A stretch of DNA of 45,590 nt from Bacteriovoracaceae bacterium (GTDB taxonomy: Bacteria > Bdellovibrionota > UBA2428): NCBI GenBank assembly GCA_947467125.1, contig CANIGN010000001.1:1-45590 (forward strand), written 5' to 3'. The notes beneath the pieces are model-generated. The model was not told the DNA's origin, made no database searches, and saw nothing but the letters and a program-made list of their open reading frames with translations. Both the position numbers and the translations under genes were made by a program. Positions 1 to 45,590 of the stretch are shown here, one piece after another (within the stretch, counting starts at the first letter, position 1; each line of letters opens with the position of its first letter).

Positions 1-687
1 GATCTTCCTCGCGATGAAGACCTCAAACATACAATTCGCTACGGATTACGTGGAACAGGAATGCTTCCGTGGGATTTATCAGACAAAGATCTCGACTCAG
101 TTGTTCAATACATCAAAACTTTTTCTCCTGTTTGGAAAGAAAAAGTTGCCGGTGAGGCGCTCGGTATTTCAAAAGATCCTTGGGGTGTCGCTCGTGCCTC
201 AGAAGCGATTGCACAAGGTGAAAAAGTTTATCATGGACTCGCTCAATGCTGGGCTTGTCACCCAACTTATCAATCGATGGATAAAATTAGCGAGTACTCA
301 AAAGAACTCACAAACAACGACGTCAAATCCATACGTGCTCGGCCGCACATATCCACATTGCTCGACTCTGATTATGGAACAAAATACATGCCCCCCGACT
401 TCACAAAAAGTTTTATCAAAACAAGTGGCTCAGTCGAAACAACCTATTTACTCCTGAATGCAGGAGCAAGGGGATCTGCAATGATGGGATGGAAGGGAAT
501 GCTTTCTGCTAAGGCAGACCCCGAAGAATCTGAACGCAACCAATGGGCTGTTGCCTATTATGTAAACCATCTTCATAAATTGAAATACAATCTCGAAGCT
601 CGCACAAAATTTATGAACGACCTAAACGAAAGAAGAGCAAAATATGACCGATACGACGACGCAGGCGGCGCAAGCCCCAACAAATAA
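1..687 (+). CDS. c-type cytochrome (probably di-haem, CcoP-like), 5'-truncated by window edge
   Basis: The frame is open from nt 1 (DLPRDEDLKHTIRYGLRGTGMLPW...), so the listed ATG at 61 is internal. There is a haem-binding CxxCH motif (AQCWACHPTY) and a downstream Met-rich GSAMMGWKGM. The tail of a preceding haem domain reads GMLPW..LSDKDLDSVVQYIKTF. Confidence 0.7.
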   Translation, partial: DLPRDEDLKHTIRYGLRGTGMLPWDLSDKDLDSVVQYIKTFSPVWKEKVAGEALGISKDPWGVARASEAIAQGEKVYHGLAQCWACHPTYQSMDKISEYSKELTNNDVKSIRARPHISTLLDSDYGTKYMPPDFTKSFIKTSGSVETTYLLLNAGARGSAMMGWKGMLSAKADPEESERNQWAVAYYVNHLHKLKYNLEARTKFMNDLNERRAKYDRYDDAGGASPNK

Positions 688-1342
688 AAATATTCAAACT
701 GATTACTCGCAACTTTTTGAATCAAAATCCTTTTGGCTTTTTGTCGTAGGAGTTCTCTTTTCACTTCCACTTATCATGAGTTTCATGCGTCCAAAGATTG
801 AGCAAAAACCTATTTTGGGAACGATCCAAGAATTTAAACTTCAAAACCAAGACGGTAGAGACTTTTCAAACAGAGATATCGCAGGATCGGTGCTTCTTGT
901 GAATTTTGTTTTCACATCCTGCCCCAGTACTTGTCCCATGCTCACAAAGACAATGGCTGATGTTCAAGTGCGTTTAAAGGGCACTGGTAAAAGCGTGCAA
1001 CTTCTAACTGTGAGTGTTGACCCTGAGCACGACACTCCCGAGGTTCTTAAAGCCTATGCAAAGAAACATTTTGCAGATTTAAGTACATGGAGTTTCATCA
1101 CCGGATCTAAAGAGGACATTCGTAAGTTAGTTGTGGGTTCTTTTGCTTCGCCTTTGAGCATTGAAAGCTCCGACAAGCCCGATGATATGTCTGCAGGATT
1201 TCAGATTGCTCACGGAGAGCATTTTGTTTTGGTCGATCAGCTAGGGCGAATTCGCTCCTACGAGCACATCAATAGCCCCAAAGACATTAACCGGGTTATG
1301 AGAGACATTGCGATCTTGGTGAACACTCCCCCAAAGAGCTAA
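644..1342 (+). CDS. SCO1/SenC family copper chaperone (thioredoxin-like, membrane anchored)
   Basis: An N-terminal TM helix (FWLFVVGVLFSLPLIM) is followed by the signature VNFVFTSCPSTCPMLT (CxxxC), then VSVDPEHDTPEVLKAY and the conserved His in HGEHFVLVDQLGRIR. It overlaps the cytochrome c gene by 44 nt. Confidence 0.85.
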   Translation: MTDTTTQAAQAPTNKNIQTDYSQLFESKSFWLFVVGVLFSLPLIMSFMRPKIEQKPILGTIQEFKLQNQDGRDFSNRDIAGSVLLVNFVFTSCPSTCPMLTKTMADVQVRLKGTGKSVQLLTVSVDPEHDTPEVLKAYAKKHFADLSTWSFITGSKEDIRKLVVGSFASPLSIESSDKPDDMSAGFQIAHGEHFVLVDQLGRIRSYEHINSPKDINRVMRDIAILVNTPPKS

Positions 1343-1349
1343 ATAACTA

Positions 1350-2504
1350 TTATTCAGCTTTCATTTCTTGAACTTCAAAATCGTGATGGTACTTTGTGCC
1401 TCGAGTCTCAATAAAAGAAACGGGTAATTCGAGTGACCTAAAGGCATCCACAAATTGCTTCTTTACCTTTTCTCGATTCATGACTTTTTCATAAACTTCT
1501 AAAACGTTTGAAGTGTAAATCGTTGCTCCATTTGAATTTGCTTTGAGTCGAGGCGCAAAGTTTTCCCAAAATAAACTCTCAACAGAAGCGACGACATAAC
1601 TCGCATTGAGCATGAGAGCTTTCATCTTTTGAAAGTTTTCTGGACTTGAGAGAAAAGTGACGTTCTTTTCGTAAAGAGCTTCCTTTTCATGCTCTGAAAG
1701 TCCAAAGATTCCTTTAGCCTGGGTCGGAAAATAACGATTTTTGAAAAGGGTCAAAACAACCTCATAGGAAGATCCACGACTATTGGGAAACAAATCAGGA
1801 CCATTATTCATATAAGAATCTTGAAAAGCTTTCACGATCTCGAGAACCTTTTCTTTTTCTGGATCTGTCGATTTTTCTTTGATTCTTCGAAGAAGCTCTT
1901 CACTCAATTCTTGGCGCTGAACTTTGGGGTCAATTACTTCTCCCTCGAACCACGCAAAGTCTTCCCATGTATCAAAATCCTCAATGAGTTTGAGTGAATT
2001 TTTTTCGTAATGTTTTTGAGAAGCTTTTAAGAATAAATACTTGTAAAAATCCGCAGGACTTTCAGAAACTTCGAACAAAGCTCTGAAAAAATATCTCTGC
2101 AAAATAAGTGGTTCATAGTTAATATCAAAAAGAACAAGTTTTTTTGCATCAGAACGCAAAGCCAAATCCCACGAAGCATTGTTTCCAATGCCAAAGAAAA
2201 CATCTCTTTGAGGAAGCTTTTGGGGGAGTTTAAAAATATCAAACTCATTACTCACCATATGACCACCCCTCACCAATCCCAAAGGACGAGGAGCTTGCGA
2301 ATCATAGACTAAGGATTTTGATTTTCTAAAACTTTGAACGAGAGGCGACTCCGTAACAATGATTTTTCGATCTTCAAGACTGTTGGAATCATCATGAGCC
2401 CTGAGAATCTTTGAGCAATCTTGGAGTACTGAATCCCCAGCTAATACCGCTGGAAGAGATAAAAAGTTTAGAAGGAGCAAAAAAATCAGTTTAAATATAT
2501 TCAT
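1350..2504 (-). CDS. hypothetical secreted protein (no family recognised)
   Basis: A long ORF of 384 aa has a clear signal peptide (MNIFKLIFLLLLNFLSLPAVLAG). It lies co-directionally 55 nt downstream of the 1040-aa secreted protein. Blocks such as VFFGIGNNASWDLAL..LVLFDINYEP and TIYTSNVLEVY weakly recall a Rossmann/methyltransferase-like fold, but that reading is speculative. Confidence 0.6.
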   Translation of the reverse strand: MNIFKLIFLLLLNFLSLPAVLAGDSVLQDCSKILRAHDDSNSLEDRKIIVTESPLVQSFRKSKSLVYDSQAPRPLGLVRGGHMVSNEFDIFKLPQKLPQRDVFFGIGNNASWDLALRSDAKKLVLFDINYEPLILQRYFFRALFEVSESPADFYKYLFLKASQKHYEKNSLKLIEDFDTWEDFAWFEGEVIDPKVQRQELSEELLRRIKEKSTDPEKEKVLEIVKAFQDSYMNNGPDLFPNSRGSSYEVVLTLFKNRYFPTQAKGIFGLSEHEKEALYEKNVTFLSSPENFQKMKALMLNASYVVASVESLFWENFAPRLKANSNGATIYTSNVLEVYEKVMNREKVKKQFVDAFRSLELPVSFIETRGTKYHHDFEVQEMKAE

Positions 2505-2559
2505 GAAGGGGGAAACTCGTTTTGACGCATTATATCAAAAACAACGCTTCAAGAGTAGC

Positions 2560-5500
2560 TCAAAATGGGTTCACAAAGCGCAATAAAGAGCGACAACTGT
2601 CTTTTGCCTTGTTTAATAGGGCTTTTACGCGCTCTTTTTGCTTTATTTTCATCAAAGGAGCCACAAACTGGATACGATTGTACTCCAGTGCCCTCGAAAC
2701 AGCTTTCTTGCCCTTTGGTTGAAAGAGGTAATCTTCCACAAACATATTTTTGAAATTTAAATCTTTTTCAAAAACTTCATTTTTTACGATCAAAAAATGC
2801 AAAAACATGTCGTTCAACTCCATCAACTTCAAAAGAGCATTTGGAAATTTATAAAAAACTTTTCTAAAAGAAGCAGCGGTCTCTGTACGACCATTCACAA
2901 CTTTTACAAGATAAGAAAAATCCTTTTTTTGAGAAGAAATACATTTATCTAAAGCTAGACCTAATGCTTCTTTTACCTGTGGAAATCGTGCAAGAGCTGT
3001 ATCTTGATTTTTGGCAATCGAAAAAAGAGTGCCAAGATCACCACTCTGATCTGCAACCTCTATCAATCTTAAGAGCGCATTCGGATACTCGTTAAAAATC
3101 TTCGCAACGTCTTTTAAGTTGAGTATCGTCCAAACTTCTCGATCTTTTAAATCCTTCGCTTCATCAACAAGCCTCATCAATTCAATTTCAAAAAATGCTT
3201 TTGAAGAAGGATGAGCCTCAAGAGCCAACTGAGGAAATTGAGCCATATTATCGATGCGATCCTCAATACGACGACGATCACGCGAAATTTTTAAAATTTC
3301 TGTCTCTAAAAATTTAGGATTGATGTTTCTTTCGTAAAAAGCCACATCGAGATCAATTAATTTCTTAAAAGTTTGCATGTGCCCTGATTTTAGATCAAGA
3401 ACATCCTCGCCTTTTTCAAGGTATCCTTGGAAAAACCCCTCCAACATAGATCGCCATTCAGGATCTTTATTGAGATGTTTTTTTTGGGCCTGAATAAAAT
3501 CCCAACCCAAATGTGGAGCGCGCTCTTCTTCGAGAGCCCCCTTCACATCATTTCTCATCAGAAGCAGAGACTCCACCAAATGATCTTGAGAAAAAGCATC
3601 AGCAGCATTCATTCTTCCGATCAAAAAGAGTGGCCCGCTTCTTTGAAAAGAAAATGGATCAAAATCAGGCCCATAAATTTCAGAAGCGTATTTCAAGAAC
3701 GTTTTTGAAAATTGCTCAACAGAACTCGCCTCTGAATTCCTGAAATTAAAAGACAAAACTCTGTAGTGGCCAAGTGATTTAAGACGAACTCCGCTATTTC
3801 GAGCTATTTTCCAAACGGAATCCTTGTCACCGATCAGCTCATTCTTAATGAGGCGTAAAACGAGCTGCTCTTCGAGCTCTGCTTTTGACTTCTTTTTTTG
3901 ATCATAAGACGGGATAAGACGAAGCACTTTTGTTCCATCTTTTTTCATCCCATCATAAATCATCCCACCGCCGTACATCCCACTGCTATACAAACCCACA
4001 ATTTTCTCGGACATAGGATCGACAGGAGAAAAATCAACAGGCTTACCCACCACAACGTTCTCTACATACGCAGGAGCTTCTTGAACGACTTGTCCAGCCC
4101 CCACATTCATACTCACTGAATTTCCATCCGAAATAACCAAGTAATCATGAGGATGTCGCCTGTATTCTTCTTCGATAAACTCATCAAAAAAAGATTTTTT
4201 ACCAACGACTCCTTCTTTATCTTTCAGAATAATATCGCCTTTAATAGCGTGGCTCATGATATCCACCACACTCGAAATTTCTCCTGTTTTTTCATTTTTA
4301 ATGGGAGTAAGTCCCACATAGCCTTCCATTTTTCCATCGCCATTTTCGACGAAAATTGTTCGAGCTCCTTCAAGCGCATGCACTGCCCATCTCCTGGGAG
4401 TCAGTGAGCCACTTGTAGCACCTCCTACGCATTCACCTTTTTTGCGACCTGCGAAAAAGGCATGGAAAGCTCTGGGGCTTGGCTTAAAAAACAATTCCGT
4501 TCCTGCTTGATTCTTTAAGCGTAAAGTTGCTCGAGTCGCATCTTCATGAAGTTCATAAAAAAAGTATCGATTGGATTGTTCAAAGTGATTTCGAAAGTCC
4601 TTTTTTCCCTCTCTTACTTTTTCACTTTGTAAAACCCACGCGTCCAACTCTTCTTTATGAGTATCGTCGAGATGGTTACGTATTGCTGACATCTCAATTC
4701 CTGCAGCATGAAGATCTTGTATCTTGGTTACAAGACCAGGACTCATTCTTGGATCTGCTATTTTTTGAAATTCTTTCATGTTTTCAATCCCAGACTGATA
4801 AGACTTTACAAAGTCACGAAGAGTTTCGGAGTCAAAACTGAGATACTCCAACATCCGAGAAGGGATTTTAAATTTTTCGGCAATTCCAATTTTTTGAAAG
4901 TTTTTAAAATTTCCAAACTTTTCTAATTCAGTCGCAATAATATCCGCATCACCTGAGAAAAGTTTATCGCTCACTCTCTCATCATTCATTAAGTCATACG
5001 CAAGATCCCCAGACATAAAAGCCAATCTCTTACGCATATGATCTTCATTCTTTTTTAAAAGCAAAAGAGCTGTCCTGTTCATACCCATCTTTTGCTTGTA
5101 TTCAGCCTTTGCGGATCTTGAAAGAGAAGCAAACTGCTCGGGCCTCAAGAAGCCTGCCACATCACGAATTCGCTCTTGCTCGATTTCAAAATTTTCAAAT
5201 TCAGCAACAAATTTTTTGATCTCAATGTTTCTTTGTTCATCACTGAGTCCCAAAAGATATCCACTTCCTCGGGCAGCTTGAATTTTAATTCGATCAATCG
5301 CACCTAAACTTGCATCTCTTTTAATTTCTAGGCCAGTCCCCGAATGCTCCCCTTTGATGGAATAAATTTCTTTTTGCCAATCTGGATTTTTTTTCCAAGC
5401 CACTTCAGCAAATTCAGGAATTTTTTCTGCAAGATCTTTTATCTGCTCAAAAAATCTATCAAAGACGGGATCAAAAACAATTTCTTCTTTTAAATAAAGC

Positions 5501-5682
5501 TTTAAGACTATTCGATATTCTTCAATGGCCGACGGATCGCTAAGAAAATCATTTAAGGTTTCATAGCGAGCTGTAACAGCTTCAAGCTTTTCTAAAGATT
5601 GCGCATTCAGAAACGACAAAAAACCTAACGATAAAAGAAAAGAAATTCGGCGAATATAATGAAGCATTTTGGTTTTTGACAT
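2560..5682 (-). CDS. large hypothetical secreted protein (~1040 aa)
   Basis: The uninterrupted ORF runs 2560..5700. The likely start is ATG 5682 or 5667, giving MSKTKMLHYIRRISFLLSLGFLSFLNAQS, a typical signal peptide. I see no recognisable enzyme motifs. The flanks are helical-looking and the core is Gly/Val-rich. Confidence 0.7.
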   Translation of the reverse strand: MSKTKMLHYIRRISFLLSLGFLSFLNAQSLEKLEAVTARYETLNDFLSDPSAIEEYRIVLKLYLKEEIVFDPVFDRFFEQIKDLAEKIPEFAEVAWKKNPDWQKEIYSIKGEHSGTGLEIKRDASLGAIDRIKIQAARGSGYLLGLSDEQRNIEIKKFVAEFENFEIEQERIRDVAGFLRPEQFASLSRSAKAEYKQKMGMNRTALLLLKKNEDHMRKRLAFMSGDLAYDLMNDERVSDKLFSGDADIIATELEKFGNFKNFQKIGIAEKFKIPSRMLEYLSFDSETLRDFVKSYQSGIENMKEFQKIADPRMSPGLVTKIQDLHAAGIEMSAIRNHLDDTHKEELDAWVLQSEKVREGKKDFRNHFEQSNRYFFYELHEDATRATLRLKNQAGTELFFKPSPRAFHAFFAGRKKGECVGGATSGSLTPRRWAVHALEGARTIFVENGDGKMEGYVGLTPIKNEKTGEISSVVDIMSHAIKGDIILKDKEGVVGKKSFFDEFIEEEYRRHPHDYLVISDGNSVSMNVGAGQVVQEAPAYVENVVVGKPVDFSPVDPMSEKIVGLYSSGMYGGGMIYDGMKKDGTKVLRLIPSYDQKKKSKAELEEQLVLRLIKNELIGDKDSVWKIARNSGVRLKSLGHYRVLSFNFRNSEASSVEQFSKTFLKYASEIYGPDFDPFSFQRSGPLFLIGRMNAADAFSQDHLVESLLLMRNDVKGALEEERAPHLGWDFIQAQKKHLNKDPEWRSMLEGFFQGYLEKGEDVLDLKSGHMQTFKKLIDLDVAFYERNINPKFLETEILKISRDRRRIEDRIDNMAQFPQLALEAHPSSKAFFEIELMRLVDEAKDLKDREVWTILNLKDVAKIFNEYPNALLRLIEVADQSGDLGTLFSIAKNQDTALARFPQVKEALGLALDKCISSQKKDFSYLVKVVNGRTETAASFRKVFYKFPNALLKLMELNDMFLHFLIVKNEVFEKDLNFKNMFVEDYLFQPKGKKAVSRALEYNRIQFVAPLMKIKQKERVKALLNKAKDSCRSLLRFVNPF

Positions 5683-5756
5683 TTTTAAAGCAAAGATCAA
5701 ACGTCAGCTCTTTGACTTTTATATACCAAACAAAAACTCCGACAAAGCATATAGTT

Positions 5757-6833
5757 GTGAGCCTCAATCCCAAAAAGACTTTTTTCATAAGCTTCTGGAT
5801 ATTGTCCATTTCCTTTTCAAGCGAAGATACTCATCCCGAAAAATGTAAGAAAATCATAACCCTTAGCTCTCATACTGAACAAAAAGTAGACAGTGCCGAC
5901 CTCGTTCATGACAAAATTATAAAGTGGATTTCTGAGCATAAAAAAATTCCTGCAGGTTTTAAAGACTGGTCTAACTTAGGTATCAACTATGGGAAATTCA
6001 CAGGATCTGGTGACTATGCCCAAGGCGGAGAAAGTCATCGATCACGCTTCCATAATAGCCCCGAGGAGGCTTTCACGAAGCTCCTCGAAAAGATCGAAAG
6101 TGGCAACAGACTTGTCTCTCTCTCAGAAAAAGAAAAAGCAGACATCCTTCTTGATCTCAAAATACGAGCTGGCGACGAAAGTGCTTATGCTGAAAAAATA
6201 AATCTCCTTAGAGAAGAGGCTTATGAAGAAGTGATTCAACACATCCTTCTTCATAAAAAAATCCCTACAAGCATTGAAATGACAAACTTCGGTGTGAATT
6301 ACGGAAAATTCGCAGGAATTGGAGACTACTTTTCAGGAGGAGAAAGCTATCGATCACGCTTACACAATAGCCCCGAAGAGGCTTTTTCGAAGCTTCTCGA
6401 AAAGATTGAAAGCGGCAACAGACTTGTCTCTCTCTCAGAAAAAGAAAAAACAGAGATTATTCTTGAACTTAAAATAAGGTCAGGTCAGCCAAATGCTTAT
6501 ACAGAAAAAATTGACCGTTTAAGGCAAGCGGCTTATCAAAAAACTCTTGAACGAATCATTGAATACAAAAAAGTCCCCGCTGGATTTCAGGAGTGGAATA
6601 GCATTGGTGTGAACTACGGCAAGTTTGTGGGTGGAAGCGACTACGCTGCAGGCGGAGAAAGCCACGGATCTCGCTTGCACGACGGCCCCCCCGAGGCTTT
6701 TCAGGGCCTCTATTACTTTGCCGAAAACTCCCCCCTCCTAGAGAATAAAACCGAGCTCAAGACCGAAATTCTTAAAATAATCGCCGACAGATACCAAGCG
6801 GCCCTCAAAAGGGATAAAAGACGTCGCCAATAG
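5757..6833 (+). CDS. hypothetical secreted protein built of three ~104-aa tandem modules
   Basis: The ORF runs 5676..6833. The ATG at 5676 would overlap the divergent gene's start. In-frame GTG 5757 gives (M)SLNPKKTFFISFWILSISFSSE, which looks like a signal peptide. Three modules share KK(I/V)P..F..W...G(I/V)NYGKF.G.GDY..GGES.RSR(F/L)HNSPEEAF.KLLEKIESGNRLVSLSEKEK. Confidence 0.65.
   Translation: MSLNPKKTFFISFWILSISFSSEDTHPEKCKKIITLSSHTEQKVDSADLVHDKIIKWISEHKKIPAGFKDWSNLGINYGKFTGSGDYAQGGESHRSRFHNSPEEAFTKLLEKIESGNRLVSLSEKEKADILLDLKIRAGDESAYAEKINLLREEAYEEVIQHILLHKKIPTSIEMTNFGVNYGKFAGIGDYFSGGESYRSRLHNSPEEAFSKLLEKIESGNRLVSLSEKEKTEIILELKIRSGQPNAYTEKIDRLRQAAYQKTLERIIEYKKVPAGFQEWNSIGVNYGKFVGGSDYAAGGESHGSRLHDGPPEAFQGLYYFAENSPLLENKTELKTEILKIIADRYQAALKRDKRRRQ
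5910..6833 (+). repeat. in-frame tandem coding repeat, period 312-315 nt, 3 units (third diverged)
   Basis: HKKIP codons sit at 5937, 6252 and 6564. NYGKF sits at 5985, 6297 and 6612. A perfect 36-nt match (ggcaacagacttgtctctctctcagaaaaagaaaaa) occurs at 6102-6137 and 6414-6449. Confidence 0.85.
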
Positions 6834-6891
6834 AGGTTTTTGAAGACGATAAGCTTATACAAAGCACCTGCGTCATGATATTACCTAGGCC

Positions 6892-8502
6892 GTGAGTTTG
6901 AATTCCCTCCTCAAATCAGTCCTTCCCGAATTACCCGCTGTGAGCATCGAACGAGAAATCGAAACCCTGCAGATGCTCCCTGCTGAAACCCTCTTCTTAT
7001 CCCTCAAAGAAGCCGATTCTGAGACCGCTCTTTGGGTTATGGAAAATGCTCGCGCGAGCCAAGTTCAAGGTGTACTTGATCTGGATTGCTGGCAAGGCGA
7101 TGCGTTTTTACCAGAAAGATTTTTTCGCTATTTTGAATTCATCACCTACACCACTCCCGAGCGACTTCTGGAATACATGAAGGATCTCGATCCCGAAATT
7201 ATTGTTTTATCCTTGATGGATGCAATCGAAGTCCTCGACTTTGATCCTCAGAATCCGCCTGAAGTGTCTGAATCACAATTACTGATTTCGCCCGGAAGCC
7301 AATATGCTTTGATCTTTAAAAAAGAAGATCCTGAACTTAAAGAACGAATTTTTCAGTGGCTAAACAAACTCTCCGCAATGGATTTCGACCTCATGAGAAG
7401 ACATCTTGAAAGTCTGAAGTGGGAACAAAAAAACGACCTCGAAGAATTCGCTTATCAAATTAAAAAAGGAAGAGTGGAAGAATTAGGCTTCGTCGAAAGA
7501 GAAGAAGCTCTCAAATTCTTTTCACAAATTCGCGCTCCTGAGCTCAAAACAAAAATGTTAAATGAGCCTCTCAAAAAACACGTTAAAGAAGAAACTCCTC
7601 TTGTCGAAATTTTGGGAAGCGAAGATTTCTTGCCCCAACCTATTTCAAAAGCCGTCAAAGACGACGGGTTTTTTCGTAAGGCTCTTGAGAAAATCGAAAA
7701 CACTCAACTCAAAGACATCTTACGAATGGAATTTGTTCGAACGATTAACGGAGTCTTTTCAGCGGAAGATATTCTCTCTCAAGACCTAAGCTTCTTGCGT
7801 GAATCTGCAAGCCGCACTCGCTCTTATCTTGACCTTGGCCTTCTTTATTTATCTGTTGGCAATATCGATCAAGCAGCCGAACATCTTTGTACTCAGCCTG
7901 TTTTCGAAATTGCTCGTTTGGGATGGTGCCTCTTGCAAGATCTCACACGCGCAAGCAAAGAAATTCGCTCAGAATACAACACGGCTATTTTTGAAAATGT
8001 AGATCGTCAACTTTTACAAGATTTAGAAGGACGTCACCCTGAGATTAAACATCCCGACGTGATCCGCGATCTAGAATTAAAAAATCCATCACTTATCTCG
8101 ATTGAAAACATTCACCGAATAGCTGACCATGTCGGCGCATTGAGTGTGTGTGCTCATTTCTTGAGAGAAACCCTCAGCGCTTCACTCAAACTAAACGACG
8201 AAGCTATGGAATCCAATGAATCGGCATGGACACGTCTTGCAACGGGAATCTTTAGACAAAGTTGCTCTCGTGAATTTAGCGTTGCTCTCCTCAGCAAAAA
8301 CGAATGGAATGAAACGAAAACTTCTTGGAACAAAGAAAGCTTTGATAAAATCTCAAATCTTATTTCTGAAAAAGTTCCTTCTGTTGGGAAGACTCTTTTC
8401 GTAAAACGTCTCCTCGAGAAGAAAAAAGAAATCCAAAAACTTATTGAAAGCGATACAATTCCCAATCCTCAATTTAGCCGTGCTCTGAGATGGGAAGTGT
8501 AG
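6892..8502 (+). CDS. hypothetical cytoplasmic protein (possibly DUF6178-like, with MgtE_N-like helical N-terminus)
   Basis: A 536-aa ORF starts at GTG and has no signal peptide. The N-terminal block LQMLPAETLFLSLKEADSETALWVMENARASQVQGVLDLDCWQGDAF resembles what I recall of DUF6178/MgtE-N type helical domains. This is recollection only. Confidence 0.55.
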   Translation: MSLNSLLKSVLPELPAVSIEREIETLQMLPAETLFLSLKEADSETALWVMENARASQVQGVLDLDCWQGDAFLPERFFRYFEFITYTTPERLLEYMKDLDPEIIVLSLMDAIEVLDFDPQNPPEVSESQLLISPGSQYALIFKKEDPELKERIFQWLNKLSAMDFDLMRRHLESLKWEQKNDLEEFAYQIKKGRVEELGFVEREEALKFFSQIRAPELKTKMLNEPLKKHVKEETPLVEILGSEDFLPQPISKAVKDDGFFRKALEKIENTQLKDILRMEFVRTINGVFSAEDILSQDLSFLRESASRTRSYLDLGLLYLSVGNIDQAAEHLCTQPVFEIARLGWCLLQDLTRASKEIRSEYNTAIFENVDRQLLQDLEGRHPEIKHPDVIRDLELKNPSLISIENIHRIADHVGALSVCAHFLRETLSASLKLNDEAMESNESAWTRLATGIFRQSCSREFSVALLSKNEWNETKTSWNKESFDKISNLISEKVPSVGKTLFVKRLLEKKKEIQKLIESDTIPNPQFSRALRWEV

Positions 8503-8876
8503 TGAAAAAAGCCTATCGAGTCTTATCGGGTATTTGGTTAGGGACGATTGTATTCTTTTCCCTCATTATTGCTCCTCAGATTTTTAAAGTCCTTCCACGT
8601 TTTGAAGCTGCAAAACTTCAAAACCATCTCTTTCCCTTTTATTATTCTGTAGGAATTATTTGCGGACTTGGAATGCTTCTTTACGCTTTTTTCAAAGATC
8701 AAAAGAAAATCATTTGGATCGGAGTGGCGTTAGCACTGGCTCTTATGGGCCTCACAACACTCACTCCGCTTATAAAAGATGCTTTCCTCTCGCAGAGCGC
8801 TTCTATCAAATGGCTTCACCCGACAGCGGTTGGACTCAACCTCGCCATGCTCTTTTGTGTTTTCAAGAGTATTTGA
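8490..8876 (+). CDS. small multi-pass membrane protein (DUF4149/TMEM205-like)
   Basis: A 128-aa ORF has about 4 hydrophobic segments, and WLGTIVFFSLIIAPQIFKVLP resembles the DUF4149 N-terminal motif. It overlaps the upstream gene by 13 nt, or by 1 nt if GTG 8502 is the start. Confidence 0.55.
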   Translation: MGSVVKKAYRVLSGIWLGTIVFFSLIIAPQIFKVLPRFEAAKLQNHLFPFYYSVGIICGLGMLLYAFFKDQKKIIWIGVALALALMGLTTLTPLIKDAFLSQSASIKWLHPTAVGLNLAMLFCVFKSI

Positions 8877-8929
8877 TCTTCCAATTTTCAAACTTAAGAT
8901 TAAGCTAATATCATTAGGGGTGGAAATTA

Positions 8930-10777
8930 ATGTACATCTTGGGTATTTCCAGTTTTTATCATGATAGCGCTGCAGCCCTTCTCTTAAATGGAGAAATTAT
9001 TGCAGCCGTTCAAGAAGAGCGCTTCACCCGAAAAAAACACGATAGCCGTTTTCCTGAAAACGCGATTCTTTATTGTCTCAAAGAAGCCAACATTAGCCTG
9101 TCCGATGTAAGTGCTGTTGTTTTTTATGATAAACCTTTTATTAAGTTTGAACGGCTTATAGAAACTTACCTTTCTTATGCTCCCTCAGGCATTTCTTCTT
9201 TTTTAAAAGCCATACCCGTATGGCTAAAAGATAAGCTCTACTTAAAAAAACTCATTAAAAAGGAACTTTCATCATTATCTCACTTAAAAGAAAGAGATCT
9301 TCCCAAAATTCTTTTTACTGAGCACCACCAGTCTCACGCTGCTTCTGCTTTTTACCCAAGCCCATTTAAGGAAGCGGTAGTACTCTGTTTAGATGGAGTC
9401 GGTGAATGGGCAACTTCTTCAGTCTGGCTTGGGAACAAAAATCAACTAAATCCTCTTTGGGAAATAAACTTCCCCCATTCCCTTGGAATGCTTTATTCCG
9501 CATTCACTTATTACACGGGATTTAAAGTAAACTCTGGGGAATATAAACTCATGGGTCTTGCTCCTTATGGCCAACCCTCATACGTAAATGAAATATTAGA
9601 CAATCTAATTGACCTTAAAGAAGACGGAACCTTTCGACTCAATATGAGTTATTTTAGCTTTGCGAACGGACTCACAATGACAAATGAAAAATTTGATCAA
9701 TTGTTTGGAGGCCCTCCCCGGAAGGCAGAGGGTACCCTCACGCAAAAAGACATGGACCTTGCGCGCTCTATTCAACATGTAACAGAAGAAGTCGTTCTTC
9801 GTCTTGGTCGCTCCATCCACAAAGAAACAAAGCAAGATTACTTATGTATGGCTGGTGGAGTTGCTTTAAATTGTGTCGCAAACGGAAGGCTTCTTCGCGA
9901 AGGTCCATTTAAAGAAATATGGGTTCAACCAGCTGCAGGTGATGCTGGAGGTGCCTTGGGAGCTGCCCTATCTGCCTGGTATCAATATTACAATAAAGAA
10001 CGAAATTTAAATTCCCATGATCTTGATTTCATGAAGGGGTCTTATCTGGGCCCATCTTTTGACACAAAAGACATTGAAGAATCTCTTCAAAAACAAAAAG
10101 CTCATTTCGAACACGTTGAAGATGAAAATATTTTCTTTGATAAAGTTGCTCAGGTTCTTGCAGATGGAAATGTTGTCGGATGGTTCCAGGGACGAATGGA
10201 ATTTGGCCCCCGAGCTCTTGGTGCAAGATCCATCATTGGTGATCCAAGAAACCAAAAAATGCAGTCGGTTATGAATCTTAAAATCAAATATCGAGAGTCG
10301 TTTCGTCCCTTTGCTCCTGCGCTTCTCGAAGAAGAAGTGAGTGAATACTTTGAATTCAATGCTCGAAGCCCCTACATGCTTATGGTGGCACCTGTAAAAG
10401 AGCGCCTTCGGATCAAAATGACCGAAGAACAAGAAAAACTTTTTGGAATCGAAAAGTTAAATATTCCTCGTTCCTCCATGCCTGCAATTACACATGTCGA
10501 TTATTCTGCAAGACTTCAGACAGTTAATAAAAAAACAAATTCGCGATTTTTCAAACTCTTAACTCATTTCAAAGCGATTACAGGCTGCCCTGTTCTTGTA
10601 AACACCTCATTCAATGTTCGCGGAGAACCCCTCGTGTGCTCAATTGAAGATGCCTATCGATGCTTCATGAGAACAGAAATGGATTATCTGATCATTGAGA
10701 ATTTTATATTAGCTAAAGGGACTCAGCCTAAATGGGAAGAGAGTTCAGATTGGAAATCAGAGTATGAGCTTGACTAG
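8930..10777 (+). CDS. carbamoyltransferase, NodU/CmcH family
   Basis: The N-terminus MYILGISSFYHDSAAALLLNGEIIAAVQEERFTRKKHDSRFP is typical of the family. Other family blocks are GLAPYG, CMAGGVALNCVANG, GRMEFGPRALGARSI and VNTSFNVRGEP. An SD-like ggggtgg lies upstream of the ATG. Confidence 0.9.
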   Translation: MYILGISSFYHDSAAALLLNGEIIAAVQEERFTRKKHDSRFPENAILYCLKEANISLSDVSAVVFYDKPFIKFERLIETYLSYAPSGISSFLKAIPVWLKDKLYLKKLIKKELSSLSHLKERDLPKILFTEHHQSHAASAFYPSPFKEAVVLCLDGVGEWATSSVWLGNKNQLNPLWEINFPHSLGMLYSAFTYYTGFKVNSGEYKLMGLAPYGQPSYVNEILDNLIDLKEDGTFRLNMSYFSFANGLTMTNEKFDQLFGGPPRKAEGTLTQKDMDLARSIQHVTEEVVLRLGRSIHKETKQDYLCMAGGVALNCVANGRLLREGPFKEIWVQPAAGDAGGALGAALSAWYQYYNKERNLNSHDLDFMKGSYLGPSFDTKDIEESLQKQKAHFEHVEDENIFFDKVAQVLADGNVVGWFQGRMEFGPRALGARSIIGDPRNQKMQSVMNLKIKYRESFRPFAPALLEEEVSEYFEFNARSPYMLMVAPVKERLRIKMTEEQEKLFGIEKLNIPRSSMPAITHVDYSARLQTVNKKTNSRFFKLLTHFKAITGCPVLVNTSFNVRGEPLVCSIEDAYRCFMRTEMDYLIIENFILAKGTQPKWEESSDWKSEYELD

Positions 10778-11186
10778 TTCTGTAGACCCAAAAAAACTAA
10801 GTCCTAAAGAGTTACAAAATTACGGATTCCTCATGGCAGGAATATTTTCTATTGTTTTTGGACTCATCTTTCCCCTTATGAAAAAACACAGTATTCCAAT
10901 GTGGCCCTGGATTTTGGCCCTTTGCTTTTTTCTACCTGCAGTTTTTTGGCCTCAGGGACTTTCTCCAGTCTATCGACTTTGGATGAAAGTGGGCGCTACC
11001 TTGGGTTTCATCAATACAACGATTATTCTTACTGTTGTTTTTTTTGTTATCTTCACTCCAGCAAGTTTTATTCTACGGCTTCTTGGAAAAGATCCTATGA
11101 AACGAAAATACGAACCTAAGAGCTCAAGTTATCGTGAAATAAAAACAGAAAACAATTCTGGATTAAAAATGGAGGAGCCTTACTAA
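10764..11186 (+). CDS. SxtJ-like membrane protein
   Basis: A 140-aa protein with 3-4 TM segments overlaps the carbamoyltransferase stop by 14 nt. The order carbamoyltransferase, then SxtJ-like, then a ~50-aa protein matches the SxtI/J/K-type cassette as I recall it. Confidence 0.55.
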   Translation: MSLTSSVDPKKLSPKELQNYGFLMAGIFSIVFGLIFPLMKKHSIPMWPWILALCFFLPAVFWPQGLSPVYRLWMKVGATLGFINTTIILTVVFFVIFTPASFILRLLGKDPMKRKYEPKSSSYREIKTENNSGLKMEEPY

Positions 11187-11338
11187 TGATTGATTTTTTT
11201 AAAGACCTATTTTCTTTCCTAAAAAAACGAAAGAAATTTTGGTTACTTCCCATCATCATCGTCCTTCTCTTGTTAGGAACGCTCCTCGTACTTAGCCAAG
11301 GGTCAGCGGTCGCCCCCTTTATTTATACAATTTTTTAA
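11186..11338 (+). CDS. DUF5989-like (SxtK-like) 50-aa single-pass membrane micro-protein; absent from the ORF track
   Basis: The ATG overlaps the upstream TAA (TAATG). It translates to MIDFFKDLFSFLKKRKKFWLLPIIIVLLLLGTLLVLSQGSAVAPFIYTIF. The pattern F(L/W)..RKK.W(L)LPII..LLLLG.L.VL.QGSA.APFIYT.F is what I recall for DUF5989. Confidence 0.6.
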   Translation: MIDFFKDLFSFLKKRKKFWLLPIIIVLLLLGTLLVLSQGSAVAPFIYTIF

Positions 11339-11346
11339 ATTTTAAA

Positions 11347-12438
11347 ATGTTAAAGGAAGGCATACTTTCTCTTTCAAATTCGATGCAGTTTTCGGGATCT
11401 ATTTCTGGATCTGCATCCACCTGTAGCGGAGAACTTGTCTTCACTACCGGAATGGTTGGATACAGCGAAGCTTTAACAGACCCGTCTTATTACGGACAAA
11501 TTCTTGTTTTCACTTTTCCTCTTATTGGCAATTATGGGGTTCCTCGTTTAAGAGAATCGAATTCAAAACTTCTCTCTCTTGGTTTTGAAAGCGAAAAAGT
11601 TAGAGTTGCGGGTGTCATTATAAGCGATCCTTCTCTCGAGGCCTTTCATTGGCGAAGTGAAAAACCGATCCTGAAGTGGCTTAATGAATCAAAGATTCCT
11701 GTTCTGACTGGTGTCGACACTCGTCACTTGGTGCAAATTATACGAAGTACTCCGGGTCTACTTGCCTCTATTAATCCTCAAAACAATTCTTATGATGATT
11801 TGAAAAAACCTAGAGCATTTTTTGATCCTTCCGCAGAAAATATATTGCCGAAAGTTTCTTCCACCCAAAGAAAAATATTGGGCCAGGGAAAGAAAAGAAT
11901 TGGATTGCTAGATTGCGGAGTCAAATGGAGCATCGTTCGACAACTCATCAATAACAATTGCGAGGTAGAAATTTTACCTTGGGATACAGATCTCACGAGT
12001 GTCGATTGTAATGCCTGGGTACTTAGCAATGGTCCTGGTGATCCAGATAAGACAGGCCCTCTCAAACAGAACGTTGCAGATCTTCTTAAGCAAAAAAGAC
12101 CCATTCTCGGTATATGCCTAGGACATCAAATACTTGCACTCGCAGCAGGGGCTCAAACGGAACGTTTACGATTTGGCCATCGAAGCCATAACCAACCCGT
12201 TGTCGATTTAAAAACTGGTAAAGGATATCTTACCAGCCAAAATCATGGTTATGTTGTTATAGAAAAGACTCTTTCGACAGAGTGGAAACCCTGGTTTAAA
12301 AATGCCAATGACTTTTCGATTGAAGGTATTATTCACGAATCAAATTCTTTTCGAAGTGTTCAATTTCATCCTGAAGCTGCAGGTGGTCCAAGAGATACAG
12401 GATGGATCATTGATGAATTTGTGAGGGACTTATTATAA
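11347..12438 (+). CDS. carA: carbamoyl-phosphate synthase small (glutaminase) subunit
   Basis: N-domain blocks are GEL VFTTGMVGYSEALTDPSYYGQILVFTFPLIGNYGV. The amidotransferase triad context is PILGICLGHQILA and QFHPEA. Confidence 0.92.
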   Translation: MLKEGILSLSNSMQFSGSISGSASTCSGELVFTTGMVGYSEALTDPSYYGQILVFTFPLIGNYGVPRLRESNSKLLSLGFESEKVRVAGVIISDPSLEAFHWRSEKPILKWLNESKIPVLTGVDTRHLVQIIRSTPGLLASINPQNNSYDDLKKPRAFFDPSAENILPKVSSTQRKILGQGKKRIGLLDCGVKWSIVRQLINNNCEVEILPWDTDLTSVDCNAWVLSNGPGDPDKTGPLKQNVADLLKQKRPILGICLGHQILALAAGAQTERLRFGHRSHNQPVVDLKTGKGYLTSQNHGYVVIEKTLSTEWKPWFKNANDFSIEGIIHESNSFRSVQFHPEAAGGPRDTGWIIDEFVRDLL

Positions 12439-12494
12439 ACTCATCAAAATTTCCTATTTTTTCTCATCTTAAACATCCTCCCAAAATTATTTTA

Positions 12495-15400
12495 TTGGGC
12501 TCAGGAGGTCTCTCTATAGGTCAAGCAGGTGAGTTTGACTATTCTGGGACTCAAGCAATCAAAGCATTTACAGAGGCCGGTATACACGTTGTACTCATCA
12601 ACCCTAACATCGCAACAGTTCAAACGAATCCCTCTCAAGGATTGACTGTCTATCTTTACCCCATTGAAACCGAATGGGTTGAACATATCATTAAGAAAGA
12701 AAAACCAGATGGAATTGTAGCAGGTTTTGGGGGGCAAACTGCTTTAAATTGTGTCCTCAAACTCCAAGAAGCTGGAATCCTAAAAAAGCACAATGTTCTA
12801 AATTTAGGAACTGATTTTAAAGGTTTACGTCTTGCGGAGAACAGAGAAGAGTTTTCCAAACATATTGAAAAACTTGGAATGCCTGTTTTACCTAGCCGTG
12901 CTGTTTCCAAAGTTGAAGATGCCGTTGATGCTGGAAAAGAGATTGGTTATCCGGTAATCATTCGCGCAGCCTACGCATTGGGTGGCTTGGGAAGCGGAAT
13001 TGCAAACAATCAATCTGAACTCAAAAACTTAGCAGAGTTAGCTTTTGTTCGATCAGATCAAATATTAATTGAAAAATCACTTTGGGGCTGGAAAGAACTC
13101 GAATACGAAGTCATGCGAGATCAATTCAATAATTCCATCGCAATTTGCAACATGGAAAACATTGATCCGCTAGGAATTCATACGGGAGACTCTATTGTCG
13201 TCGCTCCAAGCCAAACGCTTTCTGATGATGAATATCAAACATTAAGAAACGCAGCTCTTAAAATTGCAAGCTCCCTTGAAGTCATTGGTGAATGTAATGT
13301 TCAATTTGCTTTAAACCCAGTAAAGAATGAATTCTACGTTATCGAAGTAAACCCTCGGCTTTCACGTTCAAGCGCGCTCGCAAGTAAAGCAACAGGATAT
13401 CCTATTGCTTACATTGCGGCCCAAGTTATATTGGGTAACTCGCTCCTCAACATTACGAATCCAGTAACAGGAGTTACCTGCGCACTTTTTGAACCCTCAA
13501 TGGATTACATAGCCATTAAAGTTCCCCGATGGGATCTTCAAAAATTTCATAATGTATCCCACCAGCTTGGGTCAGCAATGAAATCAGTTGGTGAAGTTAT
13601 GGCTATTGGACGAAACCTAGGAGAAACTTTTCAAAAAGCCATAAGGATGGTTAACGAAAATGCAATGGGAATCACTCGACATCGTGTGGAAACCGATTCA
13701 TTTGAGGTCAACCTAAAAAACCCCACTGAAACCCGCATCTTTTCTGTAATAGACGCTTTTCGTTTTGGCTATAAAATCGATGAAATTTATGCCCACTCAT
13801 TTATCGACAAATGGTTTCTTTTTGAATTTCAAAAAATAGTTGAAGTTGAAAAAGAAATTCTAGGTTTTTTTAGAAAACTAAATTCTTTAGATTTTAAAAA
13901 AATAGAATCCGGAACTTGGAAAAGATGGAAAACACATGGTTTTTCTGATGTTCAGATTGCCGCTTACGCTCTTCAATACGATTTAACCAAAAGCAGTGGA
14001 AACAATCCGCCCATGTCGGAAATATACGCACTCTCCCTTAAAATACGTGAAGCAAGAATAAAATCAGGAATAAAACCTGTCGCCAAAAGAATTGATACCT
14101 CAGCGGGGGAATATCCAACCTCCTCTAATTATTTCTATCTAACTTACAATGGAGATTTCAACGACGAGATCTTAGGCTCATCAGAAAAAAAATCAGCGTT
14201 AGTTATTGGCTGTGGTCCTTATAGAATTGGAACAAGTGTTGAATTTGATTGGTGCGGTGTCGAGTCTTCCAAAACTATGGGTCAAATGGGATGGCGTAGA
14301 ACAGTTGTGAATTGTAATCCCGAAACTGTATCAACTGACTATAACTCTTCTGATATTTTATTTTTCGAAGAGATGAGTATCGAAAGACTTCTCGATATTT
14401 TAGACATTAATCAAACAGACGGTGTTATTGGATGCATGGGTGGACAAGCCCCAAACAGTTTAGCTTTAAAACTATCGGATGCAAAAATTCAAATGTTTGG
14501 ACATTCTGCTGAAAGTATTGAAAAAGCAGAAAACCGAAGTAAGTTTTCAAAGATTCTTGATGAATTAGAAATCGATCAACCTCAATGGTGTTCCGCAACA
14601 AGCCGTTTTGAAATTGATCAGTTTATAAAATCTGTTGGCTTTCCAGTTTTAGTACGTCCTAGTTACGTTTTATCAGGGGCAGCAATGAAAGTTGCATATG
14701 ATTTTGATTCTTTAAATCGATTTCTAGATGCTGCCACTGAAGTTTCTTCAAGTTGCCCAGTTGTGATTTCGGAATTCATGGTCGACGCAAAAGAAATTGA
14801 AATGGATGGCGTTTCCCAAAACGGAAAAATTATAAAATCATTTCTAAGTGAACATATAGAAAATGCGGGTATTCATTCTGGCGACGCGACATTGATTTAC
14901 CCAACTCAATCTTTATCTTCTACTCAAAAAACATCATTTAATACCATTGGAGAATCCATATCCAAAGCCTTGAATCTGAACGGTCCTTTTAATATTCAAT
15001 TTCTCTTACGCAACAACAAGCCAATGGTCATTGAATGTAACGCCAGAGCTTCCCGCTCCTTTCCTTTCATTTCGAAAGTCAGCGGAATAAATCTAGCCAA
15101 ATTAGCAACCCAAGTTATACTAGCACCCGAATCAATCGACCTTAATAAAAGCTCTCCTAAGAGAAATGAAATTGGAGTTAAATCAGCATTATTTAGTTTT
15201 TCAAGACTTAAAGGAGCAGACCCGATTAGTGGAGTCGAAATGGTCTCTACTGGTGAAGTTGCTTGTGTTGCAGAAAGTCTCGAAGAAGCGCTCCTACTGT
15301 CCTTACAGTCTTCATTTTTCAAAAAACCTCTCAAGGGAATTTTAGTTAGCTCAGGACGAGATATCGAAAAAGAAAAGTTCCTTAACTTAATGCCTTTTTT

Positions 15401-15734
15401 AGAAAAATTAGGTGTTAATGTTTATGCAACATCTGGAACGGCTGCACATCTATCTTCAAAGGGGCATAAAGTACATTTAGCAACATGGCCAAATGAATCA
15501 GGACTCAACAACGTCATCGATTTAATACAAAAAGGAAAAGTTGACCTTGTGATCAACGTTCCTAAAAATTATGAGTCCTCTGAAATTAACGCTGGCCTCG
15601 AAATTCGCCATGCAGCCATTCAAAATGGATGCACACTTCTGACAAACATGGAAAAAACCGTTGCCTTCCTTGAAGCTTTAGAGAAAACAGAAAAAGGCTT
15701 TAACCAACCAAAATCACTTTTACCCTTCAATTAA
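12495..15734 (+). CDS. carB: carbamoyl-phosphate synthase large subunit (true start probably upstream of the listed TTG, near 12456)
   Basis: GQAGEFDYSGTQA is present, with two ATP-grasp halves (EVNPRLSRSSALASKATGYPIA and ECNARASRSFPFISKVSG) and a C-terminal MGS-like domain. The conserved first strand KIILLG is encoded upstream of TTG 12495 in the same open frame. Confidence 0.95.
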   Translation: MGSGGLSIGQAGEFDYSGTQAIKAFTEAGIHVVLINPNIATVQTNPSQGLTVYLYPIETEWVEHIIKKEKPDGIVAGFGGQTALNCVLKLQEAGILKKHNVLNLGTDFKGLRLAENREEFSKHIEKLGMPVLPSRAVSKVEDAVDAGKEIGYPVIIRAAYALGGLGSGIANNQSELKNLAELAFVRSDQILIEKSLWGWKELEYEVMRDQFNNSIAICNMENIDPLGIHTGDSIVVAPSQTLSDDEYQTLRNAALKIASSLEVIGECNVQFALNPVKNEFYVIEVNPRLSRSSALASKATGYPIAYIAAQVILGNSLLNITNPVTGVTCALFEPSMDYIAIKVPRWDLQKFHNVSHQLGSAMKSVGEVMAIGRNLGETFQKAIRMVNENAMGITRHRVETDSFEVNLKNPTETRIFSVIDAFRFGYKIDEIYAHSFIDKWFLFEFQKIVEVEKEILGFFRKLNSLDFKKIESGTWKRWKTHGFSDVQIAAYALQYDLTKSSGNNPPMSEIYALSLKIREARIKSGIKPVAKRIDTSAGEYPTSSNYFYLTYNGDFNDEILGSSEKKSALVIGCGPYRIGTSVEFDWCGVESSKTMGQMGWRRTVVNCNPETVSTDYNSSDILFFEEMSIERLLDILDINQTDGVIGCMGGQAPNSLALKLSDAKIQMFGHSAESIEKAENRSKFSKILDELEIDQPQWCSATSRFEIDQFIKSVGFPVLVRPSYVLSGAAMKVAYDFDSLNRFLDAATEVSSSCPVVISEFMVDAKEIEMDGVSQNGKIIKSFLSEHIENAGIHSGDATLIYPTQSLSSTQKTSFNTIGESISKALNLNGPFNIQFLLRNNKPMVIECNARASRSFPFISKVSGINLAKLATQVILAPESIDLNKSSPKRNEIGVKSALFSFSRLKGADPISGVEMVSTGEVACVAESLEEALLLSLQSSFFKKPLKGILVSSGRDIEKEKFLNLMPFLEKLGVNVYATSGTAAHLSSKGHKVHLATWPNESGLNNVIDLIQKGKVDLVINVPKNYESSEINAGLEIRHAAIQNGCTLLTNMEKTVAFLEALEKTEKGFNQPKSLLPFN

Positions 15735-15761
15735 ATTAATTTTTTTATATTTCGTGTTTGA

Positions 15762-16367
15762 TTAATCCTGAAAAAATCCATTCGGAACATATTTTTCTAG
15801 TTCTCGACTCGGCAAAAACAAAAGAGGATCCAAAGGATCTGATCCCTTACGGATCTCAAAGTGCAAGTGGTTTGCTTGAGCTCGACCGGTTCGTCCCATT
15901 AACCCCAAAACCTCTCCTGCCTTCAGCTCCTGGCCCCGTTTAACTTTGTACTTTGATAAATGAGCATAGAGCGAAGACCAGCCCCCTCCATGATATACCA
16001 CGACAGTTTTTCCGTAGCCTTTTACAAAAGCGACATCGACCACTTTTCCGTCACAAGACGTGTGAATCTTATCTCCATGACGGCCCCCGAGATCGAGACC
16101 CTCATGCATGCGTTCACCTTTTTTTCGCTCGCCTTTTTTTCTCCATCCAAAAAAACTAGCCACACGAGGTTTACCCTCTACAGGCCAAACAAAGGAAAGA
16201 GTTTGAGTTGGAACACCGTCTTTTTTGTCTTTTGAACTTTCAGCAAGAATACTTTCATCTAAAGACTCACGCGAACGAGTGGCTTCGCTTTGACTCAAAC
16301 TCGTTGTGCATGAAAACATAAAAAACATGCACACGATCGCAAATGTTTGAGACAAAATTTTATTCAC
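15762..16367 (-). CDS. M23 family metallopeptidase lipoprotein
   Basis: The signal and lipobox read MNKILSQTFAIVCMFFMFSC. LytM motifs are HEGLDLGG, GYGKTVVVYHGGGWSSLYAHL and GRTGRAQANHLHFE. Confidence 0.85.
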   Translation of the reverse strand: MNKILSQTFAIVCMFFMFSCTTSLSQSEATRSRESLDESILAESSKDKKDGVPTQTLSFVWPVEGKPRVASFFGWRKKGERKKGERMHEGLDLGGRHGDKIHTSCDGKVVDVAFVKGYGKTVVVYHGGGWSSLYAHLSKYKVKRGQELKAGEVLGLMGRTGRAQANHLHFEIRKGSDPLDPLLFLPSRELEKYVPNGFFQD

Positions 16368-16382
16368 TTTTAAAAAAACCTA

Positions 16383-17231
16383 TTACTTTTTGAAAGTCTT
16401 TTTCTTTTTGACTTTCATTTTGGGTGTATCACTTGAATTCTTCTTTAACAAATTACCCAAATTCCATTGCTCGAGCTCACCCAAGAAGTCGTACTGAGTA
16501 ATGTCGATTCTTAAGGGAGTTACAGAAATATACTGTTGATCAACAGCCATACAATCAGAACTCTCAATGGGTTCAAATCCCATGTATTCCCCACCCAACC
16601 AGTAATAAGGCTTATTCCTTTGATCTTGGCGCTTTTCAATTTTCTTAGAATAAATTCGAAAACCTTGCTTCGCGACTTTGACTCCTTTGACTTTTGAGAG
16701 AGGCAAATTTGGAAAATTAATATTCAAAAGACAACGATGAGGAAGCCCTTCAATCGCAACCTTCTGCGCAACTTTTCGAACAAAAGAAGCGGCATCTTCA
16801 AAGTGAGCTTCTTTATGCACTCCCGGTTCAAAATGAAAATCCATAGAAGCCGCGATCGAAGGAATATTCAACAAAGCTCCTTCGCGAGCCGCTGCGACTG
16901 TTCCTGAATAAAAAATATCGTTTCCTAAATTCACTCCTCGATTGATTCCAGAAATAATCACATGAGGAGGTTTTTTCATCACATGACGCAAACCCATGTA
17001 GACACAATCTGCAGGAGTTCCGCTCAAACAATAAACATCGAGATTTTTTTCATGATGAACTGAATACAGACGCACAGGTTTATGCAAAGTCAATGCATGC
17101 CCCATCGTAGATTGTTCCCGCTCAGGAGCCACAACTGTGACATGTCCAATTGTCTTTAAAGCGTTCGAGAGAGCGGTCAACCCCTGACTCTCTACTCCAT
17201 CATCGTTTGCTAATAAAAAGCGCAGTTCCAT
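16383..17231 (-). CDS. surE: 5'/3'-nucleotidase SurE
   Basis: Family motifs are LLANDDGVESQGL, SGINRGVNLGNDIFYSGTVAAAREG and ISVTPL. The C-terminal tail is Lys-rich. Confidence 0.9.
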   Translation of the reverse strand: MELRFLLANDDGVESQGLTALSNALKTIGHVTVVAPEREQSTMGHALTLHKPVRLYSVHHEKNLDVYCLSGTPADCVYMGLRHVMKKPPHVIISGINRGVNLGNDIFYSGTVAAAREGALLNIPSIAASMDFHFEPGVHKEAHFEDAASFVRKVAQKVAIEGLPHRCLLNINFPNLPLSKVKGVKVAKQGFRIYSKKIEKRQDQRNKPYYWLGGEYMGFEPIESSDCMAVDQQYISVTPLRIDITQYDFLGELEQWNLGNLLKKNSSDTPKMKVKKKKTFKK

Positions 17232-17270
17232 CTCTTGAATGATTCTAGCAGGCAGCTAAGATAAAATGCG

Positions 17271-19544
17271 ATGCCTCGTAAAAATAAAAAAGGTGCTCGT
17301 GGAGCGCAACGTAAGTCACATCTTGTACGCGAACTCGACAAGATCAACGCTCACAAAAAAAACAAAAAACATTCAAAAGGCTCGAGCGGACAATTACCTC
17401 GCGAACAATCAGCTGGCGGACAATCTTCAAGCGGAAACGCAACAAGCAAACACTCCAGCTCTCATGCCTCTGGTCAGCACTCAAAAAAACCACTCCCATT
17501 TAAGAAAGGGGAGTCACATTCGCACAATGAAAAACGAAATCAGCACAGCGCGCCTTCTCATGGCAGCAGGCACGCACCCAGTAGCAAACACACAGGCCTC
17601 GTAACAGGCAGACTCGACATTCACCCAAACGGATTTGCGTTCGTCGTTCCTGACAATCCTGAAATCTCTCACATCTACATTCCTCAAAGTGACTTTCGTG
17701 AATACATGCACCGAGACAAAGTCGAAGCACGTATCACACGAAGCTTTAAAGACGGAAAAGTTTCGGGAGTTCTCGTCTCTGTTGTTAAAAGACAGCAAGA
17801 GGAGTTTATTGGAGTTATTCGTATTTTTGCAGGTGGAAGCTGGATCATTCCTTACGATTCTCGAGATCGTCATCTCACTTTTGAAATTGCAAGCGTTGCC
17901 AAAAATGTAGAGCTCAAAAACAATCACACTGTTTTGTGCAAAGTTCTAGACTATCCCACTAAAAGTCGTGGCAAAGTTGAAGTCATTCAAAGCGTGGACG
18001 ATGTTGAAAAAGCGAGTAACGATACACTTAGGATTGTTGTTCAAGCAGCATGGCCTCGAGAGTTTTCGGAAAAAGCCAAAAGCGAAGCTCAAGACGCCGC
18101 ACAAAACTGGGAAAAACGTTTTGGAAAAGAACTCAAAGACCTCACCCATATTCCCTTTGTCACCATCGACGGAAGTGACGCACGCGACTTCGACGATGCT
18201 GTGTATGCAACAGAAGCCAATGGAAACTTTGAGCTTTGGGTTGCGATTGCAGACGTCTCACGTTTTGTGATTCAAAAGACACAACTCGACGAAGAGGCTT
18301 TTGCTCGCTCCACAAGTGTTTACTTTCCCGATCACGTCGTTCCGATGCTTCCCGAAGTTTTGTCGAATGGCATTTGTTCGCTGAACCCGAAAGAAAAAAG
18401 ACCGGCTTTGGGTTGCAAAATAATCGTCGACCAAAGAGGTGAAACTCTTAGCTACGAGTTTTATGAAGCCATTATTTTTAGCCACAAACGTATGACCTAT
18501 GAAGAGATGGAAGACTGGCTCGAAAACAAAAGTCGTGGAGACTATGAAGACAAGCTCAACAAAAGTTTCACTTGTCTTCAAAAACTCACAGAAAAGTTTT
18601 TAGAACGCAGAAAACGCCAAGGAGGACTCGACCTTGATATTCCAGAAGCCCGAGTTTTCATGAATAAAGATGGAACGGTTCGGGACATTCAGCTCCGCAA
18701 TCGTTTGCACTCACATCGTTTGATCGAAGAATGTATGTTGGCAGCCAACCGAGCAACAGCATCCTTTCTCCACAAACAAGGGCCCGCTCTTTTTCGCGTT
18801 CACGAAAAACCAAATCCAAAAAAAGTTGAAGATCTATACTCATTTATTTCTTTGATCGGAATTCCTCCTCCTGGAAACCTTGAAACTACCAATGATTTTT
18901 TTGATTTGATTGAATCGATCAAAAAAGACACAGAGCTTGAAGACTCCAAGAAACGTGCTCTCAACTCTCAAGTTTTGAGAAGCTTAGCTCAAGCTCGATA
19001 CTCAAAAGATCCTCTTGGTCATTTTGCACTCAACGAAAAAGACTACACTCATTTCACATCTCCTATTCGTCGATACCCCGACCTTGTTGTGCATAGACTT
19101 GTAAGAGCCCACTTAGAGAAAAAAGCCCTTCCTCACGAAGACGATCTCGAAGCTGTTGCTCGTCACACATCTGACTGCGAACGCCAAGCCGTTGATATGG
19201 AAAGAAAAGTCATCGACATTAAAAAATGTCGTTACGTGGAAAAACATCTTGGCGAAGTCTTTAAATGTTTTGTTTCGGGACTCTCTGAAAAAGGACTCTT
19301 CTGCCAAATTCAAGATCACTTTGTGGATGGTCTTTTGGATGCAGAGTTTCTTGCTCGACGCTCTTTCTTTTTTGATGGCAGCCTTGCATACCGTGGACCG
19401 CAACACGCACAACTCACTTTTGGGTCAGAGCTTATTTTAAGACTCGACAAAGTGGATTGCATTCAAGGTCGAATAAATTTTGGATGGCCGGAAGAAGAAA
19501 ATTCAGACAAAAAGAATAAAAAAAGTGTTAATTTAGATGTATGA
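17271..19544 (+). CDS. rnr: ribonuclease R with unusual basic/Ser/His-rich N-terminal extension
   Basis: RNB motifs are IDGSDARDFDDAV, YFPDHVVPMLPE and HFTSPIRRYPDLVVHR. There is a cold-shock-like segment (GRLDIHPNGFAFV) and a C-terminal S1-like region. Confidence 0.9.
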   Translation: MPRKNKKGARGAQRKSHLVRELDKINAHKKNKKHSKGSSGQLPREQSAGGQSSSGNATSKHSSSHASGQHSKKPLPFKKGESHSHNEKRNQHSAPSHGSRHAPSSKHTGLVTGRLDIHPNGFAFVVPDNPEISHIYIPQSDFREYMHRDKVEARITRSFKDGKVSGVLVSVVKRQQEEFIGVIRIFAGGSWIIPYDSRDRHLTFEIASVAKNVELKNNHTVLCKVLDYPTKSRGKVEVIQSVDDVEKASNDTLRIVVQAAWPREFSEKAKSEAQDAAQNWEKRFGKELKDLTHIPFVTIDGSDARDFDDAVYATEANGNFELWVAIADVSRFVIQKTQLDEEAFARSTSVYFPDHVVPMLPEVLSNGICSLNPKEKRPALGCKIIVDQRGETLSYEFYEAIIFSHKRMTYEEMEDWLENKSRGDYEDKLNKSFTCLQKLTEKFLERRKRQGGLDLDIPEARVFMNKDGTVRDIQLRNRLHSHRLIEECMLAANRATASFLHKQGPALFRVHEKPNPKKVEDLYSFISLIGIPPPGNLETTNDFFDLIESIKKDTELEDSKKRALNSQVLRSLAQARYSKDPLGHFALNEKDYTHFTSPIRRYPDLVVHRLVRAHLEKKALPHEDDLEAVARHTSDCERQAVDMERKVIDIKKCRYVEKHLGEVFKCFVSGLSEKGLFCQIQDHFVDGLLDAEFLARRSFFFDGSLAYRGPQHAQLTFGSELILRLDKVDCIQGRINFGWPEEENSDKKNKKSVNLDV

Positions 19545-21211
19545 CCGTCATCGCTAGAGCCCTGCAAATTCGCCGCGGGCTTTCAAACGTGGGACGCATG
19601 CGTGAAATTTCAGCAGCCGTTTCACGTTACGGTTTTGGAGAACTTTTTAACCGACTCGGGATTACACGATCAAAACAAATTCTTGAAGACGGACAAATAA
19701 ATATTCTTTCAGCACCCGAACGATTACGGATGCTTCTCGAAAACCTTGGGCCAACCTTCATTAAGATTGGTCAACTCGCAGCGGGCCGTCCCGACCTGAT
19801 TCCTCCCGAATTTCTTGTAGAGCTTGAAAAACTTCAAGATCGCGTGGAAGCCATTCCCTACCCAATCATTAAAAACCTCGTAGAGGAAAACTTTCGAAGA
19901 AAGCTTGAAGATGTTTTCTCAAGTTTCGATCCTCTCCCCCTCGCTTCTGCAAGCATCGCTCAGGTTCACACTGCACGCACTTTATCTGGGGAAGATGTCA
20001 TCGTTAAAATTCAAAAGCCTGACGTCGAACGAATCCTTAATAAAGATTTTGAAATCTTAATTTTGATTGCCGAACTTGCAGAATCAACTTTTCAAGAACT
20101 TCGCCCTTTTCACATAGTCAATATCGTCAAAGAATTCAGAAGACTGATTCTCCAAGAAATAGATTTTCAACGTGAAAGCCAAAACATCAAACGCTACAGG
20201 GAAAACTTTTCATCTTCTGACTTTCTTGTGATTCCCAGAGTTTTCGATGAGTACTCAAGCAAAAAAATAATCACGCTCGAACGCATTCAAGGTTTTCGAA
20301 TTACTGAGGTTGATCAGTACGCACGCTACAACATTGATCCCAAAGTTGTTCTCAAAAAAGGCCTCGATCATCACATGCAATCCCTTATGGTGTATGGCCT
20401 TTTTCATGCCGATCCTCATGGTGGAAACATGCTTGTTATGCACGATGGACGCCTCGCACTGCTGGACTTTGGATCGGTAGGCTGGCTTTCTCCTCGTAGT
20501 CGAAACTCTTTGATCAATCTTTTTTTAGCTCTTGTTTCTGAAGATTACGAAGCCCTCATTGACGAGTATCTCGAAATTAGTCCACACAACGGCAACAACC
20601 ACAGCAGCGAAGCACGCGAAGCTCTCACTCGTGAAGCGACTTACATTATGGCGCCTTACTTTGGGACAAGCCTCAAAAATATTCCTGCCGCAAAATTGAT
20701 GCTCGAAGTTTCAAGTCTCGCCTTTAAGTACCACATTCAACTTCCACAAGATTTGATTGCAGTTTTCAAAAGCAATATGACTCTCGAAGGAATCGGACGC
20801 ACACTCGACCCGGATTTTGACCTCTTAGCAAGTGCTCTCAAATTTGCAAAAAATGTTTTGCGAAATAAGCTTCAACCCCAAAGCTTGATGCGTTCTTTTG
20901 TTCGAAGCTCACGAGATGTGCAACGTTTTGCGCAAAAAGCTCCCCGCCTTGGACTTGAAATCATGCGGCAAATTGAAGCAGGGCAACTCGAAGTGAAACT
21001 CAAAAACTCAGAATGGGATAAGTTTGAAAACCTTGAAAGATCCAAACAAGGAACTTTTATTCTTTCCATTATTTTTATTGGTTCCGTAATCCTCTGCGGA
21101 AACCTCTTAACAACCACTCAATTTGTCGATAGCAATCTTCTACGAATTGGAGAATCCTTTGCTCTTGTCTCTTTAGCGTTTTTAATTCTCAAATTTTTCA
21201 AAAAAGATTAA
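19541..21211 (+). CDS. ABC1/UbiB-family atypical kinase, C-terminal TM anchor
   Basis: Family motifs are LGPTFIKIGQ, PLASASIAQVHTA, VKIQKPDV and HADPHGGN. The start overlaps the rnr stop (ATGA). Confidence 0.85.
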   Translation: MTVIARALQIRRGLSNVGRMREISAAVSRYGFGELFNRLGITRSKQILEDGQINILSAPERLRMLLENLGPTFIKIGQLAAGRPDLIPPEFLVELEKLQDRVEAIPYPIIKNLVEENFRRKLEDVFSSFDPLPLASASIAQVHTARTLSGEDVIVKIQKPDVERILNKDFEILILIAELAESTFQELRPFHIVNIVKEFRRLILQEIDFQRESQNIKRYRENFSSSDFLVIPRVFDEYSSKKIITLERIQGFRITEVDQYARYNIDPKVVLKKGLDHHMQSLMVYGLFHADPHGGNMLVMHDGRLALLDFGSVGWLSPRSRNSLINLFLALVSEDYEALIDEYLEISPHNGNNHSSEAREALTREATYIMAPYFGTSLKNIPAAKLMLEVSSLAFKYHIQLPQDLIAVFKSNMTLEGIGRTLDPDFDLLASALKFAKNVLRNKLQPQSLMRSFVRSSRDVQRFAQKAPRLGLEIMRQIEAGQLEVKLKNSEWDKFENLERSKQGTFILSIIFIGSVILCGNLLTTTQFVDSNLLRIGESFALVSLAFLILKFFKKD

Positions 21212-21288
21212 AGAATTTCATCCTGCTTCTTAGTTTTTTGCGCGTTGCGCTATTAGACACACGCAAAGGACTGGTCTATTAAAAAATC

Positions 21289-22344
21289 ATGAAAATCCTC
21301 AATGAGTTGCTCCCCGTTGAAGAGTTAGGATTTGGCCTTTACTTTGCGCCTCTCAAGGCAAGCTCTCATTACTCAAAAGGAAAATGGGGTCCCACAGAAT
21401 ACTCAAGCGACCTCACCATGCGCATCGGCTCAAGTGCAAAAGTCTTGCATTATGCCCAAGAAATTTTTGAAGGCATGAAAGCTTTTCGCCAAGTTGACGG
21501 AAGCGTTGCTTTCTTTCGACCTCATGCAAACTGGGCACGCCTTAACTATTCTGCGCGCTTGATGGCCATGCCCGATTTTCCAGAAGCTGAATTCATGGAA
21601 ATGATTTCTAAAATGGCTAAACAACTCGATCACCTTGTTCCAGCAAAACCTGGAGCACTTTATTTTCGCCCCACTATGATTGGAACAAGTGAATCATTGG
21701 GTGTTGCGACTTCCGAAGAGTTTGAATTTTTTGTTCTCGCCTCTCCTGCTGGAGGATATTTCAAAGATGTGTCTTCAGATAAGCCTGTCTCAGTGAAAAT
21801 AAAAGTGAGCGATAAATACACACGCGCGGCTCCCGGAGGCACGGGTAGCGCTAAGACTGGCGGCAACTATGCAGCGAGCCTCAGAGCCATTCTTGAAGCT
21901 AAAAATGAAGGATTTTCAAACGTCCTTTTTCTTGATGCTCGTGAAAAATCTAACATTGAAGAACTGGGTGGAATGAATTTCTTTGTTGTCGATCAAGGCA
22001 AACTCAAAACACCTCCCCTTGGAGATACAATCCTTGCCGGAATCACCCGTGACAGTATCCTTCGCCTTGCAAAAGCCTTAGATATTCCGTGCAGCGAAGA
22101 AGAGCTTTCCATCTACGATGTTGCAGATAAAATTAAGCAAGGAAAAATTACCGAAGCCTTTGCCTGCGGAACAGCTGCGACGATTTCTTCCATTTCTCAA
22201 CTGGGCTGGAAGAATGAAACTTTAAATCTTGGATCAAGCTCTGAAGCGGGTCCTGTTTCTACGCTTTTATACAAAACCCTGACTGATATCCAACATGGAA
22301 AAAGCAAAGCTCCCGAGAGCAACTGGATTTATCCCGTTCGTTAA
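21289..22344 (+). CDS. ilvE: branched-chain amino acid aminotransferase (class IV PLP enzyme)
   Basis: Family motifs are YAQEIFEGMKAFR, GTGSAKTGGNYAASL, EELGGMNFF, GITRDS and EAFACGTAA. Confidence 0.9.
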   Translation: MKILNELLPVEELGFGLYFAPLKASSHYSKGKWGPTEYSSDLTMRIGSSAKVLHYAQEIFEGMKAFRQVDGSVAFFRPHANWARLNYSARLMAMPDFPEAEFMEMISKMAKQLDHLVPAKPGALYFRPTMIGTSESLGVATSEEFEFFVLASPAGGYFKDVSSDKPVSVKIKVSDKYTRAAPGGTGSAKTGGNYAASLRAILEAKNEGFSNVLFLDAREKSNIEELGGMNFFVVDQGKLKTPPLGDTILAGITRDSILRLAKALDIPCSEEELSIYDVADKIKQGKITEAFACGTAATISSISQLGWKNETLNLGSSSEAGPVSTLLYKTLTDIQHGKSKAPESNWIYPVR

Positions 22345-22397
22345 ATAAGTGAATTAGAAACGTTAAAGTTTTATAAAATTTTAACGAAAAGATCTTT

Positions 22398-23219
22398 GTG
22401 GCAAAAGCTTTTCCGAAAGTAGCTCTTTTGCTCGCAGCAATTCTTTCTCAAGGCGCAAACAACTCTCTCCTGGCTCAATCTACATCCCAGTTAAATGAAG
22501 CAAACTGCATCCAGCACTTAAGAAACAACAATCTTCTATCCAAAGACCTTTATAAAAGATTAGGCCTTTCTAAAAACTCATCACAAGAAGATGTCAAAAA
22601 AGCTTTTCGCTTGCTTATCACAAAAGTACATGGAGACACTGGCTACGAAACGCCAGGAAACGACCCTGGACTAGAGCACAGAAATTTAAACGAAGCCTAC
22701 GAAACGTTAAATAACCCCGACAAACGGCGTAGTTACGACCTTCTCAATCCTGAGAGTGGACACAGAACGACTCAGCCCCAAACAAATACCTCAGAAGCTA
22801 GAAACAAAACACAGAGAGATAAAACTGAGAAAGACCAAGCTGAACGCAGCAAGAAAGAAAGCAAAGAAGAAAGAATTCGCAAAATTCTTCATCAATTTCC
22901 ATTCCAAAATCTTTCGAATGATCCTGCAATTAAAAAATCATTTCAAAAACATTCTCATACGATCGACTTATCATACGACCCCTTAGAAGGAATTCTTTTT
23001 TTTCTCGAAGGGTACAATAGAGACATGATGAGATTCAAAGGCCTGGAAGCACGACCATCCAATCAGGAAGGACAGAGAGAGATCCTCAAAGCAATTGTCA
23101 GAAAATATCTCCCTGAGCTTCTCGAAAAAAAATCAATCTACGACTTAGATATTTTAAGTGAAAAATTAGAATTGCTCGATCCCGAACTTTCAGAGGCTCT
23201 AAGGCTACCCTTAAATTAA
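22398..23219 (+). CDS. signal-peptide J-domain-like protein with HGD in place of HPD
   Basis: After a GTG start, MAKAFPKVALLLAAILSQGANNSLLAQ looks like a signal peptide. The J-domain reads DLYKRLGLSKNSSQEDVKKAFRLLITKVHGDTG....LNEAYETLNNPDKRRSYD. The middle of the protein is charged and low-complexity. Confidence 0.7.
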   Translation: MAKAFPKVALLLAAILSQGANNSLLAQSTSQLNEANCIQHLRNNNLLSKDLYKRLGLSKNSSQEDVKKAFRLLITKVHGDTGYETPGNDPGLEHRNLNEAYETLNNPDKRRSYDLLNPESGHRTTQPQTNTSEARNKTQRDKTEKDQAERSKKESKEERIRKILHQFPFQNLSNDPAIKKSFQKHSHTIDLSYDPLEGILFFLEGYNRDMMRFKGLEARPSNQEGQREILKAIVRKYLPELLEKKSIYDLDILSEKLELLDPELSEALRLPLN

Positions 23220-24439
23220 GCGCTTAAAGTAAGCGCCTCACGAGCCTTAAACCAACTGGTTGAATAACCTTTGTCAGCATACTTTTCAGCAAAAGAAGTT
23301 ACCTTAAGAGGCTCAAAAAAAGTATCCAACATGACTGCCAAGCGATCGCTCATCTTACCGCGATCAGCGAGTGATTTTTCTGCAGCATTTCCGTGAGGAG
23401 AATGAGGGCAAGCAGAAGGATGAAAAGTCATTGTCCCTTCTCGTAAAACACTTTTACGTGCGCCATAATTTACGTTGCTAAAAAACATCATCTCATCACT
23501 GTCCACGTTAAAGTGTGCATAAGGAGCGGCCACGTCGCGAGGATCCCACCCCTCAGGCTGACCCACAAAAGAGCAAATCGAAAATCCAAAATAAGGTGCT
23601 TGGCCAGACTGAAAAGTTTGGTGAGCAGGCGGAGCGGAGTGAATCGCTCGAGCAATTCCATGATGTTTTGAAATATCGAATGTATAGGGATACAAAGCAC
23701 CTTCCCATCCACAGACGTCAAAGGGATGATGTCCCATGACCATTTCCGTAAGATGACCACCATTGTGTTGAACGTAAACCAAGAACTCTCCTTCTTGATC
23801 AACGGGCGCAGTCAATTCTGGCAAAGACACTTCCGTTTCAACAATAGGAGCGACCATCAAAGCCTGACCGCTTGTGTTCATATAGTGAGGAGGCCATTCA
23901 ATTAAAAACTTAGACTCTACGGTCAACAACCAAAGCTTTTCACTTTTTAAATCAATCCGATAAGTCGTTCCCTTAGGGACAATCACATAATGATTTTTTC
24001 GAAATGGTAATTCACCATACTCTGAAGAAAGTACCCCTTCACCTTCTTGAACGAAAAAGATTTCATGTCCCTCTCCATTTCGAAAGAATTTATTTTGAGG
24101 AAAACTTTCTTTAACCTTGATGACTCCAATTTTTGTAGAAGGTCCCCACATCAAACAGTGTCGTGCAGAGAGAGCATTTCCTTCATAAGGAATGTCGCCT
24201 GTGTGAATCAAATACGGGTGAAGAGTTTTATCATCACTTTCTTGAGGAATAAGGTGAAAAGAAGATACTTTTGGAGCCGCTTTCACCTCAGTCGGATACT
24301 TACGCACATGCATTTTTCGAGACCACGGTCCACTAAAGCCAAAAGATCCATGAATTTCTTCGAGAGAAAGAACACCAGGAATATAATAAAACTCTGTGTG
24401 AGGAGTTGTAGGGAGGGTCCCTCTTTTTGCGATAATCAT
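23216..24439 (-). CDS. hmgA: homogentisate 1,2-dioxygenase (short bacterial type)
   Basis: The cupin-like core reads EIFFVQEGEGVLSSEYGELPFRKNHYVIVPKGTTYRI, and the C-terminal block reads FNVDSDEMMFF...TFHPSACPHSPHG. The ORF is open to 24532, but ATG 24439 (MIIAKRGTLP) leaves a sensible divergent intergenic region. The stop overlaps the stop of the convergent J-like gene. Confidence 0.75.
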   Translation of the reverse strand: MIIAKRGTLPTTPHTEFYYIPGVLSLEEIHGSFGFSGPWSRKMHVRKYPTEVKAAPKVSSFHLIPQESDDKTLHPYLIHTGDIPYEGNALSARHCLMWGPSTKIGVIKVKESFPQNKFFRNGEGHEIFFVQEGEGVLSSEYGELPFRKNHYVIVPKGTTYRIDLKSEKLWLLTVESKFLIEWPPHYMNTSGQALMVAPIVETEVSLPELTAPVDQEGEFLVYVQHNGGHLTEMVMGHHPFDVCGWEGALYPYTFDISKHHGIARAIHSAPPAHQTFQSGQAPYFGFSICSFVGQPEGWDPRDVAAPYAHFNVDSDEMMFFSNVNYGARKSVLREGTMTFHPSACPHSPHGNAAEKSLADRGKMSDRLAVMLDTFFEPLKVTSFAEKYADKGYSTSWFKAREALTLSA

Positions 24440-24564
24440 GGAGGCGAGATTAAGGCGCCGACAACATTCTGCCAAGCCCCTTTCTAAGCACAAAAATGTT
24501 TTTTTCATCTTTTGTGAACCAAAACTTAACAATCAAGTCCCTCAAAAAAGCTTAAAATCATTAC

Positions 24565-27471
24565 ATGTTGTTGTGTTTTATACTGCTTGCTTTTACACCC
24601 TTTTTTAATCTACAGGCGCAAACAACGACTCAAGAAACATTAAGTCTCAGCTACCAAGACTCTGAAACAACTAACACTCAAAAACAAGCCCGCTTTACAA
24701 TCAGCCTTAAATCAGAAAAAAACCTTCCACTTTCCCTTAAAGGAAAAACAGTCGTTTTATTCAAATCATCTTCATGCTCGGGAGATCAAATAGAAAAACA
24801 AGAAAACACTCCAACCGATACCCTTAATTTTCATATTGCAAAAAGATATTTTGAAGCAAATAAGCTCTATTATTTAAGCGCCGGAATCACGACCAAAGAC
24901 AATGTGACACAATTAAATAAAACAACAACATGCAGTAAGTCTTTAGTTTTTACAACAAACTCTTATTCTTCTCTTGTAGACCCCAAACCCTCCGCTGAAA
25001 ACACCCCCCCCATTGACTCATCCCTGAAAATTGAACTGATCGAAGCAGAAACCCCTGGAGTACCCTCAATACGATTACGAAACATGATCAACACTCAAGA
25101 AAGAATTCACGTGTTCACTACTCCTGATTGTACAGGTTCTGAATTGACAAAAAAAACCGTCGCCATCAACAACCTCAAATCATCAAAAGACGTTCACCTA
25201 TCTGCCAATGATTATTCTGAAATTAAAACATACACCCTCTCTGCAAAGACGGATAACTCGTCATGCTCAAATTCCATCCAATATAAAAAAGTTCCTGTTG
25301 TGGCTCCTAATGTTACATTCTTGATGAACGGATCAAACACTGGGAACACAAGTCAAATAAAATTTGATCTTCTGAACCTTCAAAAAAAAGACGTGATTAC
25401 GATTTATCAAAACGATACTACCTGCACAAAAGATTCGATCAAACAAGTTAGTGCCGAAGACAATAGCTTGTTTGTGACTGCAAGCCTTCTTTCAGGTGAT
25501 CAATCGCCGAATGCCACTTACAGTTTTTATGCACAAGCAAAAAGAGGAGATAGCTCTGGACAATGCGTTGGCCCCCTTAACTATACATTCAACAAAACCC
25601 CCCCAACTATTGCGACTCTTACACTTGAAGGAAATGCCAAGAGCTTTAACAGGACACCTCAATTCATAATTACTAATCTTGAAGTTGGAAACAGTGCTTA
25701 TCTTATTTTGGGATCAAACTGTGTAGGAAATTCTATGGCAGACATTAAAAAAGTGGATAGCTCAACAACTCCTTTATCGATTGGAATTAAAGAGCGAGAT
25801 TTTTTAAATGTCGACAAGCTCTATATGTTCTCTGCAAAAGTCATTGACTCCATGGGGAATTCTTCATGTAGTACAAGTGTAGAGTATACTCTTATTACTC
25901 AAATACCAGACCCTACGATTCAACTTTTAGTCAATGATCAAACAACAGCTAAAACCTTGGCAAATCCAAGCTTTAGAATTGGAAATATCTCCCCTGGAGA
26001 CAAAGTAGAAATTTACAAAGACAAAATCTGTAGCAAAATAGCTTCTGAAGAAAAAACCATTAGCAAAAATCAAACAACAATTGACATACAAATCACATCC
26101 CTAAATCAGGCAGAAAAAAACACTTATTACGCCAAAGTTTTTAGCAACGCTGTTCAAAACACTAAATGTAGCTCAAACGGAGTGCCTTATGAATACAAAC
26201 CCCCTGCACCTGTCATTGCAAGTGATCCTATTTATGTAAGCAGCACAAGCACAAATGGCGGCACTCCTCCTCTACCAGACACTAAAATCGATGATGAAAA
26301 CAAAAGAATATTACAAATGGGATTAAATTTAGAATCTCAAGTCGTCACAAATTTCTATGTAACGGAGTTGGGGTATAACGCAAAAGAAATTGAGGCAAGA
26401 ACAGCTGCGATCAGAGACACACTCGACAGTGCCGAGTACAAAAAAGATCCAAAACCATGGCTCAATACAGATACAGACCAACTCGTGCCTTATGTTAAGA
26501 AAAACGATAACACTTATATAAGCATCGGGGGACACACAGTTAATAGAATCTTATACAATCTACAAACTCAAAATCCTCAAAGTTATCAAAGTTTAACAAC
26601 TTATTCACGAATTGTTCGTGATTATACTGAATTAAAACTCACAGACCAAGAAATAGAAAACGACATGATTAAAAGTGGTTTTGTTTGGTTACATGATCTT
26701 ACTCAAGAGCAAGTAATTATACGGAACCAAAAAAGCTATACGAACTCTAACTCTCCAAGCACAACAACTGCAAATATAGCAAAAGCTTATGAAATTGTTT
26801 CAACCGTTAATTTTTGCGACACGTCAGTTAAAGATTTAATCTTGGATACTTCAGACCCTAGCATGGGAACCTTTTACTGCGTTGATCCGTTCAACCCTTC
26901 AAAACTATACACAAATACATTTAGCGATATCATCAGCAAGAAAACGAAAGACATGAAACCAGACCCTTATTTAAGCATTGTTTATTATCTTAAAAATGGA
27001 AGGAACCCTTACGATTCCACCAAAAAAGATATTAGCATGGCTCCTTTTAATAGACTTGGAATTTTAAGTTTTCCACCTGATCGTGAAGAACTAGAAAATA
27101 AAGTTATAGAGTATCTAGATAATTTAACGAGCAAGCCAGAATATCTTTTTCAAGACAGCAAGTGGGCACTCTATTTAAAGTACAGGCTTCAAAGAGACTT
27201 CACAATGAATTACACAAAGATCAATCTCGCCCTTGATTCTTTCAGTAAAAACCCTACTTACAATAGCGAATTTGGGAAAAACATTTGTCGCGCTTATTTA
27301 ATCACCCAAGACTTGGAAACATACAAAATTGCCAAAAATAATCCAAACTGGCTTCCTGGTTACAAATGGAATTCAATCAATGATTTACCAGACCAGCCGC
27401 CAACATGGTGCTTAACCTACAACAACAGTATTAACTCTAATAAATCTATAATAAGTACCGTTAACCAATAA
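24565..27471 (+). CDS. secreted protein, paralog A: 5 Cys-paired Ig-like repeats plus a degenerate ParB/Srx-like (ParBc_2-type) C-terminal domain
   Basis: An in-frame TAA at 24553 fixes the ATG at 24565. The signal peptide is MLLCFILLAFTPFFNLQA|Q. The ~100-aa repeats each carry 2 Cys (e.g. PSFRIGNISPGDKVEIYKDKIC...YYAKV....KCSS..VPYEY). The C-terminal ~390 aa aligns with paralog B (LVPYV, RIVRDY, SGFVWLHD, KPDPY, KWALYLKYRL, NICRAY, NPNWLPG, WC). Confidence 0.75.
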   Translation: MLLCFILLAFTPFFNLQAQTTTQETLSLSYQDSETTNTQKQARFTISLKSEKNLPLSLKGKTVVLFKSSSCSGDQIEKQENTPTDTLNFHIAKRYFEANKLYYLSAGITTKDNVTQLNKTTTCSKSLVFTTNSYSSLVDPKPSAENTPPIDSSLKIELIEAETPGVPSIRLRNMINTQERIHVFTTPDCTGSELTKKTVAINNLKSSKDVHLSANDYSEIKTYTLSAKTDNSSCSNSIQYKKVPVVAPNVTFLMNGSNTGNTSQIKFDLLNLQKKDVITIYQNDTTCTKDSIKQVSAEDNSLFVTASLLSGDQSPNATYSFYAQAKRGDSSGQCVGPLNYTFNKTPPTIATLTLEGNAKSFNRTPQFIITNLEVGNSAYLILGSNCVGNSMADIKKVDSSTTPLSIGIKERDFLNVDKLYMFSAKVIDSMGNSSCSTSVEYTLITQIPDPTIQLLVNDQTTAKTLANPSFRIGNISPGDKVEIYKDKICSKIASEEKTISKNQTTIDIQITSLNQAEKNTYYAKVFSNAVQNTKCSSNGVPYEYKPPAPVIASDPIYVSSTSTNGGTPPLPDTKIDDENKRILQMGLNLESQVVTNFYVTELGYNAKEIEARTAAIRDTLDSAEYKKDPKPWLNTDTDQLVPYVKKNDNTYISIGGHTVNRILYNLQTQNPQSYQSLTTYSRIVRDYTELKLTDQEIENDMIKSGFVWLHDLTQEQVIIRNQKSYTNSNSPSTTTANIAKAYEIVSTVNFCDTSVKDLILDTSDPSMGTFYCVDPFNPSKLYTNTFSDIISKKTKDMKPDPYLSIVYYLKNGRNPYDSTKKDISMAPFNRLGILSFPPDREELENKVIEYLDNLTSKPEYLFQDSKWALYLKYRLQRDFTMNYTKINLALDSFSKNPTYNSEFGKNICRAYLITQDLETYKIAKNNPNWLPGYKWNSINDLPDQPPTWCLTYNNSINSNKSIISTVNQ

Positions 27472-27533
27472 TAAAAAATTTTCTTAACTAAAAATTAATC
27501 AATTAAAATTTAAAACCTCTTAAAATAAGAAGA

Positions 27534-30479
27534 GTGAAGCGCATTAAGAAAATTAAGTGTTTGATTTTAATTTTTTTTGGAATTACGTGCACCTCAACAC
27601 TGAAAGCCCAGATAACCTTAAACCAGATAACCTTAAAATACCCTGATTCTGAAGCATCAAAAACAAAGGAACAAAAGAAGCCCCAATTCAATATTTCTGG
27701 ATTCAAAATAGGCGACTCTGTCGCTTTAATTAAGGGAGCAAACTGTATAGGTGATGAAATAGAACAAAAAACCGCAACAAGCGAAATAGTTGAGTTTAAT
27801 ATTAAATATACAGATTTAAACAAAATATTCAATCAAGACAATTACACCTATTACTTGAGTTCCAAAAGAAACGGATCTGATTGCAGCAACAATTTAAACT
27901 TCAAGATTACAAACAGAGAGGCGCTTACCGAGACAAACATTCTACCACGCTCAATTAAAATTGAGGAATTCATAGAAGCAAATGCACCCAATACACCTTC
28001 ATTTAAAGTCACGCAGCTACAAGATGGAGATGAAATAAATCTTTACAAAAGCGAACGAAGCGATCCTTGTAAAGGAAGCATTGTAGACACCTCAACTGCA
28101 GAAAAAGGTATAGCTATCTTCATTCGCCCAAACCTTCAACCAGGCGGAGACATTTACATCTCTGCAGGCTTAATAAACGCAAACCCACCCGCTTGCACAA
28201 ACGCTATTTTTAAAAAAATTCCAGTTATAGACCCACCCTTCAACTCGAAACCTCTTATGGAATTTTACCCAGGGGAAAACTCAAAACGACCTTCCTTTAA
28301 AGTGATACGCCTAACAGGACAAAACGAGGTTTCCCTTTACAAGAGCCCCGACAAAAACAAAGCCTGCCAGGGAATGCCTATCGCTACAAAGACTACAAAC
28401 GAAAATTATATTATATTCAATGAGCCCACAGAAATTCCTGCAGGTAAAAAATATTATTTTTCTGCAAAAATTAAAAATTCAGAACCTGGATCTAGCAACT
28501 GCTTATCAAGCATTATTGACTTTACTCGCACCGGACCAAATGTAACCCTTTACATAAACCACGGTGTACCCAAAGATAATGTTACATCACCAGAATTTTA
28601 CATCTTAGGGGTTGAGCAAGGTTACTCAGCTGAAATCTTTAAAGATGCTGCCTGCACAGGAACACCTCTTAAGAAGATTTCCGCAACCGATAACAAAATT
28701 TTAATTAACTTGCCTATTAGTGGCCAAAAAACCCACAAATATTACGCTCGTGGCATTGACGATGATGGCACCCCAGGAAAATGCACAAATGGAGTTGAGT
28801 ATACTTTAGACACGACGACCTCTGACTTAAAACTTAGATTGAGCGACGGAGAAAAATCTAGAGGATCAGAACCACATCCTAAATTTAAAGTAAGCGGAAC
28901 GTTTACCAAAGGTGATATATTAGAACTTTTTAAAAGTTCAAAATGCACAGGAACAAAAGTCATCCACACTCTTAGAATTGAAAAACCCTCTAATTCTGAA
29001 ATAACTTCTCCCTCAGAACGAGAGCCACTTGTTGGAGATTCAACATTTACCTTTTCCGTTAAATCAACAGACAAATCTGGCAATAAATCTTGTAGTAATG
29101 ATATTCAATATACTCTTGATACAGCAAAACCCTATCCTCAAATAAAACTCAAAGGGAATCAAAAAACAGACAGTAACGCTAGTCCTAGCTTTATCGTCAC
29201 AAACATTTCACCCGGAGATAAAGTAACAGTCTACAGTGATTCGACTTGCAAACGTAAAGCTTCAAAAGAAATAATTGTTCCTGCACAAAAGTCAAGCATT
29301 GAAATCAAGATTGATCCTCTTCAGAAAGAAGACAGTTACTCTTTTTGGGTTAACGCTATAGATTCAGATGGCACAATCGGCACATGCAGCAGAGATGGAG
29401 CAACGTATACCTTCAATAAACCGAACAGTAGAGGAACAGGTGGAGGAGGAACAGGTGGAGGAGGAACAGGTGGAGGAGGATCAACCAGCGGAAAAGTCGA
29501 TTTAATCAAAACACTAATTCAAAAAGAAAACGATCGCGTAGAAAAGATTGGCATTGATGAGCTTTATGTTAAAGACTTACACCCAACGCAAATCACTTAC
29601 GGCAATGTCGAGAATCAAATCAGAAGAGCAACCGCTGTAAAAAAAATTTACTGTGATAAAAATGTCGATGACTGGAAAAATGAACACCTTATCCCCTATG
29701 TCATAAGTCCCGAAGGCATAAAATATTTCTTTGATGGTCACCATACCAACAAAATCCTTAGCGACATCTACGGACAAGCGGCAACAACAAAGGTAAGACT
29801 GATTCGAGACTATCGTAAGTTAGGTTTTAACGACGAAGAATTCAAAAAAGACATGACTAAGCACGGTTGGGTTTGGCTTCACGATACCCGCATAGAAAAA
29901 CCTGTAGAAAATACGTTTAATCCCAACATATTATTTAATGTCCTTTTTGATAAAATCAAAGTGATCAGTAATGTCACCAATCTAAAGCCAGACCCTTTTA
30001 GAGATATCGCCTACCTTTTACAATATGGCATAAACCCAAAAGATGCTTTTACTAAATTCGATCATGGTTATAAAATCAAAAAAGATCTAGAATCTTCAGC
30101 ATACAATCCCCCAAGTCTTCCCTTTTATAGTGACAAGGAATACATAAAAAAAATTATTAATTCAGCCCAAGGCTTATTTAACGGACATAAATGGGGTCTT
30201 TACATAAGGTACAGACTAAAAAAAGATTATGGTGTCACATTTGCACAGTTAGCAGCAAGCGCTTCAGGCAACAACTTTAATAACTTTAGCGGCTGTCGAA
30301 ATTTTAAAGAAAATGAAAAGGTTGATGTTGACGATTTTTTTATGCTCAACCTGTGCAGAGCTCACAGAATCGCAAGAGACTCTAAAACGAGATCTATTTA
30401 CGACCACAATCCAGCTTGGTTGCCAGGGCTTCTGCAAAACACCCACGTTCCTGATTGGTGCGATGACTATCAAAATTAA
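27534..30479 (+). CDS. secreted protein, paralog B: 6 Cys-paired Ig-like repeats, (GTGGG)3 linker, ParB/Srx-like (ParBc_2-type) C-terminal domain with intact motifs
   Basis: After a GTG start, the signal peptide is MKRIKKIKCLILIFFGITCTSTLKA|Q. The repeats follow P.F.V....GD.V.(L/V)Y.....C......Y.F......D..G....CS....Y.(L/F)(D/N). The C-domain has DLHPTQITYG (29577-29591), LIPYV..PEGIKYFFDGHHTNKIL (DGHH at 29733-29744), RLIRDY, HGWVWLHD, KPDPFRDIAY and KWGLYIRYRL. Confidence 0.75.
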   Translation: MKRIKKIKCLILIFFGITCTSTLKAQITLNQITLKYPDSEASKTKEQKKPQFNISGFKIGDSVALIKGANCIGDEIEQKTATSEIVEFNIKYTDLNKIFNQDNYTYYLSSKRNGSDCSNNLNFKITNREALTETNILPRSIKIEEFIEANAPNTPSFKVTQLQDGDEINLYKSERSDPCKGSIVDTSTAEKGIAIFIRPNLQPGGDIYISAGLINANPPACTNAIFKKIPVIDPPFNSKPLMEFYPGENSKRPSFKVIRLTGQNEVSLYKSPDKNKACQGMPIATKTTNENYIIFNEPTEIPAGKKYYFSAKIKNSEPGSSNCLSSIIDFTRTGPNVTLYINHGVPKDNVTSPEFYILGVEQGYSAEIFKDAACTGTPLKKISATDNKILINLPISGQKTHKYYARGIDDDGTPGKCTNGVEYTLDTTTSDLKLRLSDGEKSRGSEPHPKFKVSGTFTKGDILELFKSSKCTGTKVIHTLRIEKPSNSEITSPSEREPLVGDSTFTFSVKSTDKSGNKSCSNDIQYTLDTAKPYPQIKLKGNQKTDSNASPSFIVTNISPGDKVTVYSDSTCKRKASKEIIVPAQKSSIEIKIDPLQKEDSYSFWVNAIDSDGTIGTCSRDGATYTFNKPNSRGTGGGGTGGGGTGGGGSTSGKVDLIKTLIQKENDRVEKIGIDELYVKDLHPTQITYGNVENQIRRATAVKKIYCDKNVDDWKNEHLIPYVISPEGIKYFFDGHHTNKILSDIYGQAATTKVRLIRDYRKLGFNDEEFKKDMTKHGWVWLHDTRIEKPVENTFNPNILFNVLFDKIKVISNVTNLKPDPFRDIAYLLQYGINPKDAFTKFDHGYKIKKDLESSAYNPPSLPFYSDKEYIKKIINSAQGLFNGHKWGLYIRYRLKKDYGVTFAQLAASASGNNFNNFSGCRNFKENEKVDVDDFFMLNLCRAHRIARDSKTRSIYDHNPAWLPGLLQNTHVPDWCDDYQN
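27608..27637 (+). repeat. perfect 15-nt x2 tandem duplication (ccagataaccttaaa) encoding QITLN/QITLK
   Basis: The two units at 27608-27622 and 27623-27637 are identical. They lie just after the predicted signal-peptide cleavage site of paralog B. Confidence 0.9.
29433..29477 (+). repeat. perfect 15-nt x3 tandem repeat (ggaacaggtggagga) encoding the (GTGGG)3 linker
   Basis: Three identical units lie at 29433-29447, 29448-29462 and 29463-29477, followed by gga. The repeat sits exactly between the last Ig-like repeat and the C-terminal domain of paralog B. Confidence 0.95.
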
Positions 30480-30493
30480 AATCCGAACTACTT

Positions 30494-30961
30494 TTAACTC
30501 TTTAAGTCTCGCTCCATCACCCACGCGCCCTCACCCGTTTTGTAATAGCTGGGCCGAAAGCCTGTTTTGGTAAAGGCAAATTTTTTATAAATAGAATCAG
30601 CGGCCTTGTTCCATTCGCCACACTCTAAAATAATTTTTGAAGCTTTTTTTCCGCATTGGTTTAAGAATTCTTTGAAAAGCAGATTGCCCTTACCAAATCC
30701 TTTTTCACGCACACTCCAATGTGTGACTTCCATTTCAGAATCAATGAAACGGTAAAAAACAAAACCTAAGATGTTTTTATCTTCTAAAAAAACAAAAATT
30801 CGATCCTCACTTGAAAGAATATGACTTAAGTAATTTTCCTCAGTCCAATAAGGATTTCTTTTAAGAGAATATTTTTCAAGATCGTAAAAGACTTTTGCAA
30901 GCTCCGTGTTTTCAAAGTTTTTAGAAAACTCTTTCAAACTTATATCCAAGTACGTACTCAT
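30494..30961 (-). CDS. GNAT family N-acetyltransferase (RimI-like)
   Basis: A 155-aa protein has a GNAT motif-A-like block VREKGFGKGNLLFKEFL and a C-terminal YKKFAFTKTG. The start overlaps the pyrD stop (ATGA). Confidence 0.75.
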   Translation of the reverse strand: MSTYLDISLKEFSKNFENTELAKVFYDLEKYSLKRNPYWTEENYLSHILSSEDRIFVFLEDKNILGFVFYRFIDSEMEVTHWSVREKGFGKGNLLFKEFLNQCGKKASKIILECGEWNKAADSIYKKFAFTKTGFRPSYYKTGEGAWVMERDLKS

Positions 30962-31941
30962 AACTCATTCCAAGCCTGAGCAAGTTGTAAAGGAAATCGC
31001 GGTCCGCCAAAAATCCAACCCGTATAAATTTGTATCAAATTTGCTCCAAGTTTCTTTCTTTTCACTGCTTCAGCAGCGTCCATAATTCCTCCTACAGAGA
31101 TAAGAGGCAAAGAGGTTCGAGATCGAGCAAAAGCTAAAAGAGAACAAGAAAGCTCTGATAAAGGCGCCCCACTCCATCCTCCGTTACGTCCCTCACGATT
31201 TCCGCCTAATGTATTGGTCAACACAAAACCATCAATCCCCAATTCAGAGGCTCGAGAAAAGAACTCACTCAAAACATTTTCTTCTAATTCAGGAGCCAAT
31301 TTCAAAAAAATCCGCTGAGAGGAAGAAACTTTCTTCATAGAAGAAAATATTTTCTCAATAGAATTTAACTGCTGAAGAGAGCGAAGGCCCGGAGTATTCG
31401 GAGAACTCACATTCACGACAAAATAATCTCCAAAGGATTTTAAAATATCAAAGCTCTCCGCATATTCTTCTGCAGCTTTTTCATGAGGCGTGTCTTTATT
31501 CAATCCAATATTAATTCCGACCGAAAAATTTTTGGAAATTTGATAACCAGAGAACCTTCGAGCCACCGCTTCTGCGCCCTCATTATTAAATCCCATAAAA
31601 TTAAAAAGCCTTTGGTCACCTCGAAAAAGCCGAGGCTTTGGATTTCCACCTTGAGGCCTCAAAGTCACACTTCCAATTTCTGCTGAAGAAAAACCCAAAT
31701 GAATCAAATAAGGCAAAATTTTTGCATTTTTATCAAAGCCTGCAGCCAAGCCCACAGGACTTTTTAAAGTTTTACCCAAAAAAGAAACATCTTGTGAAAG
31801 TTCAGAGATTTTCGCCTGACCGCTTATCCACTCTAAAACCTGTGGACGAAAAGCACCCAGGCTTTCAATACTCTTAAGAGAAAAATCATGAACTTTTTCA
31901 GCATCAAAAGAAAAGATGAGAGGCTTTAGAAAGTTCCACAT
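30958..31941 (-). CDS. pyrD: dihydroorotate dehydrogenase (quinone), class 2
   Basis: The N-terminus reads MWNFLKPLIFSFDAEKVHDFSLK. Other family blocks are GLAAGFDKN, GSVTLRPQGGNPKPRLFR, NFMGFNNEG, NVSSPNTPGLR and GGI...A. Confidence 0.9.
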   Translation of the reverse strand: MWNFLKPLIFSFDAEKVHDFSLKSIESLGAFRPQVLEWISGQAKISELSQDVSFLGKTLKSPVGLAAGFDKNAKILPYLIHLGFSSAEIGSVTLRPQGGNPKPRLFRGDQRLFNFMGFNNEGAEAVARRFSGYQISKNFSVGINIGLNKDTPHEKAAEEYAESFDILKSFGDYFVVNVSSPNTPGLRSLQQLNSIEKIFSSMKKVSSSQRIFLKLAPELEENVLSEFFSRASELGIDGFVLTNTLGGNREGRNGGWSGAPLSELSCSLLAFARSRTSLPLISVGGIMDAAEAVKRKKLGANLIQIYTGWIFGGPRFPLQLAQAWNEL

Positions 31942-31984
31942 GTCTTAAGTCAAAAAGCTTAGCGTTAATCAAAGAAGGCAACAA

Positions 31985-32605
31985 CTATCCGTTAAGCTTT
32001 GCGCAAATCATGCAACTTTTGCCTTGGCATCCTCGAGCTGTACAATATTCGCGACCATAAAAAATAATTTGAAGATGCAATTTATTCCATGTGTTGTCTG
32101 GAAATAATTTTTTTAAATCACGTTCCGTTTGCACGACCGAACGCCCACTTGATAATTTCCATCTTTTTGCCAATCGATGAATATGTGTATCAACAGGAAA
32201 TGCGGGATACCCAAAGGCTTGTGCCATCACCACACTTGCTGTTTTGTGTCCCACACCTGGCAAAGACTCCAATTCCGCAAAGGTTTGCGGAACAACGCCC
32301 TTATAGTCTTCCACCAGAATTCGACTTAATCCCACAATTGCTTTTGATTTTTGAGGACCAAGTCCGCACGGCCGCACAATCGCTTCCACTGTCTTTGCGT
32401 CTTGGCGAGCCATATCCTGCGGATTATCCGCTAGCTTCCAAAGCTGAGGCGTTGTTTTGTTTACGCGAACGTCGGTACACTGGGCGGAGAGAAGAACAGA
32501 AACTAAAAGCGTATAAGGATCTTTATGATCAAGCGGAATGGGTGTTGTCGGATATAATTCGTTTAGTTTTTGAAGGACATAATCTGCGCGCTGTTGTTTT
32601 TTCAT
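31985..32605 (-). CDS. nth: endonuclease III
   Basis: Family motifs are LLVSVLLSAQCTDVRVN, HhH LPGVGHKTASVVM and DTHIHRLAKRW. The 4Fe-4S cluster motif reads CTARGCQGKSCMIC. Confidence 0.92.
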   Translation of the reverse strand: MKKQQRADYVLQKLNELYPTTPIPLDHKDPYTLLVSVLLSAQCTDVRVNKTTPQLWKLADNPQDMARQDAKTVEAIVRPCGLGPQKSKAIVGLSRILVEDYKGVVPQTFAELESLPGVGHKTASVVMAQAFGYPAFPVDTHIHRLAKRWKLSSGRSVVQTERDLKKLFPDNTWNKLHLQIIFYGREYCTARGCQGKSCMICAKLNG

Positions 32606-32614
32606 GAATTAAAT

Positions 32615-33223
32615 TCATTCGTTTGCGGTCAACACATCTCGAACAAAAGATCGCGCAAGCTTTGCAAAGTCCTCTAAGCCTTCACCCGTTTTGGAACTCA
32701 TCCATTTCCAATCCGTAAAACCCTCTCCCAAAAAGTTTGCCCAAGTTTTTTCGACTTCTTTTCTTTTGGAACGAATGATTTGATCTGCTTTTGTAAATAT
32801 AAAATGATGATTAAAAGTCATCATCCACTTCGAAACCAAGGAATCCATCTCATCGGGCTTACGTCGAGGGTCGAGCAACCAAAAAACTTTTGTCGTGGGC
32901 TGCTGAACTTTTTTAACAAGTTTTTTGCCCAAATCTTCCCACTCACGAATCTCGGCACTCGGACGTATTGCATACCCCCACCCGGGCAAATCGAGAATAA
33001 ACAAAGCCTTTTTACCCATGGCCACTTCTGCTCCCACCAAACCTCGAGTGACACCAGGCGTGCTTCCTGTTCTAAAAATTCGCTGTGGATGAATTAATGC
33101 ATTCAGCAAAGAACTCTTTCCCACATTGGAACGTCCCATGACGATAAAGGTTGGAAGTTCGGGAAGCTCCCATTCTTCATGTGCAAACTTAGTAAAAGTG
33201 AGCGCTGCTTTGCCTAAACCCAT
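32615..33223 (-). CDS. engB: ribosome biogenesis GTPase EngB (YsxC/YihA)
   Basis: The G1 motif is GRSNVGKSSLLNAL, G3 is DLPGWGYA and G4 is FTKADQ. The length is about 200 aa. Confidence 0.88.
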   Translation of the reverse strand: MGLGKAALTFTKFAHEEWELPELPTFIVMGRSNVGKSSLLNALIHPQRIFRTGSTPGVTRGLVGAEVAMGKKALFILDLPGWGYAIRPSAEIREWEDLGKKLVKKVQQPTTKVFWLLDPRRKPDEMDSLVSKWMMTFNHHFIFTKADQIIRSKRKEVEKTWANFLGEGFTDWKWMSSKTGEGLEDFAKLARSFVRDVLTANE

Positions 33224-33235
33224 GAATTCCTCACT

Positions 33236-34540
33236 TTACGCTGCCCCATAAGAATGCAATCCACTTAAAAGTAAATTCACACCCAAAAAAGCAAAAATCA
33301 TAATCGCCATAATCACAATCGCTAAAATAGAAAGCGAATTTGCCTTCCACTTCATCAACAATTTTCCATGCAAATAGATCAGCATCGCTACGTAAGTAAT
33401 AAATGCCCAGGTTTCTTTAGGGTCCCAACCCCAGCTTCTTCCCCAAGAATAGTAAGCCCAAATAGCTCCCGTAATAAGGAGTAACGTTTGCGCAGGAAAA
33501 GCAAAAAGCAAATTCTTATAGCTCAATTCATCCAATCGATTTGCAGAAGGCAATGAATCCATAAACTTTTCTTGCTTCCATAAAACTGCAAAATAAAAAA
33601 GATCAAAGAAAAACGCAGTCAGCAAGCTCATGAGTAGATAAGGATTTGATTGGAGAGTTAGATGCTCATTCACCTTCGTTGCCCAGATCACCCACACTAA
33701 AAAAGCGAGCATAGAAACGATTCCCGCAGCAAATAAACGATGGCCCATCTTGTGAAAAGAACGTGAAAAATAAGCAATTGCTGCAACAAGAAACAACACA
33801 GAAGTCACCACAACAGGGACATTGCCTCGAGGCACCTCTTCAAAGCGCGTAACTATCGGCCCTCCCTCATATTCACGATATTGATCTTTTACGTGAGCTT
33901 TAGATCCATCCGGAAGAGTTTGTTCCACTGTACGCGCAAGATAGAGTCGTCCTGTTTTATAAAACTCTCTGCCAGCCATCATCAAAACCAACATCATCGA
34001 CAAAAGCGAAAGCATGCCGCCAATTTTTTTGATCGAAAACTTATTTTTCAAGAGATGCAAAAAAGCCAAACTCGCAGAAGACATAATGGCTCCATACGAA
34101 AGCATTCCAAAAACAACGTGAATTCGATTCCAATAACTTTGCAGAGCAGGAATCAAAGGTTCCACTACTTTATTGGGAGTCATCACACTCATTCCCATGA
34201 GTAAGAAGATAAAAGGCGTTAGCACCACTCCCGCTAAAGTCACCTTCCACTTAAAGAGCGCCAGATTCAACAAGACGCTCGCCCCCCAAGCAAAGAACAC
34301 AAGGCTCTCGTAAAGATTAGTCCAAGGCGGCCGCTCAAGCCCTCCCTCATACCAGCGAGTGAGTAAGCCTGAAGTATGAGAAAGCAAAGCTGCGAAAGCT
34401 AAATACTTTCCGATAAAAACCCATTTGCTTTTTTGAGGATCTCGCAAAACTCCGATGAAAAGACAAAACATCGAAGCCAAATAAATAAAAGCTGAATAAT
34501 TTAAAAAACCTACGGACCATTCATGAAAAGTTGAATTCAT
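33236..34540 (-). CDS. ccsA: cytochrome c biogenesis protein CcsA/ResC (System II)
   Basis: It is a polytopic membrane protein with the W-rich haem-handling motif WAYYSWGRSWGWDPKETWAFITY. It lies directly downstream of the ResB-like gene. Confidence 0.85.
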   Translation of the reverse strand: MNSTFHEWSVGFLNYSAFIYLASMFCLFIGVLRDPQKSKWVFIGKYLAFAALLSHTSGLLTRWYEGGLERPPWTNLYESLVFFAWGASVLLNLALFKWKVTLAGVVLTPFIFLLMGMSVMTPNKVVEPLIPALQSYWNRIHVVFGMLSYGAIMSSASLAFLHLLKNKFSIKKIGGMLSLLSMMLVLMMAGREFYKTGRLYLARTVEQTLPDGSKAHVKDQYREYEGGPIVTRFEEVPRGNVPVVVTSVLFLVAAIAYFSRSFHKMGHRLFAAGIVSMLAFLVWVIWATKVNEHLTLQSNPYLLMSLLTAFFFDLFYFAVLWKQEKFMDSLPSANRLDELSYKNLLFAFPAQTLLLITGAIWAYYSWGRSWGWDPKETWAFITYVAMLIYLHGKLLMKWKANSLSILAIVIMAIMIFAFLGVNLLLSGLHSYGAA

Positions 34541-34541
34541 T

Positions 34542-36089
34542 TCAAGCCTCTCCTTCTTTCATTTTCCTACCAAGAACATGCTCGCTAAGCTCTTCACTTA
34601 ATTTTTTGAGCTCTGCTTCAAAACTATGGGGCAAGCGATGAGTTGTGCCTGTAAAAGTGACAGCTAATTTTTGAGAGCTGTTTTTTTCGACAATAAAATA
34701 AAATTTCTTATGCTGAAAAAAGAGTGCGTAAAAAGTTCCCAGCACCATTCCCAAACATCCCAACCAATAAACAGGAGCCCCGGGATCATAGGAAAGCTGT
34801 AAGCCCGTAAAGTAGAGAGGCTTATAAGCATCCATCACAATTGCCCAATCTTTCTCTCGACCAAAATCATAAACAGGATCATTTTTGAGAACCCAAAATG
34901 GTTCTCCTACAAGAGTATCTCCACGAGCTTCTTGAACCTGTAAAGCGGGTCCACGCCCTTCGATGTCTTCCACAAACTTCACAGGAACAAAGGAGGTTTT
35001 AAATTGATCTATCTTTTGAACTTGTCCAAGTTTTGTTGAAATATATTTTTGATCCGTAAAAGAAGAATTCGTCCCATCAGCCAAAAGCGATGATTTACGA
35101 ATCACACGCAAATCCAAGCGATAGTCACCTAGAGATCCATAACTCGCTTGATAAAAGGTATATTTGCCCACCTCGAGCGGATCATTCACTCGAATCGTTT
35201 TAGAATTAACAATTGCGCCCGTGCTTCGATCAATCACATTCAAATGAGTTGCAAATTCCTTGGGACGCCCTGGAAAATCTTTATAAAACTCAACATTAAA
35301 CGCAGAAGCTTCGACTCGATAATCCATCATCCGCTCATTGAGCAATCCCTGATTCCCAGGAGGACGCTCCAAACCCGCGTCACTTCCCTCTTTGAACATC
35401 AAAAAAGTATCGACTGCCGCACCTTCAGGAACGTTTAGCGTACCTTCAAAACCATAAAGCCCCGACCAAATAGCTCCCGCAAAAATCAATAAGAGCGAAG
35501 TATGAACCAAATAATTTGCAAGGCGAGCCAATTGATTTTTTTGCCAAAAAGCTTGCCAGCGACCTTCACTGTCTTCAAGAATCGTATAATTGATCCATTT
35601 TCGGTGGGCCCACTTATCAAAATCTTTTTGAATACTTTCGAATTGAGAAAGACCCACTTCAAAATGGTAGCGATGTTCCTTTTCCTTGAGCTCAATCGCT
35701 TGTGCCTTTAAGGCAACGGGTTTTGCAAAAGCAAGCTTCCACATTTGCGGCCAACGCTCGTAACTACAAATAACAAGATTTACAGAAAGCAAAACCAACA
35801 ACGAAACGTACCAAAAGGAATGATACGAACGAAAAAGCTGAAACCATTGTCCGAACTGCCAAAAGTCATAATCATACTGAAGCCCTGGATCGACACTCGA
35901 CACATTTTCTTGCAGAATAACGGTTCCAGGAATCGACAATAAAAGAAGCGCAAAGAAAATAAAAAACGTGAGCTTGACGGATCCCAATGCAAGCCAAACA
36001 CGATCGACAAAGGCCCAGAAATTCACAGACTTATTTCTCCCACCGCCCGAAGAACTGGTCAAATAAAGTTTATCTCTCTCAAGCCCCAT
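34542..36089 (-). CDS. ccsB: cytochrome c biogenesis protein CcsB/ResB (System II)
   Basis: It has a ResB-like N-terminal TM (KLTFFIFFALLLLSIPGTVILQ), a large periplasmic loop and a C-terminal TM. The ORF is open to 36197, but that would overlap divergent srkA by 75 nt. ATG 36089 (MGLERDKLY) is the more plausible start. Confidence 0.8.
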   Translation of the reverse strand: MGLERDKLYLTSSSGGGRNKSVNFWAFVDRVWLALGSVKLTFFIFFALLLLSIPGTVILQENVSSVDPGLQYDYDFWQFGQWFQLFRSYHSFWYVSLLVLLSVNLVICSYERWPQMWKLAFAKPVALKAQAIELKEKEHRYHFEVGLSQFESIQKDFDKWAHRKWINYTILEDSEGRWQAFWQKNQLARLANYLVHTSLLLIFAGAIWSGLYGFEGTLNVPEGAAVDTFLMFKEGSDAGLERPPGNQGLLNERMMDYRVEASAFNVEFYKDFPGRPKEFATHLNVIDRSTGAIVNSKTIRVNDPLEVGKYTFYQASYGSLGDYRLDLRVIRKSSLLADGTNSSFTDQKYISTKLGQVQKIDQFKTSFVPVKFVEDIEGRGPALQVQEARGDTLVGEPFWVLKNDPVYDFGREKDWAIVMDAYKPLYFTGLQLSYDPGAPVYWLGCLGMVLGTFYALFFQHKKFYFIVEKNSSQKLAVTFTGTTHRLPHSFEAELKKLSEELSEHVLGRKMKEGEA

Positions 36090-36125
36090 ATCTGCAAGCA
36101 GATATCTGATAGGATTGGCTAAGTG

Positions 36126-37136
36126 ATGAAGCCCATTGCCCCTCCAAGCGGCGAACCTCAACTGAGACAATCTTTTTTTAGCCTTAGCCCGGACCACGTC
36201 CTAAACTCAGTCGAAGAGGCCCTTCAAAAAGAATATCCGGGCTTCAGAACGACAGGTAAAAGCTCAGCACTCAATAGCCTCGAAAATCGAGTCTTTGAAA
36301 TAGAAATTGAAGACGAAATTCAAGGTGAACGAAGTATCGTCGCAAAATTTTATAGGCCGGGCCGATGGAGCCAAGAACAAATTCTTGAAGAACATCGTTT
36401 CGTTCAAGAACTTAAAGAGGCTGAAATCCCAGTCATTGCGCCTCTTCAAAAACTCCAAAAAACTGAAGATGGAATTTATTTCGTTCTTTTTCCCAAGGTC
36501 AGAGGTCGCCTCAAAGACGAACTTCGCCCAGAAGAATTGCGCCAAATTGGACGCTTCGTAGGGCAAATCCACACAGTGGGAGCTCGCTTTCCTTCAAAGT
36601 ATCGAAACAAACTCAGTCTCGAAAACTACGGACGACAATCTCTCGAGACGCTCTTGAGCTCTCCCTTTTTACATGAAAACGTTCGTCCTTTTTATGAAAA
36701 TGTGTGCCTAAAACTTTTCGAAATCATTCAAGATCGAATGCAAAATGTTTACACTCAAAGCATCCATGGTGATTGCCACGTAGGAAACGTTTTATGGAAC
36801 GAGACGGGCCCCTTTATTCTTGATTTTGACGACATGCTCGTGGGCCCACCTGTTCAAGATTTATGGATGATCGCCAAAGGTCGTAGCGAAGAGGATCTCC
36901 GTTTAAGAGAAGACTTTTTACAGGGTTACGAAATGATGCGCGATTTTGATCGAAGCTCACTCAGCCTCGTAGAGCCTTTGCGAGCTTTAAGAATGATTCA
37001 TTATTCGGCATGGATTGCCAGAAGATGGGAAGATCCCTCATTCCCCAAAATGTTTACTCAGTTTACGACTCAGCAATATTGGAACGAAGAGATCGAAGCC
37101 TTAAACGAGATACTCGAAATTCTTAACGGGTATTAG
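36126..37136 (+). CDS. srkA: stress-response Ser/Thr kinase SrkA (YihE/RdoA family phosphotransferase)
   Basis: Family blocks are SLSPDHVLNSVEEAL, LNSLENRVFEIE, VAKFYRPGRWSQEQILEEH, HGDCHVGNVLW and LDFDD. Confidence 0.8.
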   Translation: MKPIAPPSGEPQLRQSFFSLSPDHVLNSVEEALQKEYPGFRTTGKSSALNSLENRVFEIEIEDEIQGERSIVAKFYRPGRWSQEQILEEHRFVQELKEAEIPVIAPLQKLQKTEDGIYFVLFPKVRGRLKDELRPEELRQIGRFVGQIHTVGARFPSKYRNKLSLENYGRQSLETLLSSPFLHENVRPFYENVCLKLFEIIQDRMQNVYTQSIHGDCHVGNVLWNETGPFILDFDDMLVGPPVQDLWMIAKGRSEEDLRLREDFLQGYEMMRDFDRSSLSLVEPLRALRMIHYSAWIARRWEDPSFPKMFTQFTTQQYWNEEIEALNEILEILNGY

Positions 37137-37335
37137 ACTTCACATCGACTTTGACAAGATCGCTCTTCGCAGAAGTATCACTTTTATCATAACTCGCTCG
37201 TGTCTCCTGAAGCACTTTATGATCTTCTTCAATTAAGTGCATAGCTACCTTGAAACTATCAGTCGTAGAAATCCAAAAACCAAGAGCCATTAAAAAAATA
37301 GTTTTCTTTAAAAATTCTTCTAAAGGATTATGCAT
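37123..37335 (-). CDS. small hypothetical membrane protein (doubtful)
   Basis: The ORF runs 37123..37356. The GTG start lies inside the T-tract of the prfB terminator, so ATG 37335 (MHNPLEEFLKKTIFLMALGFWIST...) is more plausible. There is one hydrophobic segment and no family recognised. It overlaps the srkA 3' end by 14 nt. Confidence 0.25.
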   Translation of the reverse strand: MHNPLEEFLKKTIFLMALGFWISTTDSFKVAMHLIEEDHKVLQETRASYDKSDTSAKSDLVKVDVKSNTR

Positions 37336-37354
37336 ATCTTTATCATAACCTGAC

Positions 37355-37399
37355 ACAACAAAAGTTGAGTGAAGATTTGGTTAATTCGCCTTCACTCAA
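37355..37399 (-). terminator. Rho-independent terminator downstream of prfB
   Basis: The minus strand reads ttgagtgaag-(15 nt loop)-cttcactcaa, a perfect 10-bp stem (37365-37374 pairing with 37390-37399). It is followed by cttttgttgt and starts 31 nt after the prfB stop. Confidence 0.55.
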
Positions 37400-37430
37400 T
37401 GAAGATCTTAATATTTATTTGTATTTAAAG

Positions 37431-38574
37431 TTACTCTACGTCATCCACAACATCGGTAGCTTCCCCACCTTTTAACAAATACATCTCGATAAAATCCTGA
37501 ATATCTCCATCCAGAACCTTGTCGACGTTACTCGTTTCATGTTGAGTTCGCGTATCTTTGATGAGCTGATACGGTTGCAAGACATAGTTTCGAATTTGCG
37601 ATCCCCACGAAATGGATTTCTTGGTTGCATTGACCTTATCTGCTTCTGCCTGGCGTTTTTGAATTTCCAACTCATACAAGCGAGCCTTCAACATCTTCAT
37701 CGCTTTTTCGCGGTTTTGAATCTGAGAACGCTCCGCCTGACATTGAACCACGATGCCTGTCGGTAAGTGAGTCATACGAACCGCTGAATCTGTTTTGTTG
37801 ACGTGCTGTCCCCCAGCTCCTCCCGCGCGATACGTATCCACACGCAAATCTTCCGTGCGCACTTCCACCTGAATATCATCTTCAATCATGGGATAAACAA
37901 ACACGCTCGCAAAGCTTGTGTGACGACGAGCATTTGAATCAAAGGGACTAATTCGAACCAAGCGATGAACTCCCACCTCGGCCTTTAAAAACCCATAAGC
38001 ATTTGTTCCCGAAATTTCAAAAGTAACAGACCGATAACCCGCTCCATCTCCGTCTGTAAAATCAACAACATCCGCTTTAAATCCTTGTTTTTGAGAATAG
38101 CGCTGATACATGCGCGCCAAAATCGCAGCCCAATCACAGGCTTCTGTTCCACCGGCTCCAGCGTTGATCGAAAGATAGCAATTGCCTCCGTCATTTTCGC
38201 CCGAAAGCATTCGACTTAATTCAAGCTTGCGCAATTCTTCTTCGGCACTTTTAAAACCATTCGCGAATTCTTCTTGAGAAGAAGAATCTACCTCGCCCAT
38301 TTCTCCGCATAATTGCTGAAGGGCCTTGAGATCCTCAACGTTTTTTGAAACTCGAGAAAAGGGATTCAACACACTTTCGAGCTGATTTTTTTCTTTTTGA
38401 ATTTTAGTCGCTTTCGCATTGTCATTCCAAAAGGTTGGCAATGTTTCGAGATGCGTAATTTCTTCTACGCGACGACGCTTTCCAGTGACGTCAAAGAGAC
38501 CTCCCTAGTTGAAGCACGCGTTCGCGAAATTCTTCAACTCTAAGTCCTAATTCTTTGAGGCTAAGAGTTTCCAT
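37431..38574 (-). CDS. prfB: peptide chain release factor 2, with programmed +1 frameshift
   Basis: The main ORF carries the SPF (RISPFDSNARRHTSFA) and GGQ (GAGGQHVNKTDSAVR) motifs. The N-terminal 27 codons lie in another frame from ATG 38574 (METLSLKELGLRVEEFRERVLQLGRSL) and end at an in-frame TGA. A +1 shift continues DVTGKRRRVEEITHLETLPTFWND into the tracked ORF. Confidence 0.9.
38491..38508 (-). promoter_or_regulatory. RF2 autoregulatory +1 frameshift site (SD-like GGGAGG, then slippery CTT TGA C)
   Basis: The minus strand reads CTA GGG AGG TCT CTT TGA C. The TGA is at 38493-38491, the CTT at 38496-38494 and the GGGAGG at 38505-38500. This matches the canonical E. coli-type arrangement. 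Confidence 0.85.
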
Positions 38575-38605
38575 AGTGTATTTGTAACAGCTTGCAAAGG
38601 GGACA

Positions 38606-39172
38606 TCAATCTTGTGATGAACCGGAAACAATCTTCATGATTTTCTTTTGAACAGCTCTCATAAGCTGACGCTCTTTGAGAGTTACTTTCACGTGATCAA
38701 AACCCAAAAGATGCAAAACTCCATGAACAAAAACTTCAGTTAATTCCGTTTTGAAATCTTTCTTATAGCGCTTGGCATTTCGTAGCACTGTGGGCAAAGA
38801 AACAATCAACGTTCCCATGAATCCATCCAGATGATTCTCGGGACTTTCTAAACTTGGAAAACTCAAGACATCTGTTGTGCGATCAAGCTTACGAAATTGT
38901 TTTTGATAAGAACGCATTTCCAAATCTTCACAAAGATGAAGTTCTAAGCTTTGAGGCCTGCCCCTTTGTTGAAGATAATAAAGATATTTTTGATCGCCCT
39001 TAATCTCCTTCAAGACAAGACCCAAAAGACGCTCAAGAGCCTTTTGCGAAAGCGGTACCTTTGGGAAATCTAGTGGGGCAAAACTCTCTGCCTGGCTCAA
39101 CAAGACGCTTAGGGGCGCCTTTTTTGCCTTTTTCTGGATCTTTGAGCTTTGATTTGCCACCCTTTTGAGCAC
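38606..39172 (-). CDS. ybeY: rRNA maturation endoribonuclease YbeY (with ~30-aa basic N-terminal extension or a mis-set start)
   Basis: The TDVLSFP motif and the zinc motif HGVLHLLGFDH are present. It lies 31 nt upstream of prfB on the same strand. Confidence 0.85.
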   Translation of the reverse strand: MLKRVANQSSKIQKKAKKAPLSVLLSQAESFAPLDFPKVPLSQKALERLLGLVLKEIKGDQKYLYYLQQRGRPQSLELHLCEDLEMRSYQKQFRKLDRTTDVLSFPSLESPENHLDGFMGTLIVSLPTVLRNAKRYKKDFKTELTEVFVHGVLHLLGFDHVKVTLKERQLMRAVQKKIMKIVSGSSQD

Positions 39173-39250
39173 CCTTGTTTTATAGGACTAAACTCCAATA
39201 ATATCAGCAATAAACTTGACACTCCCCTCTCTGAAACCTACAACATCTGC

Positions 39251-39508
39251 ATGGCAAATACGAAATCTGCTCAAAAGCGTACACGTCAAACTATTCGTAA
39301 AACAGCTCGTAACAAAGGTGTTTTAACGTCTGTACGTTCTGCTATCAAAGCTGCTAAATCTACTAAAAACACAAAAGCTTCTGCTTCAGGAGCGGATACT
39401 CTTAAAGTTGCGGTTTCTAAGATCATGAAAGCAGCTTCTAAGGGAGTTCTTCACAAGAAGACTGCAGCTCGTTACGTTTCTCGCTTAACTCGCGCGACAT
39501 CTAAATAA
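39251..39508 (+). CDS. rpsT: 30S ribosomal protein S20
   Basis: MANTKSAQKRTRQTIRKTARNKGVLTSVRSAIK is a typical S20 N-terminus, and the protein is 85 aa. The track's longer ORF from 39149 adds an implausible leader. Confidence 0.92.
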   Translation: MANTKSAQKRTRQTIRKTARNKGVLTSVRSAIKAAKSTKNTKASASGADTLKVAVSKIMKAASKGVLHKKTAARYVSRLTRATSK

Positions 39509-39522
39509 TAACTTTAATCAAT

Positions 39523-40437
39523 TTAGGGTATTTGAGCCAAAAGACCGAGAGCATCGGCTCGAGTGCTTTTCAACGATAAATCACATTTGCACCACCATTC
39601 CAAGACCTCAGGCCTAAACTTCAATTTCTTGAGTTTCGTAATTAAAAAAGGCGGCTCTCCAACAACTTCTTCATTCAAGGCAAGCTGAGAAGAGATTTTA
39701 ATCGATTTTCCTAAGAGAGCTAAGAGACGAATAGGATCTTCTCCGTCTTTTTCAATAAGATGCTGAGAAAGCTGCAAGAAAACCTTTCGATTTCCACTCA
39801 AAGCCGCATCCACCCATTCGTATGAGAGGTTACGATCACCTTGAAATACCCGAGTGCCTCCCGCAGCAGAATCACCCCAACCAAGAGCATGACGAGCCCA
39901 CTCGTCTCCACCCAAGACCCACAATTCCATCCAATGTTTAAGCTGTAGGATATCTTCAATCTCTTGAGTCAGAAGAAAATTAACTTTCTCAACACTTAGT
40001 GGCGCGCTCAAACTCTCATTAAAATAAGTTGCCCATGCATAAGAATGCGCACACGAACTGCCATTCAAAATGCGCAAAGGAGAAGAACTTAAAAACTTTT
40101 CGCTCTCACTCGAAACAAAAAGCCAATTTCCCTGAGGAGAACTCAACTGAACAAGCCTTTCCCAAACTCTTTTAGCTTCGTCAGGCCACTTATGAGGATC
40201 CGTTTTAAGATGAAGATAAAAAACCTTTGAGGAACTAAAAAAATCAAGAGCCGAAAAATCTCCTTCGATATCTACTCCTGGTCCTTCTGCTTTCACTTCT
40301 AAAGCTATAAATTGTCTTTTTTGCTCCACACAAAGAGATCGAAGAATCTCTCTTTCATAGCCTGCAAGCTCTTCGGTCAAGGACACCCACGAAGCTTGTG
40401 TTGATAATTTTATTTTAAAAAAATCTAAAATTTGCAT
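39523..40437 (-). CDS. holA: DNA polymerase III delta subunit-like (tentative)
   Basis: A 304-aa helical protein lies immediately (0-nt gap) downstream of an LptE-like lipoprotein gene, as in the conserved lptE-holA pairing. The C-terminal CDLSLKSTRADALGLLAQ resembles the delta C-terminal motif. I see no stronger motif. Confidence 0.5.
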   Translation of the reverse strand: MQILDFFKIKLSTQASWVSLTEELAGYEREILRSLCVEQKRQFIALEVKAEGPGVDIEGDFSALDFFSSSKVFYLHLKTDPHKWPDEAKRVWERLVQLSSPQGNWLFVSSESEKFLSSSPLRILNGSSCAHSYAWATYFNESLSAPLSVEKVNFLLTQEIEDILQLKHWMELWVLGGDEWARHALGWGDSAAGGTRVFQGDRNLSYEWVDAALSGNRKVFLQLSQHLIEKDGEDPIRLLALLGKSIKISSQLALNEEVVGEPPFLITKLKKLKFRPEVLEWWCKCDLSLKSTRADALGLLAQIP

Positions 40438-41067
40438 TTAAAAATCATCCACAATCTGAGCTTTTGCTCTTCTAAAGATTTTCTCACTTAGTTTTTTCAC
40501 AAGCAAAGCTTCGCGCGAGGTGTGAATCTGAGGAGCTTCTGCAGATCCCCGACTCAACTCTAATCGATCCGTAAGTTGATAAAAATCTTTTTCCGAAAGG
40601 ACAATCGTCCACACCTTTTCTTTTGCAGGATTCAGTTTCGTGATTTCGATCCCTAAAGTAATACCCACAGATTGAGCGCTTAAGAGATTATCCCTCAAAC
40701 CTCCCTTTGCCTCTGTTTCACTGGATCCTTTAAAAGCAGTAGGCCCCCAACCCTTTGAAAACTCTACAATTTTTGCAAGAATGACTGCTTGGCTTTCATC
40801 AGCCGAACGAACAATTCGAACACCTCGAACTCCCGCAAGCATTTCACGTAGCTGGCCCGTCAGATCATTCAACTCAAAAGTTCGTGCTGTGCGATTTTCT
40901 ATAACTGGAATAAAGAGCTTCAATTCACTTTCAGGCGAACGCGAATCGCCCGCATGATACGAGCAGGCCGAAAGCAAAAGAACAAAAGCCCCCGCGAAAC
41001 CCCAAGTTCTTGCTACCCGGTGTCTTGTGGGCAGAAATTTCACGATCTTTTCGATTCTGTTTTTCAT
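40438..41067 (-). CDS. lptE: LPS-assembly lipoprotein LptE-like (tentative)
   Basis: The signal and lipobox read AFVLLLSAC. The size is about 200 aa, and the gene sits upstream of the holA-like gene. Sequence similarity was judged only by eye. Confidence 0.5.
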   Translation of the reverse strand: MKNRIEKIVKFLPTRHRVARTWGFAGAFVLLLSACSYHAGDSRSPESELKLFIPVIENRTARTFELNDLTGQLREMLAGVRGVRIVRSADESQAVILAKIVEFSKGWGPTAFKGSSETEAKGGLRDNLLSAQSVGITLGIEITKLNPAKEKVWTIVLSEKDFYQLTDRLELSRGSAEAPQIHTSREALLVKKLSEKIFRRAKAQIVDDF

Positions 41068-41099
41068 CTCTTGGCTACAATCAGGTATAAGATAGCATC

Positions 41100-41393
41100 G
41101 TGAGCGTGGAAAGCACCAAGATCAAAAGTTCTTTGAGAGGCATGCCCATTCTCATTTATATAAGAGCTTGGAAGCTGAGCACCACTTCCATCATTCAAAG
41201 CCACGTGTTTTTTCAAGGAGTTGTAGAAGGCCCTCAGGGTAAAAGACTTCAACTTCGAATCCCAGACTCAACTTGGCGACAAGAGATGATCTATCAAAAA
41301 GACCATATCCTTAAACGATATAATGATCTTTGCTTATCTTTAGGCATGAATCGAATGTGGCTTCCTGTTGAATGCCATATCGTTGCTTTTTAG
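41100..41393 (+). CDS. DUF721-like small protein (tentative)
   Basis: The C-terminal block GKRLQLRIPDSTWRQEMIYQKDHILKRYNDL matches the 'L.v.v.ss.w..EL......il..lN' pattern I recall for DUF721. The start could be GTG 41100 or ATG 41142. Confidence 0.4.
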   Translation: MSVESTKIKSSLRGMPILIYIRAWKLSTTSIIQSHVFFQGVVEGPQGKRLQLRIPDSTWRQEMIYQKDHILKRYNDLCLSLGMNRMWLPVECHIVAF

Positions 41394-41406
41394 ATGTTAT
41401 TTTAAA

Positions 41407-43401
41407 TTATTTTGCCAACCAAAACTTTTCCCACTCAAAACGATCTCGACGAAGTTGAGCAGGAATATAATCAGGATCAAGAGAAAGCGCTTCTTCAATC
41501 TTTTGAAAGGAGGCTTTATATTCTCTTTTTTCTCTTAAAATAAGAGCTAAACCAAACACTGCATTTACATCGCGAGGATTACGACTTAAGGCTCCCTCAT
41601 AAAAAACAATTGCCTGATCATAAAGACCGCGTGCACGCTGAATATCCCCTGCAAAAGACCAAGGCCATGAACTTTTAATCGGTGAACCCGACAATCGAGA
41701 AAGTGTTCGAGTCACAATATCAGCCGCTCGATCCAAACGACCTGCATCTTTTTCCAAATAACTTGCAGCCATTTGAGACAAAGCAGCAGATTCATTTTGT
41801 AACTTATCAAGAACTTCTTTTGCGGAAACAGAAAGCGGATTCAACTCTAATCGAGAGAGTATCCATTCAACATATTTTCTCTGCCCCTCTGTTAAAGTAT
41901 CCGCCGCTCCATCAAGAGCGCTTCGATATCCTCGCACAACTTCATTTAAAAAAATCTGAAGAGCTAACGGCGCTCTCAGCGGAGCATCCACCATCACATC
42001 TGGGTCAAGGAGGAATGACTCTGTTAAAAGCAATGATAGCTTTGCTTTCGCTGAATCCTTGGAAGAATTTTTGAGGGCACGCATTCTCAAGCCCTGAACC
42101 CACAAATTACCTCTTGAATTTTCAAGTGCAGCTTTAAAGTTTTCTTCTGCATCCGCCCAGCGATCTTCTTCAGCAGCAATCAATCCCAACATTGCACGAG
42201 AGACCCAACAACTCTGCCCCTTACACAAACGCAAAGCTGTCGAAGCAAAATCCTTTGCCTCTTTGTAATCACGAGTTGCAAAGTAAGTCAGTGAGCGATT
42301 GATTAAAGTCGTCGAATCCGTTGGAACGATCTCCAATAATTTATCCAAAATTTTTCGAGCCTCATCTGTTTGTTGTTTCGAAAGAGCTAAAGCAGCCAAC
42401 ATATTAGAGGCCAAAACACGAGCTTCAAGCGAAGAAGATCCTGGCCCCGCTAAAACCCTTAAAAGTTTCATATCTGGCTCTGAAACAACCTTTGCTCCTT
42501 TTTCATAAGCTTCTAAAATCGGATCAAGCTTCATCAAAAGAGGAGAGCGATTTTCTTTTAAAATTTCAAAATTTTTAGCCTTGAGATACTCAGGCCATTC
42601 TTCGTTTTGTATATTTTGAGTTCCGGCATAAGGCTGCGGAGTATACCTTTGAGCACTCTTTTGAGTTTCTTGAGAAGCAGGTCCGAAATTTAAATAAACA
42701 AGAACCCCTACAAGAGAAAGCCCTACAAAAAGCCACAAATAAACTCCGGCATTTAAAAACGAAGGCGTTTTTCTCGCATGAGAAGCCTGACTTTTCTGAA
42801 CTTGTGGAACTGGACGAACGATGGTTTCAGTCGCTTCTCCTCTCTTTACAGCCTCAGCATTCACAGATGGCTTTTCATCAACCTTCGACTGAGGAGAAAC
42901 TTGAAGAGGAGACTGAACCAGATCTTCCTTGTTTACTGCTTCAGCTGATGAAGGAGCCGTTGCCGTTTGAGTTTCAGTTACAGATCCCGTTAAGGAATGC
43001 GTAACAGTAAAATCCTCAGACGCTAGCTGATCAAATGAAACTTCAGAAATAACATCACTCACAACTTTCCATGTTCCTTGTGGAATCAAAAGCTCATCAC
43101 GCTTGGTGAGAAGCTTTTCTTCGCATAAAGAAACAATCTGACTTTTTGAAAAAGGACCCAAAACAAGTCCCCCTTTAAATTCAGATTCAAGATTGGTTTT
43201 AACCTTTGTTTTACTAACAATTTTATCGAGTCTTGCGCCTGTTTTTAATTTGAGTAAAAACTTACCTTGATCAATTTCTGCTGGGACCTTCTCTCCCAAG
43301 ATCTGCTCAATAGGAAGTAAAGACCGACCCGATTGCGTGTGCGCATCCGTTTTTGTGAACTCTTTTTTTTCGCTCACGGTCTCGTCTTTTTTCTTAGTCA
43401 T
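41407..43401 (-). CDS. membrane-anchored TPR-repeat protein with N-terminal GYF_2-like domain
   Basis: GGLVLGPFSKSQIVSLCEEKLLTKRDELLIPQGTWKVV is GYF_2/DUF4339-like. There is a single TM (VYLWLFVGLSLVGVLVYL) and multiple TPR-like helical pairs to the C-terminus (AIVFYEGALSRNPRDVNAVFGLALIL...). Confidence 0.7.
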   Translation of the reverse strand: MTKKKDETVSEKKEFTKTDAHTQSGRSLLPIEQILGEKVPAEIDQGKFLLKLKTGARLDKIVSKTKVKTNLESEFKGGLVLGPFSKSQIVSLCEEKLLTKRDELLIPQGTWKVVSDVISEVSFDQLASEDFTVTHSLTGSVTETQTATAPSSAEAVNKEDLVQSPLQVSPQSKVDEKPSVNAEAVKRGEATETIVRPVPQVQKSQASHARKTPSFLNAGVYLWLFVGLSLVGVLVYLNFGPASQETQKSAQRYTPQPYAGTQNIQNEEWPEYLKAKNFEILKENRSPLLMKLDPILEAYEKGAKVVSEPDMKLLRVLAGPGSSSLEARVLASNMLAALALSKQQTDEARKILDKLLEIVPTDSTTLINRSLTYFATRDYKEAKDFASTALRLCKGQSCWVSRAMLGLIAAEEDRWADAEENFKAALENSRGNLWVQGLRMRALKNSSKDSAKAKLSLLLTESFLLDPDVMVDAPLRAPLALQIFLNEVVRGYRSALDGAADTLTEGQRKYVEWILSRLELNPLSVSAKEVLDKLQNESAALSQMAASYLEKDAGRLDRAADIVTRTLSRLSGSPIKSSWPWSFAGDIQRARGLYDQAIVFYEGALSRNPRDVNAVFGLALILREKREYKASFQKIEEALSLDPDYIPAQLRRDRFEWEKFWLAK

Positions 43402-43410
43402 GCGTTTTCT

Positions 43411-44844
43411 CTAACGCCCCGACAGTAAAAAGAAAAAGTTTTTTAAATCACTATCATCAAAAGACAATCCTATTCCGCCAAAAAATGACTTTGAACGATT
43501 TGAAGTCACTTTAGCAGCAAGATCGTCATAACCTGCTTGCACAAAAATAGAATCTAAGAAGAGAAATCTTGCGAGGACTCTCACTCGAGCATTTTCATTA
43601 TCTCTTCCAAAATCAAACGCTTCAGCCGTTAAAAAAAGATGATCACGCCAAAGCTCTTGGTCAAAGCCCACTCCACCTGTGCTTTCAAACAAACCCACTC
43701 TTAAACTTGTCCTATAAATTTTACGAATAAACTGAAGGTTAAACTTAAAAGCAGTCTTATCGTAACTTTCTTCAATTGTGACAACAGGAGCTCCCCCATT
43801 AACACTTACACTCTTTTCAGTTTTTGTGAGACGACCACCCGGATCTTGAACCAATCCAAACTTATAACCGTAAGAACTACGAGGCATCATCTTCAAATCA
43901 AAGTAGGATTTAGATTTATGAGTTCCCGTTAAATAGTTCGTACTCATATCAACGGTGATCTGTGTACGTTTTGCTCTATCCAAATACTCATTGATGGAAT
44001 TAAGAGCGCGCACCAACTGATCCGCAGTTTGGGGATCATTGACGAGCTTTCCAATCGTTCCTTCACCTTTGTTTATTTTATCTGAAACATCTTTAATATT
44101 TTGAACAGCATCATGAAGCCCATGGATCGCTTCTTTTAAATCTGTTCTTGTATTTTTCTCTCCAATATCTCGAAGAATTAAATCTAAATTATCTGCAGAA
44201 CGCCTGATCGCTTTGACCGCATCGCTGATATCGCCCTTATTATCATGAATTATCTCTTTGAGATCTTTCGCAAGGACTTTCACATCTTGGCTGATATCAC
44301 CAAGCTTTCTCATAACATCATCTGCAGATGCTGTTCCCTGTCTTGAGGGAATCGTATCGCCTGACTGATACAATTCATCAGCAACGGCCATAGGCAAAAG
44401 CAAATTCAAAAAATTAAAAGAACTGGTAGAGCCCTCTGTTTTTGGTAAAAGCTTCAATCCACTTTTCTCAAGCTTTTGTCGTTCATCATCGTTTTCTGGA
44501 ATCACGATTTCTAAAAAGCGATCTCCTAAAATTCCCTGAGAACGAGGAAGAACATAAGATCCTTTTTCAATCTTATGTCCACGATCAAGAATAATTAAAA
44601 CTTTTGCTTTTCCCTCAACAAGGTCGATGTTTTTAACAACTCCCACGTTGATTCCTGAAATTTTTACCTTTGAGCTTTTAAATATCCCCGTAGCATCATT
44701 CAAAAAGACTGTGTATTCCGTACCCGGACGAAAAACAGGTGAGTCGGTGATTTTTAGGGAAAAAAGACCCACGACAAAGATGCCTAATAATACAAAAAGA
44801 CCTGATAATAATTCACGGTCATACCCGTGCGTTTGTGGCCTCAC
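43411..44844 (-). CDS. MlaD/MCE-domain protein with long helical and C-terminal beta-rich extension
   Basis: An N-terminal TM is followed by the MCE core YTVFLNDATGIFKSSKVKISGINVGVVKNIDLVEGKAKVLIILD. The GTG start overlaps the upstream ATPase stop (GTGA). Confidence 0.8.
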   Translation of the reverse strand: MRPQTHGYDRELLSGLFVLLGIFVVGLFSLKITDSPVFRPGTEYTVFLNDATGIFKSSKVKISGINVGVVKNIDLVEGKAKVLIILDRGHKIEKGSYVLPRSQGILGDRFLEIVIPENDDERQKLEKSGLKLLPKTEGSTSSFNFLNLLLPMAVADELYQSGDTIPSRQGTASADDVMRKLGDISQDVKVLAKDLKEIIHDNKGDISDAVKAIRRSADNLDLILRDIGEKNTRTDLKEAIHGLHDAVQNIKDVSDKINKGEGTIGKLVNDPQTADQLVRALNSINEYLDRAKRTQITVDMSTNYLTGTHKSKSYFDLKMMPRSSYGYKFGLVQDPGGRLTKTEKSVSVNGGAPVVTIEESYDKTAFKFNLQFIRKIYRTSLRVGLFESTGGVGFDQELWRDHLFLTAEAFDFGRDNENARVRVLARFLFLDSIFVQAGYDDLAAKVTSNRSKSFFGGIGLSFDDSDLKNFFFLLSGR

Positions 44845-45590
44845 TGACGTGCTCCCTCGAAGCTTTTTCGGCTAACTCCTGCAGAGCTTAAGAACTGTTG
44901 AACAATATCGTGACGAGAATTCATTAAATCTTCGGGAGTTCCAAATTCAATAATCTTTCCCTGCCAAAGAAATGCCAAATAGTCTGAAATACGTAAAGCT
45001 GCGTGAATATCATGTGAAATCATAAAAACTGTACTCTTAAAACGTTTTGAGGTTTCGACAATTAAATCGTCAATTTTATAGGTGGTTACAGGATCCAAAC
45101 CCGTTGTGGGCTCATCACAAAGAAGAATCTCCGGATCAAGCGCCAAAGCACGAGCAAGCCCCACTCTTTTCTTCATTCCGCCTGAAAGTTCATCGGGCAT
45201 TTTAAAAAATTCATTTCGAGAAAGCTCAACGAGCGTCAATAAATCTTCAACTTTTCGCTCGATCATCTCTTCCGTCAAATAACCTTGATGCTCACGCAAA
45301 GGAAAAGCCACATTGTCATAAACATTTAAGCTATCAAAAAGAGCAACTTCCTGAAAAAGCATTCCAAAACTTTGACGGACTTCACGAAGGGCCTCACCTT
45401 TTAGATTCACCACATCGTGGCCTTTAACAAGAACATGCCCCTTATCGGGCTTCATCAAACCCAAGATATGCCTCAATAAGACAGACTTTCCCGTACCTGA
45501 GAACCCCAGCATGGTCACAATTTTTCCCTTGGGGATTTCTAGATTAAGACCGCTTAGAATCTTTCGCTCTCCAAAACTTTTCCAAACATC
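44841..45590 (-). CDS. ABC transporter ATP-binding protein (MlaF-like), 5' end beyond window
   Basis: The frame stays open to the window edge (DVWKSFGERKILSGLNLEIPKGKIVTMLGFSGTGKS is Walker A). The ABC signature is LSGGMKKRVGLARAL and Walker B is ILLCDEPTTGLD. Confidence 0.88.
   Translation of the reverse strand, partial: DVWKSFGERKILSGLNLEIPKGKIVTMLGFSGTGKSVLLRHILGLMKPDKGHVLVKGHDVVNLKGEALREVRQSFGMLFQEVALFDSLNVYDNVAFPLREHQGYLTEEMIERKVEDLLTLVELSRNEFFKMPDELSGGMKKRVGLARALALDPEILLCDEPTTGLDPVTTYKIDDLIVETSKRFKSTVFMISHDIHAALRISDYLAFLWQGKIIEFGTPEDLMNSRHDIVQQFLSSAGVSRKSFEGARQ

Follow-up and report, generated by a model that had tools for sequence, protein, structure and literature searches.

An extra carbamoyl-phosphate synthase beside a carbamoyltransferase module in a Bacteriovoracaceae genome suggests a private donor supply for cell-surface modification

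Why does a bacterium carry a second, complete carbamoyl-phosphate synthase (CPS) directly behind a NodU/CmcH/TobZ-type carbamoyltransferase (CT) and two small membrane proteins? The question is raised by a freshwater predatory-type bacterium of the Bacteriovoracaceae (genome G000), from which we analyzed a stretch of 45,590 nucleotides, here called the window (contig CANIGN010000001.1). It contains an accessory block of five co-directional genes, CT-SxtJ-DUF5989-carA-carB, the first three of which we refer to as the trio. The placement of the extra CPS beside the CT module suggests a private donor supply for modification of the cell surface. The features on which this reading is built are as follows.

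8490..8876, forward strand: DUF4149 membrane protein, left flank, conserved among congeners whether they carry the block or not
8878..15763, forward strand: whole accessory block, ~6.9 kb, delimited by blastn collinearity and junction sequences
8885..8914, forward strand: candidate sigma-70-like hexamers TTCAAA, 16 nt, TATCAT (9/12 match)
8930..10777, forward strand: NodU/CmcH/TobZ-type CT, 615 aa (Pfam PF02543 and PF16861)
10764..11186, forward strand: SxtJ-family membrane protein, 140 aa (PF19588, 58 bits vs cut-off 24.4), overlapping the CT stop by 14 nt
11186..11338, forward strand: DUF5989 microprotein, 50 aa (PF19451, 90.9 bits vs 27, profile positions 2-49 of 49), its start overlapping the SxtJ stop (TAATG)
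11347..12438, forward strand: carA, glutamine amidotransferase subunit, 363 aa, extra copy (TIGR01368, 372 bits vs 307)
12439..12494, forward strand: carA-carB junction, in frame with carB, holding the conserved first strand KIILLGSGG
12495..15734, forward strand: carB, large CPS subunit, extra copy, 1079 aa as the minimal ORF from TTG (TIGR01369, 1315 bits vs 1027)
15762..16367, reverse strand: M23 peptidase, right flank, convergent with carB across a 27-nt gap, conserved in block-bearing and block-free congeners alike

The first-pass annotation of this DNA described the five genes as one tightly packed array, and the coordinates and spacings proved to be as claimed: all five ORFs lie on the forward strand; CT and SxtJ overlap by 14 nt and SxtJ and DUF5989 by 1 nt (TAATG), 8 nt separate DUF5989 from carA, and 56 nt lie between carA and carB. 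The block is also found in genome G003, on metagenome contigs L113 and L114, and on contig P0002, where it again lies between a DUF4149 gene and an M23 peptidase gene. Two more lineages, with CarA 92% and 75% identical to that of the window, share the 14-nt and 1-nt overlaps and an 8-9-nt gap; in the lineage of the genus with 75% identity the gene order, junction geometry and site are all kept. Congeners G002 and G001 have no block at the same site and lack exactly the five genes. Because these two genomes are collinear with the window on both sides (blastn; the left side ending at 8877, the right side starting at 15763/15764) and are without exactly positions 8878-15763, the five genes are a single insertion or deletion unit.

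A block-specific leader of 53 nt precedes the CT gene, with a GGGGTGG Shine-Dalgarno-like run directly before the ATG. The counts of promoter- and terminator-like sites equaled the shuffled expectation (14 vs 16.7 and 7 vs 6.9), and among the scanned sites only the hexamers at 8885-8914 are sensibly placed, as a candidate promoter. The scan returned no terminator-like site between 10777 and 12495, and the 8-nt gap before carA is too small to hold a terminator; we infer that the block is co-transcribed. No direct or inverted repeats were found at the block ends, nor any integrase, transposase or mobility gene, and in GC and GC3 the block does not depart from the range of the genome, leaving no compositional trace of recent transfer. 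Rfam RNA families are absent across the whole window.

The gene identities proposed at first reading, SxtJ and DUF5989 included, are all supported by HMM assignments above curated cut-offs. The CT has the two-domain architecture of its family, a Kae1/ASKHA-like N-domain (Carbam_trans_N, PF02543, 393 bits, residues 3-347) and a YrdC-like C-domain (Carbam_trans_C, PF16861, 247 bits, residues 407-596), and hydropathy reveals no hydrophobic segment. Its nearest solved relatives are NovN (315 bits), GdmN (298) and TobZ (239). The metal-site residues HxxxH (H132/H136), D155 and D338 are invariant in nine CTs and align with the same residues of NovN, and the YrdC-like motifs GWxxGRxEFGPRALG, RESFRPFAP, THVD and NTSFN are retained. 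With 150 bits against a cut-off of 1000 for the NodU equivalog NF041651, the protein is, by profile score, a family member and not NodU proper. It is predicted to be cytoplasmic and to use ATP and carbamoyl phosphate.

The two membrane parts are small. SxtJ is a polytopic protein adjoining the CT gene, with three hydrophobic helices by hydropathy and three long helices in an AlphaFold2 model (mean pLDDT 85); a PDB fold search with this model gave nothing at E below 1, and SxtJ is not an MBOAT. DUF5989 has a basic N-terminus, a single transmembrane helix (residues 18-36) and the C-terminal tail APFIYTIF, in which Tyr47 lies within an FxYxxF motif. Among 140 DUF5989 homologues the motif stands at the extreme C-terminus in 136, with Tyr(-4) and Phe(-1) present in all 140. 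FxYxxF has been defined as the acyl-shuttle motif of DltX and PatA in envelope-polymer acylation (PMC12148441), and DUF5989 shares the DltX-type combination of a single-pass microprotein, this C-terminal motif and an invariant Tyr. By analogy, DUF5989 may work like DltX, its motif Tyr being predicted to lie outside the membrane, and the tail suggests that the acceptor lies in the envelope. Membership in the DltX family is not supported, as no DltX-family Pfam match appeared up to E = 10. DltX-type proteins also have an MBOAT and an SGNH transferase as partners; the block encodes no MBOAT, and searches with six plus one query proteins found no SGNH homologue in G000 or G003, whose genomes are 66% and 92% complete. 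A literature search found no paper that mentions 'DUF5989'.

The carA-carB pair is predicted from its sequence to encode a complete glutamine-dependent CPS with both enzymes intact. The amidotransferase triad motifs of CarA are present (the Cys of GICLGHQ and the His/Glu of FHPE), as aligned with the other copy in the genome, described below. The nearest CarA relatives, 92% and 75% identical, both lie in the same block, and after them comes a plateau of ordinary bacterial CarA at 55-61%. The only canonical carB start, TTG at 12495, sits inside KIILLG, and the junction 12439..12494 contains no ATG, GTG or TTG, so that no canonical start precedes the first strand. The carB frame is open upstream to 12417, in agreement with the annotated gap of 56 nt or less, and the profile alignment begins at model position 12. 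The likeliest start is ATT at 12456, and the true carA-carB gap is probably smaller than 56 nt because the first conserved strand precedes the only canonical start. The junction is 100% identical in the window, L113 and G003 despite an 8% difference in CarA.

The first-pass annotation took the carAB of the block for the only enzyme that makes the CT substrate, and this had to be abandoned. G000 has two carB loci, the other being on contig C23 in a pyrB-carA-213aa-carB-greA-recG operon, and the two copies are 36% identical, for CarA and CarB alike. The C23-type operon occurs in all 19 family members searched, and the window type is found additionally in G000 and G003 only. In a tree, the window CarB falls in a major clade that differs from the phylum's vertical CarB, on a long terminal branch (0.77). 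Judged by these comparisons, the carAB of the block is an extra paralog, from a CPS lineage other than that of the genome's own operon. Contamination was ruled out as the source of a second carAB, given the C23-type operon in all 19 family members and both types in G003.

The trio is widespread outside saxitoxin producers, as had been proposed: the CT is 57-71% identical to its counterparts at the 80 closest trio loci, which span many phyla, and 139 of the 401 genomes of the phylum carry the trio. Conservation of the trio-carAB linkage among relatives, on which the first-pass idea of a coupling also depended, was not found for most of them. None of the 80 loci from many phyla shows the linkage; of 69 loci in the phylum but not in this genus, 3-4 have a CPS linked to the trio and about 65 have no CPS gene nearby. 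Linkage nonetheless recurs in about five lineages with five layouts, four of them besides that of the window:

L122: SxtJ-DUF5989-CT-SGNH-carA-carB
G269/L133: carB-carA divergent from SxtJ-DUF5989-CT
L155: carA-carB-CT-DUF5989-GDSL
family f20: carB-SxtJ-DUF5989-CT

G269 (100% complete) has two CPS, and the copy next to its trio belongs to the window type; a single origin of the trio-linked extra CPS, tested as monophyly of the window and G269 copies, was neither supported nor rejected (AU p = 0.36). Family f20, with its trio-linked carB, has no other carB copy. A literature search for O-carbamoyltransferase, CPS and gene clusters had PMC6022934 as its sole match, a paper that combines the three subjects and describes no CT-linked CPS.

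The adjacency could be incidental, the extra carAB being a horizontally acquired xenolog that serves pyrimidine synthesis, as a back-up or a replacement in progress, and that shares a variable hotspot of the chromosome with the trio. The site between the DUF4149 and M23 peptidase genes is variable, with five other ORFs in G004 and G006, and most trio loci are without linkage. The nearest relatives of the CT and of carAB also differ: the closest CTs (68-71%) are in a Bdellovibrionaceae lineage whose carB belongs to the other clade, and the closest CarAB outside the genus are merely 55-61% identical. No lineage outside the genus with the same five-gene order, a possible donor of the whole block, was found. 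Further, trio-bearing genomes function with an unlinked CPS; because G022 and G040 manage with one unlinked CPS and no ornithine carbamoyltransferase (OTC), a private supply is not required by the module. Against an incidental arrangement stand the 8-nt gap between trio and carAB and a geometry kept to 75% CarA identity, the joint gain or loss of trio and carAB in the genus as a single indel, the linkage in four further lineages, each with a gene order of its own, which well exceeds a rough chance expectation of 0.05-0.12 events per sample, and the independent pairing in G269 of an extra window-type CPS with the trio. These observations are also what stood of the proposed coupling between trio and CPS, which as a general linkage failed. 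We regard incidental adjacency as unlikely, if worth keeping in mind, and lean, by a narrow preference, towards the extra CPS as a dedicated, co-expressed carbamoyl-phosphate supply for the CT within an accessory, operon-like block.

The acceptor was earlier suggested to be envelope-directed, which fits both the FxYxxF motif and the recurrent neighbors of the trio: SGNH/AlgX-like proteins, glycosyltransferases and sugar-nucleotide enzymes. A GDSL/SGNH (SxtL-like) gene lies beside the trio in L122, L133/G269 and L155, and the neighbor analysis, which drew on 88 loci, has it at 27 or more of them; the block of the window has no such gene and does not form an SxtIJKL-like four-gene module. Another possibility is that the target is a small secreted metabolite, tailored by the block in the manner of SxtI, with SxtJ and DUF5989 serving in export or scaffolding. 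SxtI has been proposed to act with SxtJ and SxtK in saxitoxin synthesis, and the homologous cyanobacterial sxt genes adjoin enzymes for a soluble alkaloid (PMC2679770, PMC2885083); the block, moreover, contains no glycan genes. We nevertheless consider metabolite tailoring improbable, since the block is accompanied here by no further biosynthetic genes, the CT clade extends across many phyla with the envelope-type neighbors listed above, and FxYxxF is known from envelope-polymer acylation.

For OTC (TIGR00658), no hit passed the cut-off in G000, G001, G002, G003, G006 or G269, where only pyrB genes match; in a control, 14 of 14 named genomes gave a signal and 13 passed. An arginine role for the extra CPS is unlikely because the genus is without OTC, and the co-occurrence with OTC or arginine biosynthesis that marks an arginine-specific CPS is not seen. 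That the extra carAB is dedicated, as a pathway-specific CPS, to arginine or to some carbamoyl-phosphate consumer other than the CT is hardly credible: bacteria with two CPS usually divide them between arginine and pyrimidines, and the allosteric domain of the window CarB is unlike the E. coli type, but neither the five genomes of the genus nor G269 has an OTC above cut-off, and neither the block nor its flanks contain arg genes.

On the reading of a dedicated supply, the block would consist of a carbamoyl-transfer module resembling SxtI/J/K and a second CPS. Expression of the block would set the time and place at which the extra CPS provides carbamoyl phosphate, and the CT, with ATP, would convert it to carbamoyl-AMP. 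At the membrane the carbamoyl group would then be handed on, probably by Tyr47 of DUF5989, a putative DltX-like microprotein with an extracytoplasmic FxYxxF tail, with SxtJ as partner, and the final acceptor would be envelope-associated. Such a private CPS could feed the module even while pyrimidine regulation keeps the housekeeping CPS switched off, in an organism that would have no arginine pathway to maintain a carbamoyl-phosphate pool. A bolder version, which we put forward tentatively and hold to be doubtful, sees the block as a self-contained carbamoyl counterpart of the Dlt and Pat systems, in which the CT, with the aid of SxtJ, would carbamoylate Tyr47 and the O-carbamoyl-tyrosine would hand its group to an envelope polymer on the outside. 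Both versions must contend with a CT that is cytoplasmic and a motif Tyr predicted outside, and SxtJ has no structural relative. Carbamoyl-serine enzyme intermediates usually turn over slowly, which also counts against a shuttle.

SxtJ- and SxtK-like proteins have been labeled 'unknown' since the saxitoxin cluster was described, and the trio is present in a third of the phylum's genomes. Within 6.9 kb the block would combine the making of the donor, its activation and two small membrane components, a compact natural minimal system. It may also illustrate a rarely documented solution for supplying a labile metabolite, in which a consumer that belongs to neither arginine nor pyrimidine synthesis has a complete second CPS joined to it, in organisms without the arginine synthesis they once had. 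If true, the carbamoyl-shuttle reading would give the SxtJ and SxtK families a function and reveal a CPS paralog lineage specialized for envelope carbamoylation.

Among known systems, sxtI-sxtJ-sxtK(-sxtL) has the same parts side by side, namely a NodU/CmcH-type O-carbamoyltransferase, an SxtJ-family membrane protein and an ORF of ~50 aa; DUF5989 is likened to SxtK by size and position only. A GDSL/SGNH gene in the place of sxtL follows the trio in many relatives but not in the window genome. The window has no other sxt genes, but carAB is attached, and the module is widespread in non-toxic bacteria. TobZ, NovN and GdmN have the two-domain architecture and catalytic motifs in common with the window CT; unlike it, they are antibiotic-tailoring enzymes without SxtJ or DUF5989 partners or a linked CPS. 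Dlt (DltA/C-DltB-DltX-DltD) and PatA/PatB resemble the block in their single-pass microprotein with a C-terminal FxYxxF and invariant Tyr, in a cytoplasmic adenylate-forming activating enzyme and, in many trio relatives, in an SGNH/AlgX-like partner. These are MBOAT-SGNH pathways, whereas the block has no MBOAT and the window genome yielded no SGNH partner; they move acyl groups where the block would move carbamoyl, and the analogy is functional only. For the duplication of CPS itself, the nearest comparison is Bacillus subtilis, which has an arginine-specific and a pyrimidine-specific CPS. There, as here, one of two complete carAB sets lies in the pyrimidine operon and one beside another consumer; in the window, however, the second consumer is a NodU-type CT module and not OTC, and the additional carAB, of another CPS clade, is part of an accessory indel.

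The first-pass annotation described five co-directional genes, which were recovered at the positions it claimed, all on the plus strand:

8930-10777, plus strand: NodU/CmcH/TobZ-type carbamoyltransferase (CT), 615 aa
10764-11186, plus strand: SxtJ, 140 aa
11186-11338, plus strand: DUF5989, 50 aa
11347-12438, plus strand: carA, 363 aa
12495-15734, plus strand: carB, 1079 aa counted from TTG

The CT and SxtJ genes overlap by 14 nt and the SxtJ and DUF5989 genes by 1 nt (TAATG); carA follows DUF5989 after 8 nt, and carB follows carA after 56 nt. The proposed family assignments hold for all five genes, with Pfam and NCBIfam scores that exceed the curated cut-offs (CT: Carbam_trans_N 393 bits and Carbam_trans_C 247 bits; SxtJ: 58 bits; DUF5989: 90.9 bits; carA: TIGR01368 372 bits; carB: TIGR01369 1315 bits). 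Classification of the CT as NodU itself was ruled out, its 150 bits falling short of the equivalog cut-off (1000). Promoter and terminator scans returned site numbers at background level.

The carB frame is open upstream to 12417, its profile alignment starts at model position 12, and the conserved first strand (KIILLGSGG) lies before the sole canonical start. The carA-carB junction (12439-12494) contains no canonical start ahead of this strand, and ATT at 12456 is the likeliest start judging from these sequence features. The 56-nt junction is 100% identical across three lineages despite an 8% difference in CarA, which suggests that it is either coding sequence read from this non-canonical start or a coupling element.

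The carAB of the array, which encodes carbamoyl-phosphate synthase (CPS), had been taken as the only enzyme making the CT substrate. This is wrong, because the source genome (G000, a MAG of 1.17 Mb in 89 contigs, 66% complete) carries a second carAB on contig C23, giving two full carB loci. The C23 genes have a housekeeping pyrimidine context (pyrB-carA-(213-aa ORF)-carB-greA-recG), and the two copies are 36% identical in CarB and likewise 36% in CarA. Contamination was rejected as the source of the second carAB: the C23-type CPS is present in 19/19 other family genomes searched, and the window type was found in the family in G000 and in G003 only. The latter belongs to the same genus (93-99% protein identity), and its 2.1-kb contig reads SxtJ-DUF5989-carA-carB. 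The 213-aa ORF (L006 2074-2715) overlaps both carA and carB and has no NCBIfam match; family f20 has a 224-aa ORF at the corresponding place ahead of carB (L197 5268-5942).

Comparison with congeners showed that the five genes form one indel unit. At ~80% nucleotide identity, the window is collinear with G002 (a genome of 10 contigs, 93% complete) and with G001 up to 8877, where a DUF4149 gene ends, and again from 15763/15764, at the end of a convergent M23 peptidase gene; in G002 these two genes are separated by 15 nt. The stretch absent from both (8878-15763) is exactly the five genes, together with 53 nt of leader before the CT gene and 27 nt of trailer after carB. The site is variable within the genus, since the more distant congeners G004 and G006 hold five unrelated ORFs there, one of them NlpC/P60-like (L111 4935-11610, L112). 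In a further lineage of the genus, with CarA 75% identical, a 49-kb contig has the order DUF6178-DUF4149-CT-SxtJ-DUF5989-carA-carB-M23-SurE-RNase R, with 14-nt and 1-nt overlaps as in the window and a 9-nt gap. Two metagenome contigs (CarA 91-92% identical) share both the gene order and the junction geometry of the window block. No repeats or mobility genes were found in the block flanks, and GC3 of the block falls inside the genome's range. The nearby DUF6178 protein is 98% identical between the window (6892-8502) and G002 (C8 75715-77319) while its gene is only ~82% identical, indicating very strong purifying selection.

In a CarB tree (67 sequences, LG+G4, SH-aLRT), the C23 sequence groups with the phylum's vertical clade (including families f1, f4, f5, f7, f9, f10, f12, f20 and f22). 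The window CarB falls in the other major clade, inside a 17-row subclade with 100% support, on a terminal branch of 0.77 (median 0.17). It scores 1010 bits against human CPS1 and 731 bits against E. coli CarB, and its allosteric (MGS-like) domain (15180-15731) scores 99 and 43 bits, respectively. Outside the genus, the closest sequences to the window carAB are carAB pairs of the ordinary type, 55-61% identical, and some of them come from records named Oligoflexus or Pseudobacteriovorax. The nearest CT relatives (68-71%) come from the Bdellovibrionaceae, in a lineage (UBA2466 and family f4) that has no CPS near its CT-SxtJ-DUF5989 trio and whose carB is of the vertical clade. Because CT and carAB have different nearest relatives, the block appears to be a composite with two origins; no donor lineage carrying the entire block was found.

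The trio itself occurs widely, as had been proposed. The best 80 genome loci by CT similarity (57-71% identity) span Cyanobacteria, Gammaproteobacteria, Nitrospira, Rickettsiaceae, Pelagibacteraceae, Gemmatimonadota, Ignavibacteria and others, with SxtJ in 75/80 and DUF5989 in 67/80, and DUF5989 is present in 139/401 phylum genomes. Linkage of the trio to carAB is not conserved in most relatives: a true carA or carB occurs at none of these 80 cross-phylum loci, and CPS genes adjoin the trio at three of 69 phylum loci from other genera (flanks up to ±10 kb). In two of the three (G337 and G256, family f20), carB is followed after 277 nt by SxtJ-DUF5989-CT; in the third (G269, family f9), carB-carA is divergent from SxtJ-DUF5989-CT with 175 nt between. 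A fourth locus has carA 9 kb off. Searching from the carAB side, we found the trio within 6 kb in 3/78 metagenome loci with CarA 43-59% identical: L122 (SxtJ-DUF5989-CT-SGNH, 460 nt, carA-carB), L133 (essentially the G269 locus) and L155 (UDP-GlcNAc 2-epimerase-carA-carB-CT-DUF5989-GDSL). Adjacency thus occurs in five lineages with five gene orders, against a rough Poisson expectation of 0.05-0.12 events per sample (P ~1e-3 to 1e-4; relatives are non-independent and the figures only indicative). CPS linkage therefore does not belong to the trio module, yet it is recurrent and above chance.

The G269 genome (100% complete) is a second case of an extra copy, encoding a trio-linked window-type pair and a fused carA-carB ORF (~1495 aa) that adjoins pyrB. 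The fusion is a single stop-free frame of ~1475-1495 codons and, by its sequence, appears to be a single-polypeptide CPS in a bacterium. It is found in family f9 at two loci:

L254 (G269 C9): fused CPS, CarA-like and CarB-like parts
L258 (G027 C1): fused CPS, CarA-like and CarB-like parts

The window and G269 trio-linked extra CPS may share a single origin, which a topology test did not reject (AU p = 0.36). The f20 genomes have no carB besides the trio-linked one, and they carry ornithine carbamoyltransferase (OTC). No OTC reached the cut-off in G000, G001, G002, G003, G006 or G269, where the sole matches were pyrB genes; the control search gave matches in 14/14 named genomes, over the cut-off in 13. 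The known carbamoyl-phosphate consumers in both extra-copy lineages are thus PyrB and CT, which argues against an arginine-specific CPS.

On balance, we lean towards the extra carAB being co-expressed with a membrane-directed carbamoyl-transfer module and dedicated to supplying it with carbamoyl phosphate. A cell whose sole further CPS serves pyrimidines would, we infer, have little carbamoyl phosphate when pyrimidines are plentiful, a rationale that fits the OTC absence. The main rival, that a xenologous carAB is incidentally co-located in a variable hotspot, accounts for the variable site and the differing nearest relatives of CT and carAB, leaves the recurrent adjacency to coincidence, and seems rather unlikely. 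Tailoring of a small metabolite by the block is improbable. A role of the extra carAB in arginine synthesis or another pathway is very improbable, given that no OTC reached the cut-off in the six genomes named above.

For the favored reading, a supply dedicated to carbamoyl transfer, the CT has the expected features: it aligns full-length with NovN, GdmN and TobZ and keeps the HxxxH/D/D metal site and YrdC-like motifs. By the TobZ mechanism, it should convert carbamoyl phosphate and ATP to carbamoyl-AMP and pass the carbamoyl group on from there. No hydrophobic segments were found in the CT. SxtJ contains three, and no PDB fold matched its AlphaFold2 model (pLDDT 85), which shows three long helices. 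In DUF5989, a basic N-terminus (KKRKK) is followed by a single TM helix and a tail of 14 residues that ends in APFIYTIF. Among homologues from the loci analysed, an exact C-terminal FxYxxF occurs in 136/140, Tyr -4 and Phe -1 are invariant, and Pro -7 is kept in 138/140.

Neighborhood clustering of 88 loci (80 cross-phylum, 8 phylum) identified a membrane-anchored SGNH/AlgX-like protein as the commonest fourth gene beside the trio (at least 27 loci), with minorities of glycosyltransferases, an RfbB-like dehydratase and AsnB-like amidotransferases. An SGNH gene is present at L122, G269/L133 and L155; none was found in the window block, or elsewhere in G000 (66% complete) or G003. In the UBA2466/f4 lineage, the gene after the trio encodes a protein of 414 aa that carries a penicillin-binding transpeptidase domain, which may hint at a peptidoglycan-related acceptor:

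L030 12467-13711: 414-aa transpeptidase-domain protein
L020 9274-10518: 414-aa transpeptidase-domain protein
L022 5465-6712: 414-aa transpeptidase-domain protein
L019 15240-16484: 414-aa transpeptidase-domain protein

FxYxxF has been published as an "acyl-shuttle" motif, present in the microprotein DltX and at the C-terminal end of bacterial MBOATs, PatA (FIYANF) among them; there, acyl groups are carried on the motif Tyr to an SGNH transferase that lies outside the membrane (PMC12148441). A comparable Tyr-shuttle step for carbamoyl groups would be drawn by analogy and faces three unsolved problems: the CT is a cytoplasmic protein whereas the DUF5989 Tyr is predicted outside, SxtJ is not an MBOAT, and no SGNH partner was found in G000 or G003. 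In the sxt cluster, sxtI-J-K-L are adjacent, and J and K are uncharacterised (PMC2679770, PMC2885083). The SGNH/AlgX-like fourth gene of the trio's relatives parallels SxtL of that cluster.

Follow-up and report, generated by a model that had tools for sequence, protein, structure and literature searches.

What do two neighbouring genes for large, apparently exported proteins with ParB-like C-terminal domains do for the bacterium that carries them, and can both domains serve the same purpose? We analysed such a pair, genes A and B, in a stretch of 45,590 nucleotides (the window) from a freshwater Bdellovibrionota bacterium, in which the two genes are chromosomal. Both open reading frames lie exactly where an initial reading of the DNA alone (the sequence-only reading) had placed them and have the lengths it gave (968 and 981 aa; Table 1), and their products are paralogous over nearly their full length (26% identity, E = 6e-72, BLASTP).

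Table 1 Features of the A/B locus, in window coordinates.
Feature	Position	Strand	Residues	Description	Basis
Gene A	24565..27471	+		968-aa stalked protein, predicted exported, degenerate ParBc_2 head (A-type)	ORF
A signal-peptide-like N-terminus	24565..24618	+	1-18	MLLCFILLAFTPFFNLQA, followed by Q	Hydrophobicity heuristic, sequence
A stalk	24625..26202	+	21-546	5 Ig-like (Big_13-like) repeats	Repeat HMM
A linker	26203..26280	+	547-572	Pro/Ser/Thr-rich	Between last repeat and head alignment
A head	26281..27468	+	573-968	Degenerate ParBc_2 homologue	hhalign, local profile
FYVTE in A	26353..26367	+	597-601	Replaces (L/I)xPTQ	Alignments
GGHT in A	26527..26538	+	655-658	Replaces D(G/H/R)HH; first His alone kept	Alignments
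A-type insertion	26815..26880	+		A-type-specific, extra Cys pair C751...C772 (FCDTS...FYC)	Alignment
DPYL in A	26962..26973	+	800-803	Replaces DPYR; invariant Arg lost	Alignments
A-B spacer	27472..27533	+		62 bp, AT-rich	Sequence
Gene B	27534..30479	+		981-aa stalked protein, predicted exported, intact ParBc_2 head (B-type)	ORF, Pfam
B signal peptide (predicted)	27534..27608	+	1-25	MKRIKKIKCLILIFFGITCTSTLKA, followed by Q	Hydrophobicity heuristic, sequence
B stalk	27615..29420	+	28-629	6 Ig-like (Big_13-like) repeats	Repeat HMM
B linker	29421..29486	+		Gly-rich, (GTGGG)n	Sequence, TRF
B head	29487..30476	+		Full-length ParBc_2 (predicted ParB/Srx fold)	Alignment, AF2, Foldseek
LHPTQ in B	29577..29591	+	682-686	Family motif 1	Alignments
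DGHH in B	29733..29744	+	734-737	Family motif 2	Alignments
DPFR in B	29991..30002	+	820-823	Family motif DDPYR; invariant Arg kept	Alignments
WLPG in B	30417..30428	+	962-965	Family C-terminal LPGY motif	Alignments

A terminator scan found no plus-strand terminator in the spacer between the genes, which makes co-transcription likely, and A and B are likely to form a two-gene operon. The pair is flanked by an HgmA-like gene, which is divergent, and by the convergent block GNAT-pyrD-nth-engB, both conserved in all relatives; the locus keeps its synteny, is inherited vertically and resembles its surroundings in composition. This setting bears on whether A and B could be polymorphic toxins, or a pair of interbacterial effectors, dependent on a cognate immunity protein. 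Proteins that are large, exported and multi-domain and whose C-terminal head varies do resemble toxins in architecture, and ParB-like domains occur in conflict systems. However, no small immunity-like ORF flanks the pair, as had been noted at the outset, PADLOC and PHROGs models found no match at the locus, Pfam found no toxin-delivery domain, and the conserved flanks, vertical inheritance and ordinary composition also count against a toxin, which we regard as very improbable.

Repeat stalks and N-termini

A profile HMM built from all 11 repeats of A and B (~100 aa each) detected six units in B (76–95 bits each) and five in A (75–97 bits each), with shuffled proteins scoring at most 8.7 bits. 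In cross-validation, an HMM built only from A repeats recovered 6/6 in B (iE 4e-6 to 4e-16), and one built only from B repeats recovered 5/5 in A. Every repeat carries exactly two invariant cysteines (A, 71/123, 189/234, 287/334, 386/435 and 489/535; B, 71/117, 179/221, 278/323, 374/417, 471/520 and 572/618), in keeping with the five and six two-cysteine repeats originally described. The cysteine count is even in mature A and B (14–16, at strictly paired, invariant positions), and the stalks are predicted to hold one disulfide per repeat.

The repeat consensus is P-F-(I/V)...G-(V/I)-(L/I)Y...Y-F-A...D-G...Y(T). Repeats of the Big_13 type typically belong to bacterial surface proteins, with which A and B share a modular stalk, a variable repeat number (4 to 6 across the family) and a Big_13-like consensus; they differ in the invariant cysteine pair of each repeat and in that most repeats fall below the Pfam threshold. 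Big_13 matched 4/30 family repeats (best E = 2.3e-6), and the best repeat of the window (B residues 449–530) scored 22.4 bits against PF19077 (E = 1.8e-4; Pfam cut-off, 27 bits). A PDB profile search with the stalk returned FN3 and nanobody beta-sandwiches at E values of only 0.65–2.6, and the label 'Ig-like' is the least secure part of our description. Between stalk and head, the linker of B contains a perfect tandem repeat (15 bp × 3.3, 29431–29480, TRF), and a B-type strain variant, P0004, has one 5-aa linker unit fewer (976 vs 981 aa).

Signal peptides were judged by a hydrophobicity heuristic and by eye. Hydrophobicity maxima of the N-termini are 3.15 (A) and 2.81 (B), and the same heuristic flags just 8 of the 32 large ORFs of the window. 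B has a basic n-region and a hydrophobic core, without a lipobox; the N-terminus of A has no basic residue. The N-terminus is hydrophobic in each of the eight family proteins that we examined, with L-x-(A/S) preceding Q or N in seven, and the shorter call in lineage L007 is without most of the hydrophobic stretch. Signal peptides ending in A before Q, reported in the sequence-only reading, were thus present by heuristic and by eye, with a motif common to orthologues. Taken with the strict cysteine pairing, these N-termini suggest that A and B are Sec-exported. No membrane or surface anchor, lipobox, beta-barrel, sorting signal or secretion-system signal was recognised in either protein, which sets them apart from known adhesins, as does a ParBc_2 head.

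Could A and B instead be cytoplasmic ParB-like proteins that handle DNA or NTPs, with N-termini that merely look like signal peptides? Canonical ParB/Srx proteins are cytoplasmic, and the missing basic residue in A would fit. But the hydrophobic N-terminus recurs in all orthologues, the L-x-(A/S) site precedes Q or N in all but one of the calls, the 14–16 cysteines are strictly paired and invariant, the stalk looks Ig-like, neither protein matches PF02195 or has an HTH, and export is predicted for most of their closest ParBc_2 relatives, so that a cytoplasmic location is scarcely credible.

Those relatives also bear on the initial premise that an exported ParB/Srx domain would be unusual, which did not survive comparison. 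By the heuristic, 40 of the 55 nearest standalone ParBc_2 proteins (at least 73%) carry a signal peptide, and more do by eye, which suggests that export is the norm in the ParBc_2 branch. One Pfam08857 lipoprotein was found in the exoproteome of phosphate-starved Pseudomonas fluorescens SBW25, and its UshA-like function is a suggestion of the authors only (Lidbury et al. 2016, PMC5082522). Like A and B it would carry a ParBc_2 domain across the membrane, and there the protein was observed outside the cell experimentally (PMC5082522); it is a phosphate-regulated lipoprotein without a stalk, whereas A and B are stalked and have no lipobox. By analogy, the SBW25 protein suggests a role for ParBc_2 in handling extracellular phosphate compounds. 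We found no functional study of the activity of any PF08857 member in the literature, and the word 'nuclease' in the family's Pfam name is conjecture.

An intact head in B and a degenerate head in A

The head of B (330 aa, pI 8.8, 4 Cys) matched Pfam PF08857 (ParBc_2) at 61.4 bits (E = 1.5e-16, residues 678–830; gathering score, 23.6 bits) and a local profile of 41 standalone ParBc_2 members at 93 bits. It is collinear with a whole standalone ParBc_2 protein, and a PDB sequence search with it returned 2hwj (E = 3e-4). The AF2 model (pLDDT 86.8, pTM 0.87), which depends on an input alignment consisting mainly of ParBc_2 sequences, had Atu1540 (2HWJ) as its top Foldseek match (E = 9.6e-8, probability 1.00, target-normalised TM 0.79), followed by sulfiredoxin (probability 0.97–0.99, ~94 residues, TM to target 0.46–0.61) and, below it, ParB-CDP (6sdk), SbnI, Noc, KorB and PadC. 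Judged by profile and model, the head of B is a bona fide ParBc_2 domain with a ParB/Srx fold, as had been proposed from its motifs. The Pfam assignment held for B and not for A, which had no match in Pfam (E ≤ 1) or NCBIfam and did not reach the PF08857 gathering score; neither protein matched PF02195 (ParBc) or any HTH or DNA-binding domain in Pfam at E ≤ 1.

Compared with standalone ParBc_2 proteins of ~200 aa, the head of B has three insertions and two putative disulfides, sits on an Ig-like stalk of ~600 aa and is paired with a degenerate paralogue, and it keeps all of xHPTQ, D-HH, W-YL-D, DP(Y/F)R, W(A/G)-(F/Y)-R and LPG. Atu1540, whose motif already begins at residue ~11, differs from B in lacking a signal peptide. 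Five residues are invariant in the family: the P and Q of PTQ (invariant in the standalone proteins), the first His of HH, the Arg of DPYR and a Pro preceding the central strand. B and its orthologue in lineages L004 and L007 keep 5/5, and of all residues only H736 of B is unchanged throughout the 47–53 aligned sequences.

In ParB/Srx enzymes the phosphate-binding motif lies at a strand-to-helix junction. In the AF2 model of B, DGHH falls where a strand ends and helix 85–98 begins, so that D-HH would occupy the corresponding site. The fold match suggests that DGHH-T in B and GGHT in A are equivalent to GERRxR in ParB and GGCHR in sulfiredoxin, although B lacks the motif Arg. The core fold of B is shared with the ParB CTPase, sulfiredoxin, SbnI/SerK, Noc, KorB and PadC, but these are cytoplasmic and NTP-dependent, whereas A and B are predicted to be exported and have neither PF02195 nor an HTH.

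The head of A (396 aa) is acidic (pI 5.7) and has 4 Cys. Aligned by hhalign with B excluded, A-type heads matched standalone ParBc_2 proteins with a probability of 98.0% (E = 2.3e-13, 194 columns), and A itself scored 19.3 bits against the local standalone profile (E = 1.3e-5). By these profile comparisons it is a true but divergent ParBc_2 homologue and not a typical member. The blocks listed in the sequence-only reading as common to the two heads are all present (RIVRDY, G(F/W)VWLHD, KPDP(Y/F), KW(A/G)LY, N(I/L)CRA, WLPG and WC), and RIVRDY, KW-LY-YRL, N-CRA and WC are clade-specific and conserved in both A and B. LHPTQ and DGHH had been assigned to B, and they are indeed confined to it, as is DPFR. 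A-types have lost 3/5 of the family-invariant residues, keeping the His and the Pro before the central strand, and the PTQ site reads FYVTE, FFVTQ or FYVSE among A-type orthologues. Their insertion is conserved in all A-type heads, and neither B nor the standalone ParBc_2 proteins have it. Because the signature residues are replaced in A, a nuclease or nucleotide-handling reading would apply to B at most.

The initial reading had overlooked or underplayed several traits of A, namely the missing Pfam match, the replaced signature residues and the occurrence of A-type genes alone in two lineages. A metagenomic protein, P0058, offers a precedent for combining intact and degenerate modules: behind a signal peptide it has three tandem ParBc_2 modules, two degenerate (PTR/DGHR and PSQ/DKHE) and one intact (PTQ/DGHH/DDPYR/LPGY). 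Unlike A and B, it is a single chain and has no Ig-like stalk; the degenerate modules it contains are N-terminal half-domains.

Distribution, divergence and possible roles

Orthologues of A are found in lineages L001, L003, L004, L005, L007 and L008, and those of B in L004 and L007 (989 aa), with the 976-aa strain variant in L001. A single A-type gene, without B, occupies the syntenic slot in L002 and L006, and A-types are present in every lineage. The A-type replacements are common to all A-type orthologues, with small variations, which argues for a new constraint and not decay. A-type heads group together as a single, long-stemmed clade (bootstrap 1.0), and the branches of B-types are short. 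Both genes evolve ~3–8 times faster than their neighbours (dN 0.33–0.41 vs 0.045–0.13) and are under purifying selection (dN/dS ~0.15–0.24, rough values since dS is saturated); the heads are not more variable than the stalks. A search of 1.84 billion representative proteins gave 58 matches, only four of which have the stalked form; we found this form solely in a few MAGs of freshwater Bdellovibrionota. In the literature and databases searched we found no characterised example of a stalk with a ParBc_2 head, consistent with the initial view that the architecture had not been described; what is rare here is the fusion to a stalk and the pairing of an intact with a degenerate head.

We propose, at somewhat less than an even chance, that A and B are a pair of exported rods in which B has a phosphate-bearing ligand that it binds or hydrolyses and A is a derivative without catalytic activity. 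Both would be exported through Sec and fold outside the cytoplasm into elongated, disulfide-stabilised rods, each made of five or six Big_13-like beta-sandwich repeats, a flexible linker and a distal, enlarged ParBc_2 head. The head of B would most likely bind or hydrolyse an extracytoplasmic ligand, for example nucleic acid, a nucleotide or some other organophosphate, because in ParB, sulfiredoxin and SbnI the ParB/Srx pocket accommodates the phosphates of nucleotides. Since neither periplasm nor medium contains NTPs, the chemistry of these three proteins, which depends on NTPs, would not simply be transferable. After an old duplication, A would have diverged fast, losing the residues of the pocket, acquiring an insertion with a disulfide bond and becoming acidic; most likely it would be a binding or scaffolding derivative without catalysis that works alone and may also partner B.

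A and B may also be non-enzymatic adhesins or recognition rods whose ParBc_2 heads bind a prey-surface or environmental ligand, the conserved residues of B serving binding only. A degenerate pocket is present in every lineage, and since A-types persist without B in two of them, the core function of the clade may not need the conserved pocket. Rapid evolution, a changing repeat number and strain-to-strain polymorphism in linker length are characteristic of surface-interaction proteins, as are Big_13-type repeats of bacterial surface proteins, and many of the blocks in the two heads are clade-specific. However, no cell anchor was recognised, heads are no more variable than stalks, and B keeps all family-invariant residues across ~50% divergence, which suggests continued use of the ancestral pocket. 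We consider adhesion without enzymatic activity possible but somewhat unlikely.

A narrower alternative is that B, possibly also A, serves as a secreted DNase that degrades prey or environmental DNA. Bdellovibrio bacteriovorus, of the same phylum, secretes several redundant DNases with signal peptides (Bd0934, Bd3507, Bd1244 and Bd1934; PMC7925074, PMC3593177), which act outside the predator cytoplasm and could be functional analogues of B; they have no Ig-like stalk, and a ParB-like domain is not mentioned for them (PMC7925074, PMC3593177). The Bdellovibrionota/Bacteriovoracaceae lineage, the basic head of B, the Pfam name and the secretion of a Pfam08857 protein under phosphate starvation (PMC5082522) all fit. 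Yet we found no demonstrated ParBc_2 nuclease activity in the literature, Pfam and NCBIfam matched no known nuclease motif or other nuclease family, and A is excluded if activity needs the family motifs. Predation by this uncultured lineage is itself assumed, and the neighbours of A and B are conserved housekeeping genes, with no predation-linked genes beside the pair. A dedicated DNase is therefore unlikely.

The proposal of a phosphate-ligand protein with a non-catalytic partner can be taken further. ParBc_2 as a whole may be an extracytoplasmic, NTP-free branch of the ParB/Srx fold with an activity new to that fold (for example, a metal-dependent phosphodiesterase or phosphate-ligand capture), and B with a neofunctionalised, dead A, both on ~20-nm disulfide-locked stalks, may form an enzyme–pseudoenzyme pair that both captures and processes prey or environmental nucleic acid. 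In this full form the idea is speculative, and we think it decidedly unlikely.

ParB/Srx proteins have been studied as cytoplasmic, nucleotide-driven switches and enzymes, and the mostly exported ParBc_2 branch has no known activity. A and B amount to a natural experiment in which one scaffold carries the conserved pocket intact (B) or replaced (A), both under selection, and they are a convenient entry point to the role of the exported ParB-like fold. If B is a phosphoesterase or nuclease, it would represent a new enzyme class in microbial phosphorus scavenging and possibly in bacterial predation; if it is neither, the pair would be a lineage-specific family of surface or periplasmic proteins.

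Gene pair and repeat stalks

Two adjacent same-strand genes, A and B, had been reported as tandem paralogues by a sequence-only reading, and their coordinates agree exactly with the ORF calls. The two proteins align over nearly their full length (26% identity, E 6e-72), with extra off-register alignments typical of internal repeats. The genes are 62 bp apart, and a terminator scan found no plus-strand terminator between them.

Features of the window around the A/B pair; an arrow marks predicted cleavage
Feature	Coordinates	Strand	Basis
Orphan ORF, 1046 aa	2560-5700	-	signal-peptide-like N-terminus ending FLNA↓Q, cleavage style as in A and B
DnaJ-domain protein, 273 aa	22398-23219	+	Pfam E 1.6e-13
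Homogentisate-1,2-dioxygenase-like cupin (HgmA-like; weak), divergent neighbour of A	23216-24532	-	HgmA_N E 4e-9, HgmA_C E 1e-5
Gene A	24565-27471	+	ORF, 968 aa
Gene B	27534-30479	+	ORF, 981 aa

Both proteins have a hydrophobic N-terminus, ending L-Q-A↓Q in A and L-K-A↓Q in B. This hydrophobic start recurs in all eight recovered family proteins, with L-x-(A/S) before Q or N in 7 of 8 calls, and the heuristic was positive for just 8 of the 32 large ORFs of the window. From this heuristic we infer export of A and B, with good support, rather than report it as a result; that they are cytoplasmic ParB-like proteins is essentially excluded. Just after the predicted cleavage site of B, a perfect 15-bp tandem repeat in two copies (CCAGATAACCTTAAA, 27608-27637) gives a duplicated QITLNQITL.

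Another in-frame ATG precedes the A start by 68 bp (24497-24564) and is closed off by a TAA at 24553-24555. A related strain (P0042, locus L003) has a sense codon at that TAA site, and its called ORF is longer upstream (MFFSS...KSLKKAYNHY-MLLCF...); the ATG at 24565, common to both strains, is the likelier true start of A. The HgmA-like gene probably begins downstream of its called start (TTG at 24532), since its orthologues have 407-423 aa vs 438 aa here, so that the real intergenic region upstream of A would be longer than the apparent 32 bp. A promoter scan performed at background level (17 found vs 15.8 expected), and reading the sequence upstream of A revealed no repeat resembling a Pho box, an element undefined for Bdellovibrionota.

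By Cys register, A has five repeats and B six, each of ~100 aa. An HMM built from these 11 repeats scored 75-97 bits per unit against at most 8.7 bits in shuffled proteins, and matched no further ORF, either in the window or in the loci retrieved. In cross-validation, an HMM of A repeats only recovered 6/6 B repeats (iE 4e-6 to 4e-16), and one of B repeats only recovered 5/5 A repeats. When 30 repeats of six proteins are aligned, no column other than the two Cys is invariant, and the Cys count is even in every mature protein; the repeat number, length and paired Cys first read from the sequence are borne out. Of the 30 repeats, 4 matched Big_13 (best E 2.3e-6); matches to Big_15, Big_5 and PKD-like models were weak, and the best repeat of the window reached 22.4 bits against Big_13, under the Pfam cut-off of 27 bits. 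Neither an 11-repeat nor a 30-repeat profile had a significant match in the PDB; in one of these searches every non-significant match was to a beta-sandwich domain. On sequence, the stalk repeats are putatively Ig-like.

A linker separates stalk and head. The B linker is (GTGGG)n, and its coding sequence is a perfect tandem repeat of a 15-bp unit (29431-29480; GAGGAACAGGTGGAG x 3.3). Linker length is polymorphic between strains, because a strain variant of B (P0004, locus L001) has one unit fewer (976 vs 981 aa); this variation probably arises through slippage.

Elsewhere in the window, the DnaJ-domain protein has a signal-peptide-like N-terminus (MAKAFPKVALLLAAILSQGANNSLLAQ) and HGD in place of the J-domain HPD tripeptide; it is putatively exported and may be inactive as a J-domain protein. 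Loci L001 and L006 of relatives have its gene; L007 lacks it at the corresponding place, and ORF sizes point to the same absence in L004 and L002. The 1046-aa ORF, which matched neither Pfam nor the stalk-repeat HMM, is a predicted large exported protein and an orphan. Neither an Rfam nor a tRNA scan of the window gave a match.

ParBc_2 heads and their relatives

The B head scored 61.4 bits against Pfam ParBc_2 (PF08857, the 'putative ParB-like nuclease' branch of the ParB/Srx fold; cut-off 23.6), and B had no Pfam match to PF02195. In an alignment with 41 standalone ParBc_2 proteins, the head (330 aa) runs collinear with all of the ~200-aa standalone protein, apart from three insertions, and keeps the motifs xHPTQ, D-HH, W-YL-D and DP(Y/F)R, the W-x-x-(F/Y)-R block and a C-terminal LPG. 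An AF2 model from the single sequence (pLDDT 33.6) was discarded; with a 53-row alignment, pLDDT was 86.8 and pTM 0.87. The top Foldseek match of this model was the standalone member Atu1540 (PDB 2HWJ; E 1e-7, probability 1.0, TM 0.79 to target), followed by sulfiredoxin (probability 0.97-0.99) and then ParB-CDP, SbnI, Noc, KorB and PadC. These matches confirm, for the predicted structure, the ParB/Srx fold that had been proposed for B. A match of B residues 946-977 (30369-30464; IARDSKTRSIYDHNPAWLPGLLQNTHVPDWC) to the tPA finger (fibronectin type I) domain 1tpm had an E of 0.24 and was judged to be chance.

The same domain had been claimed for A, which had no Pfam match; a PDB sequence search with its head gave no meaningful match. 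A profile of four A-type heads (A and its orthologues), with B excluded, matched standalone ParBc_2 over its full length (probability 98%, E 2.3e-13), so the A head is a real homologue of ParBc_2. The shared domain therefore holds as homology, but the motifs are intact in B and degenerate in A, where three of five family-invariant residues are replaced (FYVTE for xHPTQ, GGHT for D-HH, DPYL for DPYR). An insertion of ~55 aa, carrying a Cys pair of its own, is a further gain of the A head, whose pI is 5.7, vs 8.8 for the B head.

By the heuristic, at least 40 of the 55 nearest relatives (73%), mostly standalone ParBc_2 proteins, have signal-peptide-like N-termini, and by eye the same holds for several others. 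A minority, such as Atu1540, begin directly at the motif. For P. fluorescens SBW25 starved of phosphate, Lidbury et al. (PMC5082522) reported a Pfam08857 lipoprotein as part of the exoproteome and speculated on a UshA-like role. Export of a ParB/Srx domain thus has precedents, and the surprise voiced in the sequence-only reading fits the superfamily rather than the ParBc_2 branch. The literature searched contained no biochemical characterization of any ParBc_2 member; the term 'ParBc2' there means ParB of Burkholderia chromosome 2, and PMC5172544 concerns PF02195, both irrelevant here. Three standalone ParBc_2 genes examined in their genomic contexts were solitary, without a recurrent partner or functional clue.

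P0058, an exported 507-aa metagenomic protein, carries three tandem ParBc_2 modules, two N-terminal degenerate half-modules (PTR/DGHR and PSQ/DKHE) preceding one complete intact module; like A and B, but independently, it combines intact and degenerate modules. Seven eukaryote-looking relatives (P0026, P0034, P0047, P0049, P0051, P0059, P0067) have long low-complexity N-terminal regions and signal-peptide or transmembrane segments, and one of the seven has a C-terminal transmembrane anchor. Such sequences suggest that the exported domain may also be present in protists or algae.

Distribution and evolution of the pair

Searched exhaustively with HMMER, a set of 1.84 billion representative proteins gave 58 matches to the B head, four of them stalked (the cluster of B itself, P0021, P0022 and the A-type fragment P0042); the remainder lacked a stalk and were mostly 200-300-aa standalone ParBc_2 proteins, with a few longer ones such as P0058 and some eukaryote-like proteins. 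A word-index protein search returned nothing for the B head or the repeat profile and three standalone proteins for a 47-sequence head profile, negatives that are an index artefact; even the cluster representative P0004, 100% identical, was missed. Two scans of metagenome contigs yielded no confirmed relative and are uninformative, although locus L007 stems from a JGI sample. Scanning one genome per GTDB species gave four loci, all from Bdellovibrionota/Bacteriovoracaceae or unclassified lake MAGs (Lake Mendota, ELA).

In every locus the genes sit at the same genomic position, with a divergent HgmA-like gene on one side and a convergent GNAT-pyrD-nth-engB block on the other. With these flanks, and with no matches in PADLOC or PHROGs, a toxin-immunity pair is essentially excluded. 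NCBIfam gave no match either. Both genes are present in the window lineage and the L004/L007 lineage; L006 and L002 have a single four-repeat A-type gene. A distance tree recovers the family as monophyletic (bootstrap 1.0); within it, all A-type heads, those of the single-gene loci among them, group in one clade (1.0) with a long stem, and the B-type branches are short. This topology implies a B-like ancestor, a duplication older than the lineages, fast divergence of A and, in two lineages, later loss of B from the locus.

Compared between the window and L004, A and B share 51-58% identity, and the neighbouring genes 80-93%. The dN of A and B is ~3-8 times that of the neighbours and dN/dS is well under 1, ratios that are rough because dS is saturated. 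Both genes have been retained under selection, and the replacements common to A-type orthologues argue for new constraint rather than decay.

Possible roles and meaning

ParB, Srx and SbnI bind nucleotide phosphates in the ParB/Srx pocket. By this analogy and the phosphate-starvation link, the conserved basic pocket of B may engage a phosphate-bearing ligand. A and B would be exported via Sec, with disulfides forming outside the cytoplasm, and each elongated stalk would hold out its head on a flexible linker. Because NTP-driven chemistry is improbable outside the cytoplasm, B would more plausibly hydrolyse or simply bind its ligand; A would be a non-catalytic derivative able to act alone. We put this composite forward tentatively. 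The main rival, in which both proteins are adhesin-like binding rods without catalysis, is favoured by the universality of A-type, the fast evolution of both genes and the variable repeat number; we rate it as less likely than the composite. That B is a nuclease acting on prey DNA seems improbable.

The domain family, the fold and the export of ParBc_2 are known or readily inferred. What is new is the fusion to a predicted disulfide-locked, Ig-like stalk, the enlarged head and the conserved pairing of an intact with a degenerate gene, confined to a small uncultured clade. The A/B pair opens no long-standing question; to a ParB/Srx specialist it is a mild surprise, and it offers a tidy system in which to work out the role of ParBc_2.
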